Made by a program: the position numbers and the translations under genes
The notes under the pieces: generated by a model
The model's input: only the letters and a program-made list of their open reading frames with translations
Told to the model about the DNA's origin: nothing
Database searches by the model: none
NCBI RefSeq assembly: GCF_044647545.1
Contig: NZ_CP172818.1
Strand: one strand, 5' to 3'
Length of the DNA stretch: 64,000 bases
Source of the DNA: Escherichia coli
GTDB lineage: Bacteria > Pseudomonadota > Gammaproteobacteria > Enterobacterales > Enterobacteriaceae
In this document: piece by piece, positions 1-64,000 of the stretch
How positions within the stretch are numbered: the first letter of the stretch is position 1
Layout of the letters: each line of letters opens with the position of its first letter

Positions 1-428
1 TCGACCGTTATGTTACCTACGCGGATTTCTGGATTCAGGATCAGGAGTATCGTGATCCGGATACCGGGCAGTTGTTTGACCGCGAGTCTCTTAACGCCGA
101 GCTGGAGAAAATCGAGAAACCGGCGGGGATCAGTAATCCAAAAGATTTCCGCAACGAGATTGTTAACTTCGTACTGCGCGCCAGAGCGAATAACAGCGGA
201 CGCAATCCGAACTGGACCAGCTATGAAAAACTGCGCACGGTTATTGAGAAGAAAATGTTCTCCAATACCGAGGAGCTGTTGCCGGTTATTTCGTTTAACG
301 CCAAAACGTCAACCGACGAGCAGAAGAAACATGACGACTTTGTCGACCGTATGATGGAAAAAGGCTACACCCGTAAACAGGTGCGTTTACTGTGCGAATG
401 GTATTTGCGCGTACGTAAATCGTCTTAA
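1..428 (+). CDS. yeaG: PrkA-family serine protein kinase YeaG, C-terminal fragment (5' end outside window)
   Basis: Frame is open from the window edge and ends ...EWYLRVRKSS at stop 426-428; ORF track 72..428 is its internal-Met tail; yeaH follows as in K-12. Confidence 0.85.
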   Translation, partial: DRYVTYADFWIQDQEYRDPDTGQLFDRESLNAELEKIEKPAGISNPKDFRNEIVNFVLRARANNSGRNPNWTSYEKLRTVIEKKMFSNTEELLPVISFNAKTSTDEQKKHDDFVDRMMEKGYTRKQVRLLCEWYLRVRKSS

Positions 429-528
429 CAACCCTGGCCCGGTACACTTGCTACCGGGCCTACAACGACAGCGAACCGTGGGCCAGAGAAGCGGCAACAC
501 AGGCGTAGCATACCGTTGGCAAATGTAG

Positions 529-1824
<1,296 letters not shown>

Positions 1825-1970
1825 AACTGTCAGCCGGGTCATTATCGCCTGGCTGATTTTTAGCTCACTGTAAATTATCTCATTTATTACATACATTAGC
1901 TTACAATCGCTTTAAATATGACAGCATAACCTTTACACAATTTAGTTCCAGAAAACAATCATTCGGAAAA

Positions 1971-3446
1971 ATGATTCGGTCAACACGTATTTCCCTGGGG
2001 TTATTCTTTAATTATTTTTTATCGTCAACGAAAATTGATCCTGGTCAAAACTATATATCTCTGCCATCAATAAAATCCAGCACTCACATTGCTCTCCTTT
2101 TTATGGCTTCTATGGGTACACAAAAATTAAAAGCTCAAGGCTTTTTTATTTTCAGCTTATTGCTGACGTTAATTTTATTTTGCATTACTACCTTATATAA
2201 CGAAAACACAAATGTAAAACTCATCCCACAGATGAATTACCTGATGGTTGTTGTGGCTTTGTTTTTCCTTAACGCCGTCATTTTTCTTTTCATGTTAATG
2301 AAGTATTTCACTAACAAACAAATTTTACCAACACTCATTTTAAGTCTTGCATTTTTAAGTGGCCTTATCTATTTAGTTGAAACCATTGTAATTATCCATA
2401 AACCAATCAACGGCAGTACACTGATCCAGACAAAGTCGAATGATGTTTCTATTTTCTATATTTTCCGCCAACTCAGTTTCATTTGTTTAACCTCGCTGGC
2501 GCTCTTTTGTTATGGGAAAGACAACATCCTTGACAACAATAAGAAAAAAACTGGCATTCTGTTGCTGGCGCTGATTCCTTTTTTAGTTTTTCCCCTTCTG
2601 GCACACAATCTGAGTAGTTATAACGCTGACTATTCTTTGTATGTCGTCGATTACTGTCCGGACAACCATACTGCGACCTGGGGAATCAACTATACAAAAA
2701 TATTGGTTTGTTTGTGGGCATTTTTACTGTTCTTTATTATCATGCGTACACGATTAGCCAGCGAACTATGGCCGTTAATAGCATTATTATGTCTGGCATC
2801 GCTATGCTGCAACTTACTTCTACTGACTCTGGATGAGTATAATTACACCGTCTGGTATATCAGTCGCGGGATTGAAGTTTCCAGTAAACTGTTTGTTGTG
2901 TCTTTTCTGATTTATAACATTTTTCAGGAACTGCAACTCTCCAGCAAACTGGCAGTTCATGATGTACTGACCAATATTTATAATCGGCGCTACTTTTTCA
3001 ACAGCGTAGAGTCATTATTGTCGCGACCTGTTGTTAAGGACTTTTGTGTCATGCTGGTTGATATTAATCAGTTCAAACGCATCAATGCCCAATGGGGACA
3101 TCGTGTGGGTGATAAAGTGCTGGTATCAATTGTCGATATTATCCAGCAAAGCATCCGCCCCGATGATATTTTAGCGCGACTGGAGGGTGAGGTGTTTGGC
3201 TTGCTATTTACCGAACTCAATAGTGCCCAGGCAAAAATCATTGCGGAACGTATGCGTAAAAATGTCGAACTCCTGACCGGCTTTAGTAACAGATATGATG
3301 TTCCTGAACAAATGACCATCAGTATTGGCACGGTTTTTTCAACGGGTGACACGCATAATATCTCGCTTGTCATGACGGAAGCAGATAAAGCCTTACGCGA
3401 AGCGAAAAGCGAGGGGGGCAACAAAGTGATTATTCATCATATTTAA
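1971..3446 (+). CDS. dgcI: Membrane GGDEF-domain protein with degenerate active site (EGEVF)
   Basis: 491-aa ORF with multi-TM N-terminus and C-terminal GGDEF fold; motif reads RLEGEVFGL instead of GGDEF; gene is strongly AT-rich. Confidence 0.85.
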   Translation: MIRSTRISLGLFFNYFLSSTKIDPGQNYISLPSIKSSTHIALLFMASMGTQKLKAQGFFIFSLLLTLILFCITTLYNENTNVKLIPQMNYLMVVVALFFLNAVIFLFMLMKYFTNKQILPTLILSLAFLSGLIYLVETIVIIHKPINGSTLIQTKSNDVSIFYIFRQLSFICLTSLALFCYGKDNILDNNKKKTGILLLALIPFLVFPLLAHNLSSYNADYSLYVVDYCPDNHTATWGINYTKILVCLWAFLLFFIIMRTRLASELWPLIALLCLASLCCNLLLLTLDEYNYTVWYISRGIEVSSKLFVVSFLIYNIFQELQLSSKLAVHDVLTNIYNRRYFFNSVESLLSRPVVKDFCVMLVDINQFKRINAQWGHRVGDKVLVSIVDIIQQSIRPDDILARLEGEVFGLLFTELNSAQAKIIAERMRKNVELLTGFSNRYDVPEQMTISIGTVFSTGDTHNISLVMTEADKALREAKSEGGNKVIIHHI

Positions 3447-3626
3447 GTGCAAAAATATTCAGAGCCATGCTTTTTGCGTGGCTTTTGCATACAATTTATT
3501 ACTATTACCCCTAAATTTCCCCTCCCCAGCGGCGCAGAGATGAGTATAATTAGCGCCCCTGTGCCAGGCCGCAATCGAACTTTATCTGGTTTTCTCGTTT
3601 CACTAACCGAAGGAGTGCCATTTATC

Positions 3627-5117
3627 ATGAAATTGCACCATAGAATGCTCCGGCATTTTATCGCCGCAAGTGTCATTGTGCTGACATCTTCCTTCCTTAT
3701 TTTTGAACTTGTCGCCAGTGACAGAGCAATGAGTGCCTATCTGCGCTATATCGTGCAGAGAGCAGACTCCTCCTTTCTTTATGATAAGTATCAGAATCAG
3801 AGTATTGCCGCGCATGTGATGCGCGCGCTCGCTGCTGAGCAGTCGGAAGTGTCGCCAGAACAGCGGCGCGCCATCTGCGAGGCTTTTGAGTCTGCCAATA
3901 ATACCCATGGCTTAAACCTGACTGCCCATAAATACCCTGGCTTACGCGGCACACTACAAACCGCATCCACTGACTGCGACACAATTGTGGAAGCTGCTGC
4001 ACTATTACCCGCTTTTGATCAGGCAGTGGAAGGCAACCGCCACCAGGATGATTACGGTTCAGGTCTTGGGATGGCCGAAGAGAAATTTCACTATTATCTC
4101 GATCTCAATGACCGCTATGTCTATTTTTATGAGCCGGTTAATGTTGAGTACTTTGCGATGAATAACTGGTCCTTCCTGCAGTCAGGAAGTATTGGCATCG
4201 ATCGCAAAGATATTGAAAAGGTATTTACCGGGCGTACCGTATTATCGAGCATTTACCAGGATCAGCGTACTAAACAGAACGTGATGAGTTTGCTGACGCC
4301 GGTATATGTCGCAGGGCAGCTAAAAGGGATTGTGCTGCTGGATATTAACAAAAACAATCTGCGGAATATCTTTTACACTCATGACCGCCCTCTCCTCTGG
4401 CGTTTTCTCAATGTCACGCTAACTGATACAGATTCGGGGCGCGACATTATCATCAACCAGAGCGAAGATAATCTGTTCCAGTATGTCAGTTACGTCCATG
4501 ACTTACCGGGCGGCATTCGTGTCTCGTTATCCATTGATATTCTTTACTTTATCACGTCTTCGTGGAAAAGCGTTCTGTTCTGGATTTTGACGGCGTTAAT
4601 TTTGCTGAATATGGTGCGGATGCACTTCCGTTTATACCAAAATGTGTCGCGAGAAAATATTAGTGATGCGATGACTGGACTCTATAATCGCAAAATTTTA
4701 ACCCCTGAACTGGAGCAGCGGTTGCAGAAGCTGGTGCAATCCGGTTCTTCGGTGATGTTTATTGCAATTGACATGGACAAGTTAAAGCAAATAAATGACA
4801 CCCTTGGTCATCAGGAGGGGGATTTAGCGATTACGTTATTAGCGCAGGCGATTAAACAGTCGATTCGTAAAAGTGATTATGCCATCCGACTCGGTGGCGA
4901 TGAATTCTGCATCATTCTTGTCGATTCGACACCGCAAATTGCAGCACAACTGCCTGAACGTATCGAAAAACGTCTGCAACATATCGCGCCGCAGAAAGAG
5001 ATCGGCTTCTCTTCCGGTATTTACGCGATGAAAGAAAACGATACGTTACATGATGCGTATAAAGCTTCCGATGAGCGTTTATATGTCAATAAGCAGAACA
5101 AAAACAGCCGTTCATGA
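3627..5117 (+). CDS. dgcJ: Membrane diguanylate cyclase (intact GGDEF)
   Basis: ATG at 3627 preceded by AGGAG gives 496 aa; motif RLGGDEFCI present; ORF track start 3447 is an upstream in-frame extension. Confidence 0.85.
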   Translation: MKLHHRMLRHFIAASVIVLTSSFLIFELVASDRAMSAYLRYIVQRADSSFLYDKYQNQSIAAHVMRALAAEQSEVSPEQRRAICEAFESANNTHGLNLTAHKYPGLRGTLQTASTDCDTIVEAAALLPAFDQAVEGNRHQDDYGSGLGMAEEKFHYYLDLNDRYVYFYEPVNVEYFAMNNWSFLQSGSIGIDRKDIEKVFTGRTVLSSIYQDQRTKQNVMSLLTPVYVAGQLKGIVLLDINKNNLRNIFYTHDRPLLWRFLNVTLTDTDSGRDIIINQSEDNLFQYVSYVHDLPGGIRVSLSIDILYFITSSWKSVLFWILTALILLNMVRMHFRLYQNVSRENISDAMTGLYNRKILTPELEQRLQKLVQSGSSVMFIAIDMDKLKQINDTLGHQEGDLAITLLAQAIKQSIRKSDYAIRLGGDEFCIILVDSTPQIAAQLPERIEKRLQHIAPQKEIGFSSGIYAMKENDTLHDAYKASDERLYVNKQNKNSRS

Positions 5118-5159
5118 TAACCTTCTGTAGTTGTTTGCTTGTAATCTCAGGAGCATGAA

Positions 5160-5663
5160 ATGACTGAAATGGCTAAAGGAAGCGTGACGCATCAGCGGTT
5201 AATCGCTTTATTATCGCAAGAAGGTGCTAACTTCCGCGTCGTTACCCATGAAGCGGTAGGTAAATGTGAAGCGGTGTCAGAAATTCGTGGCACCGCTTTA
5301 GGCCAGGGGGCTAAGGCACTGGTATGTAAAGTCAAAGGCAATGGCGTAAATCAACATGTTCTGGCGATCCTCGCGGCCGATCAACAGGCCGATCTGAGCC
5401 AACTTGCCAGCCATATAGGCGGATTACGCGCTTCGTTGGCCAGCCCGGCGGAAGTCGATGAACTCACAGGCTGTGTCTTCGGCGCGATCCCCCCTTTCAG
5501 CTTCCATCCAAAACTCAAACTGGTTGCCGACCCCCTACTCTTCGAACGATTTGATGAAATCGCCTTCAATGCAGGCATGCTGGATAAATCCGTTATTTTG
5601 AAAACCGCGGATTATTTGCGCATTGCGCAACCAGAACTGGTCAATTTCCGCCGCACTGCGTAA
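5160..5663 (+). CDS. yeaK: YbaK/ProX-family aminoacyl-tRNA deacylase YeaK
   Basis: 167-aa ORF with GGAG upstream; conserved position after dgcJ. Confidence 0.85.
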   Translation: MTEMAKGSVTHQRLIALLSQEGANFRVVTHEAVGKCEAVSEIRGTALGQGAKALVCKVKGNGVNQHVLAILAADQQADLSQLASHIGGLRASLASPAEVDELTGCVFGAIPPFSFHPKLKLVADPLLFERFDEIAFNAGMLDKSVILKTADYLRIAQPELVNFRRTA

Positions 5664-5768
5664 CTAGCCTGTCCGTTCGATAAGAAGAACGGACAAAACC
5701 AGCACAACAGCAATGGCAAAAAACGATGACGTGATAATCAGTGTCTCGACGAACATTTGATCGTTCAT
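5664..5768 (-). CDS. yoaI: Small membrane protein YoaI (34 aa)
   Basis: Minus-strand ORF read by hand: [34 protein letters not shown]; below the ORF-track size cut-off. Confidence 0.6.
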
Positions 5769-5937
5769 AGTATGCCCCCGGGAGATAGCTGTTTTCACGT
5801 TATTGTTAACGTGCACAAATGGCAGTTTGATGACAGTTCGCCTGATTTTTTATGCAAAAAACGTAAAGATTTTCTACTTCCTTCCTGCAGCAAGCGTAAA
5901 GTAAGCAGGCTTATTATTCTTTGGCAAGGAAACCACG

Positions 5938-6384
5938 ATGTTTGATGTCACTTTGCTGATCCTGCTCGGGTTAGCTGCGCTGGGCTTTATCAGTCATAAC
6001 ACCACTGTCGCCGTTTCAATTCTGGTGTTAATCATTGTCCGCGTCACACCGTTAAGCACCTTTTTCCCGTGGATTGAAAAACAGGGGCTAAGTATCGGGA
6101 TAATCATTCTGACGATTGGTGTTATGGCTCCCATCGCCAGCGGGACGCTACCGCCCTCAACCCTGATTCACTCGTTTCTGAACTGGAAATCGCTGGTGGC
6201 AATTGCAGTCGGCGTTATTGTCTCCTGGCTGGGAGGGCGCGGCGTGACGTTAATGGGCAGCCAGCCGCAACTGGTCGCCGGGTTGCTGGTGGGCACTGTT
6301 TTAGGCGTGGCGCTGTTTCGCGGCGTACCGGTTGGCCCGCTTATTGCCGCGGGTCTGGTTTCGCTGATTGTGGGGAAACAGTAG
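5938..6384 (+). CDS. yeaL: UPF0756 inner-membrane protein YeaL
   Basis: 148-aa hydrophobic ORF; 3' end overlaps the convergent nimR. Confidence 0.85.
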
Positions 6385-7162
6385 TTAATCCCGCAATATA
6401 TCGGCCTGGCGTTTGCCCCAGGCCTTTCTTAAACATAGTAATAAAGGCCGTTGTTGAATCATACCCCAGCGTATGAGCAACTTTCTGTACAGTATCGCCT
6501 TTCACTAATCCCTGAAGCGCCATAATCAGCTGTAACTGCTGACGCCACTGGCGAAAACTCAACCCCGTCTCTTTCACTATCAGCCGGGCAAGATTGCGTT
6601 CACTCATCGCAAAAAAGCGAGCCCATTGCCCCAATGACCCCCACTCGACGGGCTCTTTCGCCATCATCTCCACCATCGCGCGGATTTTAGGATGAGAAGA
6701 AACGGGTAGGTGCAGCTGTTGTTGTGGCTGCTGAGGGAGTTCATCAAACAGGACCTGAATTAATCTGCGGGTCATCGGCTCAGCACGCTGAGTCGTCGTC
6801 CTGTTTGCCAGGGTTAAAATTAATTCCCGGCATAAGGGCGATATTTTCAATGTGCAACAGGTTGTCGGCATTGTCACTGCGCTGGGTTCGATAAACAGAA
6901 AACAGAGTTCGGCGTTAGCTGTCACTTGATTGCTATGTTCCACCCCTCCCGGTATCCAAACCGCATATTGCGGCGGCACCATCCACAAAGCATTTTCCAC
7001 CGTACAGGTAATTGCACCATGTAGCGCCAGTATCAGCTGTCCTTTGCGGTGCTGATGTACAGGACTGGTTAACTCATCCGTTCCGGCGTGAATACAAAAT
7101 GCGACCGCGGCTTCATGGTGTCGGTCGGGTTCATAGCCATTGAGATTCAACCTGTGCATCAT
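6341..7162 (-). CDS. nimR: AraC-family transcriptional regulator NimR (YeaM)
   Basis: 273-aa ORF with cupin-like N-terminus and AraC-type HTH C-terminus; divergent from the MFS gene nimT. Confidence 0.85.
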
Positions 7163-7258
7163 TTTGTCCGAATTTAGCGATAATTTGTCATTTTAGCTTG
7201 ATTCAACATAACACTAAAAACGGTAAGGTACAGCCTCGTTTGTAACAATGAGAAGCAT

Positions 7259-8440
7259 ATGACCTGTTCAACTTCATTAAGCGGCAAAAACAGGATTGTC
7301 CTTATCGCTGGTATTCTGATGATTGCCACAACATTACGCGTCACCTTTACCGGCGCAGCACCGTTACTGGATACGATTCGTTCCGCTTACTCGCTGACGA
7401 CGGCGCAAACCGGCTTATTGACCACCCTGCCATTATTAGCCTTTGCGCTAATCTCACCGCTGGCCGCCCCGGTGGCGCGACGTTTTGGTATGGAACGTAG
7501 CCTGTTTGCCGCGTTACTTTTGATCTGTGCAGGTATCGCAATTCGCTCTCTCCCTTCGCCTTACTTATTATTTGGCGGTACAGCGGTCATTGGCGGTGGG
7601 ATTGCATTAGGCAATGTCTTACTGCCAGGATTAATTAAACGCGATTTCCCTCATTCCGTCGCCAGACTTACCGGCGCATATTCCCTGACAATGGGAGCTG
7701 CGGCGGCACTGGGATCGGCTATGGTAGTGCCGCTGGCTTTGAACGGTTTTGGCTGGCGAGGCGCGTTGCTCATGCTGATGTGTTTTCCTCTGCTGGCTCT
7801 TTTTTTATGGCTGCCACAGTGGCGAAGCCAACAACATGCAAATTTGAGTACTTCACGCGCCTTACATACTCGGGGTATCTGGCGTTCGCCGCTTGCCTGG
7901 CAGGTAACATTGTTTCTTGGGATCAACTCACTGGTCTATTACGTGATTATTGGCTGGCTTCCGGCGATCCTCATCAGTCACGGCTATAGCGAAGCACAGG
8001 CGGGTTCACTGCATGGTTTGCTGCAACTAGCCACAGCAGCTCCCGGTTTGCTGATCCCACTTTTCTTACACCATGTGAAAGATCAGCGTGGTATTGCAGC
8101 GTTCGTTGCCTTGATGTGCGCAGTGGGCGCGGTTGGGCTCTGCTTTATGCCAGCGCACGCGATCACCTGGACTCTGCTTTTCGGCTTTGGTTCCGGCGCA
8201 ACAATGATACTGGGGTTGACGTTCATTGGTCTGCGGGCAAGTTCTGCGCATCAGGCGGCGGCACTCTCGGGGATGGCACAATCCGTCGGGTATTTGCTGG
8301 CAGCCTGTGGGCCGCCGCTGATGGGTAAAATACACGATGCTAACGGTGACTGGTCCGTACCACTGATGGGTGTTGCAATACTTTCACTACTGATGGCGAT
8401 TTTCGGACTTTGCGCCGGGAGAGACAAAGAAATTCGCTAA
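7259..8440 (+). CDS. nimT: MFS transporter NimT (YeaN)
   Basis: 393-aa, roughly 12-TM hydrophobic ORF; divergent from nimR. Confidence 0.85.
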   Translation: MTCSTSLSGKNRIVLIAGILMIATTLRVTFTGAAPLLDTIRSAYSLTTAQTGLLTTLPLLAFALISPLAAPVARRFGMERSLFAALLLICAGIAIRSLPSPYLLFGGTAVIGGGIALGNVLLPGLIKRDFPHSVARLTGAYSLTMGAAAALGSAMVVPLALNGFGWRGALLMLMCFPLLALFLWLPQWRSQQHANLSTSRALHTRGIWRSPLAWQVTLFLGINSLVYYVIIGWLPAILISHGYSEAQAGSLHGLLQLATAAPGLLIPLFLHHVKDQRGIAAFVALMCAVGAVGLCFMPAHAITWTLLFGFGSGATMILGLTFIGLRASSAHQAAALSGMAQSVGYLLAACGPPLMGKIHDANGDWSVPLMGVAILSLLMAIFGLCAGRDKEIR

Positions 8441-8494
8441 TATCCGGTGCTATAGTGACGTGACAAATCATGCGTGAAAGGGAGAACAAACACG

Positions 8495-8842
8495 ATGAAT
8501 ATTCAGTGCAAACGCGTTTATGATCCGGCTGAACAGAGCGATGGTTATCGCGTACTGGTCGACCGCCTCTGGCCGCGCGGTATCAAAAAAACCGATTTAG
8601 CCCTTGATGAGTGGGATAAAGAAATCACGCCGTCAACGGAACTGCGCAAAGCCTTTCACGGCGAAGTCGTCGATTTTGCAACCTTTCGCGAGCAATATCT
8701 TGCAGAACTGGCGCAACACGAGCAAGAAGGAAAGCGGCTGGCGAACATCGCCAAAAAACAGCCGCTGACCCTGCTCTACTCAGCAAAAAACACCACGCAG
8801 AACCATGCGCTGGTGCTGGCAGACTGGCTACGTAGCTTGTGA
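8495..8842 (+). CDS. yeaO: DUF488 protein YeaO
   Basis: ATG at 8495 after GGGAGA SD gives 115 aa; ORF track start 8474 is an upstream extension. Confidence 0.8.
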   Translation: MNIQCKRVYDPAEQSDGYRVLVDRLWPRGIKKTDLALDEWDKEITPSTELRKAFHGEVVDFATFREQYLAELAQHEQEGKRLANIAKKQPLTLLYSAKNTTQNHALVLADWLRSL

Positions 8843-8863
8843 TTTTAGTACGCCATCCGGCGG

Positions 8864-9118
8864 TTATTTTTCACCAGCCGGATGGTCCCGTCGCCACAAT
8901 GCCCATTCATCAATCGTTTCACCGCCCGGTAATTTGCAATTGTTGCTGACCCCTTGCGCTGTCTGCACTGGAATGAGCGTCCCGCCCTTCTGCTGGCAAT
9001 AGACCGACGCCGGATTTGCCATACCAATCTGTGGCGGTTTAGGTGCTTCTGGCTGAGAAGGGGTTGAACAACCAGCCAGGACCAGCAAGCAAGGCAGAAC
9101 AAAACTGATAATTTTCAT
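8864..9118 (-). CDS. yoaF: DUF333 lipoprotein YoaF
   Basis: 84-aa ORF with lipoprotein signal (LVLAGCSTP lipobox). Confidence 0.8.
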   Translation of the reverse strand: MKIISFVLPCLLVLAGCSTPSQPEAPKPPQIGMANPASVYCQQKGGTLIPVQTAQGVSNNCKLPGGETIDEWALWRRDHPAGEK

Positions 9119-9300
9119 TTATTGATCTCACATATTTATCCAGACTTAGAGTATCGCGGTATCGTTTTGTTTTGCAGCACTATTTTTATTACATTCACTC
9201 AAAACATATTACGCCTTGTTTCATCTTTGTTGATGATGTTTTATCATGCCTGCAAAGATTAAATAATCAGCATTTACCCGCCGTATCCTGGAGTTGTTTC

Positions 9301-10326
9301 GTGTCAGATCAGATTATCGCCCGCGTCTCGCAATCCCTTGCCAAAGAACAGTCACTGGAAAGTCTGGTTCGACAGCTTCTGGAGATGCTGGAAATGGTCA
9401 CTGATATGGAATCAACCTACCTGACCAAAGTGGATGTCGAAGCGCGCCTGCAGCATATAATGTTTGCCCGTAACAGCCAGAAAATGCACATCCCGGAGAA
9501 TTTTACCGTCTCGTGGGATTACTCGTTATGCAAACGCGCCATTGATGAAAACTGCTTTTTCAGCGATGAAGTCCCCGACCGTTGGGGCGACTGTATTGCG
9601 GCACGCAATCTTGGCATCACCACATTTCTGAGCACGCCAATTCACTTACCGGATGGATCATTCTATGGCACGCTTTGCGCCGCCAGCAGTGAGAAGCGCC
9701 AGTGGAGTGAACGCGCGGAACAGGTTTTGCAGTTATTCGCCGGACTGATTGCACAATATATTCAAAAAGAGGCGCTGGTAGAACAGCTGCGCGAAGCCAA
9801 TGCCGCACTGATAGCGCAATCGTATACCGACTCGTTAACCGGGCTACCGAATCGGCGGGCGATTTTTGAAAATCTGACGACGCTGTTTTCTCTCGCCCGG
9901 CATCTTAACCATAAGATAATGATCGCGTTTATCGACCTGGATAACTTCAAATTAATCAACGATCGTTTTGGTCATAATAGTGGCGATCTGTTTCTCATTC
10001 AGGTTGGCGAGCGCCTTAATACGCTCCAGCAAAATGGCGAAGTTATTGGTCGTCTCGGCGGTGATGAGTTTTTGGTTGTTTCACTGAACAACGAGAATAC
10101 GGATATTTCGTCGCTGCGAGAACGTATTCAACAGCAAATACGTGGAGAATATCACTTAGGTGATGTTGATTTGTATTATCCCGGTGCCAGTCTTGGCATA
10201 GTAGAAGTCGATCCTGAAACGACCGATGCAGACAGTGCCCTGCATGCTGCCGATATCGCGATGTATCAGGAGAAAAAACACAAACAGAAAACACCTTTTG
10301 TCGCGCATCCAGCGCTACATTCCTGA
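9301..10326 (+). CDS. dgcP: GAF-GGDEF diguanylate cyclase
   Basis: GTG at 9301 after GGAG gives 341 aa; intact GRLGGDEFLVV motif. Confidence 0.85.
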   Translation: MSDQIIARVSQSLAKEQSLESLVRQLLEMLEMVTDMESTYLTKVDVEARLQHIMFARNSQKMHIPENFTVSWDYSLCKRAIDENCFFSDEVPDRWGDCIAARNLGITTFLSTPIHLPDGSFYGTLCAASSEKRQWSERAEQVLQLFAGLIAQYIQKEALVEQLREANAALIAQSYTDSLTGLPNRRAIFENLTTLFSLARHLNHKIMIAFIDLDNFKLINDRFGHNSGDLFLIQVGERLNTLQQNGEVIGRLGGDEFLVVSLNNENTDISSLRERIQQQIRGEYHLGDVDLYYPGASLGIVEVDPETTDADSALHAADIAMYQEKKHKQKTPFVAHPALHS

Positions 10327-10358
10327 GGCGTATTCACATCCTTTTGATTGGTGATAAC

Positions 10359-10457
10359 ATGCGAATCGGTATTATTTTTCCGGTTGTAATCTTTATTACA
10401 GCGGTCGTATTTTTAGCATGGTTTTTTATTGGCGGCTATGCTGCCCCGGGAGCATAA
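10359..10457 (+). CDS. yoaK: Small membrane protein YoaK (32 aa)
   Basis: Hand-translated: MRIGIIFPVVIFITAVVFLAWFFIGGYAAPGA; below ORF-track cut-off. Confidence 0.55.
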   Translation: MRIGIIFPVVIFITAVVFLAWFFIGGYAAPGA

Positions 10458-10459
10458 AG

Positions 10460-10534
10460 ATGAAAAAAACAACGATTATTATGATGGGTGTGGCGATTAT
10501 TGTCGTACTCGGCACTGAGCTGGGATGGTGGTAA
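10460..10534 (+). CDS. yoaJ: Small membrane protein YoaJ (24 aa)
   Basis: Hand-translated: MKKTTIIMMGVAIIVVLGTELGWW; starts 2 nt after the yoaK stop. Confidence 0.55.
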   Translation: MKKTTIIMMGVAIIVVLGTELGWW

Positions 10535-10592
10535 CGTCACATCTAGAAAATAGCAAAGGCTGCCTGTGTGCAGCCTTTGTGCAATTTACGCG

Positions 10593-10841
10593 TTAACTTT
10601 TAATCTTTCTGTAGATAAACAGCACGACAATCGCGCCAATAACGGCAACCACGAAGCTGCCAAAATTGAAGCCATCGACTTTACCAAAGCCAAACAGCGT
10701 GCTGATCCATCCGCCGACTACGGCACCGACTATCCCCAGCAGGATAGTCATAAAGAATCCACCACCATCTTTACCTGGCATGATCCACTTCGCCAGAATA
10801 CCGGCAATAAGCCCAAAAATAATCCATGACAGAATGCCCAT
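10593..10841 (-). CDS. yeaQ: GlsB/YeaQ/YmgE-family small membrane protein
   Basis: 82-aa Gly-rich hydrophobic ORF. Confidence 0.85.
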   Translation of the reverse strand: MGILSWIIFGLIAGILAKWIMPGKDGGGFFMTILLGIVGAVVGGWISTLFGFGKVDGFNFGSFVVAVIGAIVVLFIYRKIKS

Positions 10842-10988
10842 TGTTTCCTCACTTATCTGTTTTGCATTAGCGGGTTAGTCGCTGATAAAAAGCATAGCAC
10901 AACATCGGGAGGGCAAGATTTGTGACGAGCATCACGGAGGAATTTTTTGCGATGGCGCAGAAATTGCGCCATCAACGATCAGTGATAA

Positions 10989-11171
10989 TTACCAACCACA
11001 AACATCATGTTCGTTTTCCGTGTCATAAGAACGCACGGTATTCACCAGATCTTTTATCACTTCAGCCGCCACTTCTGGTACCAGCAAAGTCATCGGCGTC
11101 TCTGTTTCATAATCGACAGAAACGCCATTGCTGTTATTGGTGACGGTCACGGTATACGTTGCTTTGCCCAT
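10989..11171 (-). CDS. yoaG: DUF1869 protein YoaG
   Basis: 60-aa ORF immediately downstream of yeaR on the same strand. Confidence 0.8.
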   Translation of the reverse strand: MGKATYTVTVTNNSNGVSVDYETETPMTLLVPEVAAEVIKDLVNTVRSYDTENEHDVCGW

Positions 11172-11174
11172 GAT

Positions 11175-11534
11175 TCATTTCCCGTTATGAATGACTTTCC
11201 GTTGTTGCGCGCCTTCCATCAGGACTTCAGGAGCAACGAAGAAGTCAATGTTGAAATAAGTGTCGTCAGTCATGGCTTCAATGTTGTGCCACTTTTCTGG
11301 AGGGAACACCGCAAACTGCCCCGCTTCGATAAGGATCACTTGATCAGGCTCTGCACTGTGTTCATCAGCGTAGCCGAGATATTTGACCGCCCCATGCATA
11401 ACGGAAAGGCGTGGGTAAACCCCCGGGCGCGTTCCTTTATCAAGATGACGTTCGAATATTCCGGCAGGCGCAGTTTGTTTATTCCAGAAAGGCGTTGAGC
11501 GCGTATGAATATAATTCTGTGGGATTTGCAGCAT
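11175..11534 (-). CDS. yeaR: DUF1971 protein YeaR
   Basis: 119-aa ORF; first gene of the yeaR-yoaG pair. Confidence 0.8.
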   Translation of the reverse strand: MLQIPQNYIHTRSTPFWNKQTAPAGIFERHLDKGTRPGVYPRLSVMHGAVKYLGYADEHSAEPDQVILIEAGQFAVFPPEKWHNIEAMTDDTYFNIDFFVAPEVLMEGAQQRKVIHNGK

Positions 11535-11706
11535 CCTTTTCCCTCCTTCGGTGAATGCGCTGAAAACGGTTTATTCCAGCCGTTTCAGGGTACGCCTGAT
11601 AATTTGCATTTTAAATACCATTTATTGGTTACTTTTTAGCACCGTATCAGAGAAGAATCAGGGAGGATTACAGATGGGAAGCCCGCGACAACGCGGGCTG
11701 AAAGCA

Positions 11707-12414
<708 letters not shown>

Positions 12415-12471
12415 TTAGAAAGGAGAAAATCAGGTTTTAACCCGATATCAACGCGATAATTGAATCATTAA

Positions 12472-13395
12472 TCAGGCATGCTCCAGTGAAAAATTCGGGT
12501 AGTGCTCGGCAAAATACTGGCGTAAAAATTCTACCGTTATCCGCACTTTCGCTGACGTCGCCAGCCTTGAAACATAAACGGCCCAGACGTTCGCTGGCTG
12601 GTAATATTCCGGTAGCACTTGCACTAAATGACCACTGGCAATGTTTTCGCTAACATCCCACCAGGAGCGCAGAGCAATCCCCTGCCCATCGAGACACCAC
12701 TGATGGACAATTTCTCCATGATTAGACGACAGTGGGCCGGTAACTTTAATCGCATGGTGGCCTTCTTTATTGCGTAATTGCCAGACACCAAAAGGATGAT
12801 CGCGCTCTTTAATGACCAGGCACGGCAATGCAGAAAGATCGGTTAAATGTTTCGGCGCGCCATGTTGCGCAATAAATTCCGGTGACGCGCAGAGAATGCG
12901 ATAATTGGTCGCCAGTTTGCGGGCGATTAAATTAGGGGCGATATCATCGCCAATGCGAATATCGAGATCGACACCTTCATTGACCAAATCGACCAACCGG
13001 TCTTCCACATCAAAACGTAATTCCAGTTGCGGATACGCCTTCGCCAGCGCTGATAACGCCGGAGCCACCACCTGTCGTCCAAAACCAAAGCTGCTGATAA
13101 TACGCAGCATCCCCTGTGGCACCTGACGCACGTCAGAAAGTTCGTCCATCATCTGACCGACATCCTGCAAAATCCGCTGCGCCCATTCATAAATCCGCTC
13201 TCCTTCTTCGGTAATGGTGACGCGGCGGGTGGTGCGGTGTAACAACACCACGTTTAGCGTTTGCTCCAGCAAGGCGATGCGCTTGCTGACGAACGCCGGA
13301 GAAACGCCCAATTCTTCTGCCACGGCGGCAAAACCAGCCCGGCGAGCCACCAGCATAAAGACGCGCAAATCGTTCAGCAGCGGTAAATTATTCAT
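12472..13395 (-). CDS. dmlR: LysR-family transcriptional regulator DmlR
   Basis: 307 aa from internal Met (MNNLPLLNDLRVF...); N-terminal HTH; divergent from dmlA. Confidence 0.85.
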   Translation of the reverse strand: MNNLPLLNDLRVFMLVARRAGFAAVAEELGVSPAFVSKRIALLEQTLNVVLLHRTTRRVTITEEGERIYEWAQRILQDVGQMMDELSDVRQVPQGMLRIISSFGFGRQVVAPALSALAKAYPQLELRFDVEDRLVDLVNEGVDLDIRIGDDIAPNLIARKLATNYRILCASPEFIAQHGAPKHLTDLSALPCLVIKERDHPFGVWQLRNKEGHHAIKVTGPLSSNHGEIVHQWCLDGQGIALRSWWDVSENIASGHLVQVLPEYYQPANVWAVYVSRLATSAKVRITVEFLRQYFAEHYPNFSLEHA

Positions 13396-13497
13396 GATTC
13401 GTGTTTTATGTTTCACCAGTTACAGGGATTAATTCCTTTTCAGTCAATTATAGGATGGTGATGTTGTCAATTTTGATGGTCAGGAAGTGAGAACCCA

Positions 13498-14583
13498 ATG
13501 ATGAAAACGATCCGTATTGCTGCGATCCCGGGAGACGGGATTGGCAAAGAAGTCCTTCCTGAAGGGATTCGCGTGTTAAAGGCTGCCGCTGAGCGCTGGG
13601 GCTTCGCCTTGAGTTTTGAGCAAATGGAGTGGGCGAGCTGCGAGTATTACAGCCATCACGGTAAAATGATGCCGGACGACTGGCATGAGCAACTTAGCCG
13701 TTTCGACGCCATCTATTTTGGTGCCGTCGGCTGGCCGGATACCGTTCCGGACCATATTTCGTTGTGGGGTTCGCTGCTGAAATTTCGTCGTGAGTTCGAC
13801 CAGTACGTCAACCTGCGCCCGGTTCGTCTCTTTCCTGGCGTTCCCTGCCCGCTGGCGGGAAAACAGCCTGGCGACATCGATTTTTACGTGGTCAGGGAAA
13901 ACACCGAAGGCGAATATTCCTCGCTCGGCGGTAGAGTGAATGAAGGTACAGAGCATGAAGTCGTCATTCAGGAATCGGTATTTACGCGTCGTGGTGTCGA
14001 TCGCATTTTGCGTTATGCCTTTGAACTTGCACAAAGCCGCCCACGTAAGACGCTAACTTCTGCCACTAAATCGAACGGTTTAGCCATCAGCATGCCGTAC
14101 TGGGATGAGCGAGTGGAAGCAATGGCCGAGAATTACCCGGAGATCTGCTGGGACAAGCAGCATATTGATATTCTCTGCGCGCGTTTTGTGATGCAGCCGG
14201 AACGCTTCGATGTGGTGGTGGCGTCCAATTTGTTTGGCGATATCCTTTCCGATCTTGGCCCGGCCTGCACCGGTACCATTGGCATTGCCCCATCCGCCAA
14301 CCTGAATCCGGAACGCACTTTCCCGTCGCTCTTCGAGCCTGTCCACGGTTCCGCGCCGGATATCTACGGGAAAAATATTGCTAACCCTATCGCCACAATT
14401 TGGGCCGGTGCAATGATGCTCGATTTTCTCGGCAATGGCGATGAGCGTTTCCAACAAGCGCATAACGGTATTCTGGCCGCGATTGAAGAAGTGATTACTC
14501 ACGGGCCGAAAACACCTGATATGAAAGGCAATGCCACCACGCCACAGGTTGCCGACGCGATTTGCAAAATTATTTTGCGTTAA
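13498..14583 (+). CDS. dmlA: D-malate/3-isopropylmalate-type decarboxylating dehydrogenase
   Basis: 361-aa ORF with isocitrate/isopropylmalate dehydrogenase-family hallmarks. Confidence 0.9.
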   Translation: MMKTIRIAAIPGDGIGKEVLPEGIRVLKAAAERWGFALSFEQMEWASCEYYSHHGKMMPDDWHEQLSRFDAIYFGAVGWPDTVPDHISLWGSLLKFRREFDQYVNLRPVRLFPGVPCPLAGKQPGDIDFYVVRENTEGEYSSLGGRVNEGTEHEVVIQESVFTRRGVDRILRYAFELAQSRPRKTLTSATKSNGLAISMPYWDERVEAMAENYPEICWDKQHIDILCARFVMQPERFDVVVASNLFGDILSDLGPACTGTIGIAPSANLNPERTFPSLFEPVHGSAPDIYGKNIANPIATIWAGAMMLDFLGNGDERFQQAHNGILAAIEEVITHGPKTPDMKGNATTPQVADAICKIILR

Positions 14584-14601
14584 GGTCAAACCAGTTTATT
14601 T

Positions 14602-14630
14602 GAACCGCGTCACTGACGCGGTTTTTTTAT
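14602..14630 (+). terminator. Rho-independent terminator after dmlA
   Basis: Hairpin ACCGCGTCACTGACGCGGT followed by a T7 run. Confidence 0.6.
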
Positions 14631-14826
14631 TCGTTCTTTTCAGTAAATAACCTGCGTCATTTCACCTTTTATTGTTTCCGTTTCGTGTTTTATGGCTTTC
14701 CGTATTCTTAATTGTTTAATTTATGTAACATGCAAATAATCAATTTGTTAAACACAACATACAACTCATTACCCTGCAAATAATTACAACTGGCAAAAGC
14801 CAGAGACGGGTTTTTATGCCCAGGAG

Positions 14827-16386
14827 ATGACTCATATAGCAATGTTAAAAAAAAAGATGGCTAAAAATTTTTTTTTTAACTTTTCCCCAAAAAAACCCAA
14901 AAATTTTGTTACGCGTACGTTAGGTTCCGCCGTACAGGTATTGGTTTTGCTGGCAATGGGACTGGTGATTTATTTAGCCACCAGTAAATACGGCAATATT
15001 CGTCTTGGCGAAGGAAAACCGGAATACAGCACGCTCTCCTGGCTGTTTATGTTTATTTGTGCCGGTTTAGGTTCTTCTACGCTTTATTGGGGGGTTGCTG
15101 AATGGGCCTATTATTATCAAACCCCTGGATTAAATATCGCACCGCGTTCACAACAGGCACTCGAATTTAGCGTCCCTTACTCCTTCTTCCACTGGGGCAT
15201 CAGCGCCTGGGCAACTTATACGCTGGCCTCATTAATCATGGCTTATCACTTTCATGTGCGGAAAAATAAGGGGCTGAGCCTTTCCGGCATTATTGCTGCT
15301 ATTACCGGCGTTCGCCCGCAAGGCCCATGGGGAAAACTGGTCGATTTGATGTTCCTGATCGCCACTGTCGGCGCACTGACCATTTCCCTTGTTGTCACCG
15401 CAGCAACCTTTACCCGTGGGCTTTCCGCGCTGACCGGTTTACCCGATAATTTCACCGTGCAGGCATTTGTGATCCTGCTTTCCGGCGGCATTTTTTGCCT
15501 AAGCTCGTGGATTGGTATCAACAACGGTTTGCAACGTCTGAGCAAAATGGTTGGCTGGGGCGCGTTCCTGCTGCCATTACTGGTGCTCATTGTCGGCCCA
15601 ACCGAATTTATTACCAACAGCATCATCAATGCCATCGGCCTGACCACGCAAAACTTCCTGCAAATGAGCTTATTCACCGATCCGCTTGGCGATGGTTCAT
15701 TTACCCGCAACTGGACCGTTTTCTACTGGCTGTGGTGGATCTCATACACCCCTGGCGTAGCAATGTTTGTCACCCGCGTTTCCCGCGGTCGTAAGATTAA
15801 AGAAGTTATCTGGGGACTGATCCTCGGCAGCACCGTCGGTTGCTGGTTCTTCTTCGGCGTAATGGAAAGCTATGCCATTCACCAGTTTATCAATGGCGTA
15901 ATCAACGTCCCACAGGTGCTGGAAACACTGGGCGGCGAGACAGCTGTGCAGCAAGTTCTGATGTCGTTGCCAGCCGGTAAATTGTTCCTCGCCGCATACC
16001 TGGGCGTGATGATTATTTTCCTTGCCTCGCATATGGATGCAGTGGCCTACACCATGGCGGCAACCAGTACGCGTAATCTCCAGGAAGGTGACGATCCTGA
16101 CCGTGGGCTGCGTCTTTTCTGGTGCGTGGTAATTACCTTGATCCCGCTTTCAATTCTTTTCACTGGCGCGTCGCTGGAAACGATGAAAACCACCGTCGTA
16201 CTCACAGCCCTTCCGTTCCTCGTCATTTTACTGGTGAAAGTCGGCGGATTTATTCGCTGGCTGAAACAGGATTACGCCGACATTCCGGCTCATCAAGTTG
16301 AACATTATCTCCCGCAGACACCGGTTGAAGCCCTGGAAAAAACACCAGTGCTCCCTGCGGGAACCGTATTCAAAGGCGACAACTGA
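14827..16386 (+). CDS. yeaV: BCCT-family transporter YeaV (start uncertain; TTG at 14941 would give the 481 aa remembered for K-12)
   Basis: Long multi-TM ORF; first 38 codons cover homopolymer tracts and look like leader rather than coding sequence. Confidence 0.8.
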
Positions 16387-16417
16387 GCGCCATCATCCTA
16401 ACGATAAAGGTATCCCT

Positions 16418-17542
16418 ATGAGCAATCTGAGCCCTGACTTTATACTACCCGAAAATTTTTGCGCTAACCCGCAGGAGGCGTGGACCATTCCTGCCCGTTT
16501 TTATACCGATCAGAACGCCTTTGAACACGAAAAAGAGAACGTCTTCGCCAAAAGCTGGATTTGCGTCGCTCATAGCAGCGAACTGGCGAATGCCAATGAT
16601 TATGTGACGCGTGAGATCATTGGCGAAAGCATCGTGCTGGTACGCGGTCGTGATAAGGTTTTGCGCGCGTTCTATAACGTGTGTCCGCACCGTGGTCATC
16701 AGTTGTTGAGCGGTGAAGGAAAAGCGAAAAATGTGATTACCTGCCCGTATCACGCCTGGGCATTCAAACTCGATGGCAACCTGGCCCATGCACGTAACTG
16801 CGAAAACGTCGCCAATTTCGATAGCGACAAAGCGCAACTGGTTCCGGTGCGTCTGGAAGAATATGCCGGATTCGTCTTCATCAACATGGACCCTAACGCC
16901 ACCAGCGTAGAAGATCAGTTACCCGGTCTGGGCGCGAAAGTGCTGGAAGCCTGCCCGGAAGTCCACGATCTGAAACTGGCGGCCCGCTTTACCACCCGCA
17001 CGCCTGCCAACTGGAAGAACATTGTCGATAACTATCTCGAGTGCTATCACTGTGGTCCGGCGCATCCAGGTTTCTCCGACTCCGTACAGGTTGATCGTTA
17101 CTGGCACACCATGCACGGTAACTGGACGCTGCAGTACGGTTTCGCCAAACCGTCCGAACAGTCTTTCAAATTCGAAGAGGGCACGGATGCGGCATTCCAC
17201 GGTTTCTGGCTGTGGCCGTGCACGATGCTGAACGTTACCCCAATCAAAGGGATGATGACGGTCATTTATGAATTCCCGGTGGATTCTGAAACTACCCTGC
17301 AAAACTACGATATTTACTTCACCAATGAAGAGTTAACCGACGAGCAAAAATCGCTGATTGAGTGGTATCGCGATGTGTTCCGTCCGGAAGATTTACGTCT
17401 GGTTGAAAGCGTACAGAAAGGGCTGAAATCGCGTGGCTATCGTGGTCAGGGGCGCATCATGGCCGACAGTAGCGGTAGCGGAATTTCCGAACATGGTATC
17501 GCCCATTTCCATAATCTGCTGGCGCAGGTGTTTAAGGACTAA
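16418..17542 (+). CDS. yeaW: Rieske-type carnitine monooxygenase oxygenase subunit (CntA-like)
   Basis: ATG at 16418 gives 374 aa; Rieske motif CPHRGH...CPYHAW present. Confidence 0.9.
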   Translation: MSNLSPDFILPENFCANPQEAWTIPARFYTDQNAFEHEKENVFAKSWICVAHSSELANANDYVTREIIGESIVLVRGRDKVLRAFYNVCPHRGHQLLSGEGKAKNVITCPYHAWAFKLDGNLAHARNCENVANFDSDKAQLVPVRLEEYAGFVFINMDPNATSVEDQLPGLGAKVLEACPEVHDLKLAARFTTRTPANWKNIVDNYLECYHCGPAHPGFSDSVQVDRYWHTMHGNWTLQYGFAKPSEQSFKFEEGTDAAFHGFWLWPCTMLNVTPIKGMMTVIYEFPVDSETTLQNYDIYFTNEELTDEQKSLIEWYRDVFRPEDLRLVESVQKGLKSRGYRGQGRIMADSSGSGISEHGIAHFHNLLAQVFKD

Positions 17543-17597
17543 TGACATCAGCGGCGGTATTTTCCGCCGCTGGGCTGATTTTTGATGGAGTACAGCA

Positions 17598-18563
17598 ATG
17601 TCAGACTATCAAATGTTTGAAGTACATGTGAACCAAATTGAACCGCTTACCGAACAGGTGAAACGCTTCACGCTGGTGGCAACCGATGGCAAACCATTAC
17701 CTACGTTTACCGGAGGAAGTCACGTCATTGTGCAGATGAGCGATGGTGATAACGAGTACAGCAATGCGTATTCACTACTGAGTTCGCCGCATGACACCTC
17801 TTGTTATCAGATTGCCGTTCGGCTGGAAGAACACTCGCGCGGCGGTTCCCGCTTTTTACATCAGCAGGTAAAAGTGGGCGATCGGTTAACGATTTCAACG
17901 CCTAATAACCTGTTTGCGCTAATTCCCTCGGCCAGAAAGCATCTGTTTATCGCGGGCGGTATTGGTATCACCCCTTTCCTGTCGCACCTGGCAGAGTTGC
18001 AATACAGCGACGTCGACTGGCAGTTACATTACTGCTCACGAAATCCAGAAAGTTGCGCATTTCGTGATGAGCTAGTCCAGCATCCGCAGGCTGAGAAAGT
18101 TCATTTTCATCACTCATCAACCGGAACACGACTGGAATTAGCGCGATTATTGGCGGATATCGAACCTGGCACACATGTTTATACCTGTGGCCCCGAGGCG
18201 CTAAATGAGGAGGTAAGAAGTGAAGCTGCGCGTCTGGACATCGCCGCCGATACGATGCACTTTGAACAATTTGCGATTGAAGACAAAACCGGCGATGCAT
18301 TTACCCTGGTGCTTGCCCGTTCCGGAAAAGAGTTTGTGGTGCCGGAAGAGATGACTATTTTGCAGGTTATTGAAAATAATAAAGCAGCGAAAGTGGAATG
18401 TTTATGTCGTGAAGGGGTATGCGGAACCTGCGAGACGGCAATACTGGAAGGTGAAGCTGACCATCGGGATCAGTATTTTAGCGATGAAGAGCGTGCCAGC
18501 CAGCAAAGTATGTTGATCTGTTGTTCGCGCGCGAAGGGTAAACGCCTGGTGTTGGATTTGTAG
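17598..18563 (+). CDS. yeaX: Carnitine monooxygenase reductase subunit (CntB-like; FNR-like plus 2Fe-2S ferredoxin)
   Basis: 321-aa ORF with C-terminal plant-type ferredoxin Cys cluster (CRxGxCGTC). Confidence 0.9.
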   Translation: MSDYQMFEVHVNQIEPLTEQVKRFTLVATDGKPLPTFTGGSHVIVQMSDGDNEYSNAYSLLSSPHDTSCYQIAVRLEEHSRGGSRFLHQQVKVGDRLTISTPNNLFALIPSARKHLFIAGGIGITPFLSHLAELQYSDVDWQLHYCSRNPESCAFRDELVQHPQAEKVHFHHSSTGTRLELARLLADIEPGTHVYTCGPEALNEEVRSEAARLDIAADTMHFEQFAIEDKTGDAFTLVLARSGKEFVVPEEMTILQVIENNKAAKVECLCREGVCGTCETAILEGEADHRDQYFSDEERASQQSMLICCSRAKGKRLVLDL

Positions 18564-18566
18564 TTT

Positions 18567-18610
18567 GCCGAAGCCGGATGTGGCGCTGAGCGCACCCAGT
18601 CCGGCTTCGG
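18567..18610. terminator. Extended palindrome between convergent yeaX and rnd (bidirectional terminator or REP-like)
   Basis: 11-bp perfect inverted repeat CCGAAGCCGGA/TCCGGCTTCGG around a second near-palindrome GCGCTGAGCGC. Confidence 0.4.
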
Positions 18611-18616
18611 AAGATT

Positions 18617-19744
18617 TTACTGCGGATATTCCTGCAATAAATTGTGTAATGCTTCCGCCATCAGCTCACCACGCCAGCCGGAAATCAGCTCCGGCAAATT
18701 GTTCTGCGGTTTCAGTTTCCAGTGCCAGTTCAGCAGTTGGTTGATTTGCCGACGCGATGCCAGCAATTCGGCGCTGATCTTGTGCGTTTCGCTCACGTCA
18801 GTAATCAGCGACTTAATCGCTTTAAACGCTTTACGATAACCCGGCATGTCCATCAGGTTAAGCATCGGCTGCGGTAAGGCCTCTTCCGGCAATGTCTGCG
18901 CTTTTTCCACCAGCGCCAGCAGCGTTTTACCGTGAAAGCGGATTTCGCTACCGGATAAACCCAGGCTGTCCAGTTCGCCTAAACTTCCCGGCATATAACG
19001 CGCTACAGACCACAAATGCTCTTCACGCACGACAAAGTTCACTGCCAGATCGCGCTCCCGAGCCTTGCGCAGTCGCCAATCGGCTAACAGTTGCAGACAG
19101 GCCAGTTGGCGTGTGCGTAACTGCCAGGCATTGGTGATATCACGCCAGGCATCTTCCGGTGCAACGACTTCCTGACGACGCATTTGCATCAGGCGGCATT
19201 CATCCAGCGCCGCAGGTAGCCAGCCGGAGGCCTCCGTTTCTACCATAAGTTTTGCGGTGATCGGTAACAGATACCAGACATCCGCCGCTGCGTATTCACA
19301 CTGACGTTCGGTCAGCGGTCTGGCCAGCCAGTCGGTGCGCGATTCACTCTTGTCCAGCGTAACGCCGGAATACTCTTCCACCATGGAAGCGAAACCCCAT
19401 GACATCGGGCGTCCGCAGAAGGCAGCAAGGATTTGCGTGTCAATCAAGGGTTGTGGTAATTCGCCAAAGACATTGAGGAACACTTCCAGATCTTCACTGC
19501 CTGCATGGAGAAATTTTGTGATGGACGGATCGCGCAGGATCGCTTTCAGTGGTGACCAGTCGGAGATCCCGAGAGGATCAATTAGCGCCAGATGCTCACC
19601 ATCAAAAAGTTGAATTAGACCCAGTTGCGGGTAATAGGTGCGCGTACGAACAAATTCAGTATCCAGGGCTATCGCCGGAAAGGCACGGACGGCTTCACAC
19701 AAAGAAGCCAGCGCATCGTCCGTGGTAATCATTTGGTAATTCAA
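18617..19744 (-). CDS. rnd: Ribonuclease D
   Basis: 375-aa ORF with DEDDy 3'-5' exonuclease domain and HRDC region. Confidence 0.9.
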   Translation of the reverse strand: MNYQMITTDDALASLCEAVRAFPAIALDTEFVRTRTYYPQLGLIQLFDGEHLALIDPLGISDWSPLKAILRDPSITKFLHAGSEDLEVFLNVFGELPQPLIDTQILAAFCGRPMSWGFASMVEEYSGVTLDKSESRTDWLARPLTERQCEYAAADVWYLLPITAKLMVETEASGWLPAALDECRLMQMRRQEVVAPEDAWRDITNAWQLRTRQLACLQLLADWRLRKARERDLAVNFVVREEHLWSVARYMPGSLGELDSLGLSGSEIRFHGKTLLALVEKAQTLPEEALPQPMLNLMDMPGYRKAFKAIKSLITDVSETHKISAELLASRRQINQLLNWHWKLKPQNNLPELISGWRGELMAEALHNLLQEYPQ

Positions 19745-19766
19745 ATTGTATTCTCTTTAGTGGGCG

Positions 19767-19795
19767 TCAAAAAAAACGCCGGATTAACCGGCGTC
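19767..19795 (-). terminator. Rho-independent terminator after fadD
   Basis: Minus strand reads ACGCCGGTTAATCCGGCGT followed by T8. Confidence 0.6.
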
Positions 19796-19813
19796 TGACG
19801 ACTGACTTAACGC

Positions 19814-21499
19814 TCAGGCTTTATTGTCCACTTTGCCGCGCGCTTCGTCACGTAATTCTCGTCGCAAAATTTTTCCGACGTTAGATTTCGGTAACTCATC
19901 ACGAAACTCCACCAGCTTCGGTACTTTGTAGCCCGTGAGCTGACGGCGGCAAAAGGTCACCAGTGACTCTTCGGTAAGCGATGGATCTTTTTTCACTACG
20001 AAGATTTTCACCGCTTCACCACTGGAGCCGGAAGGTACGCCAACAGCCGCGACTTCCTGTACGCCAGGATGCTGCATGACGACATCTTCAATCTCGTTGG
20101 GATAGACGTTAAAACCGGAAACCAGAATCATGTCTTTTTTACGATCGACAATGCGCAGGAATCCTTCTTCATCCATCACCGCGATGTCGCCGGTGTGTAA
20201 CCAGCCATTTTTGATGATTTCATCGGTAGCATCCGGACGCTGCCAGTAACCCAGCATCACCTGCGGTCCTTTGACACAAAGCTCACCTGGTTGACCCGGT
20301 GGTACTTCGTTGTCGTCGTCATCCACCAGTTTGGCTTCCGTCGACGGCACCGGCAAACCGATGCTACCACTATGATAATCAATATCATACGGGTTAACGC
20401 TGACCAGCGGCGCACACTCGGTCAGGCCATAACCTTCCAGCAGATACTGTCCAGTCAGTTTCACCCAACGTTCTGCCACCACTTGCTGAACAGGCATCCC
20501 TCCGCCTGCGGAAAGATGCAGACTGGAGAAATCCAGCTGCTGGAACTCTTTATTGTTCAGCAACGCATTGAACAAGGTGTTAACGCCAGTGATAGCGGTA
20601 AACGGATATTTCGCTAACTCTTTTACCAACCCTGGAATATCGCGCGGGTTAGTGATAAGCAGGTTCTGCCCACCCAGTTCGATAAACAGCAGGCAGTTAA
20701 TGGTCAGGGCAAAAATGTGATACAGCGGCAGCGCCGTCACCACCAGCTCTTTGCCCGGATGCAACAGCGGACCATAGGTCGCGTTAACCTGTTCCAGGTT
20801 CGCCAGCATATTGCGGTGAGTCAGCATCGCGCCTTTCGCCACACCAGTGGTACCGCCGGTGTATTGCAGGAAAGCTAAATCTTCCGGCACCAGTTCGGGT
20901 TTGACGTACTGCATCCGGTAGCCGCTGTGCAGGGCGCTACGAAATGAAATGGCATCTGGCAGATGGTATTTCGGCACCAGACGCTTGATGTATTTAACAA
21001 CGAAATTGACTACCGTGCCTTTTGCCGTAGATAGCTGATCGCCCATACGGGTCAGAATTACGTGCTGAACGGCGGTTTTATCAACCACTTTTTCCAGAGT
21101 GTGGGCAAAGTTAGACACGATAACAATCGCCGATGCGCCGCTATCGTTAAGCTGATGCTCAAGTTCACGCGGGGTATACAACGGGTTAACGTTTACGACA
21201 ATCATCCCGGCACGCAAAATGCCAAACAGCGCCACCGGATATTGCAATAAATTAGGCATCATCAACGCAACGCGATCGCCTTTCTTCAGTCCCAACCCTT
21301 GTTGCAAATAAGCGGCAAACGCGCGACTGCGTTCTTCCAGTTTGCGGAAGGTCATCACCTCCCCCATATTCACAAACGCGGGTTGATCGGCGTAGCGCGC
21401 GACCGACTGCTCAAACATATCTACCAGAGATTGATAACGGTCAGGGTTGATCTCCGTCGGAACGTCCGCGGGATAACGGTTAAGCCAAACCTTCTTCAA
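19814..21499 (-). CDS. fadD: Long-chain fatty acyl-CoA synthetase
   Basis: AMP-binding signature ([15 protein letters not shown]); 561 aa from a non-ATG start (LKKVWLNRY...); ORF track Met at 21565 is upstream of it. Confidence 0.9.
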
Positions 21500-21571
21500 T
21501 TCTTCACCTCTAAAATGCGTGTTCGTCGTCATCGCAACCCCAAATGATATACATGTTGTTAACATAATATT

Positions 21572-21588
21572 AACTCATCATACCAGCT
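21572..21588 (-). promoter_or_regulatory. FadR operator in the fadD promoter
   Basis: Minus strand reads AGCTGGTATGATGAGTT, matching the FadR consensus AnCTGGTCnGAyCnGTT, about 75 bp upstream of the fadD start. Confidence 0.55.
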
Positions 21589-21703
21589 TGATAATTACCC
21601 AACGAAAAGGTTGCGAAGCGCGTCACTATTTATTTTTATCTTTACCGTAAGAATGCAGAAACAGCGGACCAGCCGCTGTTTCTTTTTCTTTAAAAACAAG
21701 CAA

Positions 21704-22285
21704 TTATTCAGTTACAACTGTTTGTACTCTCGCGGGGCCGGGATTATACCAGCCCCATCCGCCGTAGCCATAGGGCCAGCCACGACCGCCATAAAACCAT
21801 GGATCAATCGGCTGAGGCGGCATAATCACCTGCTGGGTTAAATGCCAACGTTTGTAACCTGTTGCCTGCATCACCATAAATTTATAGGGCGTGTTGCCGA
21901 TTTTTCCGTCAACCGTACCGGTGATTGGCCCGACAACTGTCACCAGCTGCCCACGGAAATCGACCGGATCAAGAAAACCATTCACATCGGCATAAATGCG
22001 GCCGCGAGAAGGTTCTCCCAGCGTCGGTCTGGCTCCGCTGTCCAGTGGTACGGTGGCAATTTCCAGGCGGGTTTTCCCTTGCTGGTTTTGTACCGCAACC
22101 ACTTTGCCGCCAAAGCGTGCCTCCTGACCAACGTACAGCTGCGGCGCACTCATCACCCGAACTAAATCTTGTTGCGGCGTGGGACTGCTGCCTTTAATGG
22201 CGTCCGGCACAGTAACACAACCGCTGAGCATTAGCGCAAACGTACCTGCCAGTATGCCTTTGATAACATTCTTTTGAACCGCCAT
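21704..22285 (-). CDS. yeaY: Slp-family outer-membrane lipoprotein YeaY
   Basis: 193-aa ORF with lipoprotein signal (LMLSGCVT). Confidence 0.85.
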
Positions 22286-22323
22286 GATGCGACTCCTTTT
22301 TTCTCAGGGCATACTCTTAAGAT

Positions 22324-23019
22324 TCATTCTTTGCCCGGAAGTTTCTTCCATGCGACGTTGTTACGTAAATAAACCGGTTCGGCATGTTCCACCGCCACCG
22401 TTTTACCCTCGGCAAACATCTGGCAGGCAATCGGCAGCATATCTTCTGCAGCGGGCAGTAACACTTCGCCATCGCACAGGGCCAAACCGCTCTCTTTACC
22501 GAGATCCGGCCAGGCTTGCCAGCCCGTCCCTACCGTCACCCATTCGCCGGAAAGCTGTTGCATCCGTTCATGAACGAGTTCAGGTTTGAGTACGGCTTCG
22601 GTTTCTTCACCGTGCCAGATACCGTTTTCATCACGCTGATATTCGGCCCAGTAAACTTCGCCCATTCGCGCGTCAATGGCTGCCAGCACGCGTGTTGCGC
22701 CGTTTTTGCGCCACGCCCCTTGCGCCATCGTCATTAGCGTGGAGACGCCAATCATCGGTAATTCCGCGCCAAGCGCCAGCCCTTGCGCGATGCCAATACC
22801 AATGCGCACGCCAGTAAAGCTACCGGGGCCGCGCCCGTAAGCCAGAGCATTTATGTCCGTCAGGGAAGTTCCACTGGTGGTCAGGATATCCTGCACCATC
22901 GGTAAGATTCGTTGAGTATGTTCACGAGGGCAAAGCTCAAAATGAGCGTTGACAGTACCGTCGTTCCACAGGGCGACAGAGCAGGCCTCTGTCGCGGTAT
23001 CGATAGCCAGAATTCGCAT
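22324..23019 (-). CDS. tsaB: tRNA t6A37 biosynthesis protein TsaB (YeaZ)
   Basis: 231-aa ORF beginning [17 protein letters not shown], typical of inactive Kae1/YgjD paralogues. Confidence 0.9.
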
Positions 23020-23076
23020 GGGTCTTCGTGCTTAGATCAATAAAAAGGCGCGCATCATACCATACTCCATCACAAA

Positions 23077-24987
23077 TTACCTGGAGGATGGTATCGCAAG
23101 GAAACGAACCGCACGGGCAATGTCACGGGTGCGCGGCGCTGGCGGCAGACTGGCGAGAAACGTCGCGCCGTAAGGGCGCATCACCAGCCGATTGTCGCAA
23201 ATCACTAACACGCCGCGATCGTCGGCGTCGCGAATCAATCGCCCTACCCCCTGCTTGAGAGTAATGACCGCATCCGGCAGTTGTACTTCATCGAACGGAT
23301 CACCACCGCGCAAACGGCAATCTTCCATGCGTGCTTTTAATAGTGGATCATCCGGCGAGGTAAACGGCAATTTGTCGATAATCACCAATGACAATGTATC
23401 GCCACGCACGTCCACCCCTTCCCAGAAACTGCTGGTTGCCACAAGAAGCGCGTTACCGGCGCTGACAAATTGCTGCAACAGTTGCCCTTTGCTGGTTTCC
23501 CCCTGCAACAAAACGGGAAGCGTCATGGTAGCGCGGAACTGCTCGGCCAGATCGCGCATCATGGCGTGCGAGGTACAAAGCATAAAACAACGACCGTTGT
23601 TAGCTTCGATGATCGGTCGCAGCATTGCCGCCAGTTGCCGTGCGGAACCCGGTTGATTGGTTTGCGGCAGGTTGCGCGGCACACAGAGTAACGCCTGGCG
23701 GCTGTAATCAAAGGGGCTGGGTAACAGCAACGACTCTGCCTGTTCAATGCCAAGCCGCGAGGTGAAATGATGCAGATCGTCGTTCACCGACAGCGTTGCT
23801 GAGGTAAAGATCCAGCTACCGGGTTTTTGCGCCATTAACTCTTTGAATTTATCCGCCACGCTGAGCGGCGTGAGTGCCAGAGTAAAATGGCGCGAAGTGC
23901 ATTCGTACCAGTAGCTGTAGCCCGGCTGATTGATCTCTTTTAGCCGTTTCAGCCGCGTACGATACAACGTGGCGCGCTCAAATGCCGCATCCAGCAAGGC
24001 GGAACGCCCCAGCGACAGTTTCGCCACGTCATAACAAAGTTCCAGGGTGTCATCGAGCAGTAAAAACGCCCGTTGAATTTGCGGATTAGCTAACAGTTCG
24101 CGCAGGTTGCCACGATAACCAGGCTCACCGAGTTGCAGGCGAAAATCCTGCGCGCTCTGGGCAAGGCGGTCGGCGCACTTTTGTAACTGCTGAGTATCTT
24201 TTAATTCGGTGCGATAGGCGATGGTGATGTCTTTTGCCAGGTCGAGCAGTTGTCGACTGGAGAGTGACTGACCAAAATACTGGCTGGCAATGTCGGGCAG
24301 TTGGTGGGCTTCGTCGAAGATCATGACGTCCGCTTCCGGGATCAGTTCGCCAAAACCGCTCTCTTTCACCACCATATCCGCCAGAAACAGATGATGATTC
24401 ACCACCACCACATCGGCGTCCATCGCTTTTTTGCGTGCTTTGACCACAAAGCAATCTTTATACATCGGGCAGTCGCTGCCAAGGCAGTTATCGTTGGTGC
24501 TGGTGACCAGCGGCCACGCCTGTGAATCTTCCGCCACGCTGACGCAGGTGCTGATATCACCATCGACTGTTTGATTAGACCAGGAGCGCAGCAGGATCAC
24601 ATCGCTTAAGATTTGTACCGGCAGATCGCCCCCCGCCAGCGCCTGCTGTTCGAGACGTTCGAGGCAGAGGTAGTTTGAGCGCCCTTTCAGCAACGCCACG
24701 TTGCCCGTGTATTTCAATGCCTTTGAGACCGTTGGCAAATCGCGGCTGTAGAGCTGATCCTGCAACGCTTTTGAACCGGTCGAGATAATGACTTTCTTTT
24801 TCGCCCGCAGCGCAGGAGCCAGGTAAGCGTAGGTTTTGCCCGTACCGGTTCCTGCTTCCACCACCAGCGGCTGGCCTTTTTCTATCGCCTGGGTGACGGC
24901 TACCGCCATCTGTCGCTGTGGTTCTCGCGGCTTAAAGCCTGGTATCGCTTTCGCCAGCTGACCATCTGGTGCAAAATCGTCCGTCAC
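23077..24987 (-). CDS. yoaA: DinG-family ATP-dependent helicase YoaA
   Basis: 636-aa ORF with Walker A (AGTGTGKT), DEAH box and Fe-S Cys cluster. Confidence 0.9.
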   Translation of the reverse strand: MTDDFAPDGQLAKAIPGFKPREPQRQMAVAVTQAIEKGQPLVVEAGTGTGKTYAYLAPALRAKKKVIISTGSKALQDQLYSRDLPTVSKALKYTGNVALLKGRSNYLCLERLEQQALAGGDLPVQILSDVILLRSWSNQTVDGDISTCVSVAEDSQAWPLVTSTNDNCLGSDCPMYKDCFVVKARKKAMDADVVVVNHHLFLADMVVKESGFGELIPEADVMIFDEAHQLPDIASQYFGQSLSSRQLLDLAKDITIAYRTELKDTQQLQKCADRLAQSAQDFRLQLGEPGYRGNLRELLANPQIQRAFLLLDDTLELCYDVAKLSLGRSALLDAAFERATLYRTRLKRLKEINQPGYSYWYECTSRHFTLALTPLSVADKFKELMAQKPGSWIFTSATLSVNDDLHHFTSRLGIEQAESLLLPSPFDYSRQALLCVPRNLPQTNQPGSARQLAAMLRPIIEANNGRCFMLCTSHAMMRDLAEQFRATMTLPVLLQGETSKGQLLQQFVSAGNALLVATSSFWEGVDVRGDTLSLVIIDKLPFTSPDDPLLKARMEDCRLRGGDPFDEVQLPDAVITLKQGVGRLIRDADDRGVLVICDNRLVMRPYGATFLASLPPAPRTRDIARAVRFLAIPSSR

Positions 24988-25118
24988 ACTACCCCCTGTT
25001 GATTTGAACAGGGATTATGTCAGGATGAGGGCGCTTTCGCCAGTTGAAGTGGTGACGGCGACCTCACATTGTGGCAGTCTTTGCAGCACGAAAATGGAAG
25101 TATAATGAGGACAAAATG

Positions 25119-25463
25119 ATGACTATCGTTCGTATCGATGCTGAAGCCCGCTGGTCTGATGTGGTGATCCACAACAACACGCTCTACTACACTGGTGTAC
25201 CGGAAAACCTCGACGCCGATGCTTTCGAGCAAACTGCCAACACGCTGGCGCAAATTGACGCCGTGCTGGAAAAACAGGGCAGCAATAAATCGAGCATTCT
25301 GGATGCCACCATTTTCCTGGCCGATAAAAACGACTTCGCGGCGATGAATAAAGCCTGGGATGCCTGGGTTGTCGCGGGTCATGCGCCGGTGCGCTGCACG
25401 GTACAAGCGGGTTTAATGAACCCGAAGTATAAAGTTGAAATTAAGATTGTGGCTGCAGTGTAA
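25119..25463 (+). CDS. yoaB: RidA/YjgF-family protein YoaB
   Basis: 114 aa from internal Met (MTIVRIDAEARW...); ORF track start 25071 is an upstream extension. Confidence 0.85.
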   Translation: MTIVRIDAEARWSDVVIHNNTLYYTGVPENLDADAFEQTANTLAQIDAVLEKQGSNKSSILDATIFLADKNDFAAMNKAWDAWVVAGHAPVRCTVQAGLMNPKYKVEIKIVAAV

Positions 25464-25824
25464 GCTTTATCGAAGCATAATAAGTCAGACGATAATTTAT
25501 CGATAATACTGGTCGGTTTTGCATAAATCGACCAGAGATTAAGTTATTACTGTTGATGCTCCTGCTAATTCATTATTTATTTTTATAATTTCAATTTCAT
25601 CTATAAAACTAGCTATATAAATAAACATAACCATGCCGTTGTGTTCGCCTTCTGATTAGCAACTCTGGTTTTCTTTCTTGGCTGAACAATCTGGTTATAG
25701 CGTGAGAACTGACCGTTAATTTTCTCCCTCTTACTGGATAACACACCATGAGCTGCTACCTTTAAAACACCTGAATGTCAACAGGTTAACTCGTGCCATA
25801 TCGTTATAATCCCTTTGATATTAG

Positions 25825-26184
25825 ATGCAAATTAAGGTCATATATAGCCTTATCGATAACATGGTTAATTTTAAGGATAAGAATATGCCTGCTGTAATAG
25901 ATAAAGCCCTGGATTTCATTGGTGCCATGGATGTATCAGCACCAACACCAAGTTCGATGAATGAAAGCACGGCGAAGGGAATCTTTAAATATTTGAAAGA
26001 ACTGGGAGTACCCGCGAGTGCCGCTGATATTACGGCGCGAGCTGACCAGGAAGGCTGGAACCCGGGGTTCACGGAAAAAATGGTTGGATGGGCAAAAAAA
26101 ATGGAGTCTGGTGAACGCATTGTGATTAAAAATCCTGAATACTTTTCAACATATATGCAGGAAGAACTAAAAGCACTGGTCTAA
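25825..26184 (+). CDS. yoaC: DUF1889 protein YoaC (true start may be the internal Met at 25885)
   Basis: 119-aa ORF after a roughly 360-bp AT-rich intergenic region. Confidence 0.75.
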   Translation: MQIKVIYSLIDNMVNFKDKNMPAVIDKALDFIGAMDVSAPTPSSMNESTAKGIFKYLKELGVPASAADITARADQEGWNPGFTEKMVGWAKKMESGERIVIKNPEYFSTYMQEELKALV

Positions 26185-26211
26185 GTTAAATTTACATCAG
26201 CATAAATGGGT

Positions 26212-26251
26212 CAGGACGCTTTTAATCACATATGAAAAGCGTCCTTTTTCT
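26212..26251. terminator. Hairpin terminator between convergent yoaC and yoaH
   Basis: AGGACGCTTT...AAAGCGTCCT stem followed by T5. Confidence 0.5.
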
Positions 26252-26303
26252 CACAATCAAATAACCATCGGCTTCTATAACGAAAGCGATACGGGTTAGT
26301 GTG

Positions 26304-26483
26304 TTACTCGTCTTCATCCTCAAAACGCGCCACGATTCGCTCGCCGGAATGGTTGGCACGCAGCTCTTCTGCCACCAACGCGATTGCCTGGCCGCTGCTC
26401 ATCCCTTGAGCCATCAGTTCCTGGATCCGCTCGACAGCTTTTTGCTGCTGTTCATGGGTGAGTGAAGGTAAACCTGCAAACAT
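26304..26483 (-). CDS. yoaH: UPF0181 protein YoaH (59 aa)
   Basis: Hand-translated minus-strand ORF: [59 protein letters not shown]. Confidence 0.7.
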
Positions 26484-26556
26484 TGTTAACTCCTGCTAAA
26501 TTGTTGGCGCTAATTATTTCATGCTACCCGGCACATAGCCAGTAGAGTCAGGACTG

Positions 26557-27918
26557 ATGAAGACGTTATCTCCCGCTGTGATTACTTTACCCTGGCGTCA
26601 GGACGCCGCTGAATTTTATTTCTCCCGCTTAAGCCACCTGCCGTGGGCGATGCTTTTACACTCCGGCTATGCCGATCATCCGTATAGCCGCTTTGATATT
26701 GTGGTCGCCGAGCCAATTTGCACTTTAACTACTTTCGGTAAAGAAACCGTTATTAGTGAAAGCGATAAACGTACAACGACCACTGATGACCCGCTACAGG
26801 TGCTCCAGCAGGTGCTGGATCGCGCAGACATTCGCCCAGCGCATAACGAAGATTTGCCATTTCAGGGCGGCGCGCTGGGGTTGTTTGGCTACGATCTGGG
26901 CCGCCGTTTTGAGTCACTGCCAGAAATTGCGCAGCAAGATATCGTTCTGCCGGATATGGCAGTGGGTATCTACGACTGGGCGCTGGTTGTCGACCACCAG
27001 CGTCAAACAGTTTCTTTGCTGAGTCATAATGATGTCAATGCCCGTCGGGCATGGCTGGAAAGCCAGCAATTCTCCCCACAGGAAGATTTCACGCTCACTT
27101 CCGACTGGCAATCCAATATGACCCGCGAGCAGTACGGCGAAAAATTTCGCCAGGTACAGGAATATCTGCACAGCGGTGATTGCTATCAGGTGAATCTCGC
27201 CCAGCGTTTTCATGCGACCTATTCTGGCGATGAATGGCAGGCATTCCTTCAGCTTAATCAGGCCAACCGCGCGCCATTTAGCGCTTTTTTACGTCTTGAA
27301 CAGGGCGCGATTTTAAGCCTTTCGCCAGAGCGGTTTATCCTTTGTGATAATAGTGAAATCCAGACCCGCCCGATTAAAGGCACGCTACCACGCCTGCCCG
27401 ATCCTCAGGAAGATAGCAAACAAGCAGAAAAACTGGCGAACTCAGCGAAAGATCGCGCTGAAAATCTGATGATTGTTGATTTAATGCGTAATGATATCGG
27501 TCGCGTTGCCGTAGCCGGTTCGGTAAAAGTACCAGAGCTGTTCGTGGTGGAACCCTTCCCTGCCGTGCATCATCTGGTCAGCACCATAACGGCGCGGCTA
27601 CCAGAACAGTTACACACCAGCGATCTGCTGCGCGCAGCTTTTCCTGGTGGCTCAATAACCGGGGCTCCGAAAGTACGGGCTATGGAAATTATCGACGAAC
27701 TGGAACCGCACCGACGAAATGCCTGGTGCGGCAGCATTGGCTATTTGAGCTTTTGCGGCAACATGGACACCAGCATTACTATCCGCACGCTGACTGCCAT
27801 TAACGGACAAATTTACTGCTCTGCGGGGGGTGGAATTGTCGCCGATAGCCAGGAAGAAGCGGAATATCAGGAAACTTTTGATAAAGTTAATAAGATATTA
27901 CGCCAACTGGAGAAGTAA
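26557..27918 (+). CDS. pabB: Aminodeoxychorismate synthase component I
   Basis: 453-aa ORF of the chorismate-binding enzyme family. Confidence 0.9.
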   Translation: MKTLSPAVITLPWRQDAAEFYFSRLSHLPWAMLLHSGYADHPYSRFDIVVAEPICTLTTFGKETVISESDKRTTTTDDPLQVLQQVLDRADIRPAHNEDLPFQGGALGLFGYDLGRRFESLPEIAQQDIVLPDMAVGIYDWALVVDHQRQTVSLLSHNDVNARRAWLESQQFSPQEDFTLTSDWQSNMTREQYGEKFRQVQEYLHSGDCYQVNLAQRFHATYSGDEWQAFLQLNQANRAPFSAFLRLEQGAILSLSPERFILCDNSEIQTRPIKGTLPRLPDPQEDSKQAEKLANSAKDRAENLMIVDLMRNDIGRVAVAGSVKVPELFVVEPFPAVHHLVSTITARLPEQLHTSDLLRAAFPGGSITGAPKVRAMEIIDELEPHRRNAWCGSIGYLSFCGNMDTSITIRTLTAINGQIYCSAGGGIVADSQEEAEYQETFDKVNKILRQLEK

Positions 27919-27921
27919 GAC

Positions 27922-28500
27922 GTGGAATACCGTAGCCTGACGCTTGATGATTTTTTATCGCGCTTTCAACTTTTGCGCCCGCAAATTAACCGGGAAACCC
28001 TAAATCATCGTCAGGCTGCCGTGTTAATCCCCATCGTCCGTCGACCGCAACCGGGGTTGTTGCTGACTCAGCGTTCGATTCATCTGCGTAAACACGCCGG
28101 ACAAGTGGCATTCCCTGGAGGTGCAGTCGATGACACGGACACATCCGTTATCGCCGCCGCGCTGCGCGAAGCTGAAGAAGAGGTCGCTATACCGCCTTCT
28201 GCCGTTGAAGTTATTGGCGTGCTGCCGCCCGTCGATAGCGTCACTGGCTATCAGGTAACCCCAGTGGTCGGCATTATCCCGCCCGATCTGCCGTATCGCG
28301 CCAGTGAAGATGAAGTCTCTGCCGTCTTTGAAATGCCGCTCGCCCAGGCATTACATCTGGGTCGTTATCATCCTTTAGATATCTACCGCCGTGGCGATTC
28401 ACATCGGGTATGGCTGTCCTGGTACGAACAGTATTTTGTATGGGGAATGACCGCAGGCATAATTCGTGAACTGGCGCTGCAAATTGGTGTGAAACCCTGA
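27922..28500 (+). CDS. nudL: Nudix hydrolase (CoA pyrophosphatase-type) NudL
   Basis: 192-aa ORF with Nudix box (GGAVDDTD...REAEEEVAI); starts 4 nt after pabB. Confidence 0.9.
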
Positions 28501-28683
28501 CTATACTTATCTTTACATCTACAAAACACTACTTGAGACAATCATCGCAATATTAGTTAAATCGCGGTTTTTGATTAGTTTAATTCATGTGAATAGTTAA
28601 GCCAGTCGCCGCGTTCCCTCTTACACTATGCGCTGTTATTAGTTCGTTACTGGAAGTCCAGTCACCTTGTCAGGAGTATTATC

Positions 28684-30048
28684 GTGATTAGTCTATTCGA
28701 CATGTTTAAGGTGGGGATTGGTCCCTCATCTTCCCATACCGTAGGGCCTATGAAGGCGGGTAAACAGTTCGTCGATGATCTGGTCGAAAAAGGCTTACTG
28801 GATAGCGTTACTCGCGTTGCCGTGGACGTTTATGGTTCACTGTCGCTGACGGGTAAAGGCCACCACACCGATATCGCCATTATTATGGGTCTTGCAGGTA
28901 ACGAACCTGCCACCGTGGATATCGACAGTATTCCCGGTTTTATTCGCGACGTAGAAGAGCGCGAACGTCTGCTGCTGGCACAGGGACGGCATGAAGTGGA
29001 TTTCCCGCGCGACAACGGGATGCGTTTTCATAACGGTAACCTGCCGCTGCATGAAAACGGTATGCAAATCCACGCCTATAATGGCGATGAAGTCGTCTAC
29101 AGCAAAACTTATTATTCCATCGGCGGCGGTTTTATCGTCGATGAAGAACACTTTGGTCAGGATGCCGCCAACGAAGTGAGCGTGCCGTATCCGTTCAAAT
29201 CTGCCACCGAACTGCTCGCGTACTGTAATGAAACCGGCTATTCGCTTTCTGGTCTCGCTATGCAGAACGAACTGGCGCTGCACAGCAAGAAAGAGATCGA
29301 CGAGTATTTCGCGCATGTCTGGCAAACCATGCAGGCATGTATCGATCGCGGGATGAATACCGAAGGCGTACTGCCAGGCCCGCTGCGCGTGCCGCGTCGT
29401 GCGTCTGCCCTGCGCCGGATGCTGGTTTCCAGCGATAAACTGTCTAACGATCCGATGAATGTCATTGACTGGGTAAACATGTTTGCGCTGGCAGTTAACG
29501 AAGAGAACGCCGCCGGTGGTCGTGTGGTAACTGCGCCAACCAACGGTGCTTGTGGCATTGTTCCGGCAGTGCTGGCTTATTATGACCACTTTATTGAATC
29601 GGTTAGCCCGGACATCTATACCCGTTACTTTATGGCAGCGGGCGCGATTGGTGCACTGTATAAAATGAACGCCTCTATTTCCGGTGCGGAAGTCGGTTGC
29701 CAGGGCGAAGTGGGTGTTGCCTGTTCAATGGCTGCTGCGGGCCTTGCCGAGCTGTTGGGCGGTAGCCCGGAACAGGTTTGTGTGGCAGCGGAAATTGGCA
29801 TGGAGCACAACCTCGGTCTGACCTGTGACCCTGTTGCAGGGCAAGTTCAGGTGCCGTGCATTGAACGTAACGCCATTGCGTCAGTCAAGGCGATTAACGC
29901 CGCGCGGATGGCCCTGCGTCGCACCAGTGCACCGCGCGTCTCGCTGGATAAGGTCATCGAAACGATGTACGAAACCGGTAAAGACATGAACGCCAAGTAC
30001 CGCGAAACGTCTCGTGGTGGTCTGGCAATTAAAGTCCAGTGTGACTAA
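28684..30048 (+). CDS. sdaA: L-serine dehydratase 1 (Fe-S)
   Basis: 454-aa ORF beginning [23 protein letters not shown]. Confidence 0.95.
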
Positions 30049-30161
30049 TACTTTATCCTCGCCCATCTGCAACCCCGCTTTCTCGTCTGCTGTAATATTC
30101 CCCACTACACTTCCACTGTTGCGTCAGGCGTTTGTCGCCATACGCTTACAGGGTGGCCCGC

Positions 30162-31760
30162 ATGCAAAAAGCACAACGGATCATTAAAACCTATCGCCGT
30201 AATCGAATGATTGTTTGTACGATTTGCGCACTCGTTACGCTCGCTTCGACCCTGAGCGTGCGATTTATTTCACAGCGTAACTTAAATCAACAACGGGTAG
30301 TACAATTCGCCAATCACGCTGTAGAGGAATTAGATAAAGTACTGCTTCCCCTACAGGCAGGTAGCGAAGTCTTGCTTCCGCTGATTGGTCTGCCCTGCTC
30401 TGTCGCCCATTTGCCATTACGTAAACAGGCGGCAAAACTCCAAACTGTGCGATCCATTGGCCTGGTGCAAGACGGCACACTTTATTGCTCCAGCATTTTT
30501 GGTTATCGCAATGTGCCCGTCGTGGACATTCTGGCTGAACTTCCTGCACCGCAACCACTTTTACGCCTGACGATCGACCGTGCCCTGATTAAAGGCAGTC
30601 CGGTTTTGATTCAGTGGACGCCAGCAGCGGGCAGTAGCAAAGCTGGGGTCATGGAGATGATTAACATCGACTTACTGGCGGCAATGCTGCTTGAGCCACA
30701 ACTGCCGCAAATCAGTAGCGCCAGCCTGACGGTGGACAATCGGCATTTGCTCTATGGTAATGGGCTGGTAGATTCCCTTCCGCAACCTGAAAACAATGAA
30801 AACTACCAGGTTTCTTCGCAACGCTTTCCTTTTACCATTAACGTTAATGGTCCGGGGGCTACGGCGCTGGCATGGCACTATCTTCCAACACAATTACCGC
30901 TGGCGGTGCTGCTAAGTTTACTGGTGGGCTACATCGCCTGGCTGGCGACCGCTTACCGGATGAGCTTTTCCCGCGAAATCAATCTGGGCCTGGCGCAACA
31001 TGAGTTCGAATTGTTCTGTCAGCCTTTGCTTAATGCGCGCAGCCAGCAATGTATTGGTGTAGAGATTTTGCTTCGCTGGAACAATCCGCGTCAGGGCTGG
31101 ATTTCACCGGATGTGTTTATTCCTATCGCGGAAGAACATCATTTAATTGTGCCACTGACCCGCTATGTGATGGCAGAAACCATCCGTCAGCGGCATGTTT
31201 TCCCAATGAGTAGTCAGTTTCATGTTGGCATTAACGTCGCACCCAGCCATTTTCGCCGTGGTGTGCTGATAAAAGATCTCAATCAGTACTGGTTTAGCGC
31301 TCACCCGATTCAGCAACTGATCCTCGAAATCACCGAACGCGATGCCTTACTGGATGTTGATTATCGGATTGCCCGCGAGCTGCATCGTAAAAACGTCAAA
31401 CTGGCGATTGATGACTTCGGCACCGGCAACAGTTCGTTTTCCTGGCTTGAAACATTACGTCCTGACGTGCTGAAAATTGATAAGTCATTTACCGCAGCTA
31501 TAGGTTCTGACGCGGTTAACTCGACGGTGACCGATATCATCATCGCTCTGGGGCAAAGACTGAATATTGAACTGGTGGCGGAGGGTGTGGAAACACAAGA
31601 ACAGGCGAAGTATTTGCGCCGTCATGGGGTGCATATTTTGCAAGGGTATTTGTACGCACAGCCGATGCCGCTACGTGATTTTCCCAAATGGCTGGCGGGC
31701 AGCCAACCGCCGCCCGCCCGGCATAATGGACATATCACGCCCGTTATGCCGTTACGTTAA
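30162..31760 (+). CDS. pdeD: CSS-motif EAL-domain c-di-GMP phosphodiesterase
   Basis: 532 aa from internal Met; periplasmic loop carries Cys and a CSS motif (TLYCSSIFGY); C-terminal EAL-type domain. Confidence 0.85.
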   Translation: MQKAQRIIKTYRRNRMIVCTICALVTLASTLSVRFISQRNLNQQRVVQFANHAVEELDKVLLPLQAGSEVLLPLIGLPCSVAHLPLRKQAAKLQTVRSIGLVQDGTLYCSSIFGYRNVPVVDILAELPAPQPLLRLTIDRALIKGSPVLIQWTPAAGSSKAGVMEMINIDLLAAMLLEPQLPQISSASLTVDNRHLLYGNGLVDSLPQPENNENYQVSSQRFPFTINVNGPGATALAWHYLPTQLPLAVLLSLLVGYIAWLATAYRMSFSREINLGLAQHEFELFCQPLLNARSQQCIGVEILLRWNNPRQGWISPDVFIPIAEEHHLIVPLTRYVMAETIRQRHVFPMSSQFHVGINVAPSHFRRGVLIKDLNQYWFSAHPIQQLILEITERDALLDVDYRIARELHRKNVKLAIDDFGTGNSSFSWLETLRPDVLKIDKSFTAAIGSDAVNSTVTDIIIALGQRLNIELVAEGVETQEQAKYLRRHGVHILQGYLYAQPMPLRDFPKWLAGSQPPPARHNGHITPVMPLR

Positions 31761-31763
31761 CAC

Positions 31764-33320
31764 TTACTCATCTTCATCGTGCGCCGGTTGCTCTTTAACA
31801 ATGCGAACCAGATCAACACGATAATCATTGGCTTCAATGATGGTGATATGCAGTGGCCCTACATCAATCACATCGCCCACACGGGGAATGTGACCATTTG
31901 CCGAGATCACGAGGCCCGCGACCGTCGCGATATCATCGTCATCGGCAAGGTGCTCAACATCAAGCGCCTGCTGCAAGGCATGCAAATCTGTACCGCCTTT
32001 TACCAGCCAGCCGTCACCGTCGGTAATGATTTCCGGCGTTTCGTCAGCGTCCGGGAATTCACCCGCAATGGCTTCCAGCACATCCAGCGGCGTGACCAAG
32101 CCTTGTACCACACCAAACTCGTTGGTCACGATAACAAAGCTCCCGCGAGCACGACGCAGCACGCCCAGCAGGTTGATCGGATCGAGGGTTTCCGGGACGA
32201 TAATCGCCGGAGACGCCGAAGCAATCGCCGCCACATCAACGCCCTCTTCCAGCGCCACCAGCAGTTCTTTAGCACGTACGATACCAATGATTTCATCCAG
32301 TTCACCGCGACATACCGGGAACAGACTGTGCGGTGAAGAGAGCAGTTGCTCGCGGATTTCATCGACCCCGAGATTAGCGTCAACCCAGCTTATTTCACCG
32401 CGCGGCGTCATGATCCCGCGCAGAGAACGCGACGCCAGCGTCAATACGCCGTTAATCATGTAACGTTCTTCTTCGGCAAATGCACCTTCCGGGATCGGCA
32501 TCGGCATCGGGTTATCGGCATCGTGCTGGACATTGGCCTGACGTTTCCCGCCCATCAAACGCAGGATGGCATCGGCAGTACGCGCTCGCAGCGGCAAAGT
32601 CGACTGGTGACGAATAAAGTTGCGACGCGCAATCTGGTTAAACACTTCGATGATGATCGAGAAGCCAATAGCGGCATACAGGTAACCTTTCGGAATGTGG
32701 AAACCGAAACCTTCTGCCACCAGACTCAGACCAATCATTAACAGGAAGCTCAGACAGAGCACCACCACCGTGGGGTGCTGGTTAACGAATCGCGTCAGCG
32801 GTTTCGATGCCAGCAGCATAACCGCCATCGCAATCACTACCGCCGCCATCATCACCGGCAGATGGTTAACCATCCCTACTGCAGTAATTACCGCATCCAA
32901 TGAGAAGACGGCGTCAAGGATGACAATCTGTGTGACGACCACCCAGAAACTGGCGTAGCCTTTACCGTGGCCGGAATCATGATCGCGGTTTTCCAGCCGT
33001 TCATGCAGTTCGGTTGTTGCTTTGAACAGCAAGAATATCCCCCCGAACAACATAATCAGGTCGCGTCCGGAGAAGGAGAAATCCATGACGGTAAATAGCG
33101 GTTTGGTCAGCGTGACCATCCATGAAATCAGCGACAGCAGCCCCAGACGCATAATCAGCGCCAATGATAATCCCAGCAAACGCGCTTTATCGCGTTGTTT
33201 TGGCGGCAGTTTGTCAGCAAGAATGGCGATGAAGACCAGGTTATCGATACCCAGCACAATTTCCAGAACAACAAGCGTGAGTAGCCCCGCCCAAATTGAG
33301 GGGTCCATTAAGAATTCCAT
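31764..33320 (-). CDS. yoaE: TerC-family membrane protein with CBS and CorC/HlyC domains, YoaE
   Basis: 518-aa ORF with TerC-like TM N-terminus and CBS pair. Confidence 0.85.
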
Positions 33321-33782
33321 GACAAGCTCCTGCTTAAGGAATAGCTATTCGACGCCAGAAATAATGCAGGCGTAACGACAAAATGCAAACGAAAGGTGCG
33401 GCATAGAGTGCCAGAAAGGCAGGCGTTAAAAGGCCTGATGCTGAAATGACGTCGGTGACGATCCATACTGCGGGCTACTGCCCTATACTCCATGGTTGTT
33501 AAACGGGAGTTAAACATATCAGAGACACATCTGATTTGGCAAAGATTTACCTTCCTTTGCAAACGAATGTGACAAGGATATTTTACCTTTCGAAATTTCT
33601 GCTAATCGAAAGTTAAATTACGGATCTTCATCACATAAAATAATTTTTTCGATATCTAAAATAAATCGCGAAACGCAGGGGTTTTTGGTTGTAGCCCTTA
33701 TCTGAATCGATTCGATTGTGGACGACGATTCAAAAATACATCTGGCACGTTGAGGTGTTAACGATAATAAAGGAGGTAGCAA

Positions 33783-34754
33783 GTGACCATTGCTATTGTT
33801 ATAGGCACACATGGTTGGGCTGCAGAGCAGTTGCTTAAAACGGCAGAAATGCTGTTAGGCGAGCAGGAAAACGTCGGCTGGATCGATTTCGTTCCAGGTG
33901 AAAATGCCGAAACGCTGATTGAAAAGTACAACGCTCAGTTGGCAAAACTCGACACCACTAAAGGCGTGCTGTTTCTCGTTGATACATGGGGAGGCAGCCC
34001 GTTCAATGCTGCCAGCCGCATTGTCGTCGACAAAGAGCATTATGAAGTCATTGCAGGCGTTAACATTCCAATGCTCGTGGAAACGTTAATGGCCCGTGAT
34101 GATGACCCAAGCTTTGATGAACTGGTTGCGCTGGCAGTAGAAACAGGCCGTGAAGGCGTGAAAGCGCTGAAAGCCAAACCGGTTGAAAAAGCCGCGCCAG
34201 CACCCGCTGCCGCAGCACCAAAAGCGGCTCCAACTCCGGCAAAACCAATGGGACCAAACGACTACATGGTTATTGGCCTTGCGCGTATCGACGACCGTCT
34301 GATTCACGGTCAGGTCGCCACCCGCTGGACCAAAGAAACCAATGTCTCCCGTATTATTGTTGTTAGTGATGAAGTGGCTGCGGATACCGTTCGTAAGACA
34401 CTGCTCACCCAGGTTGCACCTCCGGGCGTAACAGCACACGTAGTTGATGTTGCCAAAATGATTCGCGTCTACAACAACCCGAAATATGCTGGCGAACGCG
34501 TAATGCTGTTATTTACCAACCCAACAGATGTAGAGCGTCTCGTTGAAGGCGGCGTGAAAATCACCTCTGTTAACGTCGGTGGTATGGCATTCCGTCAGGG
34601 TAAAACCCAGGTGAATAACGCGGTTTCGGTTGATGAAAAAGATATCGAGGCGTTCAAGAAACTGAATGCGCGCGGTATTGAGCTGGAAGTCCGTAAGGTT
34701 TCCACCGATCCGAAACTGAAAATGATGGATCTGATCAGCAAAATCGATAAGTAA
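33783..34754 (+). CDS. manX: Mannose PTS EIIAB component
   Basis: 323-aa ORF with IIA and IIB domains joined by an Ala/Pro-rich linker. Confidence 0.95.
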   Translation: MTIAIVIGTHGWAAEQLLKTAEMLLGEQENVGWIDFVPGENAETLIEKYNAQLAKLDTTKGVLFLVDTWGGSPFNAASRIVVDKEHYEVIAGVNIPMLVETLMARDDDPSFDELVALAVETGREGVKALKAKPVEKAAPAPAAAAPKAAPTPAKPMGPNDYMVIGLARIDDRLIHGQVATRWTKETNVSRIIVVSDEVAADTVRKTLLTQVAPPGVTAHVVDVAKMIRVYNNPKYAGERVMLLFTNPTDVERLVEGGVKITSVNVGGMAFRQGKTQVNNAVSVDEKDIEAFKKLNARGIELEVRKVSTDPKLKMMDLISKIDK

Positions 34755-34816
34755 CGTATTGTGTTGATTATCACTCAGTTTTCACACTTAAGTCTTACGT
34801 AAACAGGAGAAGTACA

Positions 34817-35617
34817 ATGGAGATTACCACTCTTCAAATTGTGCTGGTATTTATCGTAGCCTGTATCGCAGGTATGGGATCAATCCTCGATGAATTTCAG
34901 TTTCACCGTCCGCTAATCGCGTGTACCCTGGTGGGTATCGTTCTTGGCGATATGAAAACCGGTATTATTATCGGTGGTACGCTGGAAATGATCGCGCTGG
35001 GCTGGATGAACATCGGTGCTGCAGTTGCGCCTGACGCCGCTCTGGCTTCCATCATTTCTACTATTCTGGTTATCGCAGGTCATCAGAGCATTGGTGCAGG
35101 TATCGCACTGGCAATCCCTCTGGCCGCTGCGGGCCAGGTACTGACCATCATCGTTCGTACTATCACCGTTGCTTTCCAGCACGCTGCGGATAAGGCTGCT
35201 GATAACGGCAACCTGACAGCGATTTCCTGGATCCACGTTTCTTCTCTGTTCCTGCAAGCAATGCGTGTGGCTATTCCGGCCGTCATCGTTGCGCTGTCTG
35301 TTGGTACCAGCGAAGTCCAGAACATGCTGAATGCGATTCCGGAAGTGGTGACCAATGGTCTGAATATCGCAGGTGGCATGATCGTAGTGGTTGGTTATGC
35401 GATGGTTATCAACATGATGCGTGCTGGCTACCTGATGCCGTTCTTCTACCTCGGCTTCGTAACCGCAGCATTCACCAACTTTAACCTGGTTGCTCTGGGT
35501 GTGATTGGTACTGTTATGGCAGTGCTCTACATCCAACTTAGCCCGAAATACAACCGCGTAGCCGGTGCGCCTGCTCAGGCAGCTGGTAACAACGATCTCG
35601 ATAACGAACTGGACTAA
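34817..35617 (+). CDS. manY: Mannose PTS EIIC component
   Basis: 266-aa hydrophobic ORF. Confidence 0.95.
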   Translation: MEITTLQIVLVFIVACIAGMGSILDEFQFHRPLIACTLVGIVLGDMKTGIIIGGTLEMIALGWMNIGAAVAPDAALASIISTILVIAGHQSIGAGIALAIPLAAAGQVLTIIVRTITVAFQHAADKAADNGNLTAISWIHVSSLFLQAMRVAIPAVIVALSVGTSEVQNMLNAIPEVVTNGLNIAGGMIVVVGYAMVINMMRAGYLMPFFYLGFVTAAFTNFNLVALGVIGTVMAVLYIQLSPKYNRVAGAPAQAAGNNDLDNELD

Positions 35618-35620
35618 CAG

Positions 35621-36481
35621 GTGAGCGAAATGGTTGATACAACTCAAACTACCACCGAGAAAAAACTCACTCAAAGTGATATTCGTGGCGTCTTCCTGCG
35701 TTCTAACCTCTTCCAGGGTTCATGGAACTTCGAACGTATGCAGGCACTGGGTTTCTGCTTCTCTATGGTACCGGCAATTCGTCGACTCTACCCTGAGAAC
35801 AACGAAGCTCGTAAACAAGCTATTCGCCGTCACCTGGAGTTCTTTAACACCCAGCCGTTCGTGGCTGCGCCGATTCTCGGCGTAACCCTGGCGCTGGAAG
35901 AACAGCGTGCTAATGGCGCAGAGATCGATGACGGTGCTATCAACGGTATCAAAGTCGGTTTGATGGGGCCGCTGGCTGGTGTAGGCGACCCGATCTTCTG
36001 GGGAACCGTACGTCCGGTATTTGCAGCGCTGGGTGCCGGTATCGCAATGAGCGGCAGCCTGTTAGGTCCGCTGCTGTTCTTCATCTTGTTTAACCTGGTG
36101 CGTCTGGCAACCCGTTACTACGGCGTAGCGTATGGTTACTCCAAAGGTATCGATATCGTTAAAGATATGGGTGGTGGTTTCCTGCAAAAACTGACGGAAG
36201 GGGCGTCTATCCTCGGCCTGTTTGTCATGGGGGCATTAGTTAACAAGTGGACGCATGTCAACATCCCGCTGGTTGTCTCTCGCATTACTGACCAGACGGG
36301 CAAAGAACACGTTACCACTGTCCAGACTATTCTGGACCAGTTAATGCCAGGCCTGGTACCACTGCTGCTGACCTTTGCTTGTATGTGGCTACTGCGCAAA
36401 AAAGTTAACCCGCTGTGGATCATCGTTGGCTTCTTCGTCATCGGTATCGCTGGTTACGCTTGCGGCCTGCTGGGACTGTAA
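35621..36481 (+). CDS. manZ: Mannose PTS EIID component
   Basis: 286-aa ORF (283 aa if the start is the Met at 35630). Confidence 0.9.
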   Translation: MSEMVDTTQTTTEKKLTQSDIRGVFLRSNLFQGSWNFERMQALGFCFSMVPAIRRLYPENNEARKQAIRRHLEFFNTQPFVAAPILGVTLALEEQRANGAEIDDGAINGIKVGLMGPLAGVGDPIFWGTVRPVFAALGAGIAMSGSLLGPLLFFILFNLVRLATRYYGVAYGYSKGIDIVKDMGGGFLQKLTEGASILGLFVMGALVNKWTHVNIPLVVSRITDQTGKEHVTTVQTILDQLMPGLVPLLLTFACMWLLRKKVNPLWIIVGFFVIGIAGYACGLLGL

Positions 36482-36496
36482 GACTGATGTACACTA

Positions 36497-36523
36497 CCGG
36501 GGCCTTTTGGCCCCGTTTTTTTA
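36497..36523 (+). terminator. Rho-independent terminator after manXYZ
   Basis: CGGGGCCTTTTGGCCCCG hairpin followed by T8. Confidence 0.6.
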
Positions 36524-36535
36524 TCTGGAGGATTA

Positions 36536-36994
36536 ATGACAATCACGGACCTGGTACTGATTCTTTTCATCGCCGCACTCCTGGCCTTCGCGATCTACGA
36601 TCAGTTCATCATGCCCCGCCGTAACGGCCCCACTCTGCTGGCAATTCCTTTGCTCCGGCGTGGTCGCATCGATAGCGTTATCTTCGTCGGATTGATTGTC
36701 ATTCTTATCTATAACAACGTCACGAATCATGGCGCGCTAATAACAACATGGTTATTAAGTGCACTGGCTCTGATGGGTTTTTATATATTCTGGATCCGCG
36801 TTCCGAAGATCATCTTTAAACAAAAAGGTTTTTTCTTCGCCAATGTCTGGATTGAATATAGCCGAATCAAAGCGATGAACTTGTCGGAAGATGGCGTGTT
36901 GGTGATGCAATTAGAACAGCGTCGGCTGTTAATCCGCGTTCGAAATATCGACGATCTGGAAAAAATTTATAAGCTTCTCGTTTCAACTCAATAG
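36536..36994 (+). CDS. yobD: UPF0266 membrane protein YobD
   Basis: 152-aa ORF with TM helices. Confidence 0.85.
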
Positions 36995-37194
36995 GTTATG
37001 AATTTAGCCAAAGCTATGTTTAGTGTATTTTTAATAATCAGACATAGCTTAGGCTATATTACCTCTTCCCTTATTTGTTATTTATTTTAACGTTTCATTG
37101 ATATATAAATCTAAATGAAAATCGTTATCAATAAAGCAATGAAATAATATATTCCAACAGTTGTTTTATATTCTCAAAATATGTTAAGGTTGCG

Positions 37195-37330
37195 CCCTCA
37201 TTTGGGGAGTAGCCGATTTCCAGATTCCGGAAATGTACGTGTCAACATACTCGTTGCAAAACGTGGCACGTACGGACTGAACACTTTCAGTCAGGCGAGA
37301 CCATATGCACATCAATCGCTATGCCTGCAT
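37195..37330 (+). promoter_or_regulatory. yybP-ykoY-type Mn(2+) riboswitch in the mntP leader (approximate bounds)
   Basis: Long structured leader with conserved-looking blocks TTGGGGAGTAGCCG (37201-37214) and CAGGCGAGACC (37291-37301) about 120-220 nt upstream of the mntP ATG. Confidence 0.5.
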
Positions 37331-37423
37331 GAACGCGAAAACCCATCGCGGCTTGTTGTTCATGTATGCATGTTTGCTGGGGGCGATGATGTGTTTTATG
37401 GATACCCCGGTCAGGACGTTGTC

Positions 37424-37990
37424 ATGAATATCACTGCTACTGTTCTTCTTGCGTTTGGTATGTCGATGGATGCATTTGCTGCATCAATCGGTAAAGGTGC
37501 CACCCTCCATAAACCGAAATTTTCTGAAGCGTTGCGAACCGGCCTTATTTTTGGTGCCGTCGAAACCCTGACGCCGCTGATCGGCTGGGGAATGGGCATG
37601 TTAGCCAGCCGGTTTGTCCTTGAATGGAACCACTGGATTGCGTTTGTGCTGCTGATATTTCTCGGCGGGCGAATGATTATTGAGGGTTTTCGTGGCGCAG
37701 ATGATGAAGATGAAGAACCGCGCCGTCGACACGGTTTTTGGTTACTGGTAACCACTGCGATTGCCACCAGCCTGGATGCCATGGCTGTGGGTGTTGGTCT
37801 TGCTTTCCTTCAGGTCAACATTATCGCGACCGCATTGGCCATTGGTTGTGCAACCTTGATTATGTCGACATTAGGGATGATGGTAGGTCGCTTTATCGGC
37901 TCAATTATTGGGAAAAAAGCGGAAATTCTCGGCGGGCTGGTGCTGATCGGCATCGGCGTCCAGATCCTCTGGACGCACTTCCACGGTTAA
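37424..37990 (+). CDS. mntP: Mn(2+) efflux pump MntP
   Basis: ATG at 37424 gives 188 aa ([18 protein letters not shown]...); ORF track start 37181 is an in-frame extension through the leader. Confidence 0.9.
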
Positions 37991-38796
37991 TAAGAACGCT
38001 GCCAGAGGTGAATATTAAAGTCCGTCTGGCAGTCGAACACTTCTTTTGCTGCCAGTGTTTGCCAGACTTCTGGCTTCGCACGCCAGGCAAACGGCGTCAT
38101 CTGCAATAATGCGACGGCTTCGTCACCGCGAAGACGCATCGGATAACACAACTCATCACTCTGCTGTAATGTAAAACCTTCCAGTTGTTCTGCATGTGGT
38201 GCATGAAGATGTACTTCATTGTAAATCAGCCCCTTCAGCTCCATCAAATGTCGCGGTCCCGGCGTGGCAGTAATGACCCAACCGCCAGGCTTCACTACGC
38301 GCGCTAATTCTTCTGCTTTACACGGCGCGTAAATACGTATTATGGCGTCCATACTGGTATCGGAAAACGGCAAACGGTGGCTGGAAGCAACACAAAAAGT
38401 GACCTGCGGATAGCGTTTCGCCGCCGCTTTTATCGCTACCTTCGAGACATCCAGACCAAACGTGGTGATTTCGGGCAGCGCATCGGCAAATGCGTGTGTG
38501 TAATACCCTTCACCACAGCCAATATCCAGCACCGCCGTGGCCTTTTCATCAAGCCGTTCCCGCAGTTGGGCGACAATTGCATCACGCAGCGGCTGATAAT
38601 GTCCGGCATCTAAGAATGCGCGGCGTGCTTGCATCATTTCCGCGCTGTCGCCCGGATCACGAGACCGTTTATGCTGAACGGGCAGCAGATTGACATACCC
38701 TTCTTTCGCCATATCAAACTGATGTCGCAGGGGACAGATATAGCTGTTTTTTTCACGCGAAAGAGGCTGATGGCAAAGTGGACAGGAAAACGACAT
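37987..38796 (-). CDS. rlmA: 23S rRNA m1G745 methyltransferase
   Basis: 269-aa ORF with N-terminal Zn-binding Cys cluster and SAM-methyltransferase motif ([11 protein letters not shown]). Confidence 0.9.
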
Positions 38797-38889
38797 GACA
38801 ACTCCGGCAGGATACTAAAGGCCGCAAGTGTAACGCGAATCACGCGGCGGGCAAATATCCGAACGCCTGGAGCGAAGATAAAGCAAAGT

Positions 38890-38916
38890 AAAAAGCCTCG
38901 CATTCGGCGAGGCTTT
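38890..38916 (-). terminator. Rho-independent terminator after cspC
   Basis: Minus strand reads GCCTCGCCGAATGCGAGGC followed by a T run. Confidence 0.6.
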
Positions 38917-38961
38917 ATAGCGAGATTGAAGCGTATTCACACTTCAGATCAGTGGATTCGA

Positions 38962-39171
38962 TCAGATAGCTGTTACGTTAACAGCTGCCGGACCTTTCTG
39001 GCCGTCCTGAATTTCGAACTCAACGTTCTGACCTTCAGCCAGAGTTTTGAAGCCATTACCCTGGATAGCGGAGAAGTGTACGAACACGTCTTTGCTGCCA
39101 TCAGCCGGAGTAATGAAGCCAAAACCTTTAGACTCGTTGAACCACTTAACCTGACCTTTAATCTTTGCCAT
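38962..39171 (-). CDS. cspC: Cold-shock-domain protein CspC
   Basis: 69-aa [23 protein letters not shown]... with RNP1/RNP2 motifs. Confidence 0.95.
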
Positions 39172-39183
39172 TTGAAAAATTCC

Positions 39184-39327
39184 TTAGATTGTTTTCTTCG
39201 CCCGCAGGCATAACATAGATAAAACTGACACATTACTGCATGAGGCACCAATATAAGGCTCGGCAGAGAAGCGGTATTCAACGTCAACGTGTTTACTCAG
39301 GACTTCTTTACTGAAAATGCCACACAT
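39184..39327 (-). CDS. yobF: Small protein YobF (47 aa), co-oriented just upstream of cspC
   Basis: Hand-translated: [47 protein letters not shown]. Confidence 0.65.
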
Positions 39328-39996
39328 AAACAGAACTGTACCTCGTTTAACCCGAAATCTGTTATCACATACAACGTTAATTATGGCAAGCCATTTTTAA
39401 ACATGTCTCGATCAGACGCACAAATCTCGATACGTCTTCCACTTTTTTTGCACACTTATGCAACGGAATACGCGCCGATATATCATTGTGCTTAACCTTG
39501 CCAGTTCAGGCAGATACTTAAACTGACGTATTTTCTAACATAGTTCAATAAGTTCAGTTGTTCCAGGCCAGTGGGAGAAGTTATTACATAGTGCGTGCAA
39601 TATCACATTTTCTGCTATGCAATGAATAAAAAGTTATATCACTTTTTCTCATAAAACAGTCAGTTAACGGCCACCAATTACCCCAAAGAGAAGTCAATCC
39701 CCAATGGTATTGTAAATTTAAAATAAGAAAAATTGATGAATGCGCAAAAAAATCAAGAGAGAAACGTTTCGCTAATAAATAATACCATGCTTAATCACAA
39801 ATCCGATGTAAACATCCTAATAAATTAATGGGCTAAATATCTTTTTCTGATATCCCGTTACGCAAATAAATAATATGATAATTATTTGAAGTCAGACCAG
39901 AGTTTTAATTTGAAGCAGTTGCACCATGACAGTGCGTATAATCAGGATGAATTGAGTAACCCTTCAACGACGGGGTTACTCAAGATTGAGGAAGGA

Positions 39997-40284
39997 TTAT
40001 CGTTCGGCGACCAGACGAATAATATCTTCGTCTTCAACCGATTTTTGACTCTCAACGGTCTTTTTATCTGCTTTCTCAGGTTCGTTTGCTTCGCACAAAC
40101 GACGTAACAGAGCATTTTGACGTTTTTGCTGATCCAGCAACGCCTCAAGCAGTTCAATCTGTTCGTTAGTCCGTGAACTGGCACGATTGATAAAAAACCA
40201 CAAGATAAGCCCGATAAAAAGAACCACCACCGATACAACCAAAGACGCAATGTTCATCACGCCTGAATTTACAACTTCGTTCAT
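39997..40284 (-). CDS. yebO: Small membrane protein YebO
   Basis: 95-aa ORF with N-terminal TM helix and charged coiled-coil-like tail. Confidence 0.8.
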   Translation of the reverse strand: MNEVVNSGVMNIASLVVSVVVLFIGLILWFFINRASSRTNEQIELLEALLDQQKRQNALLRRLCEANEPEKADKKTVESQKSVEDEDIIRLVAER

Positions 40285-40358
40285 TTCACCACCTCTGAGT
40301 AGAGGCGCTATTCTACCACTGCTGGAGAGGAAGAAAATCTAGTGCTGAAAAAATGATA

Positions 40359-40502
40359 TCACCACGGGATAAACTGGTTAATGGCACAAATTCCGCTGAA
40401 AAATTGTACATCCTGATCGCACATCATGTTGAATACCTGCGCCCAAAGCAGCAAGCAAGCCAACACCACGACAACCAGAACGACCCATCGAAACTTTTTC
40501 AC
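40359..40502 (-). CDS. mgrB: PhoQ-inhibiting small membrane protein MgrB (47 aa)
   Basis: Hand-translated from a GTG start with GGAG SD: [47 protein letters not shown]; below ORF-track cut-off. Confidence 0.8.
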
Positions 40503-40660
40503 TCCAATCTCCGTTTCACCTACCTTATGTCATTAAACTAGCATGCGTTAGTTAAACAGCGCCTAACTATGTCGATATTCGTGCTTTTTCAGAATGAGTC
40601 GCTTGCTTCAGCGCATATTGCCGCTACGATTAAGCGAACATAAAAAGAGAAGAGGTTGTA

Positions 40661-40900
40661 ATGCGATTCATCATTCGCACAGTTATGCTGATAGCACTGG
40701 TATGGATAGGATTATTACTCAGCGGATATGGCGTTTTGATTGGAAGCAAAGAGAATGCCGCGGGATTAGGTTTGCAATGTACCTATCTGACCGCCAGAGG
40801 CACCAGCACGGTACAATACCTGCACACTAAAAGTGGTTTTCTGGGGATAACAGATTGCCCGTTGTTACGTAAAAGCAATATTGTGGTCGATAATGGTTAA
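40661..40900 (+). CDS. yobH: Small membrane protein YobH
   Basis: 79-aa ORF with signal/TM segment. Confidence 0.8.
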   Translation: MRFIIRTVMLIALVWIGLLLSGYGVLIGSKENAAGLGLQCTYLTARGTSTVQYLHTKSGFLGITDCPLLRKSNIVVDNG

Positions 40901-41043
40901 GGGTAATAAATAACCAGATTCTCACTCATGAGTAAAATATTCTTATCGCAAGTGCGTTTAATATAACGCCACCTTCAACTTTATTTTTCTCATGCTAAAT
41001 AAAGAACCTGTCTGTTTGATATTCAGACAGGTTCTTACTCTCA

Positions 41044-41835
41044 TCAGAACGGATAGTCGTGATAACCCATTTGGGCAGAAATTTTGCGCGCCGCGGTATG
41101 CAACATTGCAACATATTCCTGTAAACGCTCTTCAGAGAAACGTAACGTCGGGAAGGAGATGCTCAAACCGGCAATGACCACGCCAAAGCGATCAAATACC
41201 GGAACCGCAATGCATCGCAGCCCTTCTTCCTGCTCTTCATTATCTTCGCCATACCCCTGCTCGCGCACCTGGTCCAGAACGGGTAATAACGCTTCTGTAC
41301 TGGTGATGGTCCGCTCGGTACTGCGTTTATACTCCACGCCCTCAAGAATTTGCTTCACCTCATCGCGATCGCGCCATGCCAGCAGTACCTTACCAATCGC
41401 GGTGCTGTACAGCGGATTACGACGCCCAATCCGTGAATACATGCGCAAATTGTACATTGAGTCAATTTTGTGGATGTAAACAATACTGTCTTCGTCCAGT
41501 GCGCCGAGGTGGATAGTTTCTTTGGTCAGGCGGGAGATCTCACGCATCTGGATATCTGCGCTACGAATTAAATCGACGTTTTGCAACGCGCGAGCGCCCA
41601 GTTCAAACAATTTCAGGGTCAGCGAATATTTCTCCGACTCCCCTTCCTGCGCCACATAACCTAAGGTTTTCATGGTCTGTAAAAAGCGATAAACGGTGCT
41701 TTTTGACATCATGACGCGCTGCGACAACTCGGTTATCCCTATTTCGCGCTCTTCACCCAGCGCCTGCAAAATGCCAAAAACTTTTAGCACGGAAGATACA
41801 GAATCAGGCTGTTTATCCAGATCTGCGTTAGCCAT
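41044..41835 (-). CDS. kdgR: IclR-family repressor KdgR
   Basis: 263-aa ORF with N-terminal HTH and IclR effector domain. Confidence 0.9.
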   Translation of the reverse strand: MANADLDKQPDSVSSVLKVFGILQALGEEREIGITELSQRVMMSKSTVYRFLQTMKTLGYVAQEGESEKYSLTLKLFELGARALQNVDLIRSADIQMREISRLTKETIHLGALDEDSIVYIHKIDSMYNLRMYSRIGRRNPLYSTAIGKVLLAWRDRDEVKQILEGVEYKRSTERTITSTEALLPVLDQVREQGYGEDNEEQEEGLRCIAVPVFDRFGVVIAGLSISFPTLRFSEERLQEYVAMLHTAARKISAQMGYHDYPF

Positions 41836-42011
41836 TTATCACCTCATTGCGAGTGTTTTATAAAAATCAGAACTGTTTTTTATTATAATTTCGCACCTGG
41901 GTGGTCGCAATCCATCTTTTGCCGGTTAGTTACAATTCTGCGACATCCACCGTGAATATCAGTGCTAGAATCATACCCCTGTTGATTATTCACCAAAGAT
42001 ATAAAATTCCT

Positions 42012-43385
42012 ATGCCAAAAGTTCAGGCCGACGGCCTGCCATTGCCCCAGCGATACGGTGCGATATTAACCATTGTGATTGGTATTTCGATGGCTGTCCT
42101 TGACGGCGCAATCGCCAACGTCGCCCTGCCAACAATCGCCACGGACCTTCATGCCACGCCAGCCAGTTCCATCTGGGTAGTGAACGCCTATCAAATCGCC
42201 ATTGTCATCTCCCTGCTCTCGTTTTCGTTTCTGGGCGATATGTTTGGCTATCGACGTATTTATAAATGCGGTCTGGTCGTTTTTCTGTTGTCTTCACTGT
42301 TCTGCGCCCTTTCTGATTCGCTGCAAATGCTCACCCTTGCGCGTGTCATACAAGGTTTCGGCGGTGCAGCGTTGATGAGCGTTAATACCGCACTTATCCG
42401 CCTGATCTATCCACAACGTTTTCTGGGTAGAGGGATGGGCATAAACTCGTTTATTGTTGCCGTCTCTTCTGCTGCCGGGCCGACAATTGCTGCAGCAATC
42501 CTCTCCATCGCATCCTGGAAATGGTTATTTTTAATCAACGTACCGTTGGGTATTATCGCCCTGCTTCTGGCGATGCGTTTTCTACCACCCAATGGTTCTC
42601 GCGCCAGTAAACCCCGTTTCGACCTGCCCAGCGCCGTGATGAACGCGTTAACCTTCGGCCTGCTTATTACTGCATTGAGTGGTTTCGCTCAGGGGCAATC
42701 GCTGACATTGATTGGTGCGGAACTGGTGGTAATGGTTGTCGTTGGTATTTTCTTTATTCGCCGCCAGCTTTCTCTTCCCGTACCGCTGCTACCGGTGGAT
42801 TTACTGCGTATCCCGCTGTTTTCACTTTCTATTTGCACATCTGTTTGCTCTTTCTGCGCACAAATGCTGGCAATGGTTTCCCTTCCCTTTTACCTGCAAA
42901 CCGTGCTCGGGCGTAGTGAAGTCGAAACAGGTTTACTTCTGACACCGTGGCCGTTAGCAACAATGGTGATGGCTCCGCTGGCAGGCTATTTGATTGAACG
43001 CGTACATGCAGGATTGCTGGGTGCTTTAGGGTTATTCATCATGGCTGCGGGGCTTTTTTCCCTGGTTCTGCTGCCAGCGTCACCTGCGGATATCAATATT
43101 ATCTGGCCGATGATCTTATGTGGCGCTGGATTTGGCTTATTCCAGTCACCCAATAACCACACCATTATAACCTCCGCTCCGCGCGAACGTAGCGGTGGGG
43201 CCAGTGGCATGTTAGGGACGGCTCGTCTATTGGGTCAGAGTAGCGGCGCGGCACTGGTGGCGCTAATGCTAAATCAGTTTGGTGATAATGGTACGCACGT
43301 CTCGCTGATGGCTGCGGCTATTCTGGCAGTGATTGCTGCCTGTGTCAGTGGTTTACGTATCACTCAGCCACGATCCATGGCATAA
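42012..43385 (+). CDS. yebQ: MFS (DHA2-type) transporter YebQ
   Basis: 457 aa from the Met at 42012 (MPKVQADGL...); 14-TM-like hydrophobic profile. Confidence 0.85.
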   Translation: MPKVQADGLPLPQRYGAILTIVIGISMAVLDGAIANVALPTIATDLHATPASSIWVVNAYQIAIVISLLSFSFLGDMFGYRRIYKCGLVVFLLSSLFCALSDSLQMLTLARVIQGFGGAALMSVNTALIRLIYPQRFLGRGMGINSFIVAVSSAAGPTIAAAILSIASWKWLFLINVPLGIIALLLAMRFLPPNGSRASKPRFDLPSAVMNALTFGLLITALSGFAQGQSLTLIGAELVVMVVVGIFFIRRQLSLPVPLLPVDLLRIPLFSLSICTSVCSFCAQMLAMVSLPFYLQTVLGRSEVETGLLLTPWPLATMVMAPLAGYLIERVHAGLLGALGLFIMAAGLFSLVLLPASPADINIIWPMILCGAGFGLFQSPNNHTIITSAPRERSGGASGMLGTARLLGQSSGAALVALMLNQFGDNGTHVSLMAAAILAVIAACVSGLRITQPRSMA

Positions 43386-43415
43386 AAAAAGCGCGTCGAT
43401 CAGGACGCGCTTTTT
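43384..43415. terminator. Bidirectional Rho-independent terminator between convergent yebQ and htpX
   Basis: A7-GCGCGTC...GACGCGC-T5 hairpin. Confidence 0.6.
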
Positions 43416-43430
43416 AGTATTTACTTCATA

Positions 43431-44312
43431 TTACTTCAGGTATTCACCCGTACGCAGAGCTTCAATACGTTTATCCAGCGGCGGGTGAGTCATGAACAAC
43501 TCACTGAGCGATTTCGACTTACCGTTAATACAGAAAGCCATCATGCTGGTTGCTTCTTGCGGTTCATAGCTGGTTTTCAGGCGCTGCAGCGCGGCAATCA
43601 TTTTCTCGCGACCAACCAGTTTTGCCGAACCGGCATCAGCATGGAATTCACGATGACGCGAGAACCACATGGTGATAATGCTCGCCAGAATACCAAACAC
43701 CAGTTCCAGAACCGTTGCAACCGCAAAGTAGATCAGCGGGTTGCCGTTGCTCTCTTCACCTTCATCACGATTTCCGCCCATAAAACCCGCGGCAAGCTGC
43801 GCCAGAATACGGGAAATAAAGATAACGAAGGTGTTCACCACGCCCTGAATCAGCGTCATGGTGACCATATCACCATTGGCGATGTGGCTGATTTCGTGAG
43901 CAATTACCGCCTCGGCTTCATCCGGACTCATGTTCTGCAGCAAACCGGTGCTGACAGCAACCAGAGAGGCATCACGGCGCGCACCGGTTGCAAAAGCGTT
44001 GATGTCCGGCGCATGGTAGATAGCCACTTGCGGCATAGCGATCCCCGCCTGACGAGCCTGGGTTGCTACTGTATTGACCAGCCAACGTTCCCTTTCGTTA
44101 CGCGGTTGCTCGATCACTTCCCCGCCAACAGATCGTAATGCCATCCATTTGGACATCAGAAGCGAAACGAAGGAACCACCAAAACCGAACAGCAAGGCCA
44201 TGATCATCAGCCCCTGAACGCTGCTCGACTGTATCCCTGTCAGGCTCAGTACCAGCCCGAAAACGACCATTACGGCCAGGTTCGTTAGCAGGAAGAGCGC
44301 GATTCGCATCAT
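43431..44312 (-). CDS. htpX: Membrane zinc metalloprotease HtpX
   Basis: 293-aa ORF with HEISH zinc motif ([14 protein letters not shown]). Confidence 0.95.
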
Positions 44313-44464
44313 AATTTTCTTTTTACCTCAGTTTAACAAAACGCAATATGCGATACCCACATCGTATGGGTTACGCGACTATTTTCAAGTCTGGATAGTG
44401 CGTAAGTCACCAGAAAGACACAACTTTACATTTTGTAGCATCTGATTTACGGCATCTTGCCGCT

Positions 44465-44500
44465 GTTAAAAAATCAGGCACAATTTCTTGTGCCTGATTG
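44465..44500 (-). terminator. Rho-independent terminator after prc
   Basis: Minus strand reads ATCAGGCACAAGAAATTGTGCCTGAT followed by T6. Confidence 0.55.
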
Positions 44501-44503
44501 ATA

Positions 44504-46552
44504 TTACTTGACGGGAGCGGGTTGTTCCGCGGGTCTGGCTTTTTCAAGCTTCGCCAGATTGAGTGCGATATTCACCGTCTCATCCAGATAAGGATCTGGC
44601 TCCTGGTAATCTTTCGGTAGATCATCCAGTTTCTTCAACTCCGGTTTACCTTCGCGTTTAAAGCGTTCGTTCAAACGCGCCAGACGCGTCGCATCATCTT
44701 CATTATTCTCTTTCTCACGCACAGCGTAATTCAGAGAAACGATATTGCGCTTGTCCTTCATAGCGTTGAAGCGTGCGATATCCTTCATGATGTTCTGGAA
44801 CTCAGGATCTTTCGCGATACGCGCATTATGTTCCTTCAGCAGCTCCGGTTCAAAGGCCGTTAAATCTCCTGATTTCACATAAGTCGCGGCATCAATGCTA
44901 TCCCACGGCAGCGCGTTATCTTCGAATTTCTCACCCGTTTCCGTTTCTTCATTACCCGTCGGCATGATGATGTCTGGCGTTACGCCTTTACGTTGCGTAC
45001 TGCCGCCGTTAACGCGATAGAATTTCTGGATCGTGTACTGCACAGATCCCAGCGCTGGCCATTCAGGACGTAACATCTGATCGTAGATACGGTTCAATGA
45101 ACGGTATTGCTGAACGGTGCCTTTACCAAACGTCGGTTCACCCACAACCAGCGCACGACCGTAATCCTGCATTGCCGCGGCAAAGATTTCTGAAGCCGAA
45201 GCACTGAAACGGTCAACCAGTACCACCAGCGGGCCTTTATAGAAGACCTGTCCGTCGGTATCGCTGTCTTCACGAACTTTACCGTTGTTATCACGGACCT
45301 GAACAATCGGGCCGGATGGAATAAACAGACCGGAGAGCGATACCGCTTCGGTCAGCGCCCCACCACCATTGCTACGCAGGTCGATGATGACGCTGCTGAC
45401 ATTCTGTTTTTCCAGTTTCTGCAGTTGTACTTTGACATCATCTGTCAAACCCACATAGAAGCCAGGAATATCCAGCACGCCGACTTTCTCTTTACCAACG
45501 GTCTTCACCGACATTTTAACCGCGCGGTCTTCGAGACGAATACGTTCACGGGTCAACGTTACAGTACGGGTCTTGGTCCCTTTACCAGCAGGTAAAATTT
45601 CCAGACGAACTTTACTGCCCTTCGGCCCTTTAATTAAGGCAACCACATCATCAAGACGCCAGCCAATCACGTCAACCATCGGCTTGCCTGTTTGACCCAC
45701 ACCGACAATTTTGTCACCAACGCTGATAGCTTTGCTCTTCGCTGCCGGACCTCCTGCCACCATCGAATTGATAACGGTGTAGTCATCATCCATTTGCAGC
45801 ACTGCGCCAATACCTTCCAGCGACAAACTCATTTCAGTGTTGAACTGTTCGGTATTACGCGGGGAAAGATAGTTGGTATGCGGGTCGATTTCACGTGCAA
45901 ACGCCGTCATTGCCAGCGAGAAAACATCTTCGCTGTTGGTTTGCGCCAGACGACGAATGGCAAATTTGTAGCGGCGAGTCAGGGTTTCACGAATTTCTTT
46001 ATCCGTTTTTCCTGCCAGCTTCAAGCTTAACTCGTCGAATTTGACTTTACTGTCCCACAGCGCGTTCAACTCAGCCTCGTTTTTCGGCCAGGGCGCTTTG
46101 CTGCGGTCAAGGTTATAAGTGTCGTTGCCGGTGAAATCCATCGGCTTTTCCAGTACCGACAAAGCGTACTGGTAACGTTCAAAACGACGCTTTTGCGCCA
46201 GATTGTAGAGATCGTAGAAAACGTCGAGTTTGCCTGAACGCAGTTCATCGCCTAACTCGGTTTTCTTTTTCGCGAACTGTTCAACATCGCTTGCCAACAG
46301 CACGTTGTGGCTGTAATCGAGCAGATTCAGGTAGCGGTCAAAGATTTTGGCCGAAAATGCCTGATCGAGGTCGAACTGGCGATAATGAGAACGGGTGAAG
46401 CGCGACGTTACGCGCTCACTTACCGTCGCATGCTGCGTCTCTTCCTTTAATACCGGAATTTGATCAGCACGCGTGATATCTTCTACAGCGAAGGTCTGGC
46501 CTGCTATTGCAAGCAGGCTAGCTAACGCGGTAAGCCTAAAAAACATGTTCAT
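44504..46552 (-). CDS. prc: Tail-specific periplasmic protease Prc
   Basis: 682 aa from the Met at 46552 (MNMFFRLTALASLLAIA...); signal peptide, PDZ and S41 peptidase domains. Confidence 0.9.
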   Translation of the reverse strand: MNMFFRLTALASLLAIAGQTFAVEDITRADQIPVLKEETQHATVSERVTSRFTRSHYRQFDLDQAFSAKIFDRYLNLLDYSHNVLLASDVEQFAKKKTELGDELRSGKLDVFYDLYNLAQKRRFERYQYALSVLEKPMDFTGNDTYNLDRSKAPWPKNEAELNALWDSKVKFDELSLKLAGKTDKEIRETLTRRYKFAIRRLAQTNSEDVFSLAMTAFAREIDPHTNYLSPRNTEQFNTEMSLSLEGIGAVLQMDDDYTVINSMVAGGPAAKSKAISVGDKIVGVGQTGKPMVDVIGWRLDDVVALIKGPKGSKVRLEILPAGKGTKTRTVTLTRERIRLEDRAVKMSVKTVGKEKVGVLDIPGFYVGLTDDVKVQLQKLEKQNVSSVIIDLRSNGGGALTEAVSLSGLFIPSGPIVQVRDNNGKVREDSDTDGQVFYKGPLVVLVDRFSASASEIFAAAMQDYGRALVVGEPTFGKGTVQQYRSLNRIYDQMLRPEWPALGSVQYTIQKFYRVNGGSTQRKGVTPDIIMPTGNEETETGEKFEDNALPWDSIDAATYVKSGDLTAFEPELLKEHNARIAKDPEFQNIMKDIARFNAMKDKRNIVSLNYAVREKENNEDDATRLARLNERFKREGKPELKKLDDLPKDYQEPDPYLDETVNIALNLAKLEKARPAEQPAPVK

Positions 46553-46571
46553 GCCTGGCCCGGCCTCCGTT

Positions 46572-47270
46572 TCAGAACACCAGGTGTTCTGCGCGCACAA
46601 TCAAAGACATACCCGAATTCAGCTGGACGCGGACGCCGTCTTTGGTGATTTCTAATACGGTGGCATCCATCGCGTTTTGACCCGCTTTCACCTTTAGGGC
46701 TTGTCCGACAGTCAGAGCTGAAATGTCAGAAACCGGGGTGTGCTGTTCTTCGCGAGGTGCTTTTACTGTTTTTGGCGCTTTCTCTACCGGCTTTTGCGAA
46801 CGAGGTTTACGTTCAGCGCCTTCTTTGCGGCGTGGCGAGGTCGGACGTGGCTTGCGTTCGCGGCGCGGTGCGTCTTCTTTCTCACCAGCAGCTGCGGCAG
46901 CTTCGCGTTTTTTCGCTTGCTGTTCAGCACGCTGTGCCTGAACACGCGCTTTCGCTTCTTCAAGCTGCTTGCGAGCATGCTCGACATGTTGCTCGTCCAG
47001 CTCACCGCATGGGTTGCCGTCAAGATCGACACGCGTTGCGCCGGGTTTAACACCGTAAAGGTAACGCCAGCTCGAAGTGTAGAGACGTAAAGCGGATCGC
47101 AATTGCGTTTTGCTCAGGTTCATTTCCCCGGCAACACGATCGACCAAATCCTGAAAAATACCGATTTTCAGCGGACGCGCTTCACCTTCCGCACTGAAAC
47201 AGTGGGGAAAACGTTCGGCCAGAAACGCGATTACTTCTTTACTGCTATTCAACTTAGGTTGATTTTCCAT
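46572..47270 (-). CDS. proQ: RNA chaperone ProQ
   Basis: 232-aa ORF with FinO-like N-terminus and Ala/Lys/Arg-rich linker; 19 bp upstream of prc. Confidence 0.9.
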
Positions 47271-47366
47271 GAAATTTCCTGATTACAACGGACGTAGCCA
47301 ACAAGCGCAGGCATGAACAGGCGTCATTATAATGACGCTATCAGTAAATGCTACGTTATCCGTTGA

Positions 47367-47864
47367 TTATCCTGCGACGCTCGCAAAGAATTTTTTGTAA
47401 TCCGTCGTTGCAAGCACCTTTTCAAGCTGTGCCACAAGCTGACGTAAGCCTTGCTCGTCCTCGTCTGTAAAGCGACCGAAGACGGTACTGTCGATGTCGA
47501 GAACACCAATAATCTGATTTTTCACCACCAGTGGCAGAACAATTTCAGAATTACTCGCCGCATCACAGGCAATATGCCCGTCAAACGCGTGAACATCCTC
47601 GATACGCTGCACTTGATTGCGGGCAACCGCAGTGCCGCATACGCCGCGCCCAACGGGTATCCGGACACAGGCAATTTTGCCCTGAAATGGTCCGAGCACC
47701 AGTGTATCGTCGTCAAGCAAATAAAAACCTGCCCAGTTTACGTCAGTGAGACGCTCATATAACAACGCACTGGTGTTCGCAAGCGTTGCCAGAAAACTGG
47801 TTTCTCCCGCCATCAGCGCGTTAAAGTCGCGATTTAAATCCGCGTAAAATTCTGCTTTGTTCAT
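47367..47864 (-). CDS. msrC: GAF-domain free methionine-(R)-sulfoxide reductase MsrC (YebR)
   Basis: 165 aa from the Met at 47864 (MNKAEFYADL...). Confidence 0.85.
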   Translation of the reverse strand: MNKAEFYADLNRDFNALMAGETSFLATLANTSALLYERLTDVNWAGFYLLDDDTLVLGPFQGKIACVRIPVGRGVCGTAVARNQVQRIEDVHAFDGHIACDAASNSEIVLPLVVKNQIIGVLDIDSTVFGRFTDEDEQGLRQLVAQLEKVLATTDYKKFFASVAG

Positions 47865-47993
47865 TATATAATCACTTGGTTGTCTTACCTGGAACTGCCA
47901 GCCTATTAAAATAAGCATTAAATGCGTTAATGCTCAAGATCATTCCCATCATGGGTTAAGATTAATGTTAATTCTTATTACATTTGGCACGTC

Positions 47994-49277
47994 ATGGCTC
48001 TTAACACACCACAAATTACGCCGACAAAAAAGATAACAGTGAGGGCTATCGGTGAGGAACTGCCGCATGGTGATTACCAACGTTGCCCGCAATGTGACAT
48101 GCTGTTTAGCCTGCCCGAGATAAATTCTCATCAAAGTGCCTATTGTCCGCGCTGTCAGGCAAAAATTCGTGACGGGCGCGACTGGTCGCTAACGCGCCTG
48201 GCGGCAATGGCGTTCGCTATGCTGTTGTTGATGCCGTTTGCCTGGGGCGAACCGCTGTTGCATATCTGGCTGTTAGGCATTCGTATTGACGCCAACGTTA
48301 TGCAAGGCATCTGGCAAATGACCAAACAGGGCGATGCGATAACGGGGTCGATGGTCTTTTTTTGCGTTATTGGTGCCCCCCTCATTCTGGTGACCTCCAT
48401 AGCTTATTTATGGTTTGGTAACCGACTGGGAATGAATTTACGTCCGGTACTACTGATGCTTGAACGACTTAAAGAGTGGGTAATGCTGGATATCTACCTG
48501 GTCGGCATTGGCGTTGCTTCTATAAAGGTACAGGATTATGCCCATATCCAGGCGGGTGTCGGCTTGTTCTCTTTTGTGGCGTTGGTGATTTTAACGACGG
48601 TGACGTTGTCACATCTTAATGTCGAAGAACTGTGGGAGCGATTTTATCCGCAGCGCCCCGCTACGCGAAGGGACGAGAAACTCCGTGTCTGTCTTGGGTG
48701 TCATTTTACCGGCTATCCTGATCAGCGTGGTCGCTGCCCGCGTTGCCATATCCCGCTACGCCTGCGTCGCCGTCATAGTCTGCAAAAATGCTGGGCGGCG
48801 CTGTTAGCGTCAATCGTTTTGTTGTTACCTGCCAACCTGTTGCCTATCTCTATCATTTATCTGAATGGTGGTCGGCAGGAAGATACGATTCTTTCCGGAA
48901 TTATGTCGCTGGCAAGTAGCAACATTGCGGTTGCGGGAATCGTGTTTATCGCCAGTATTCTGGTACCGTTTACTAAAGTGATCGTCATGTTCACTTTACT
49001 GTTGAGTATTCATTTTAAATGCCAGCAAGGTTTACGCACACGCATTCTGTTACTGCGGATGGTGACCTGGATTGGTCGCTGGTCGATGCTCGACCTGTTT
49101 GTCATATCTTTAACCATGTCGCTGATTAATCGCGATCAGATCCTCGCTTTTACTATGGGACCGGCTGCGTTTTATTTCGGCGCAGCGGTAATTTTGACTA
49201 TTCTTGCTGTGGAATGGCTGGACAGCCGCTTACTTTGGGATGCACATGAGTCAGGAAACGCCCGCTTCGACGACTGA
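47994..49277 (+). CDS. letA: PqiA-family inner-membrane protein LetA (YebS)
   Basis: 427-aa ORF with two zinc-ribbon-like CxxC pairs and TM segments. Confidence 0.85.
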
Positions 49278-51879
49278 AGCGCAGATTAAAAATAAACGCC
49301 GTATCTCACCTTTCTGGCTGCTGCCGTTCATCGCGCTAATGATTGCCGGTTGGCTGATTTGGGACAGTTATCAGGACCGGGGTAATACCGTCACCATCGA
49401 CTTTATGTCGGCGGATGGTATTGTCCCGGGCCGCACCCCTGTTCGTTATCAGGGCGTTGAAGTCGGAACTGTGCAGGATATCAGCCTCAGCGACGATCTT
49501 CGTAAGATTGAAGTCAAGGTCAGCATCAAGTCTGATATGAAAGATGCGCTGCGCGAAGAGACACAGTTCTGGCTGGTGACGCCAAAGGCCTCGCTGGCAG
49601 GTGTCTCCGGGCTGGACGCCCTCGTCGGTGGTAATTATATCGGCATGATGCCGGGTAAAGGTAAAGAGCAGGATCACTTTGTCGCACTCGACACCCAACC
49701 GAAATATCGGCTGGACAATGGCGATCTGATGATCCACCTGCAAGCCCCCGATCTCGGTTCACTGAGCAGTGGTTCATTGGTCTATTTCCGCAAGATCCCG
49801 GTGGGTAAAGTCTACGACTATGCCATCAATCCCAACAAGCAAGGCGTGGTGATTGATGTCCTGATCGAGCGGCGTTTTACCGATCTGGTGAAAAAAGGTA
49901 GCCGTTTCTGGAACGTTTCCGGCGTTGATGCCAACGTCAGTATCAGTGGCGCGAAGGTGAAACTGGAAAGTCTGGCGGCACTGGTTAACGGTGCGATTGC
50001 CTTCGATTCACCTGAAGAGTCGAAACCTGCCGAGGCGGAAGATACCTTTGGTCTGTATGAAGACCTGGCCCATAGCCAACGTGGCGTAATAATAAAACTG
50101 GAACTGCCAGGCGGTGCCGGATTAACCGCCGACTCGACGCCGTTAATGTATCAGGGGCTGGAAGTCGGACAGCTAACTAAACTGGATTTAAATCCTGGTG
50201 GTAAAGTCACTGGGGAAATGACCGTTGATCCCAGCGTCGTTACCCTGCTTCGTGAAAATACCCGCATCGAATTACGCAACCCGAAATTATCCCTTAGCGA
50301 TGCCAATCTCAGCGCCCTGCTGACTGGCAAAACCTTCGAGTTGGTGCCCGGCGATGGCGAGCCACGCAAAGAGTTCGTTGTTGTGCCAGGCGAAAAAGCA
50401 CTGCTGCATGAACCTGATGTTCTGACACTGACCCTGACAGCACCGGAAAGTTACGGTATTGATGCTGGTCAGCCGCTCATTCTTCACGGCGTGCAGGTAG
50501 GCCAGGTTATTGATCGTAAACTCACCAGCAAAGGCGTCACCTTTACCGTCGCCATCGAGCCTCAGCATCGAGAACTGGTAAAAGGCGATAGCAAATTTGT
50601 CGTCAACAGCCGTGTCGACGTGAAGGTGGGGCTGGATGGCGTTGAGTTTCTCGGAGCCAGCGCCTCAGAATGGATTAATGGCGGGATACGTATTCTGCCG
50701 GGCGATAAAGGCGAGATGAAAGCCAGCTATCCACTGTATGCCAATCTGGAAAAAGCGCTGGAGAACAGCCTTAGCGATTTACCCACCACAACCGTGAGTT
50801 TGAGTGCAGAGACGCTGCCGGATGTGCAGGCAGGATCGGTAGTGCTGTACCGTAAATTTGAAGTTGGTGAAGTTATTACCGTGCGTCCGCGAGCTAACGC
50901 GTTTGATATCGATCTGCATATTAAGCCGGAGTATCGCAACCTTCTGACCAGCAATAGCGTGTTCTGGGCAGAAGGCGGGGCGAAAGTTCAGCTGAATGGT
51001 AGTGGCCTGACCGTACAGGCATCCCCGCTCTCCAGAGCATTAAAGGGAGCCATTAGCTTCGATAACCTCAGCGGTGCCAGCGCCAGTCAGCGTAAAGGCG
51101 ACAAACGTATTCTGTATGCTTCCGAAACAGCGGCCCGTGCGGTTGGCGGGCAGATTACGCTTCACGCTTTCGATGCCGGAAAACTGGCGGTCGGGATGCC
51201 AATTCGCTATCTCGGTATTGATATCGGGCAAATCCAGACGCTGGATCTGATTACCGCGCGCAATGAAGTGCAGGCAAAAGCGGTGCTCTATCCGGAGTAT
51301 GTCCAGACCTTCGCCCGCGGCGGTACGCGCTTCTCGGTGGTCACACCGCAAATTTCAGCCGCGGGCGTTGAGCATCTTGATACCATCCTCCAGCCGTATA
51401 TCAACGTCGAACCAGGTCGGGGTAATCCTCACCGCGACTTTGAGTTGCAAGAAGCCACCATTACTGATTCGCGTTACCTGGATGGCTTAAGCATTATTGT
51501 TGAAGCGCCTGAAGCCGGTTCGTTAGGTATTGGTACGCCTGTGCTGTTCCGTGGTCTGGAAGTCGGTACGGTTACCGGAATGACGCTGGGGACATTGTCT
51601 GATCGCGTGATGATTGCGATGCGCATCAGTAAACGCTATCAACACCTGGTGCGCAACAATTCCGTCTTCTGGTTGGCATCAGGTTACAGTCTGGACTTTG
51701 GTCTGACGGGCGGCGTAGTGAAAACCGGCACCTTTAACCAATTTATCCGTGGCGGCATCGCCTTCGCCACGCCTCCGGGTACGCCACTGGCACCGAAAGC
51801 CCAGGAAGGCAAGCACTTCCTGTTGCAGGAAAGTGAACCGAAAGAGTGGCGTGAATGGGGAACAGCGCTTCCCAAATAA
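49246..51879 (+). CDS. letB: Multi-MCE-domain periplasm-spanning lipid transport protein LetB (YebT)
   Basis: 877 aa from the Met at 49246; N-terminal TM helix followed by repeated MCE-like modules; overlaps letA by 32 bp. Confidence 0.85.
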
Positions 51880-51952
51880 TGCCCACTGCTCCGGCGTGCC
51901 TGCGCCGGAGCGTTTATGCTAAACTGCGCGCCTGTTTTTTTGCCAGTGGTAC

Positions 51953-53398
51953 ATGCTCGTGGCCCAACACACCGTTTATTTCCCGGACGCCTTTCTGACA
52001 CAAATGCGCGAAGCAATGCCTTCGACGCTCTCATTTGATGATTTTCTTGCCGCCTGTCAGCGCCCGTTGCGCCGCAGTATTCGCGTTAATACGCTGAAAA
52101 TCTCCGTTGCTGATTTCCTGCAATTAACCGCCCCTTATGGCTGGACGCTTACGCCAATTCCGTGGTGTGAAGAAGGTTTCTGGATTGAACGCGACAATGA
52201 AGATGCATTGCCGTTGGGTAGTACCGCCGAGCATTTAAGTGGCCTGTTTTATATTCAGGAAGCCAGTTCAATGTTGCCCGTCGCCGCCTTGTTTGCTGAC
52301 GGTAATGCACCACAGCGGGTGATGGATGTCGCTGCCGCGCCCGGCTCCAAAACGACGCAAATTGCCGCGCGGATGAATAACGAAGGGGCGATCCTTGCCA
52401 ATGAGTTTTCCGCCAGTCGGGTAAAAGTGTTACATGCCAATATCAGCCGCTGTGGCATCAGTAATGTTGCGCTCACACATTTTGATGGCCGCGTGTTTGG
52501 TGCGGCATTGCCAGAAATGTTCGATGCCATTTTGCTGGACGCTCCCTGCTCCGGCGAAGGCGTGGTGCGTAAAGATCCCGATGCGCTAAAAAACTGGTCA
52601 CCAGAAAGCAATCAGGAAATCGCAGCGACCCAACGGGAACTGATCGACAGCGCCTTTCATGCATTACGCCCTGGCGGTACGCTGGTTTACTCGACCTGTA
52701 CCTTAAACAGGGAAGAAAACGAAGCCGTTTGCCTGTGGCTGAAAGAGACTTACCCCGACGCAGTAGAGTTTTTACCGCTTGGCGATCTCTTCCCTGGTGC
52801 AAATAAGGCGCTGACCGAAGAAGGCTTTTTGCATGTTTTCCCACAAATTTACGACTGCGAAGGCTTCTTCGTTGCTCGTCTGCGTAAAACTCAGGCGATC
52901 CCCGTCTTACCCGCCCCAAAATACAAAGTGGGCAATTTCCCGTTTAGCCCGGTGAAAGATCGCGAAGCCAGTCAAATTCGTCAGGCGGCTGCAAGTGTTG
53001 GCTTAAACTGGGATGGAAACCTGCGACTCTGGCAACGCGACAAAGAACTGTGGTTGTTCCCGGTAGGCATTGAAGCCCTGATCGGTAAAGTCCGATTTTC
53101 TCGGTTGGGGATTAAACTTGCCGAAACGCATAACAAAGGTTATCGCTGGCAGCATGAAGCGGTTATTGCCCTTGCCTCCCCCGACAATGTGAACGCTTTT
53201 GAACTGACACCGCAGGAAGCGGAAGAGTGGTATCGCGGGCGCGATGTTTACCCGCAAGCCGCGCCAGTAGCGGATGATGTATTGGTTACTTTCCAGCATC
53301 AGCCGATTGGTTTAGCCAAACGAATTGGTTCGCGACTGAAAAACAGCTACCCGCGTGAACTGGTGCGAGACGGGAAACTTTTTACCGGTAACGCCTGA
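51953..53398 (+). CDS. rsmF: 16S rRNA m5C1407 methyltransferase RsmF
   Basis: About 480-aa ORF with NOL1/NOP2/Sun-type SAM motifs ([16 protein letters not shown]). Confidence 0.9.
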
Positions 53399-53515
53399 CA
53401 GCGCACAAAAAAAGCGCACTTTTTGACTGGCACATTCGGCTGCCTCAACTAGGCTGAAAAATGGTGCGATCGGACTGGTCGTACCACAATCGGCAGCTAA
53501 ATGGAGAGCACGAAG

Positions 53516-53752
53516 ATGAAAACCAGTGTGCGCATAGGCGCTTTTGAAATCGACGACGGCGAATTACACGGCGAATCGCCGGGTGATCGAACGTTAACCA
53601 TTCCTTGTAAATCAGACCCCGATTTATGTATGCAACTGGATGCCTGGGATGCTGAAACCAGTATCCCTGCCCTGCTAAATGGCGAACACTCTGTCCTTTA
53701 CCGTACCCGTTACGATCAACAATCTGATGCCTGGATTATGCGTCTTGCCTGA
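53516..53752 (+). CDS. yebV: Small protein YebV
   Basis: 78 aa from the Met at 53516 (MKTSVRIGAF...). Confidence 0.75.
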   Translation: MKTSVRIGAFEIDDGELHGESPGDRTLTIPCKSDPDLCMQLDAWDAETSIPALLNGEHSVLYRTRYDQQSDAWIMRLA

Positions 53753-53856
53753 TCCAAAAAGAACCCGTCGGCATGGCGGGTTATTTGTCCTGGTTATTCC
53801 CCCGTTGTAAAATCTCACCTAAACTTAACGGTACGGCACCACACTTCGGGGATGAA

Positions 53857-54048
53857 ATGTTCGCGCTGGTACTTTTTGTTTGCTACCTGGATGGCGGTTG
53901 TGAAGATATTGTTGTGGATGTCTACAACACGGAACAGCAGTGTCTTTATTCTATGAGCGATCAACGGATCCGCCATGGCGGTTGTTTTCCGATTGAGGAT
54001 TTTATAGATGGTTTCTGGCGACCTGCACAGGAATACGGTGATTTTTAA
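53857..54048 (+). CDS. yebW: Small protein YebW
   Basis: 63 aa from the internal Met (MFALVLFVCYLDGG...). Confidence 0.7.
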   Translation: MFALVLFVCYLDGGCEDIVVDVYNTEQQCLYSMSDQRIRHGGCFPIEDFIDGFWRPAQEYGDF

Positions 54049-54705
54049 TTATTGCAATTGCACAACAGTCAGTTCGCCCCCAAAGACAGCACCGGTATCA
54101 ATATAATGCAGGTTGCCAATATCCACGCGATGGCGCAACGGTGTATGACCAAACCAGAAATGATCAGCACCTGTAATTCCCTGCCCTTTTTGGCGTTCAC
54201 CTAATCGCGAGCGGCTCCACAAGACCTGATGCAAATCAACGTCCTTTTGCCATTCATAAACATCATCCGGATAATCGGCATGGGCAATAACATGTTTGCC
54301 GGTGCGACTGTGTACTTCAAGAATAAAGGGCAAATACTGACATTTTTCCAGCGCCGTTTTCGCTTGTTTCTGTTGATAATCTGCCAGCGCAATAAACCAG
54401 TCGCCGCCATTCATCAACCATAAAGACATCTGCCGGGATGCCAGCGCATCCATCGCCATCTGTTCATGATTGCCTCTTACCGCACGAACCCAATGTTGTT
54501 CCAGTAACTGCAGGCAACGTAAACTTTGCGGCCCACGATCGATAACGTCTCCCACTGAGATAAGTAAATCTCGCCACGGATCAAAACGACAATGCCATAA
54601 TTTGCGGCGCAACTGCTCAAGACAACCGTGTATATCGCCTGAAAGCCAGATATGTCGCCATTGATGACCCGCAATTCTCTGATAAACGGGCGCAGGCTGT
54701 TTCAT
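54049..54705 (-). CDS. pphA: Ser/Thr protein phosphatase 1 (PPP family) PphA/PrpA
   Basis: About 218-aa ORF with metallophosphatase motifs (GDIHG, GDVIDRG, GNHE). Confidence 0.85.
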   Translation of the reverse strand: MKQPAPVYQRIAGHQWRHIWLSGDIHGCLEQLRRKLWHCRFDPWRDLLISVGDVIDRGPQSLRCLQLLEQHWVRAVRGNHEQMAMDALASRQMSLWLMNGGDWFIALADYQQKQAKTALEKCQYLPFILEVHSRTGKHVIAHADYPDDVYEWQKDVDLHQVLWSRSRLGERQKGQGITGADHFWFGHTPLRHRVDIGNLHYIDTGAVFGGELTVVQLQ

Positions 54706-54799
54706 CAATATTTTCCTCCCGCGCTAAAGATCACATAATCTTAACAAGAATGTTAAAAAACGCTGGACTCAGACAGTAGAGTGTGTGTTATGGTTGACT

Positions 54800-55072
54800 A
54801 TAAAGTCAGCGAAGGGAATGCTTCTGGCTTTTAACAGATAAAAAGAGACCGAACACGATTCCTGTATTCGGTCCAGGGAAATGGCTCTTGGGAGAGAGCC
54901 GTGCGCTAAAAGTTGGCATTAATGCAGGCTTAGTTGCCTTGCCCTTTAAGAATAGATGACGACGCCAGGTTTTCCAGTTTGCGTGCAAAATGGTCAATAA
55001 AAAGCGCGGTGGTCATCAGCTTAAATGTTAAAAACCGCCCGTTCTGGTGAAAGAACTGAGGCGGTTTTTTTA
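54800..55072 (+). ncRNA. ryeA: sRNA RyeA (SraC), antisense to SdsR (5' end not determined)
   Basis: Plus-strand terminator at about 55032-55072 (CCGCC...GGCGG then T7) downstream of the SdsR locus, consistent with the known cis-antisense arrangement. Confidence 0.35.
54840..54942 (-). ncRNA. sdsR: sRNA SdsR (RyeB)
   Basis: Minus strand reads GCAAGGCAACTAAGCCTGCATTAATGCCAACTTTTAGCGCACGGCTCTCTCCCAAGAGCCATTTCCCTGGACCGAATACAGGAATCGTGTTCGGTCTCTTTTT, matching the remembered SdsR sequence including terminator hairpin and U-tail; boundaries within a few nt. Confidence 0.65.
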
Positions 55073-55100
55073 TTGGAAATCAAAAGGCTATTTTAGGTAA

Positions 55101-55442
55101 TTAACAGAGTTTTTCAGCTCGTTCTATAAACGGTGCCAGACTCATTTTTTCGCCGGGATTGTTAGGATCATCAATCTGAATCACCGAAATGGGTTGGGCT
55201 TTAGTCTTCCCACTGGCAACTTCCTTTTGTGCGATATCGTTTAAAGGATACTGCACGAGGGTACTTGGGTTAATGACATACAAAGCATTACCTGGTCGGC
55301 AAGTCAGCATCACCTCTTCGCGATTAAACGCCCATTTGTCTTTACCCACTTCAAAACGGCTGACGGTAATCACCTGCGGTGCAGCCAGCGCCGCTGCAGA
55401 ACTGGTGAGTAACAGAAACGCCAGAATACTTTTTTTCATCAT
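55101..55442 (-). CDS. yebY: DUF2511 periplasmic protein YebY
   Basis: 113-aa ORF with signal peptide; last gene of yobA-yebZ-yebY. Confidence 0.85.
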
Positions 55443-55454
55443 TTTCGTAATCCA

Positions 55455-56327
55455 TCAAAAAGGTTCGAGAGTCGCAAGCAGGCTGATGATCACCAGCACT
55501 ACCGCACCTATCGCCCATTCGAGTTTAGTCATCCACACAAACCAGGGTGCCGCACGATCTTCATCCTGCCTCATGCGCGGTACAAGAACATAACGATTAG
55601 CCAGCGCGATGACCACCATAATCATCACCAGGATGGCTTTGAGCAATAAGAGTTGGCCCCAGTAAGTCGTAAGCGTGGGGGGAAATCCGGTAATCAACAA
55701 TGCATTAAGCACGCCGCTTGCCAGTACGCCGATCACCGCAAAATGCCCGCACCAGGAAAAACGCATCAGCGCCTGAATAGCCTGGTATCGCCAACGGCCT
55801 TTGATGAGTTGCATACACCAGAGCACCGGCAGTAATCCCCCAAACCACGCCGCCGCACAAATCAGGTGAATCGCGTGATTAGTCTGATGGATTTTCGCCG
55901 TTACCCCTTCATTCAGCGTCGCATGCCCGACTCCCGCCAGCAGAAAAAATTGCGCGGTAGTGAGCATAAACAGCAAAAGTGGCATATTCCGCGGTTGCAT
56001 AAGGGCGACGATCAACGTTACGAGGGCGAGAACAATTTGCCATAACCAGACGCCACCAAACTGCGTTTGCAAAACAGCCTGCCAAATGTTTGGCGAAAAT
56101 ACATCTGACCATCCCGTTCCCATCAACCCGCCCTGAACGGCGAGCATTGCAGTGGCACTGATCAAACTCCAGACGGCAGCGTGCTGTTGTAAACGCAGAA
56201 AACGCTTCGTCAGCAAGCGACGAATCGTTAAGGGGGCCAGCCAGGCACCGTACATTGCGAAGCCAAAAACCAGCATCAGCGAGGTGAAATGGATAAATCG
56301 CAGCGCGATCCAGGTAAACGCCAGCAT
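55455..56327 (-). CDS. yebZ: CopD-family inner-membrane protein YebZ
   Basis: 290-aa, roughly 8-TM ORF. Confidence 0.85.
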   Translation of the reverse strand: MLAFTWIALRFIHFTSLMLVFGFAMYGAWLAPLTIRRLLTKRFLRLQQHAAVWSLISATAMLAVQGGLMGTGWSDVFSPNIWQAVLQTQFGGVWLWQIVLALVTLIVALMQPRNMPLLLFMLTTAQFFLLAGVGHATLNEGVTAKIHQTNHAIHLICAAAWFGGLLPVLWCMQLIKGRWRYQAIQALMRFSWCGHFAVIGVLASGVLNALLITGFPPTLTTYWGQLLLLKAILVMIMVVIALANRYVLVPRMRQDEDRAAPWFVWMTKLEWAIGAVVLVIISLLATLEPF

Positions 56328-56330
56328 GAT

Positions 56331-56705
56331 TTATTTCACGCTAAAGGTGTAGTGTCCTTTCGTTTTATGCCCGTCCACCGAAACAACATGCCAGTTAACG
56401 GTGTAGGTTCCGGGTTTCAGCGAATCGGCCAGTGGAACAATCAGTTGCTTTTGGTCCTGCTCATTCCGCTTCGCCGGTAATGTTTTAATATTTTCGTTTT
56501 TTGGCCCCGTGATTTTTGCACCACTGAATCCTGTTTCAACGCCTTCCGAGAAGTTTAAAGTGATTGCCTGCGGAGCTGCTGTCACTTGTGCATTTGCTGC
56601 AGGATACTGATGCATTAAATGCGCATGTGCCCAGACGGAAGGTGTCACCAACGAAGTGGTCAGGATTGCCAGCGCGTAGCGAAGGGAGCGTGCAGTTGAA
56701 GCCAT
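56331..56705 (-). CDS. yobA: CopC-family periplasmic copper-binding protein YobA
   Basis: 124-aa ORF; signal peptide ending ...VWA followed by HAHL (N-terminal His of mature protein) and a DGHK motif. Confidence 0.85.
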   Translation of the reverse strand: MASTARSLRYALAILTTSLVTPSVWAHAHLMHQYPAANAQVTAAPQAITLNFSEGVETGFSGAKITGPKNENIKTLPAKRNEQDQKQLIVPLADSLKPGTYTVNWHVVSVDGHKTKGHYTFSVK

Positions 56706-56843
56706 ATTATCTATTCCTTTTTGTAATAACTTTTTTACAGAGCATAACCTTGTCTAATGTCTGAGTCGAGGATCATCAATTCCGGCTTGCCATCCAGGCT
56801 CACTCTTAGTAACTTTTGCCCGCGAATGATGAGGAGATTAAGA

Positions 56844-57074
56844 ATGCTGAAGAATCTGGCTAAACTGGATCAAACAGAAATGGATAAAGTGAATGTCGAT
56901 TTGGCGGCGGCAGGGGTTGCATTTAAAGAACGCTACAATATGCCGGTGATCGCTGAAGCGGTTGAACGTGAACAGCCTGAACATTTGCGCAGCTGGTTTC
57001 GCGAGCGGCTTATCGCCCACCGTTTGGCTTCAGTCAATCTGTCACGTTTACCTTACGAGCCCAAACTTAAATAA
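56844..57074 (+). CDS. holE: DNA polymerase III theta subunit
   Basis: 76 aa from the Met at 56844 ([24 protein letters not shown]...) after GAGGAG SD. Confidence 0.9.
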
Positions 57075-57175
57075 AACTTATACATAGTTACACTTTCTTA
57101 CATAACGCCTGCTAAATTATGAGTATTTTCTAAACCGCACCCATAATTTGCAGTCATTTTGAAAAGGAAGTCATT

Positions 57176-57832
57176 ATGTCGTTCTGGAAAGTTGCAGCAG
57201 CGCAATATGAGCCTCGTAAAACCTCACTCACCGAACAGGTAGCTCATCATCTGGAGTTTGTGAGGGCCGCCGCCAGGCAACAATGTCAGCTGTTAGTTTT
57301 TCCATCGCTTTCTTTACTGGGGTGTGATTATTCGCGACGTGCCCTTCCTGCCCCACCCGATCTCTCGCTATTAGACCCGCTGTGTTAAGCTGCAACGACC
57401 TGGCGAATGACTATCATTGCCGGTCTTCCCGTTGAATATAACGATCGCTTTATTCGTGGAATTGCGGTGTTCGCACCGTGGCGAAAAACGCCAGGGATCT
57501 ACCATCAGAGTCATGGTGCATGTCTGGGCCGTCGTTCCAGAACCATCACGGTGGTCGATGAACAACCGGAAGGTATGGATATGGACCCGACCTGTTCACT
57601 GTTTACGACAGGGCAATGTCTGGGAGAACCCGACCTGCTGGCTTCGGCCCGTCGCTTACAATTTTTTTCACATCAGTACTCGATTGCTGTGCTGATGGCA
57701 AATGCCCGTGGTAACAGTGCACTATGGGATGAACATGGTCGTCTCATCGTTCGCGCCGATCGTGGTTCATTATTGTTAGTCGGTCAGCGTTCATCACAGG
57801 GTTGGCAAGGCGATATCATTCCATTACGCTAG
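57176..57832 (+). pseudogene. yobB: C-N hydrolase-family gene yobB interrupted by an in-frame TAA at 57386-57388
   Basis: ORFs 57176..57388 and 57407..57832 share one frame; the span is exactly 219 codons, matching the 218-aa length remembered for K-12 YobB; a single stop (..LLDPLC*AATTWRMTIIAG..) breaks it. Confidence 0.55.
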
Positions 57833-57855
57833 GCTTTTTCGGCCTGGAGCATGCC

Positions 57856-60602
<2,747 letters not shown>

Positions 60603-60783
60603 TTATAAGGGTGGCAAAACTCACCGGGGATGCAAGCGAAACAGGGTAGTCATTGCTTAGATGATGACAGGTAATGGCGCGGATATCGACTGTTATGCAG
60701 ACAGAGAAAATCAGCCTGTTCAAATGGCTGTGCGGTTCTGGATAACCCGAAATAGTCAACTTCAGGCTATCCAGAGAGCGGAA

Positions 60784-61443
60784 TTACTCCGCCAAAGTAC
60801 GTTTTTGCTGTTCGAGATCGCGTTCAATGCCTTCACGAACGTCCTGGGGGATTTTCAGCGCATCACCCAGTGCATTCAGGTAACTGCGTTCCATAAAATG
60901 GTCAATATCAATAGCCGCGCAGCTCAGGAAATAGATTTCCAGCGCCTCTTCTTCATTGCGAACCCCGGTAGCCAGACGTTGTGGATCCAGCGGTTGTTCG
61001 ATTGCCTGCTCAATGAGTACACGCCCCTGCTCTTCCACGCCGGCTTCACGCAATTGCTGGTCGATTGCCGCACGTTCTCTGGCATCAATATGACCATCAC
61101 TTTTAGCGGCAAAGACCAGCGCAAGGATCAAACGTTCCGTACGCTCATCCAGCGGCGTACTTTGCGCGCCAAACTGCGGTTCGTCCTGATGCGCCGCGCG
61201 AATTTTATCTTTGTATTTATTCCACAGCACCGTACCCGCTACCGCTCCGCCGCCAACCAGTAACGCGTTGGTGCCATATTTCGTAAGAAGTTTACGTGCT
61301 GATTTATTTGCGACCAGCAGCCCAGCCAGTCCGCCTAATGCGCCTGGCACTAAAAGTTTGCCCAATCCCTGATCCGCAGACGAGGAGACAGAAGAACTGC
61401 TTTGCCCAAGCAGGGATTGCAGTTGATTTAACCAGTTAGCCAT
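60784..61443 (-). CDS. yebE: DUF533 inner-membrane protein YebE
   Basis: 219-aa ORF. Confidence 0.85.
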
Positions 61444-61657
61444 ATTTGCTCCTCAATAGCCATTTTTAGTGCCTGTAGCATAGCGGATGAGGATGTCAGA
61501 AAATGTATATCGAGACAAAAGATGCGCAAATAAGCGAGTCGGTAGGCCGTTATTCAAAGAAATTCGCGCCAGGTAAGGTGTTTACTGTATATCAGGTGAT
61601 AAGGGTATTTTAGGTGAAAGTAGTTTGACGTTTTGAGTGGCACTGTTTGATGCTGAT

Positions 61658-61746
61658 TGCCCGATGCGACGCTGTTGCGTCTTCTCAGGCCTACGATTGT
61701 GGTGTGTTGTGGGCGGACAAGGCACTCGCGCCGCATCCGCCGACGG
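61658..61746. repeat. Pair of inverted REP elements (BIME-like) in the yebE-yebF intergenic region
   Basis: 61658-61694 reads TGCCCGATGCGACGCTGTTGCGTCTTCTCAGGCCTAC (REP-like); 61711-61746 is a second REP-like copy in inverse orientation. Confidence 0.5.
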
Positions 61747-61768
61747 TCAATCGAATTATCAGAAGCCA

Positions 61769-62173
<405 letters not shown>

Positions 62174-62191
62174 TCAGGAGCGCAAGTTGCT

Positions 62192-62482
62192 TCAGGCCGC
62201 GTGTGAGGCATCTTCCTCTTCGGATTCAGCACCGACGACCTGTGGGGACGGTAATTTGCCGGTTTTCAGAATGGTGCTCAGCACATCTTTTTGTTCTGCC
62301 AGCCATAGCGAAAGGGCTTCACGTTGCTCGTCTTCCATTTGCACTGGAGAATTTGTCAGCCAGGTGTCAAGCAGATCCGCCGTATCAAGCATTTTGTCAT
62401 AAGCATCGGCTTCCTTTTTGCTGGTAAACGACATTTTCTCTTCGCCCTCACGAATGACTACGTATTTAACTTCAACCGCCAT
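62192..62482 (-). CDS. yebG: DNA damage-inducible protein YebG
   Basis: 96-aa ORF with a LexA box directly upstream. Confidence 0.85.
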   Translation of the reverse strand: MAVEVKYVVIREGEEKMSFTSKKEADAYDKMLDTADLLDTWLTNSPVQMEDEQREALSLWLAEQKDVLSTILKTGKLPSPQVVGAESEEEDASHAA

Positions 62483-62500
62483 TTGCAGCCTCTCATAATA

Positions 62501-62519
62501 ACTGTGATTTTATACAGTA
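62501..62519 (-). promoter_or_regulatory. LexA (SOS) box upstream of yebG
   Basis: ACTGTGATTTTATACAGTA fits CTGT-N8-ACAG, 20-40 bp upstream of the yebG start. Confidence 0.6.
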
Positions 62520-62615
62520 TATTTCTTCTAGGTTGGGAAATCAACATCAACAATAAAGACACGCGCAAACGTTTTCGTTTATACTGCGCGCGGAATTAAT
62601 CAGGGGATATTCGTT

Positions 62616-63794
62616 ATGACGTTATTAGGCACTGCGCTGCGTCCGGCAGCAACTCGCGTGATGTTATTAGGCTCCGGTGAACTGGGTAAAGAAGTGGCAA
62701 TCGAGTGTCAGCGTCTCGGCGTAGAGGTGATTGCCGTCGATCGCTATGCCGACGCGCCAGCTATGCATGTCGCGCATCGCTCCCATGTCATTAATATGCT
62801 TGATGGTGATGCATTACGCCGTGTGGTTGAACTGGAAAAACCACATTATATCGTGCCGGAGATCGAAGCTATTGCCACCGATATGCTGATCCAACTTGAA
62901 GAGGAAGGACTGAATGTTGTCCCCTGCGCGCGCGCAACGAAATTAACGATGAATCGCGAGGGTATCCGTCGCCTGGCGGCAGAAGATCTGCAGCTGCCCA
63001 CTTCCACTTATCGTTTTGCCGATAACGAAAACCTTTTCCGCGAGGCGGTTGCTGACATCGGCTATCCCTGCATTGTTAAACCGGTGATGAGTTCCTCCGG
63101 CAAGGGGCAGACGTTTATTCGTTCTGCAGAGCAACTTGCTCATGCATGGGAGTACGCTCAGCAAGGCGGTCGCGCCGGAGCGGGCCGCGTAATTGTTGAA
63201 GGCGTCGTTAAGTTTGATTTCGAAATTACCCTGCTAACCGTCAGCGCGGTGGATGGCGTCCATTTCTGTGCACCGGTAGGTCATCGCCAGGAAGATGGCG
63301 ACTATCGTGAATCCTGGCAACCACAACAAATGAGCCCGCTTGCCCTTGAACGTGCGCAGGAGATTGCCCGTAAAGTGGTGCTGGCACTGGGCGGTTATGG
63401 TCTGTTTGGTGTCGAGCTGTTTGTCTGTGGTGATGAGGTGATTTTCAGTGAGGTCTCCCCTCGCCCACATGATACCGGGATGGTGACGTTAATTTCTCAG
63501 GATCTCTCGGAGTTTGCCCTGCATGTGCGAGCCTTTCTCGGACTTCCGGTTGGCGGGATCCGTCAGTATGGTCCTGCAGCTTCTGCCGTTATTCTGCCAC
63601 AACTGACCAGTCAGAATGTCACGTTTGATAATGTGCAGAATGCCGTAGGCGCAGATTTACAGATTCGTTTATTTGGTAAGCCGGAAATTGATGGCAGCCG
63701 TCGTCTGGGGGTAGCACTGGCTACTGCAGAGAGTGTTGTTGACGCCATTGAACGCGCGAAGCACGCCGCCGGACAGGTAAAAGTACAGGGTTAA
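62616..63794 (+). CDS. purT: Formate-dependent GAR transformylase (ATP-grasp)
   Basis: 392-aa ORF beginning [27 protein letters not shown]. Confidence 0.95.
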
Positions 63795-63815
63795 ACCCGG
63801 CAAAAAAACGCTACA

Positions 63816-63846
63816 AAAATGCCCGATCCTCGATCGGGCATTTTGA
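63816..63846. terminator. Bidirectional terminator between convergent purT and eda
   Basis: GCCCGATCCTCGATCGGGC hairpin flanked by an A run upstream and TTTT downstream. Confidence 0.55.
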
Positions 63847-63850
63847 CTTT

Positions 63851-64000
63851 TACAGCTTAGCGCCTTCTACAGCTTCACGCGCCAGCTTAGTAATGCGGTC
63901 GTAATCGCCCGCTTCCAGCGCATCTGCCGGAACCAGCCAGGAACCACCGATGCACAGCACGCTTTTCAGCGCCAGGTAGTCACGGTAGTTAGCCGGAGAA
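63851..64000 (-). CDS. eda: KHG/KDPG aldolase Eda, C-terminal fragment (5' end outside window)
   Basis: Minus-strand frame open to the window edge, ending ...[18 protein letters not shown] before stop at 63851-63853. Confidence 0.8.

Follow-up and report, generated by a model that had tools for sequence, protein, structure and literature searches.

Does the palindrome just upstream of yebG in the Escherichia coli chromosome serve as a LexA operator, and which of the surrounding genes does it govern? The DNA analysed here (the window) is a 64-kb stretch of the E. coli chromosome. Several complete genomes match its segment 61700-62700 at 100% identity, and of 5426 complete E. coli genomes 5425 contain this segment; 40-mers sampled from 52700 to the end of the window follow the same order in strain FDAARGOS_497. 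The original prediction placed a CTGT-N8-ACAG SOS box at 62501-62519, just upstream of yebG. Our analysis leaves very little doubt that the 20-mer at 62500-62519 serves the yebG promoter as its LexA operator, presumably occluding it when bound and allowing induction after DNA damage, with read-through to yebF and, more weakly, yebE; none of the results spoke against this reading. We computed the operator's presence, score and position, how deeply it is conserved, and the absence of terminators. LexA dependence and damage induction were taken from the literature, whereas the exact promoter hexamers and the occlusion step are predicted.

The operator reads AACTGTGATTTTATACAGTA on the + strand and TACTGTATAAAATCACAGTT in the sense of yebG (62519-62500, - strand). 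A pattern scan of the 64-kb window returned the CTGT-N8-ACAG core match at 62502-62517, and both operator triplets (CTG/CAG, 62516-62518 and 62503-62505) are intact. The stretch first proposed, ACTGTGATTTTATACAGTA, does occupy 62501-62519 on the + strand, and a 17-nt gap separates the operator from the downstream yebG ATG (62482). Compared with the consensus TACTG(TA)5CAGTA, 15 of the 20 operator bases agree, giving an imperfect palindrome with a CTG-N10-CAG core. The 25-mer at 62497-62521 of the window, TATACTGTATAAAATCACAGTTATT, is identical to the K-12 yebG SOS box (PMC3009722 Tables 4 and 7), and alignment with an MG1655 derivative showed zero differences across the operator. This is the already known LexA binding site of E. 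coli yebG, identical to the published K-12 box and not new; since the yebG operator has been in SOS regulon lists from the late 1990s onwards, it has little value or importance as a discovery. The original prediction does demonstrate that a true regulatory site can be recognised from sequence alone. The features of the locus are collected in Table 1.

Table 1 Features of the yebG locus, with positions in the window and the basis of each assignment.
Feature	Coordinates	Strand	Basis
holE	56844-57074	+	annotation
yobB	57176-57832	+	annotation
exoX	57856-58518	+	annotation
ptrB	58515-60575	-	annotation
yebE	60784-61443	-	annotation; Pfam DUF533
REP-like G+C-rich hairpin pair without U-tract, between yebF and yebE	61659-61741	-	RNA fold
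yebF, 118 aa	61769-62125	-	annotation; Pfam PF13995
yebG, 96 aa, first gene under the operator	62192-62482	-	ORF; annotation; Pfam PF07130, E = 4e-34
Shine-Dalgarno-like GAGAGG, 6 nt upstream of the yebG ATG	62489-62494	-	sequence; A/GGAGG-like block conserved in alignment
LexA operator (SOS box) of yebG	62500-62519	-	pattern; PWM; K-12 identity; orthologous boxes
Predicted -10 hexamer TATACT of the yebG promoter	62516-62521	-	consensus scan and conservation; inferred
Predicted -35 hexamer TTGATT, 17-nt spacer to the -10	62539-62544	-	consensus scan, 9/12 matches; inferred
purT	62616-63794	+	ORF; annotation

To score the operator independently of itself, we used a symmetrised leave-one-out position weight matrix (PWM) made from the E. 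coli LexA boxes of PMC3009722 Table 4, which number 17 once the yebG box is left out. The score obtained is high (20.2 bits, the training sites ranging from 13 to 28 bits) and constitutes the top match in 64 kb, 8 bits ahead of the runner-up at 12.3 bits. The exact P value is 9e-8 per position, corresponding to 0.006 expected matches in 64 kb and approximately 0.4 in a 4.6-Mb genome, and one of 200 block-shuffled windows attained the operator score (maximum 20.24 vs 20.18 bits). The leave-one-out heterology index (HI) of the operator is 5.2, with all other window positions at 11.3 or above; the published yebG value of 6.3 (Courcelle values quoted in PMC11228462) lies below the cut-off of 15 for a LexA-repressed gene (PMC11002266). 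The bare CTGT-N8-ACAG pattern is not enriched in the window (2 seen vs 0.66 expected, with two or more in 10 of 100 shuffles); this count is uninformative alone and was therefore replaced by the leave-one-out PWM and the exact P value. With its CTG-N10-CAG core and A/T-rich spacer, the yebG operator resembles those of recA, sulA, umuDC, uvrB and dinD, and like them it overlaps or adjoins the core promoter and is relieved of repression by RecA-stimulated LexA cleavage. Its strength is intermediate, at 20 bits vs 25-28 bits for umuD, sbmC and recN.

The only other CTGT-N8-ACAG match in the window is found at 24996-25011 (box 24994-25013), in the yoaA-yoaB intergenic region. It precedes by 24 nt the GTG start codon (24987, - strand) of yoaA, which encodes a helicase of the DinG family. 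The box reads CTG-TTCAAATCAA-CAG, exactly the LexA box of Sutera et al. 2021 (PMC8378479), which was validated in that study through CCC/GGG mutagenesis and lexA3. Each of the two pattern matches in the window is thus a LexA operator already in the literature. The two boxes are alike in lying directly upstream of a damage-inducible gene, but the yoaA match is far weaker (7.35 bits; published HI of 13, PMC11228462), has G/C-rich flanks and adjoins the ribosome-binding site.

The yebG SOS box is listed in PMC3009722 and PMC11228462 and originates from Lomba et al. 1997, Fernandez de Henestrosa et al. 2000 and Courcelle et al. 2001. LexA binding at yebG is taken from the literature, through secondary citations of these three studies and of Wade 2005, together with the Sort-Seq LexA site and the ChIP-chip and gel-shift papers cited in PMC6003448. 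Published data bear out the predicted LexA control and its induction by DNA damage. AZT induces yebG 4.4-fold with a lexA dependence of 9.7-fold (PMC11228462), mitomycin C induces it in the Sort-Seq dissection of the yebG-purT region (PMC6003448), and under UV a single tiling-array transcript, 'yebG, yebF', was detected (PMC3009722). The yebG gene carries the annotation 'DNA damage-inducible protein YebG' in the E. coli RefSeq records that are 100% identical over 61700-62700. The arrangement in Salmonella enterica is similar, with a single box 17 nt from the ATG, 41-fold induction of yebG by nalidixic acid and co-induction of yebF and yebE by read-through (PMC8072944). Our PWM scan of Salmonella enterica subsp. 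arizonae also placed the yebG box at 17 nt, with a different spacer (TACTGTATATAAATACAGTT). The Salmonella yebG alleles have HI values of 7.03 and 4.98 (PMC8072944) vs the 6.3 published for E. coli.

To place the operator relative to the promoter, a consensus scan was carried out and gave one promoter-like site on the yebG strand, TTGATT-17-TATACT. The last four bases of TATACT are also the first four of the LexA box. Across 81 aligned upstream regions, conservation of TATACTGT is 90% or higher, and this includes the two bases outside the 20-mer box. The most conserved non-coding block of the upstream alignment, TATACTGTAT...ACAGT, takes in the two bases that complete TATACT, and TTGA at the -35 spacing is moderately conserved across genera. 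Sort-Seq of the yebG-purT intergenic region (Belliveau et al. 2018, PMC6003448) describes adjoining LexA and RNAP sites for yebG, with the RNAP site 9 bp downstream of the older computational annotation. The hexamers that we assign to the yebG promoter are predicted from the consensus and from conservation, and their placement may differ from the Sort-Seq RNAP site. A LexA dimer on 62500-62519 would cover the -10 end and the transcription start region, and RNA polymerase could not then initiate at yebG because both are covered. Such a layout is typical of occlusion. Upon DNA damage, RecA filaments would trigger LexA self-cleavage, the operator would be vacated and yebG would be transcribed.

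To determine how widely this arrangement is kept, we analysed the yebG loci of 80 species representatives of the Enterobacterales, with YebG identity down to 55% and genera including Escherichia, Citrobacter, Salmonella, Kosakonia, Phytobacter, Klebsiella, Raoultella, Cedecea, Erwinia, Pantoea, Serratia, Yersinia and others. In 79 of the 80, the best PWM match within 150 nt upstream of yebG scored 16.9-29 bits and lay 14-38 nt from the ATG, and in all 80 the yebG upstream box outscored the rest of the locus (about 3.1 kb, median best 6.4 bits). The 79 boxes comprise 39 distinct 20-mers, all of which retain CTG at positions 3-5 and CAG at positions 16-18 (invariant in 79/79), and their spacers are variable yet A/T-rich. 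Invariant CTG and CAG around a freely varying spacer is the signature of LexA contact rather than of drift or an RNA stem. A divergent purT neighbour is found in 59 of the 80 loci, and the box is kept in 20 of the 21 loci without purT as well as in genera without yebF downstream. Because it persists where either neighbour is absent, the box goes with yebG rather than with the genes around it. This cross-genus footprint (79/80 species) places LexA control of yebG among the most stable features of the locus, ahead of its gene neighbours in stability.

Two of the sampled loci stand out individually. Yersinia nurmii CIP110231T is the sole species of the 80 without a full box and retains the right half-site only (TCGCGGATATTAATACAGTT, 9.4 bits), approximately 26 nt upstream of yebG. 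Pantoea sp. BAV 3049 has a 16.4-bit LexA-like match outside the yebG upstream region, the only strong off-target match among the 80 loci (3.2 kb), which may be the SOS box of a neighbouring gene.

Four other explanations of the palindrome were weighed against a LexA operator of yebG. It could be an accidental resemblance to a loose consensus, arising in A/T-rich intergenic DNA and with no regulatory role, as the recurrence of two or more bare pattern matches in 10 of 100 shuffles and the single shuffled window reaching about 20.2 bits would allow; this is vanishingly improbable given the exact P value, the identity with a published, experimentally supported operator, and the retention of position and CTG/CAG in 79 of 80 species while the remaining intergenic region diverges. 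On the conservation data, a chance origin is effectively refuted already. The inverted repeat could also act in RNA rather than as a DNA operator, forming a hairpin at the start of the yebG mRNA that influences its stability or translation. A start about 7 nt after TATACT would indeed transcribe part of the repeat, and a 5-bp stem is possible within the 20-mer. However, the stem is predicted to be weak (-3.4 kcal/mol, with a loop of 8 nt), transcription starting within the box would cut it short, the arms are invariant without covariation, as expected for protein contact, and no Rfam family was matched in 60500-64000, so that we regard an RNA role as extremely improbable.

Another regulator, CRP, might share the sequence or be its main user, with LexA as one of several inputs. 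In favour of this, TGTGA, a CRP half-site, is present at 62503-62507 (+ strand), and the stringent response is reported to raise yebG. Stationary-phase expression of yebG dependent on cAMP and H-NS was reportedly described by Oh and Kim in 1999. Nevertheless, the partner half-site at N6 spacing has only 2 of the 5 bases of TCACA, and TGTGA depends on a G at 62506 that most orthologous boxes lack (box position 14 reads T in 58 of the 79), so that selection acts on the LexA pattern rather than on a CRP site. The Sort-Seq features reported for yebG are also LexA and RNAP only (PMC6003448), and use of the site by CRP is accordingly judged unlikely. Still less probable is a bidirectional operator that also puts the divergent purT under SOS control. 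Divergent genes sharing a box do exist, for example ssb/uvrA (PMC8072944), and only 97 nt separate the box from the purT start codon. Yet 36 bp lie between the box and the purT -35-like hexamer downstream of it, which places the box beyond the polymerase footprint, and the box is kept, as noted, in nearly all loci that lack purT. In addition, purT is not in the published SOS gene lists examined (including PMC8072944 and PMC11228462), and its Sort-Seq features (PMC6003448) are RNAP and PurR only and are described as directional.

With the palindrome read as the LexA operator of yebG, the extent of the transcript under its control can be considered. yebG and yebF lie on the same strand with a 66-nt gap in which a terminator scan and RNA folding found no hairpin with a U-run, and zero intrinsic terminators were found on the - strand from the yebG start to the yebE start. 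Since no terminator follows yebG, the transcript would continue into yebF and then, more weakly, past the REP-like hairpins into yebE. The suggestion that yebF might belong to the LexA-controlled transcript is strengthened by this terminator-free gap, by the UV tiling-array transcript described above and by mutant data, in which lexA(Def) and lexA3(Ind-) strains showed that control by LexA is full for yebF and partial for yebE (PMC3009722). Equally, yebG and yebF rise together in ciprofloxacin time courses (PMC11002266). The segment 61650-61775 folds at -45.3 kcal/mol without a T-run, an inverted-repeat search of 61440-62200 with 9-nt seeds found none, and an Rfam scan of 60500-64000 gave zero matches. 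The REP-like hairpin pair is likely to be a partial barrier before yebE, a role that fits both the published partial LexA dependence of yebE and the read-through in Salmonella (PMC8072944).

The first codons of yebE contain the third-best PWM match of the window (61418-61437, AACTGGTTAAATCAACTGCA, 12.2 bits), which is probably not a LexA site because CTG...CTG replaces CTG...CAG. Read-through explains the partial LexA dependence of yebE better than this match does. Of the 80 loci, 59 have yebF after yebG in the same orientation; Klebsiella, Raoultella, Erwinia and Pantoea have no yebF within 1.5 kb of yebG, and in Yersinia and Serratia about 450-550 nt separate yebF from the yebG stop. The pairing of yebG with yebF is therefore lineage-specific, unlike that of the box with yebG.

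A proposed association of the SOS unit with exoX and holE, said to be next to it, did not hold. The two genes are 4.0 and 5.4 kb away on the other strand, beyond yebF, yebE and ptrB, and no LexA-like site near either was present among the 12 best PWM matches in the window (all those of at least 7 bits). The link was rejected on the grounds of the intervening genes and the lack of a LexA-like site nearby; given also the distance and strand, the exoX/holE neighbourhood has no evident regulatory meaning.

Operator alleles were then compared within E. coli. The exact 41-mer around the operator is present in 4232 of 5426 complete genomes (about 78%), a near match is found in 230 more, and some 960 contain neither. 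Strain F1 E4 carries the box TACTGTATATAATCACAGTT, an A10T spacer allele closer to consensus, and the box of SCPM-O-B-8794, the GTDB E. coli representative, is TACTGTATAAAAATACAGTT, which scores 26.0 bits vs 20.2 in the window. A BLAST search with a 43-mer containing the SCPM-O-B-8794 type of allele was matchless against complete E. coli genomes, through either absence or low-complexity masking of the query. In strain MS 21-1 (NZ_CP146670.1, 3048868-3049177), ISEc53, an insertion element of the ISL3 family, interrupts the yebG box after TACTGTATAAAATC and cuts yebG off from its promoter and half of the operator. We tentatively consider that in E. coli lineages natural operator variation might adjust the SOS control of yebG or abolish it, although we think this somewhat doubtful. 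In Salmonella, swapping a single box SNP changes yebG expression and the fraction of YebG-ON cells (PMC8072944), and it is because of this SNP effect that E. coli box alleles might matter; they could set different basal YebG-ON fractions in the same way. Were such allelic tuning true, it would still not make the operator a new one.

Beyond the operator, a promoter-like site for purT, AAGACA-18-TATACT, occupies 62556-62585, with a PurR box (GCGCAAACGTTTTCGT, 62563-62578) inside its spacer. This site matches the simple-repression architecture of the Sort-Seq report (PMC6003448), and its core is conserved where purT is upstream. K-12 and the window share the operator and the purT, yebF and yebE neighbours but differ at a few other intergenic positions, among them the first base of the PurR box (62563: A in K-12, G in the window) and the -35/-10 spacer. 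YebG itself is a tightly SOS-controlled and widely conserved protein whose biochemical function is still unassigned. Its reading frame contains an in-frame Met17 (codon 17, 62432-62434, - strand), the residue at which a shorter YebG proteoform starts according to Ribo-RET and HiBiT data from Salmonella and E. coli (PMC11005335).
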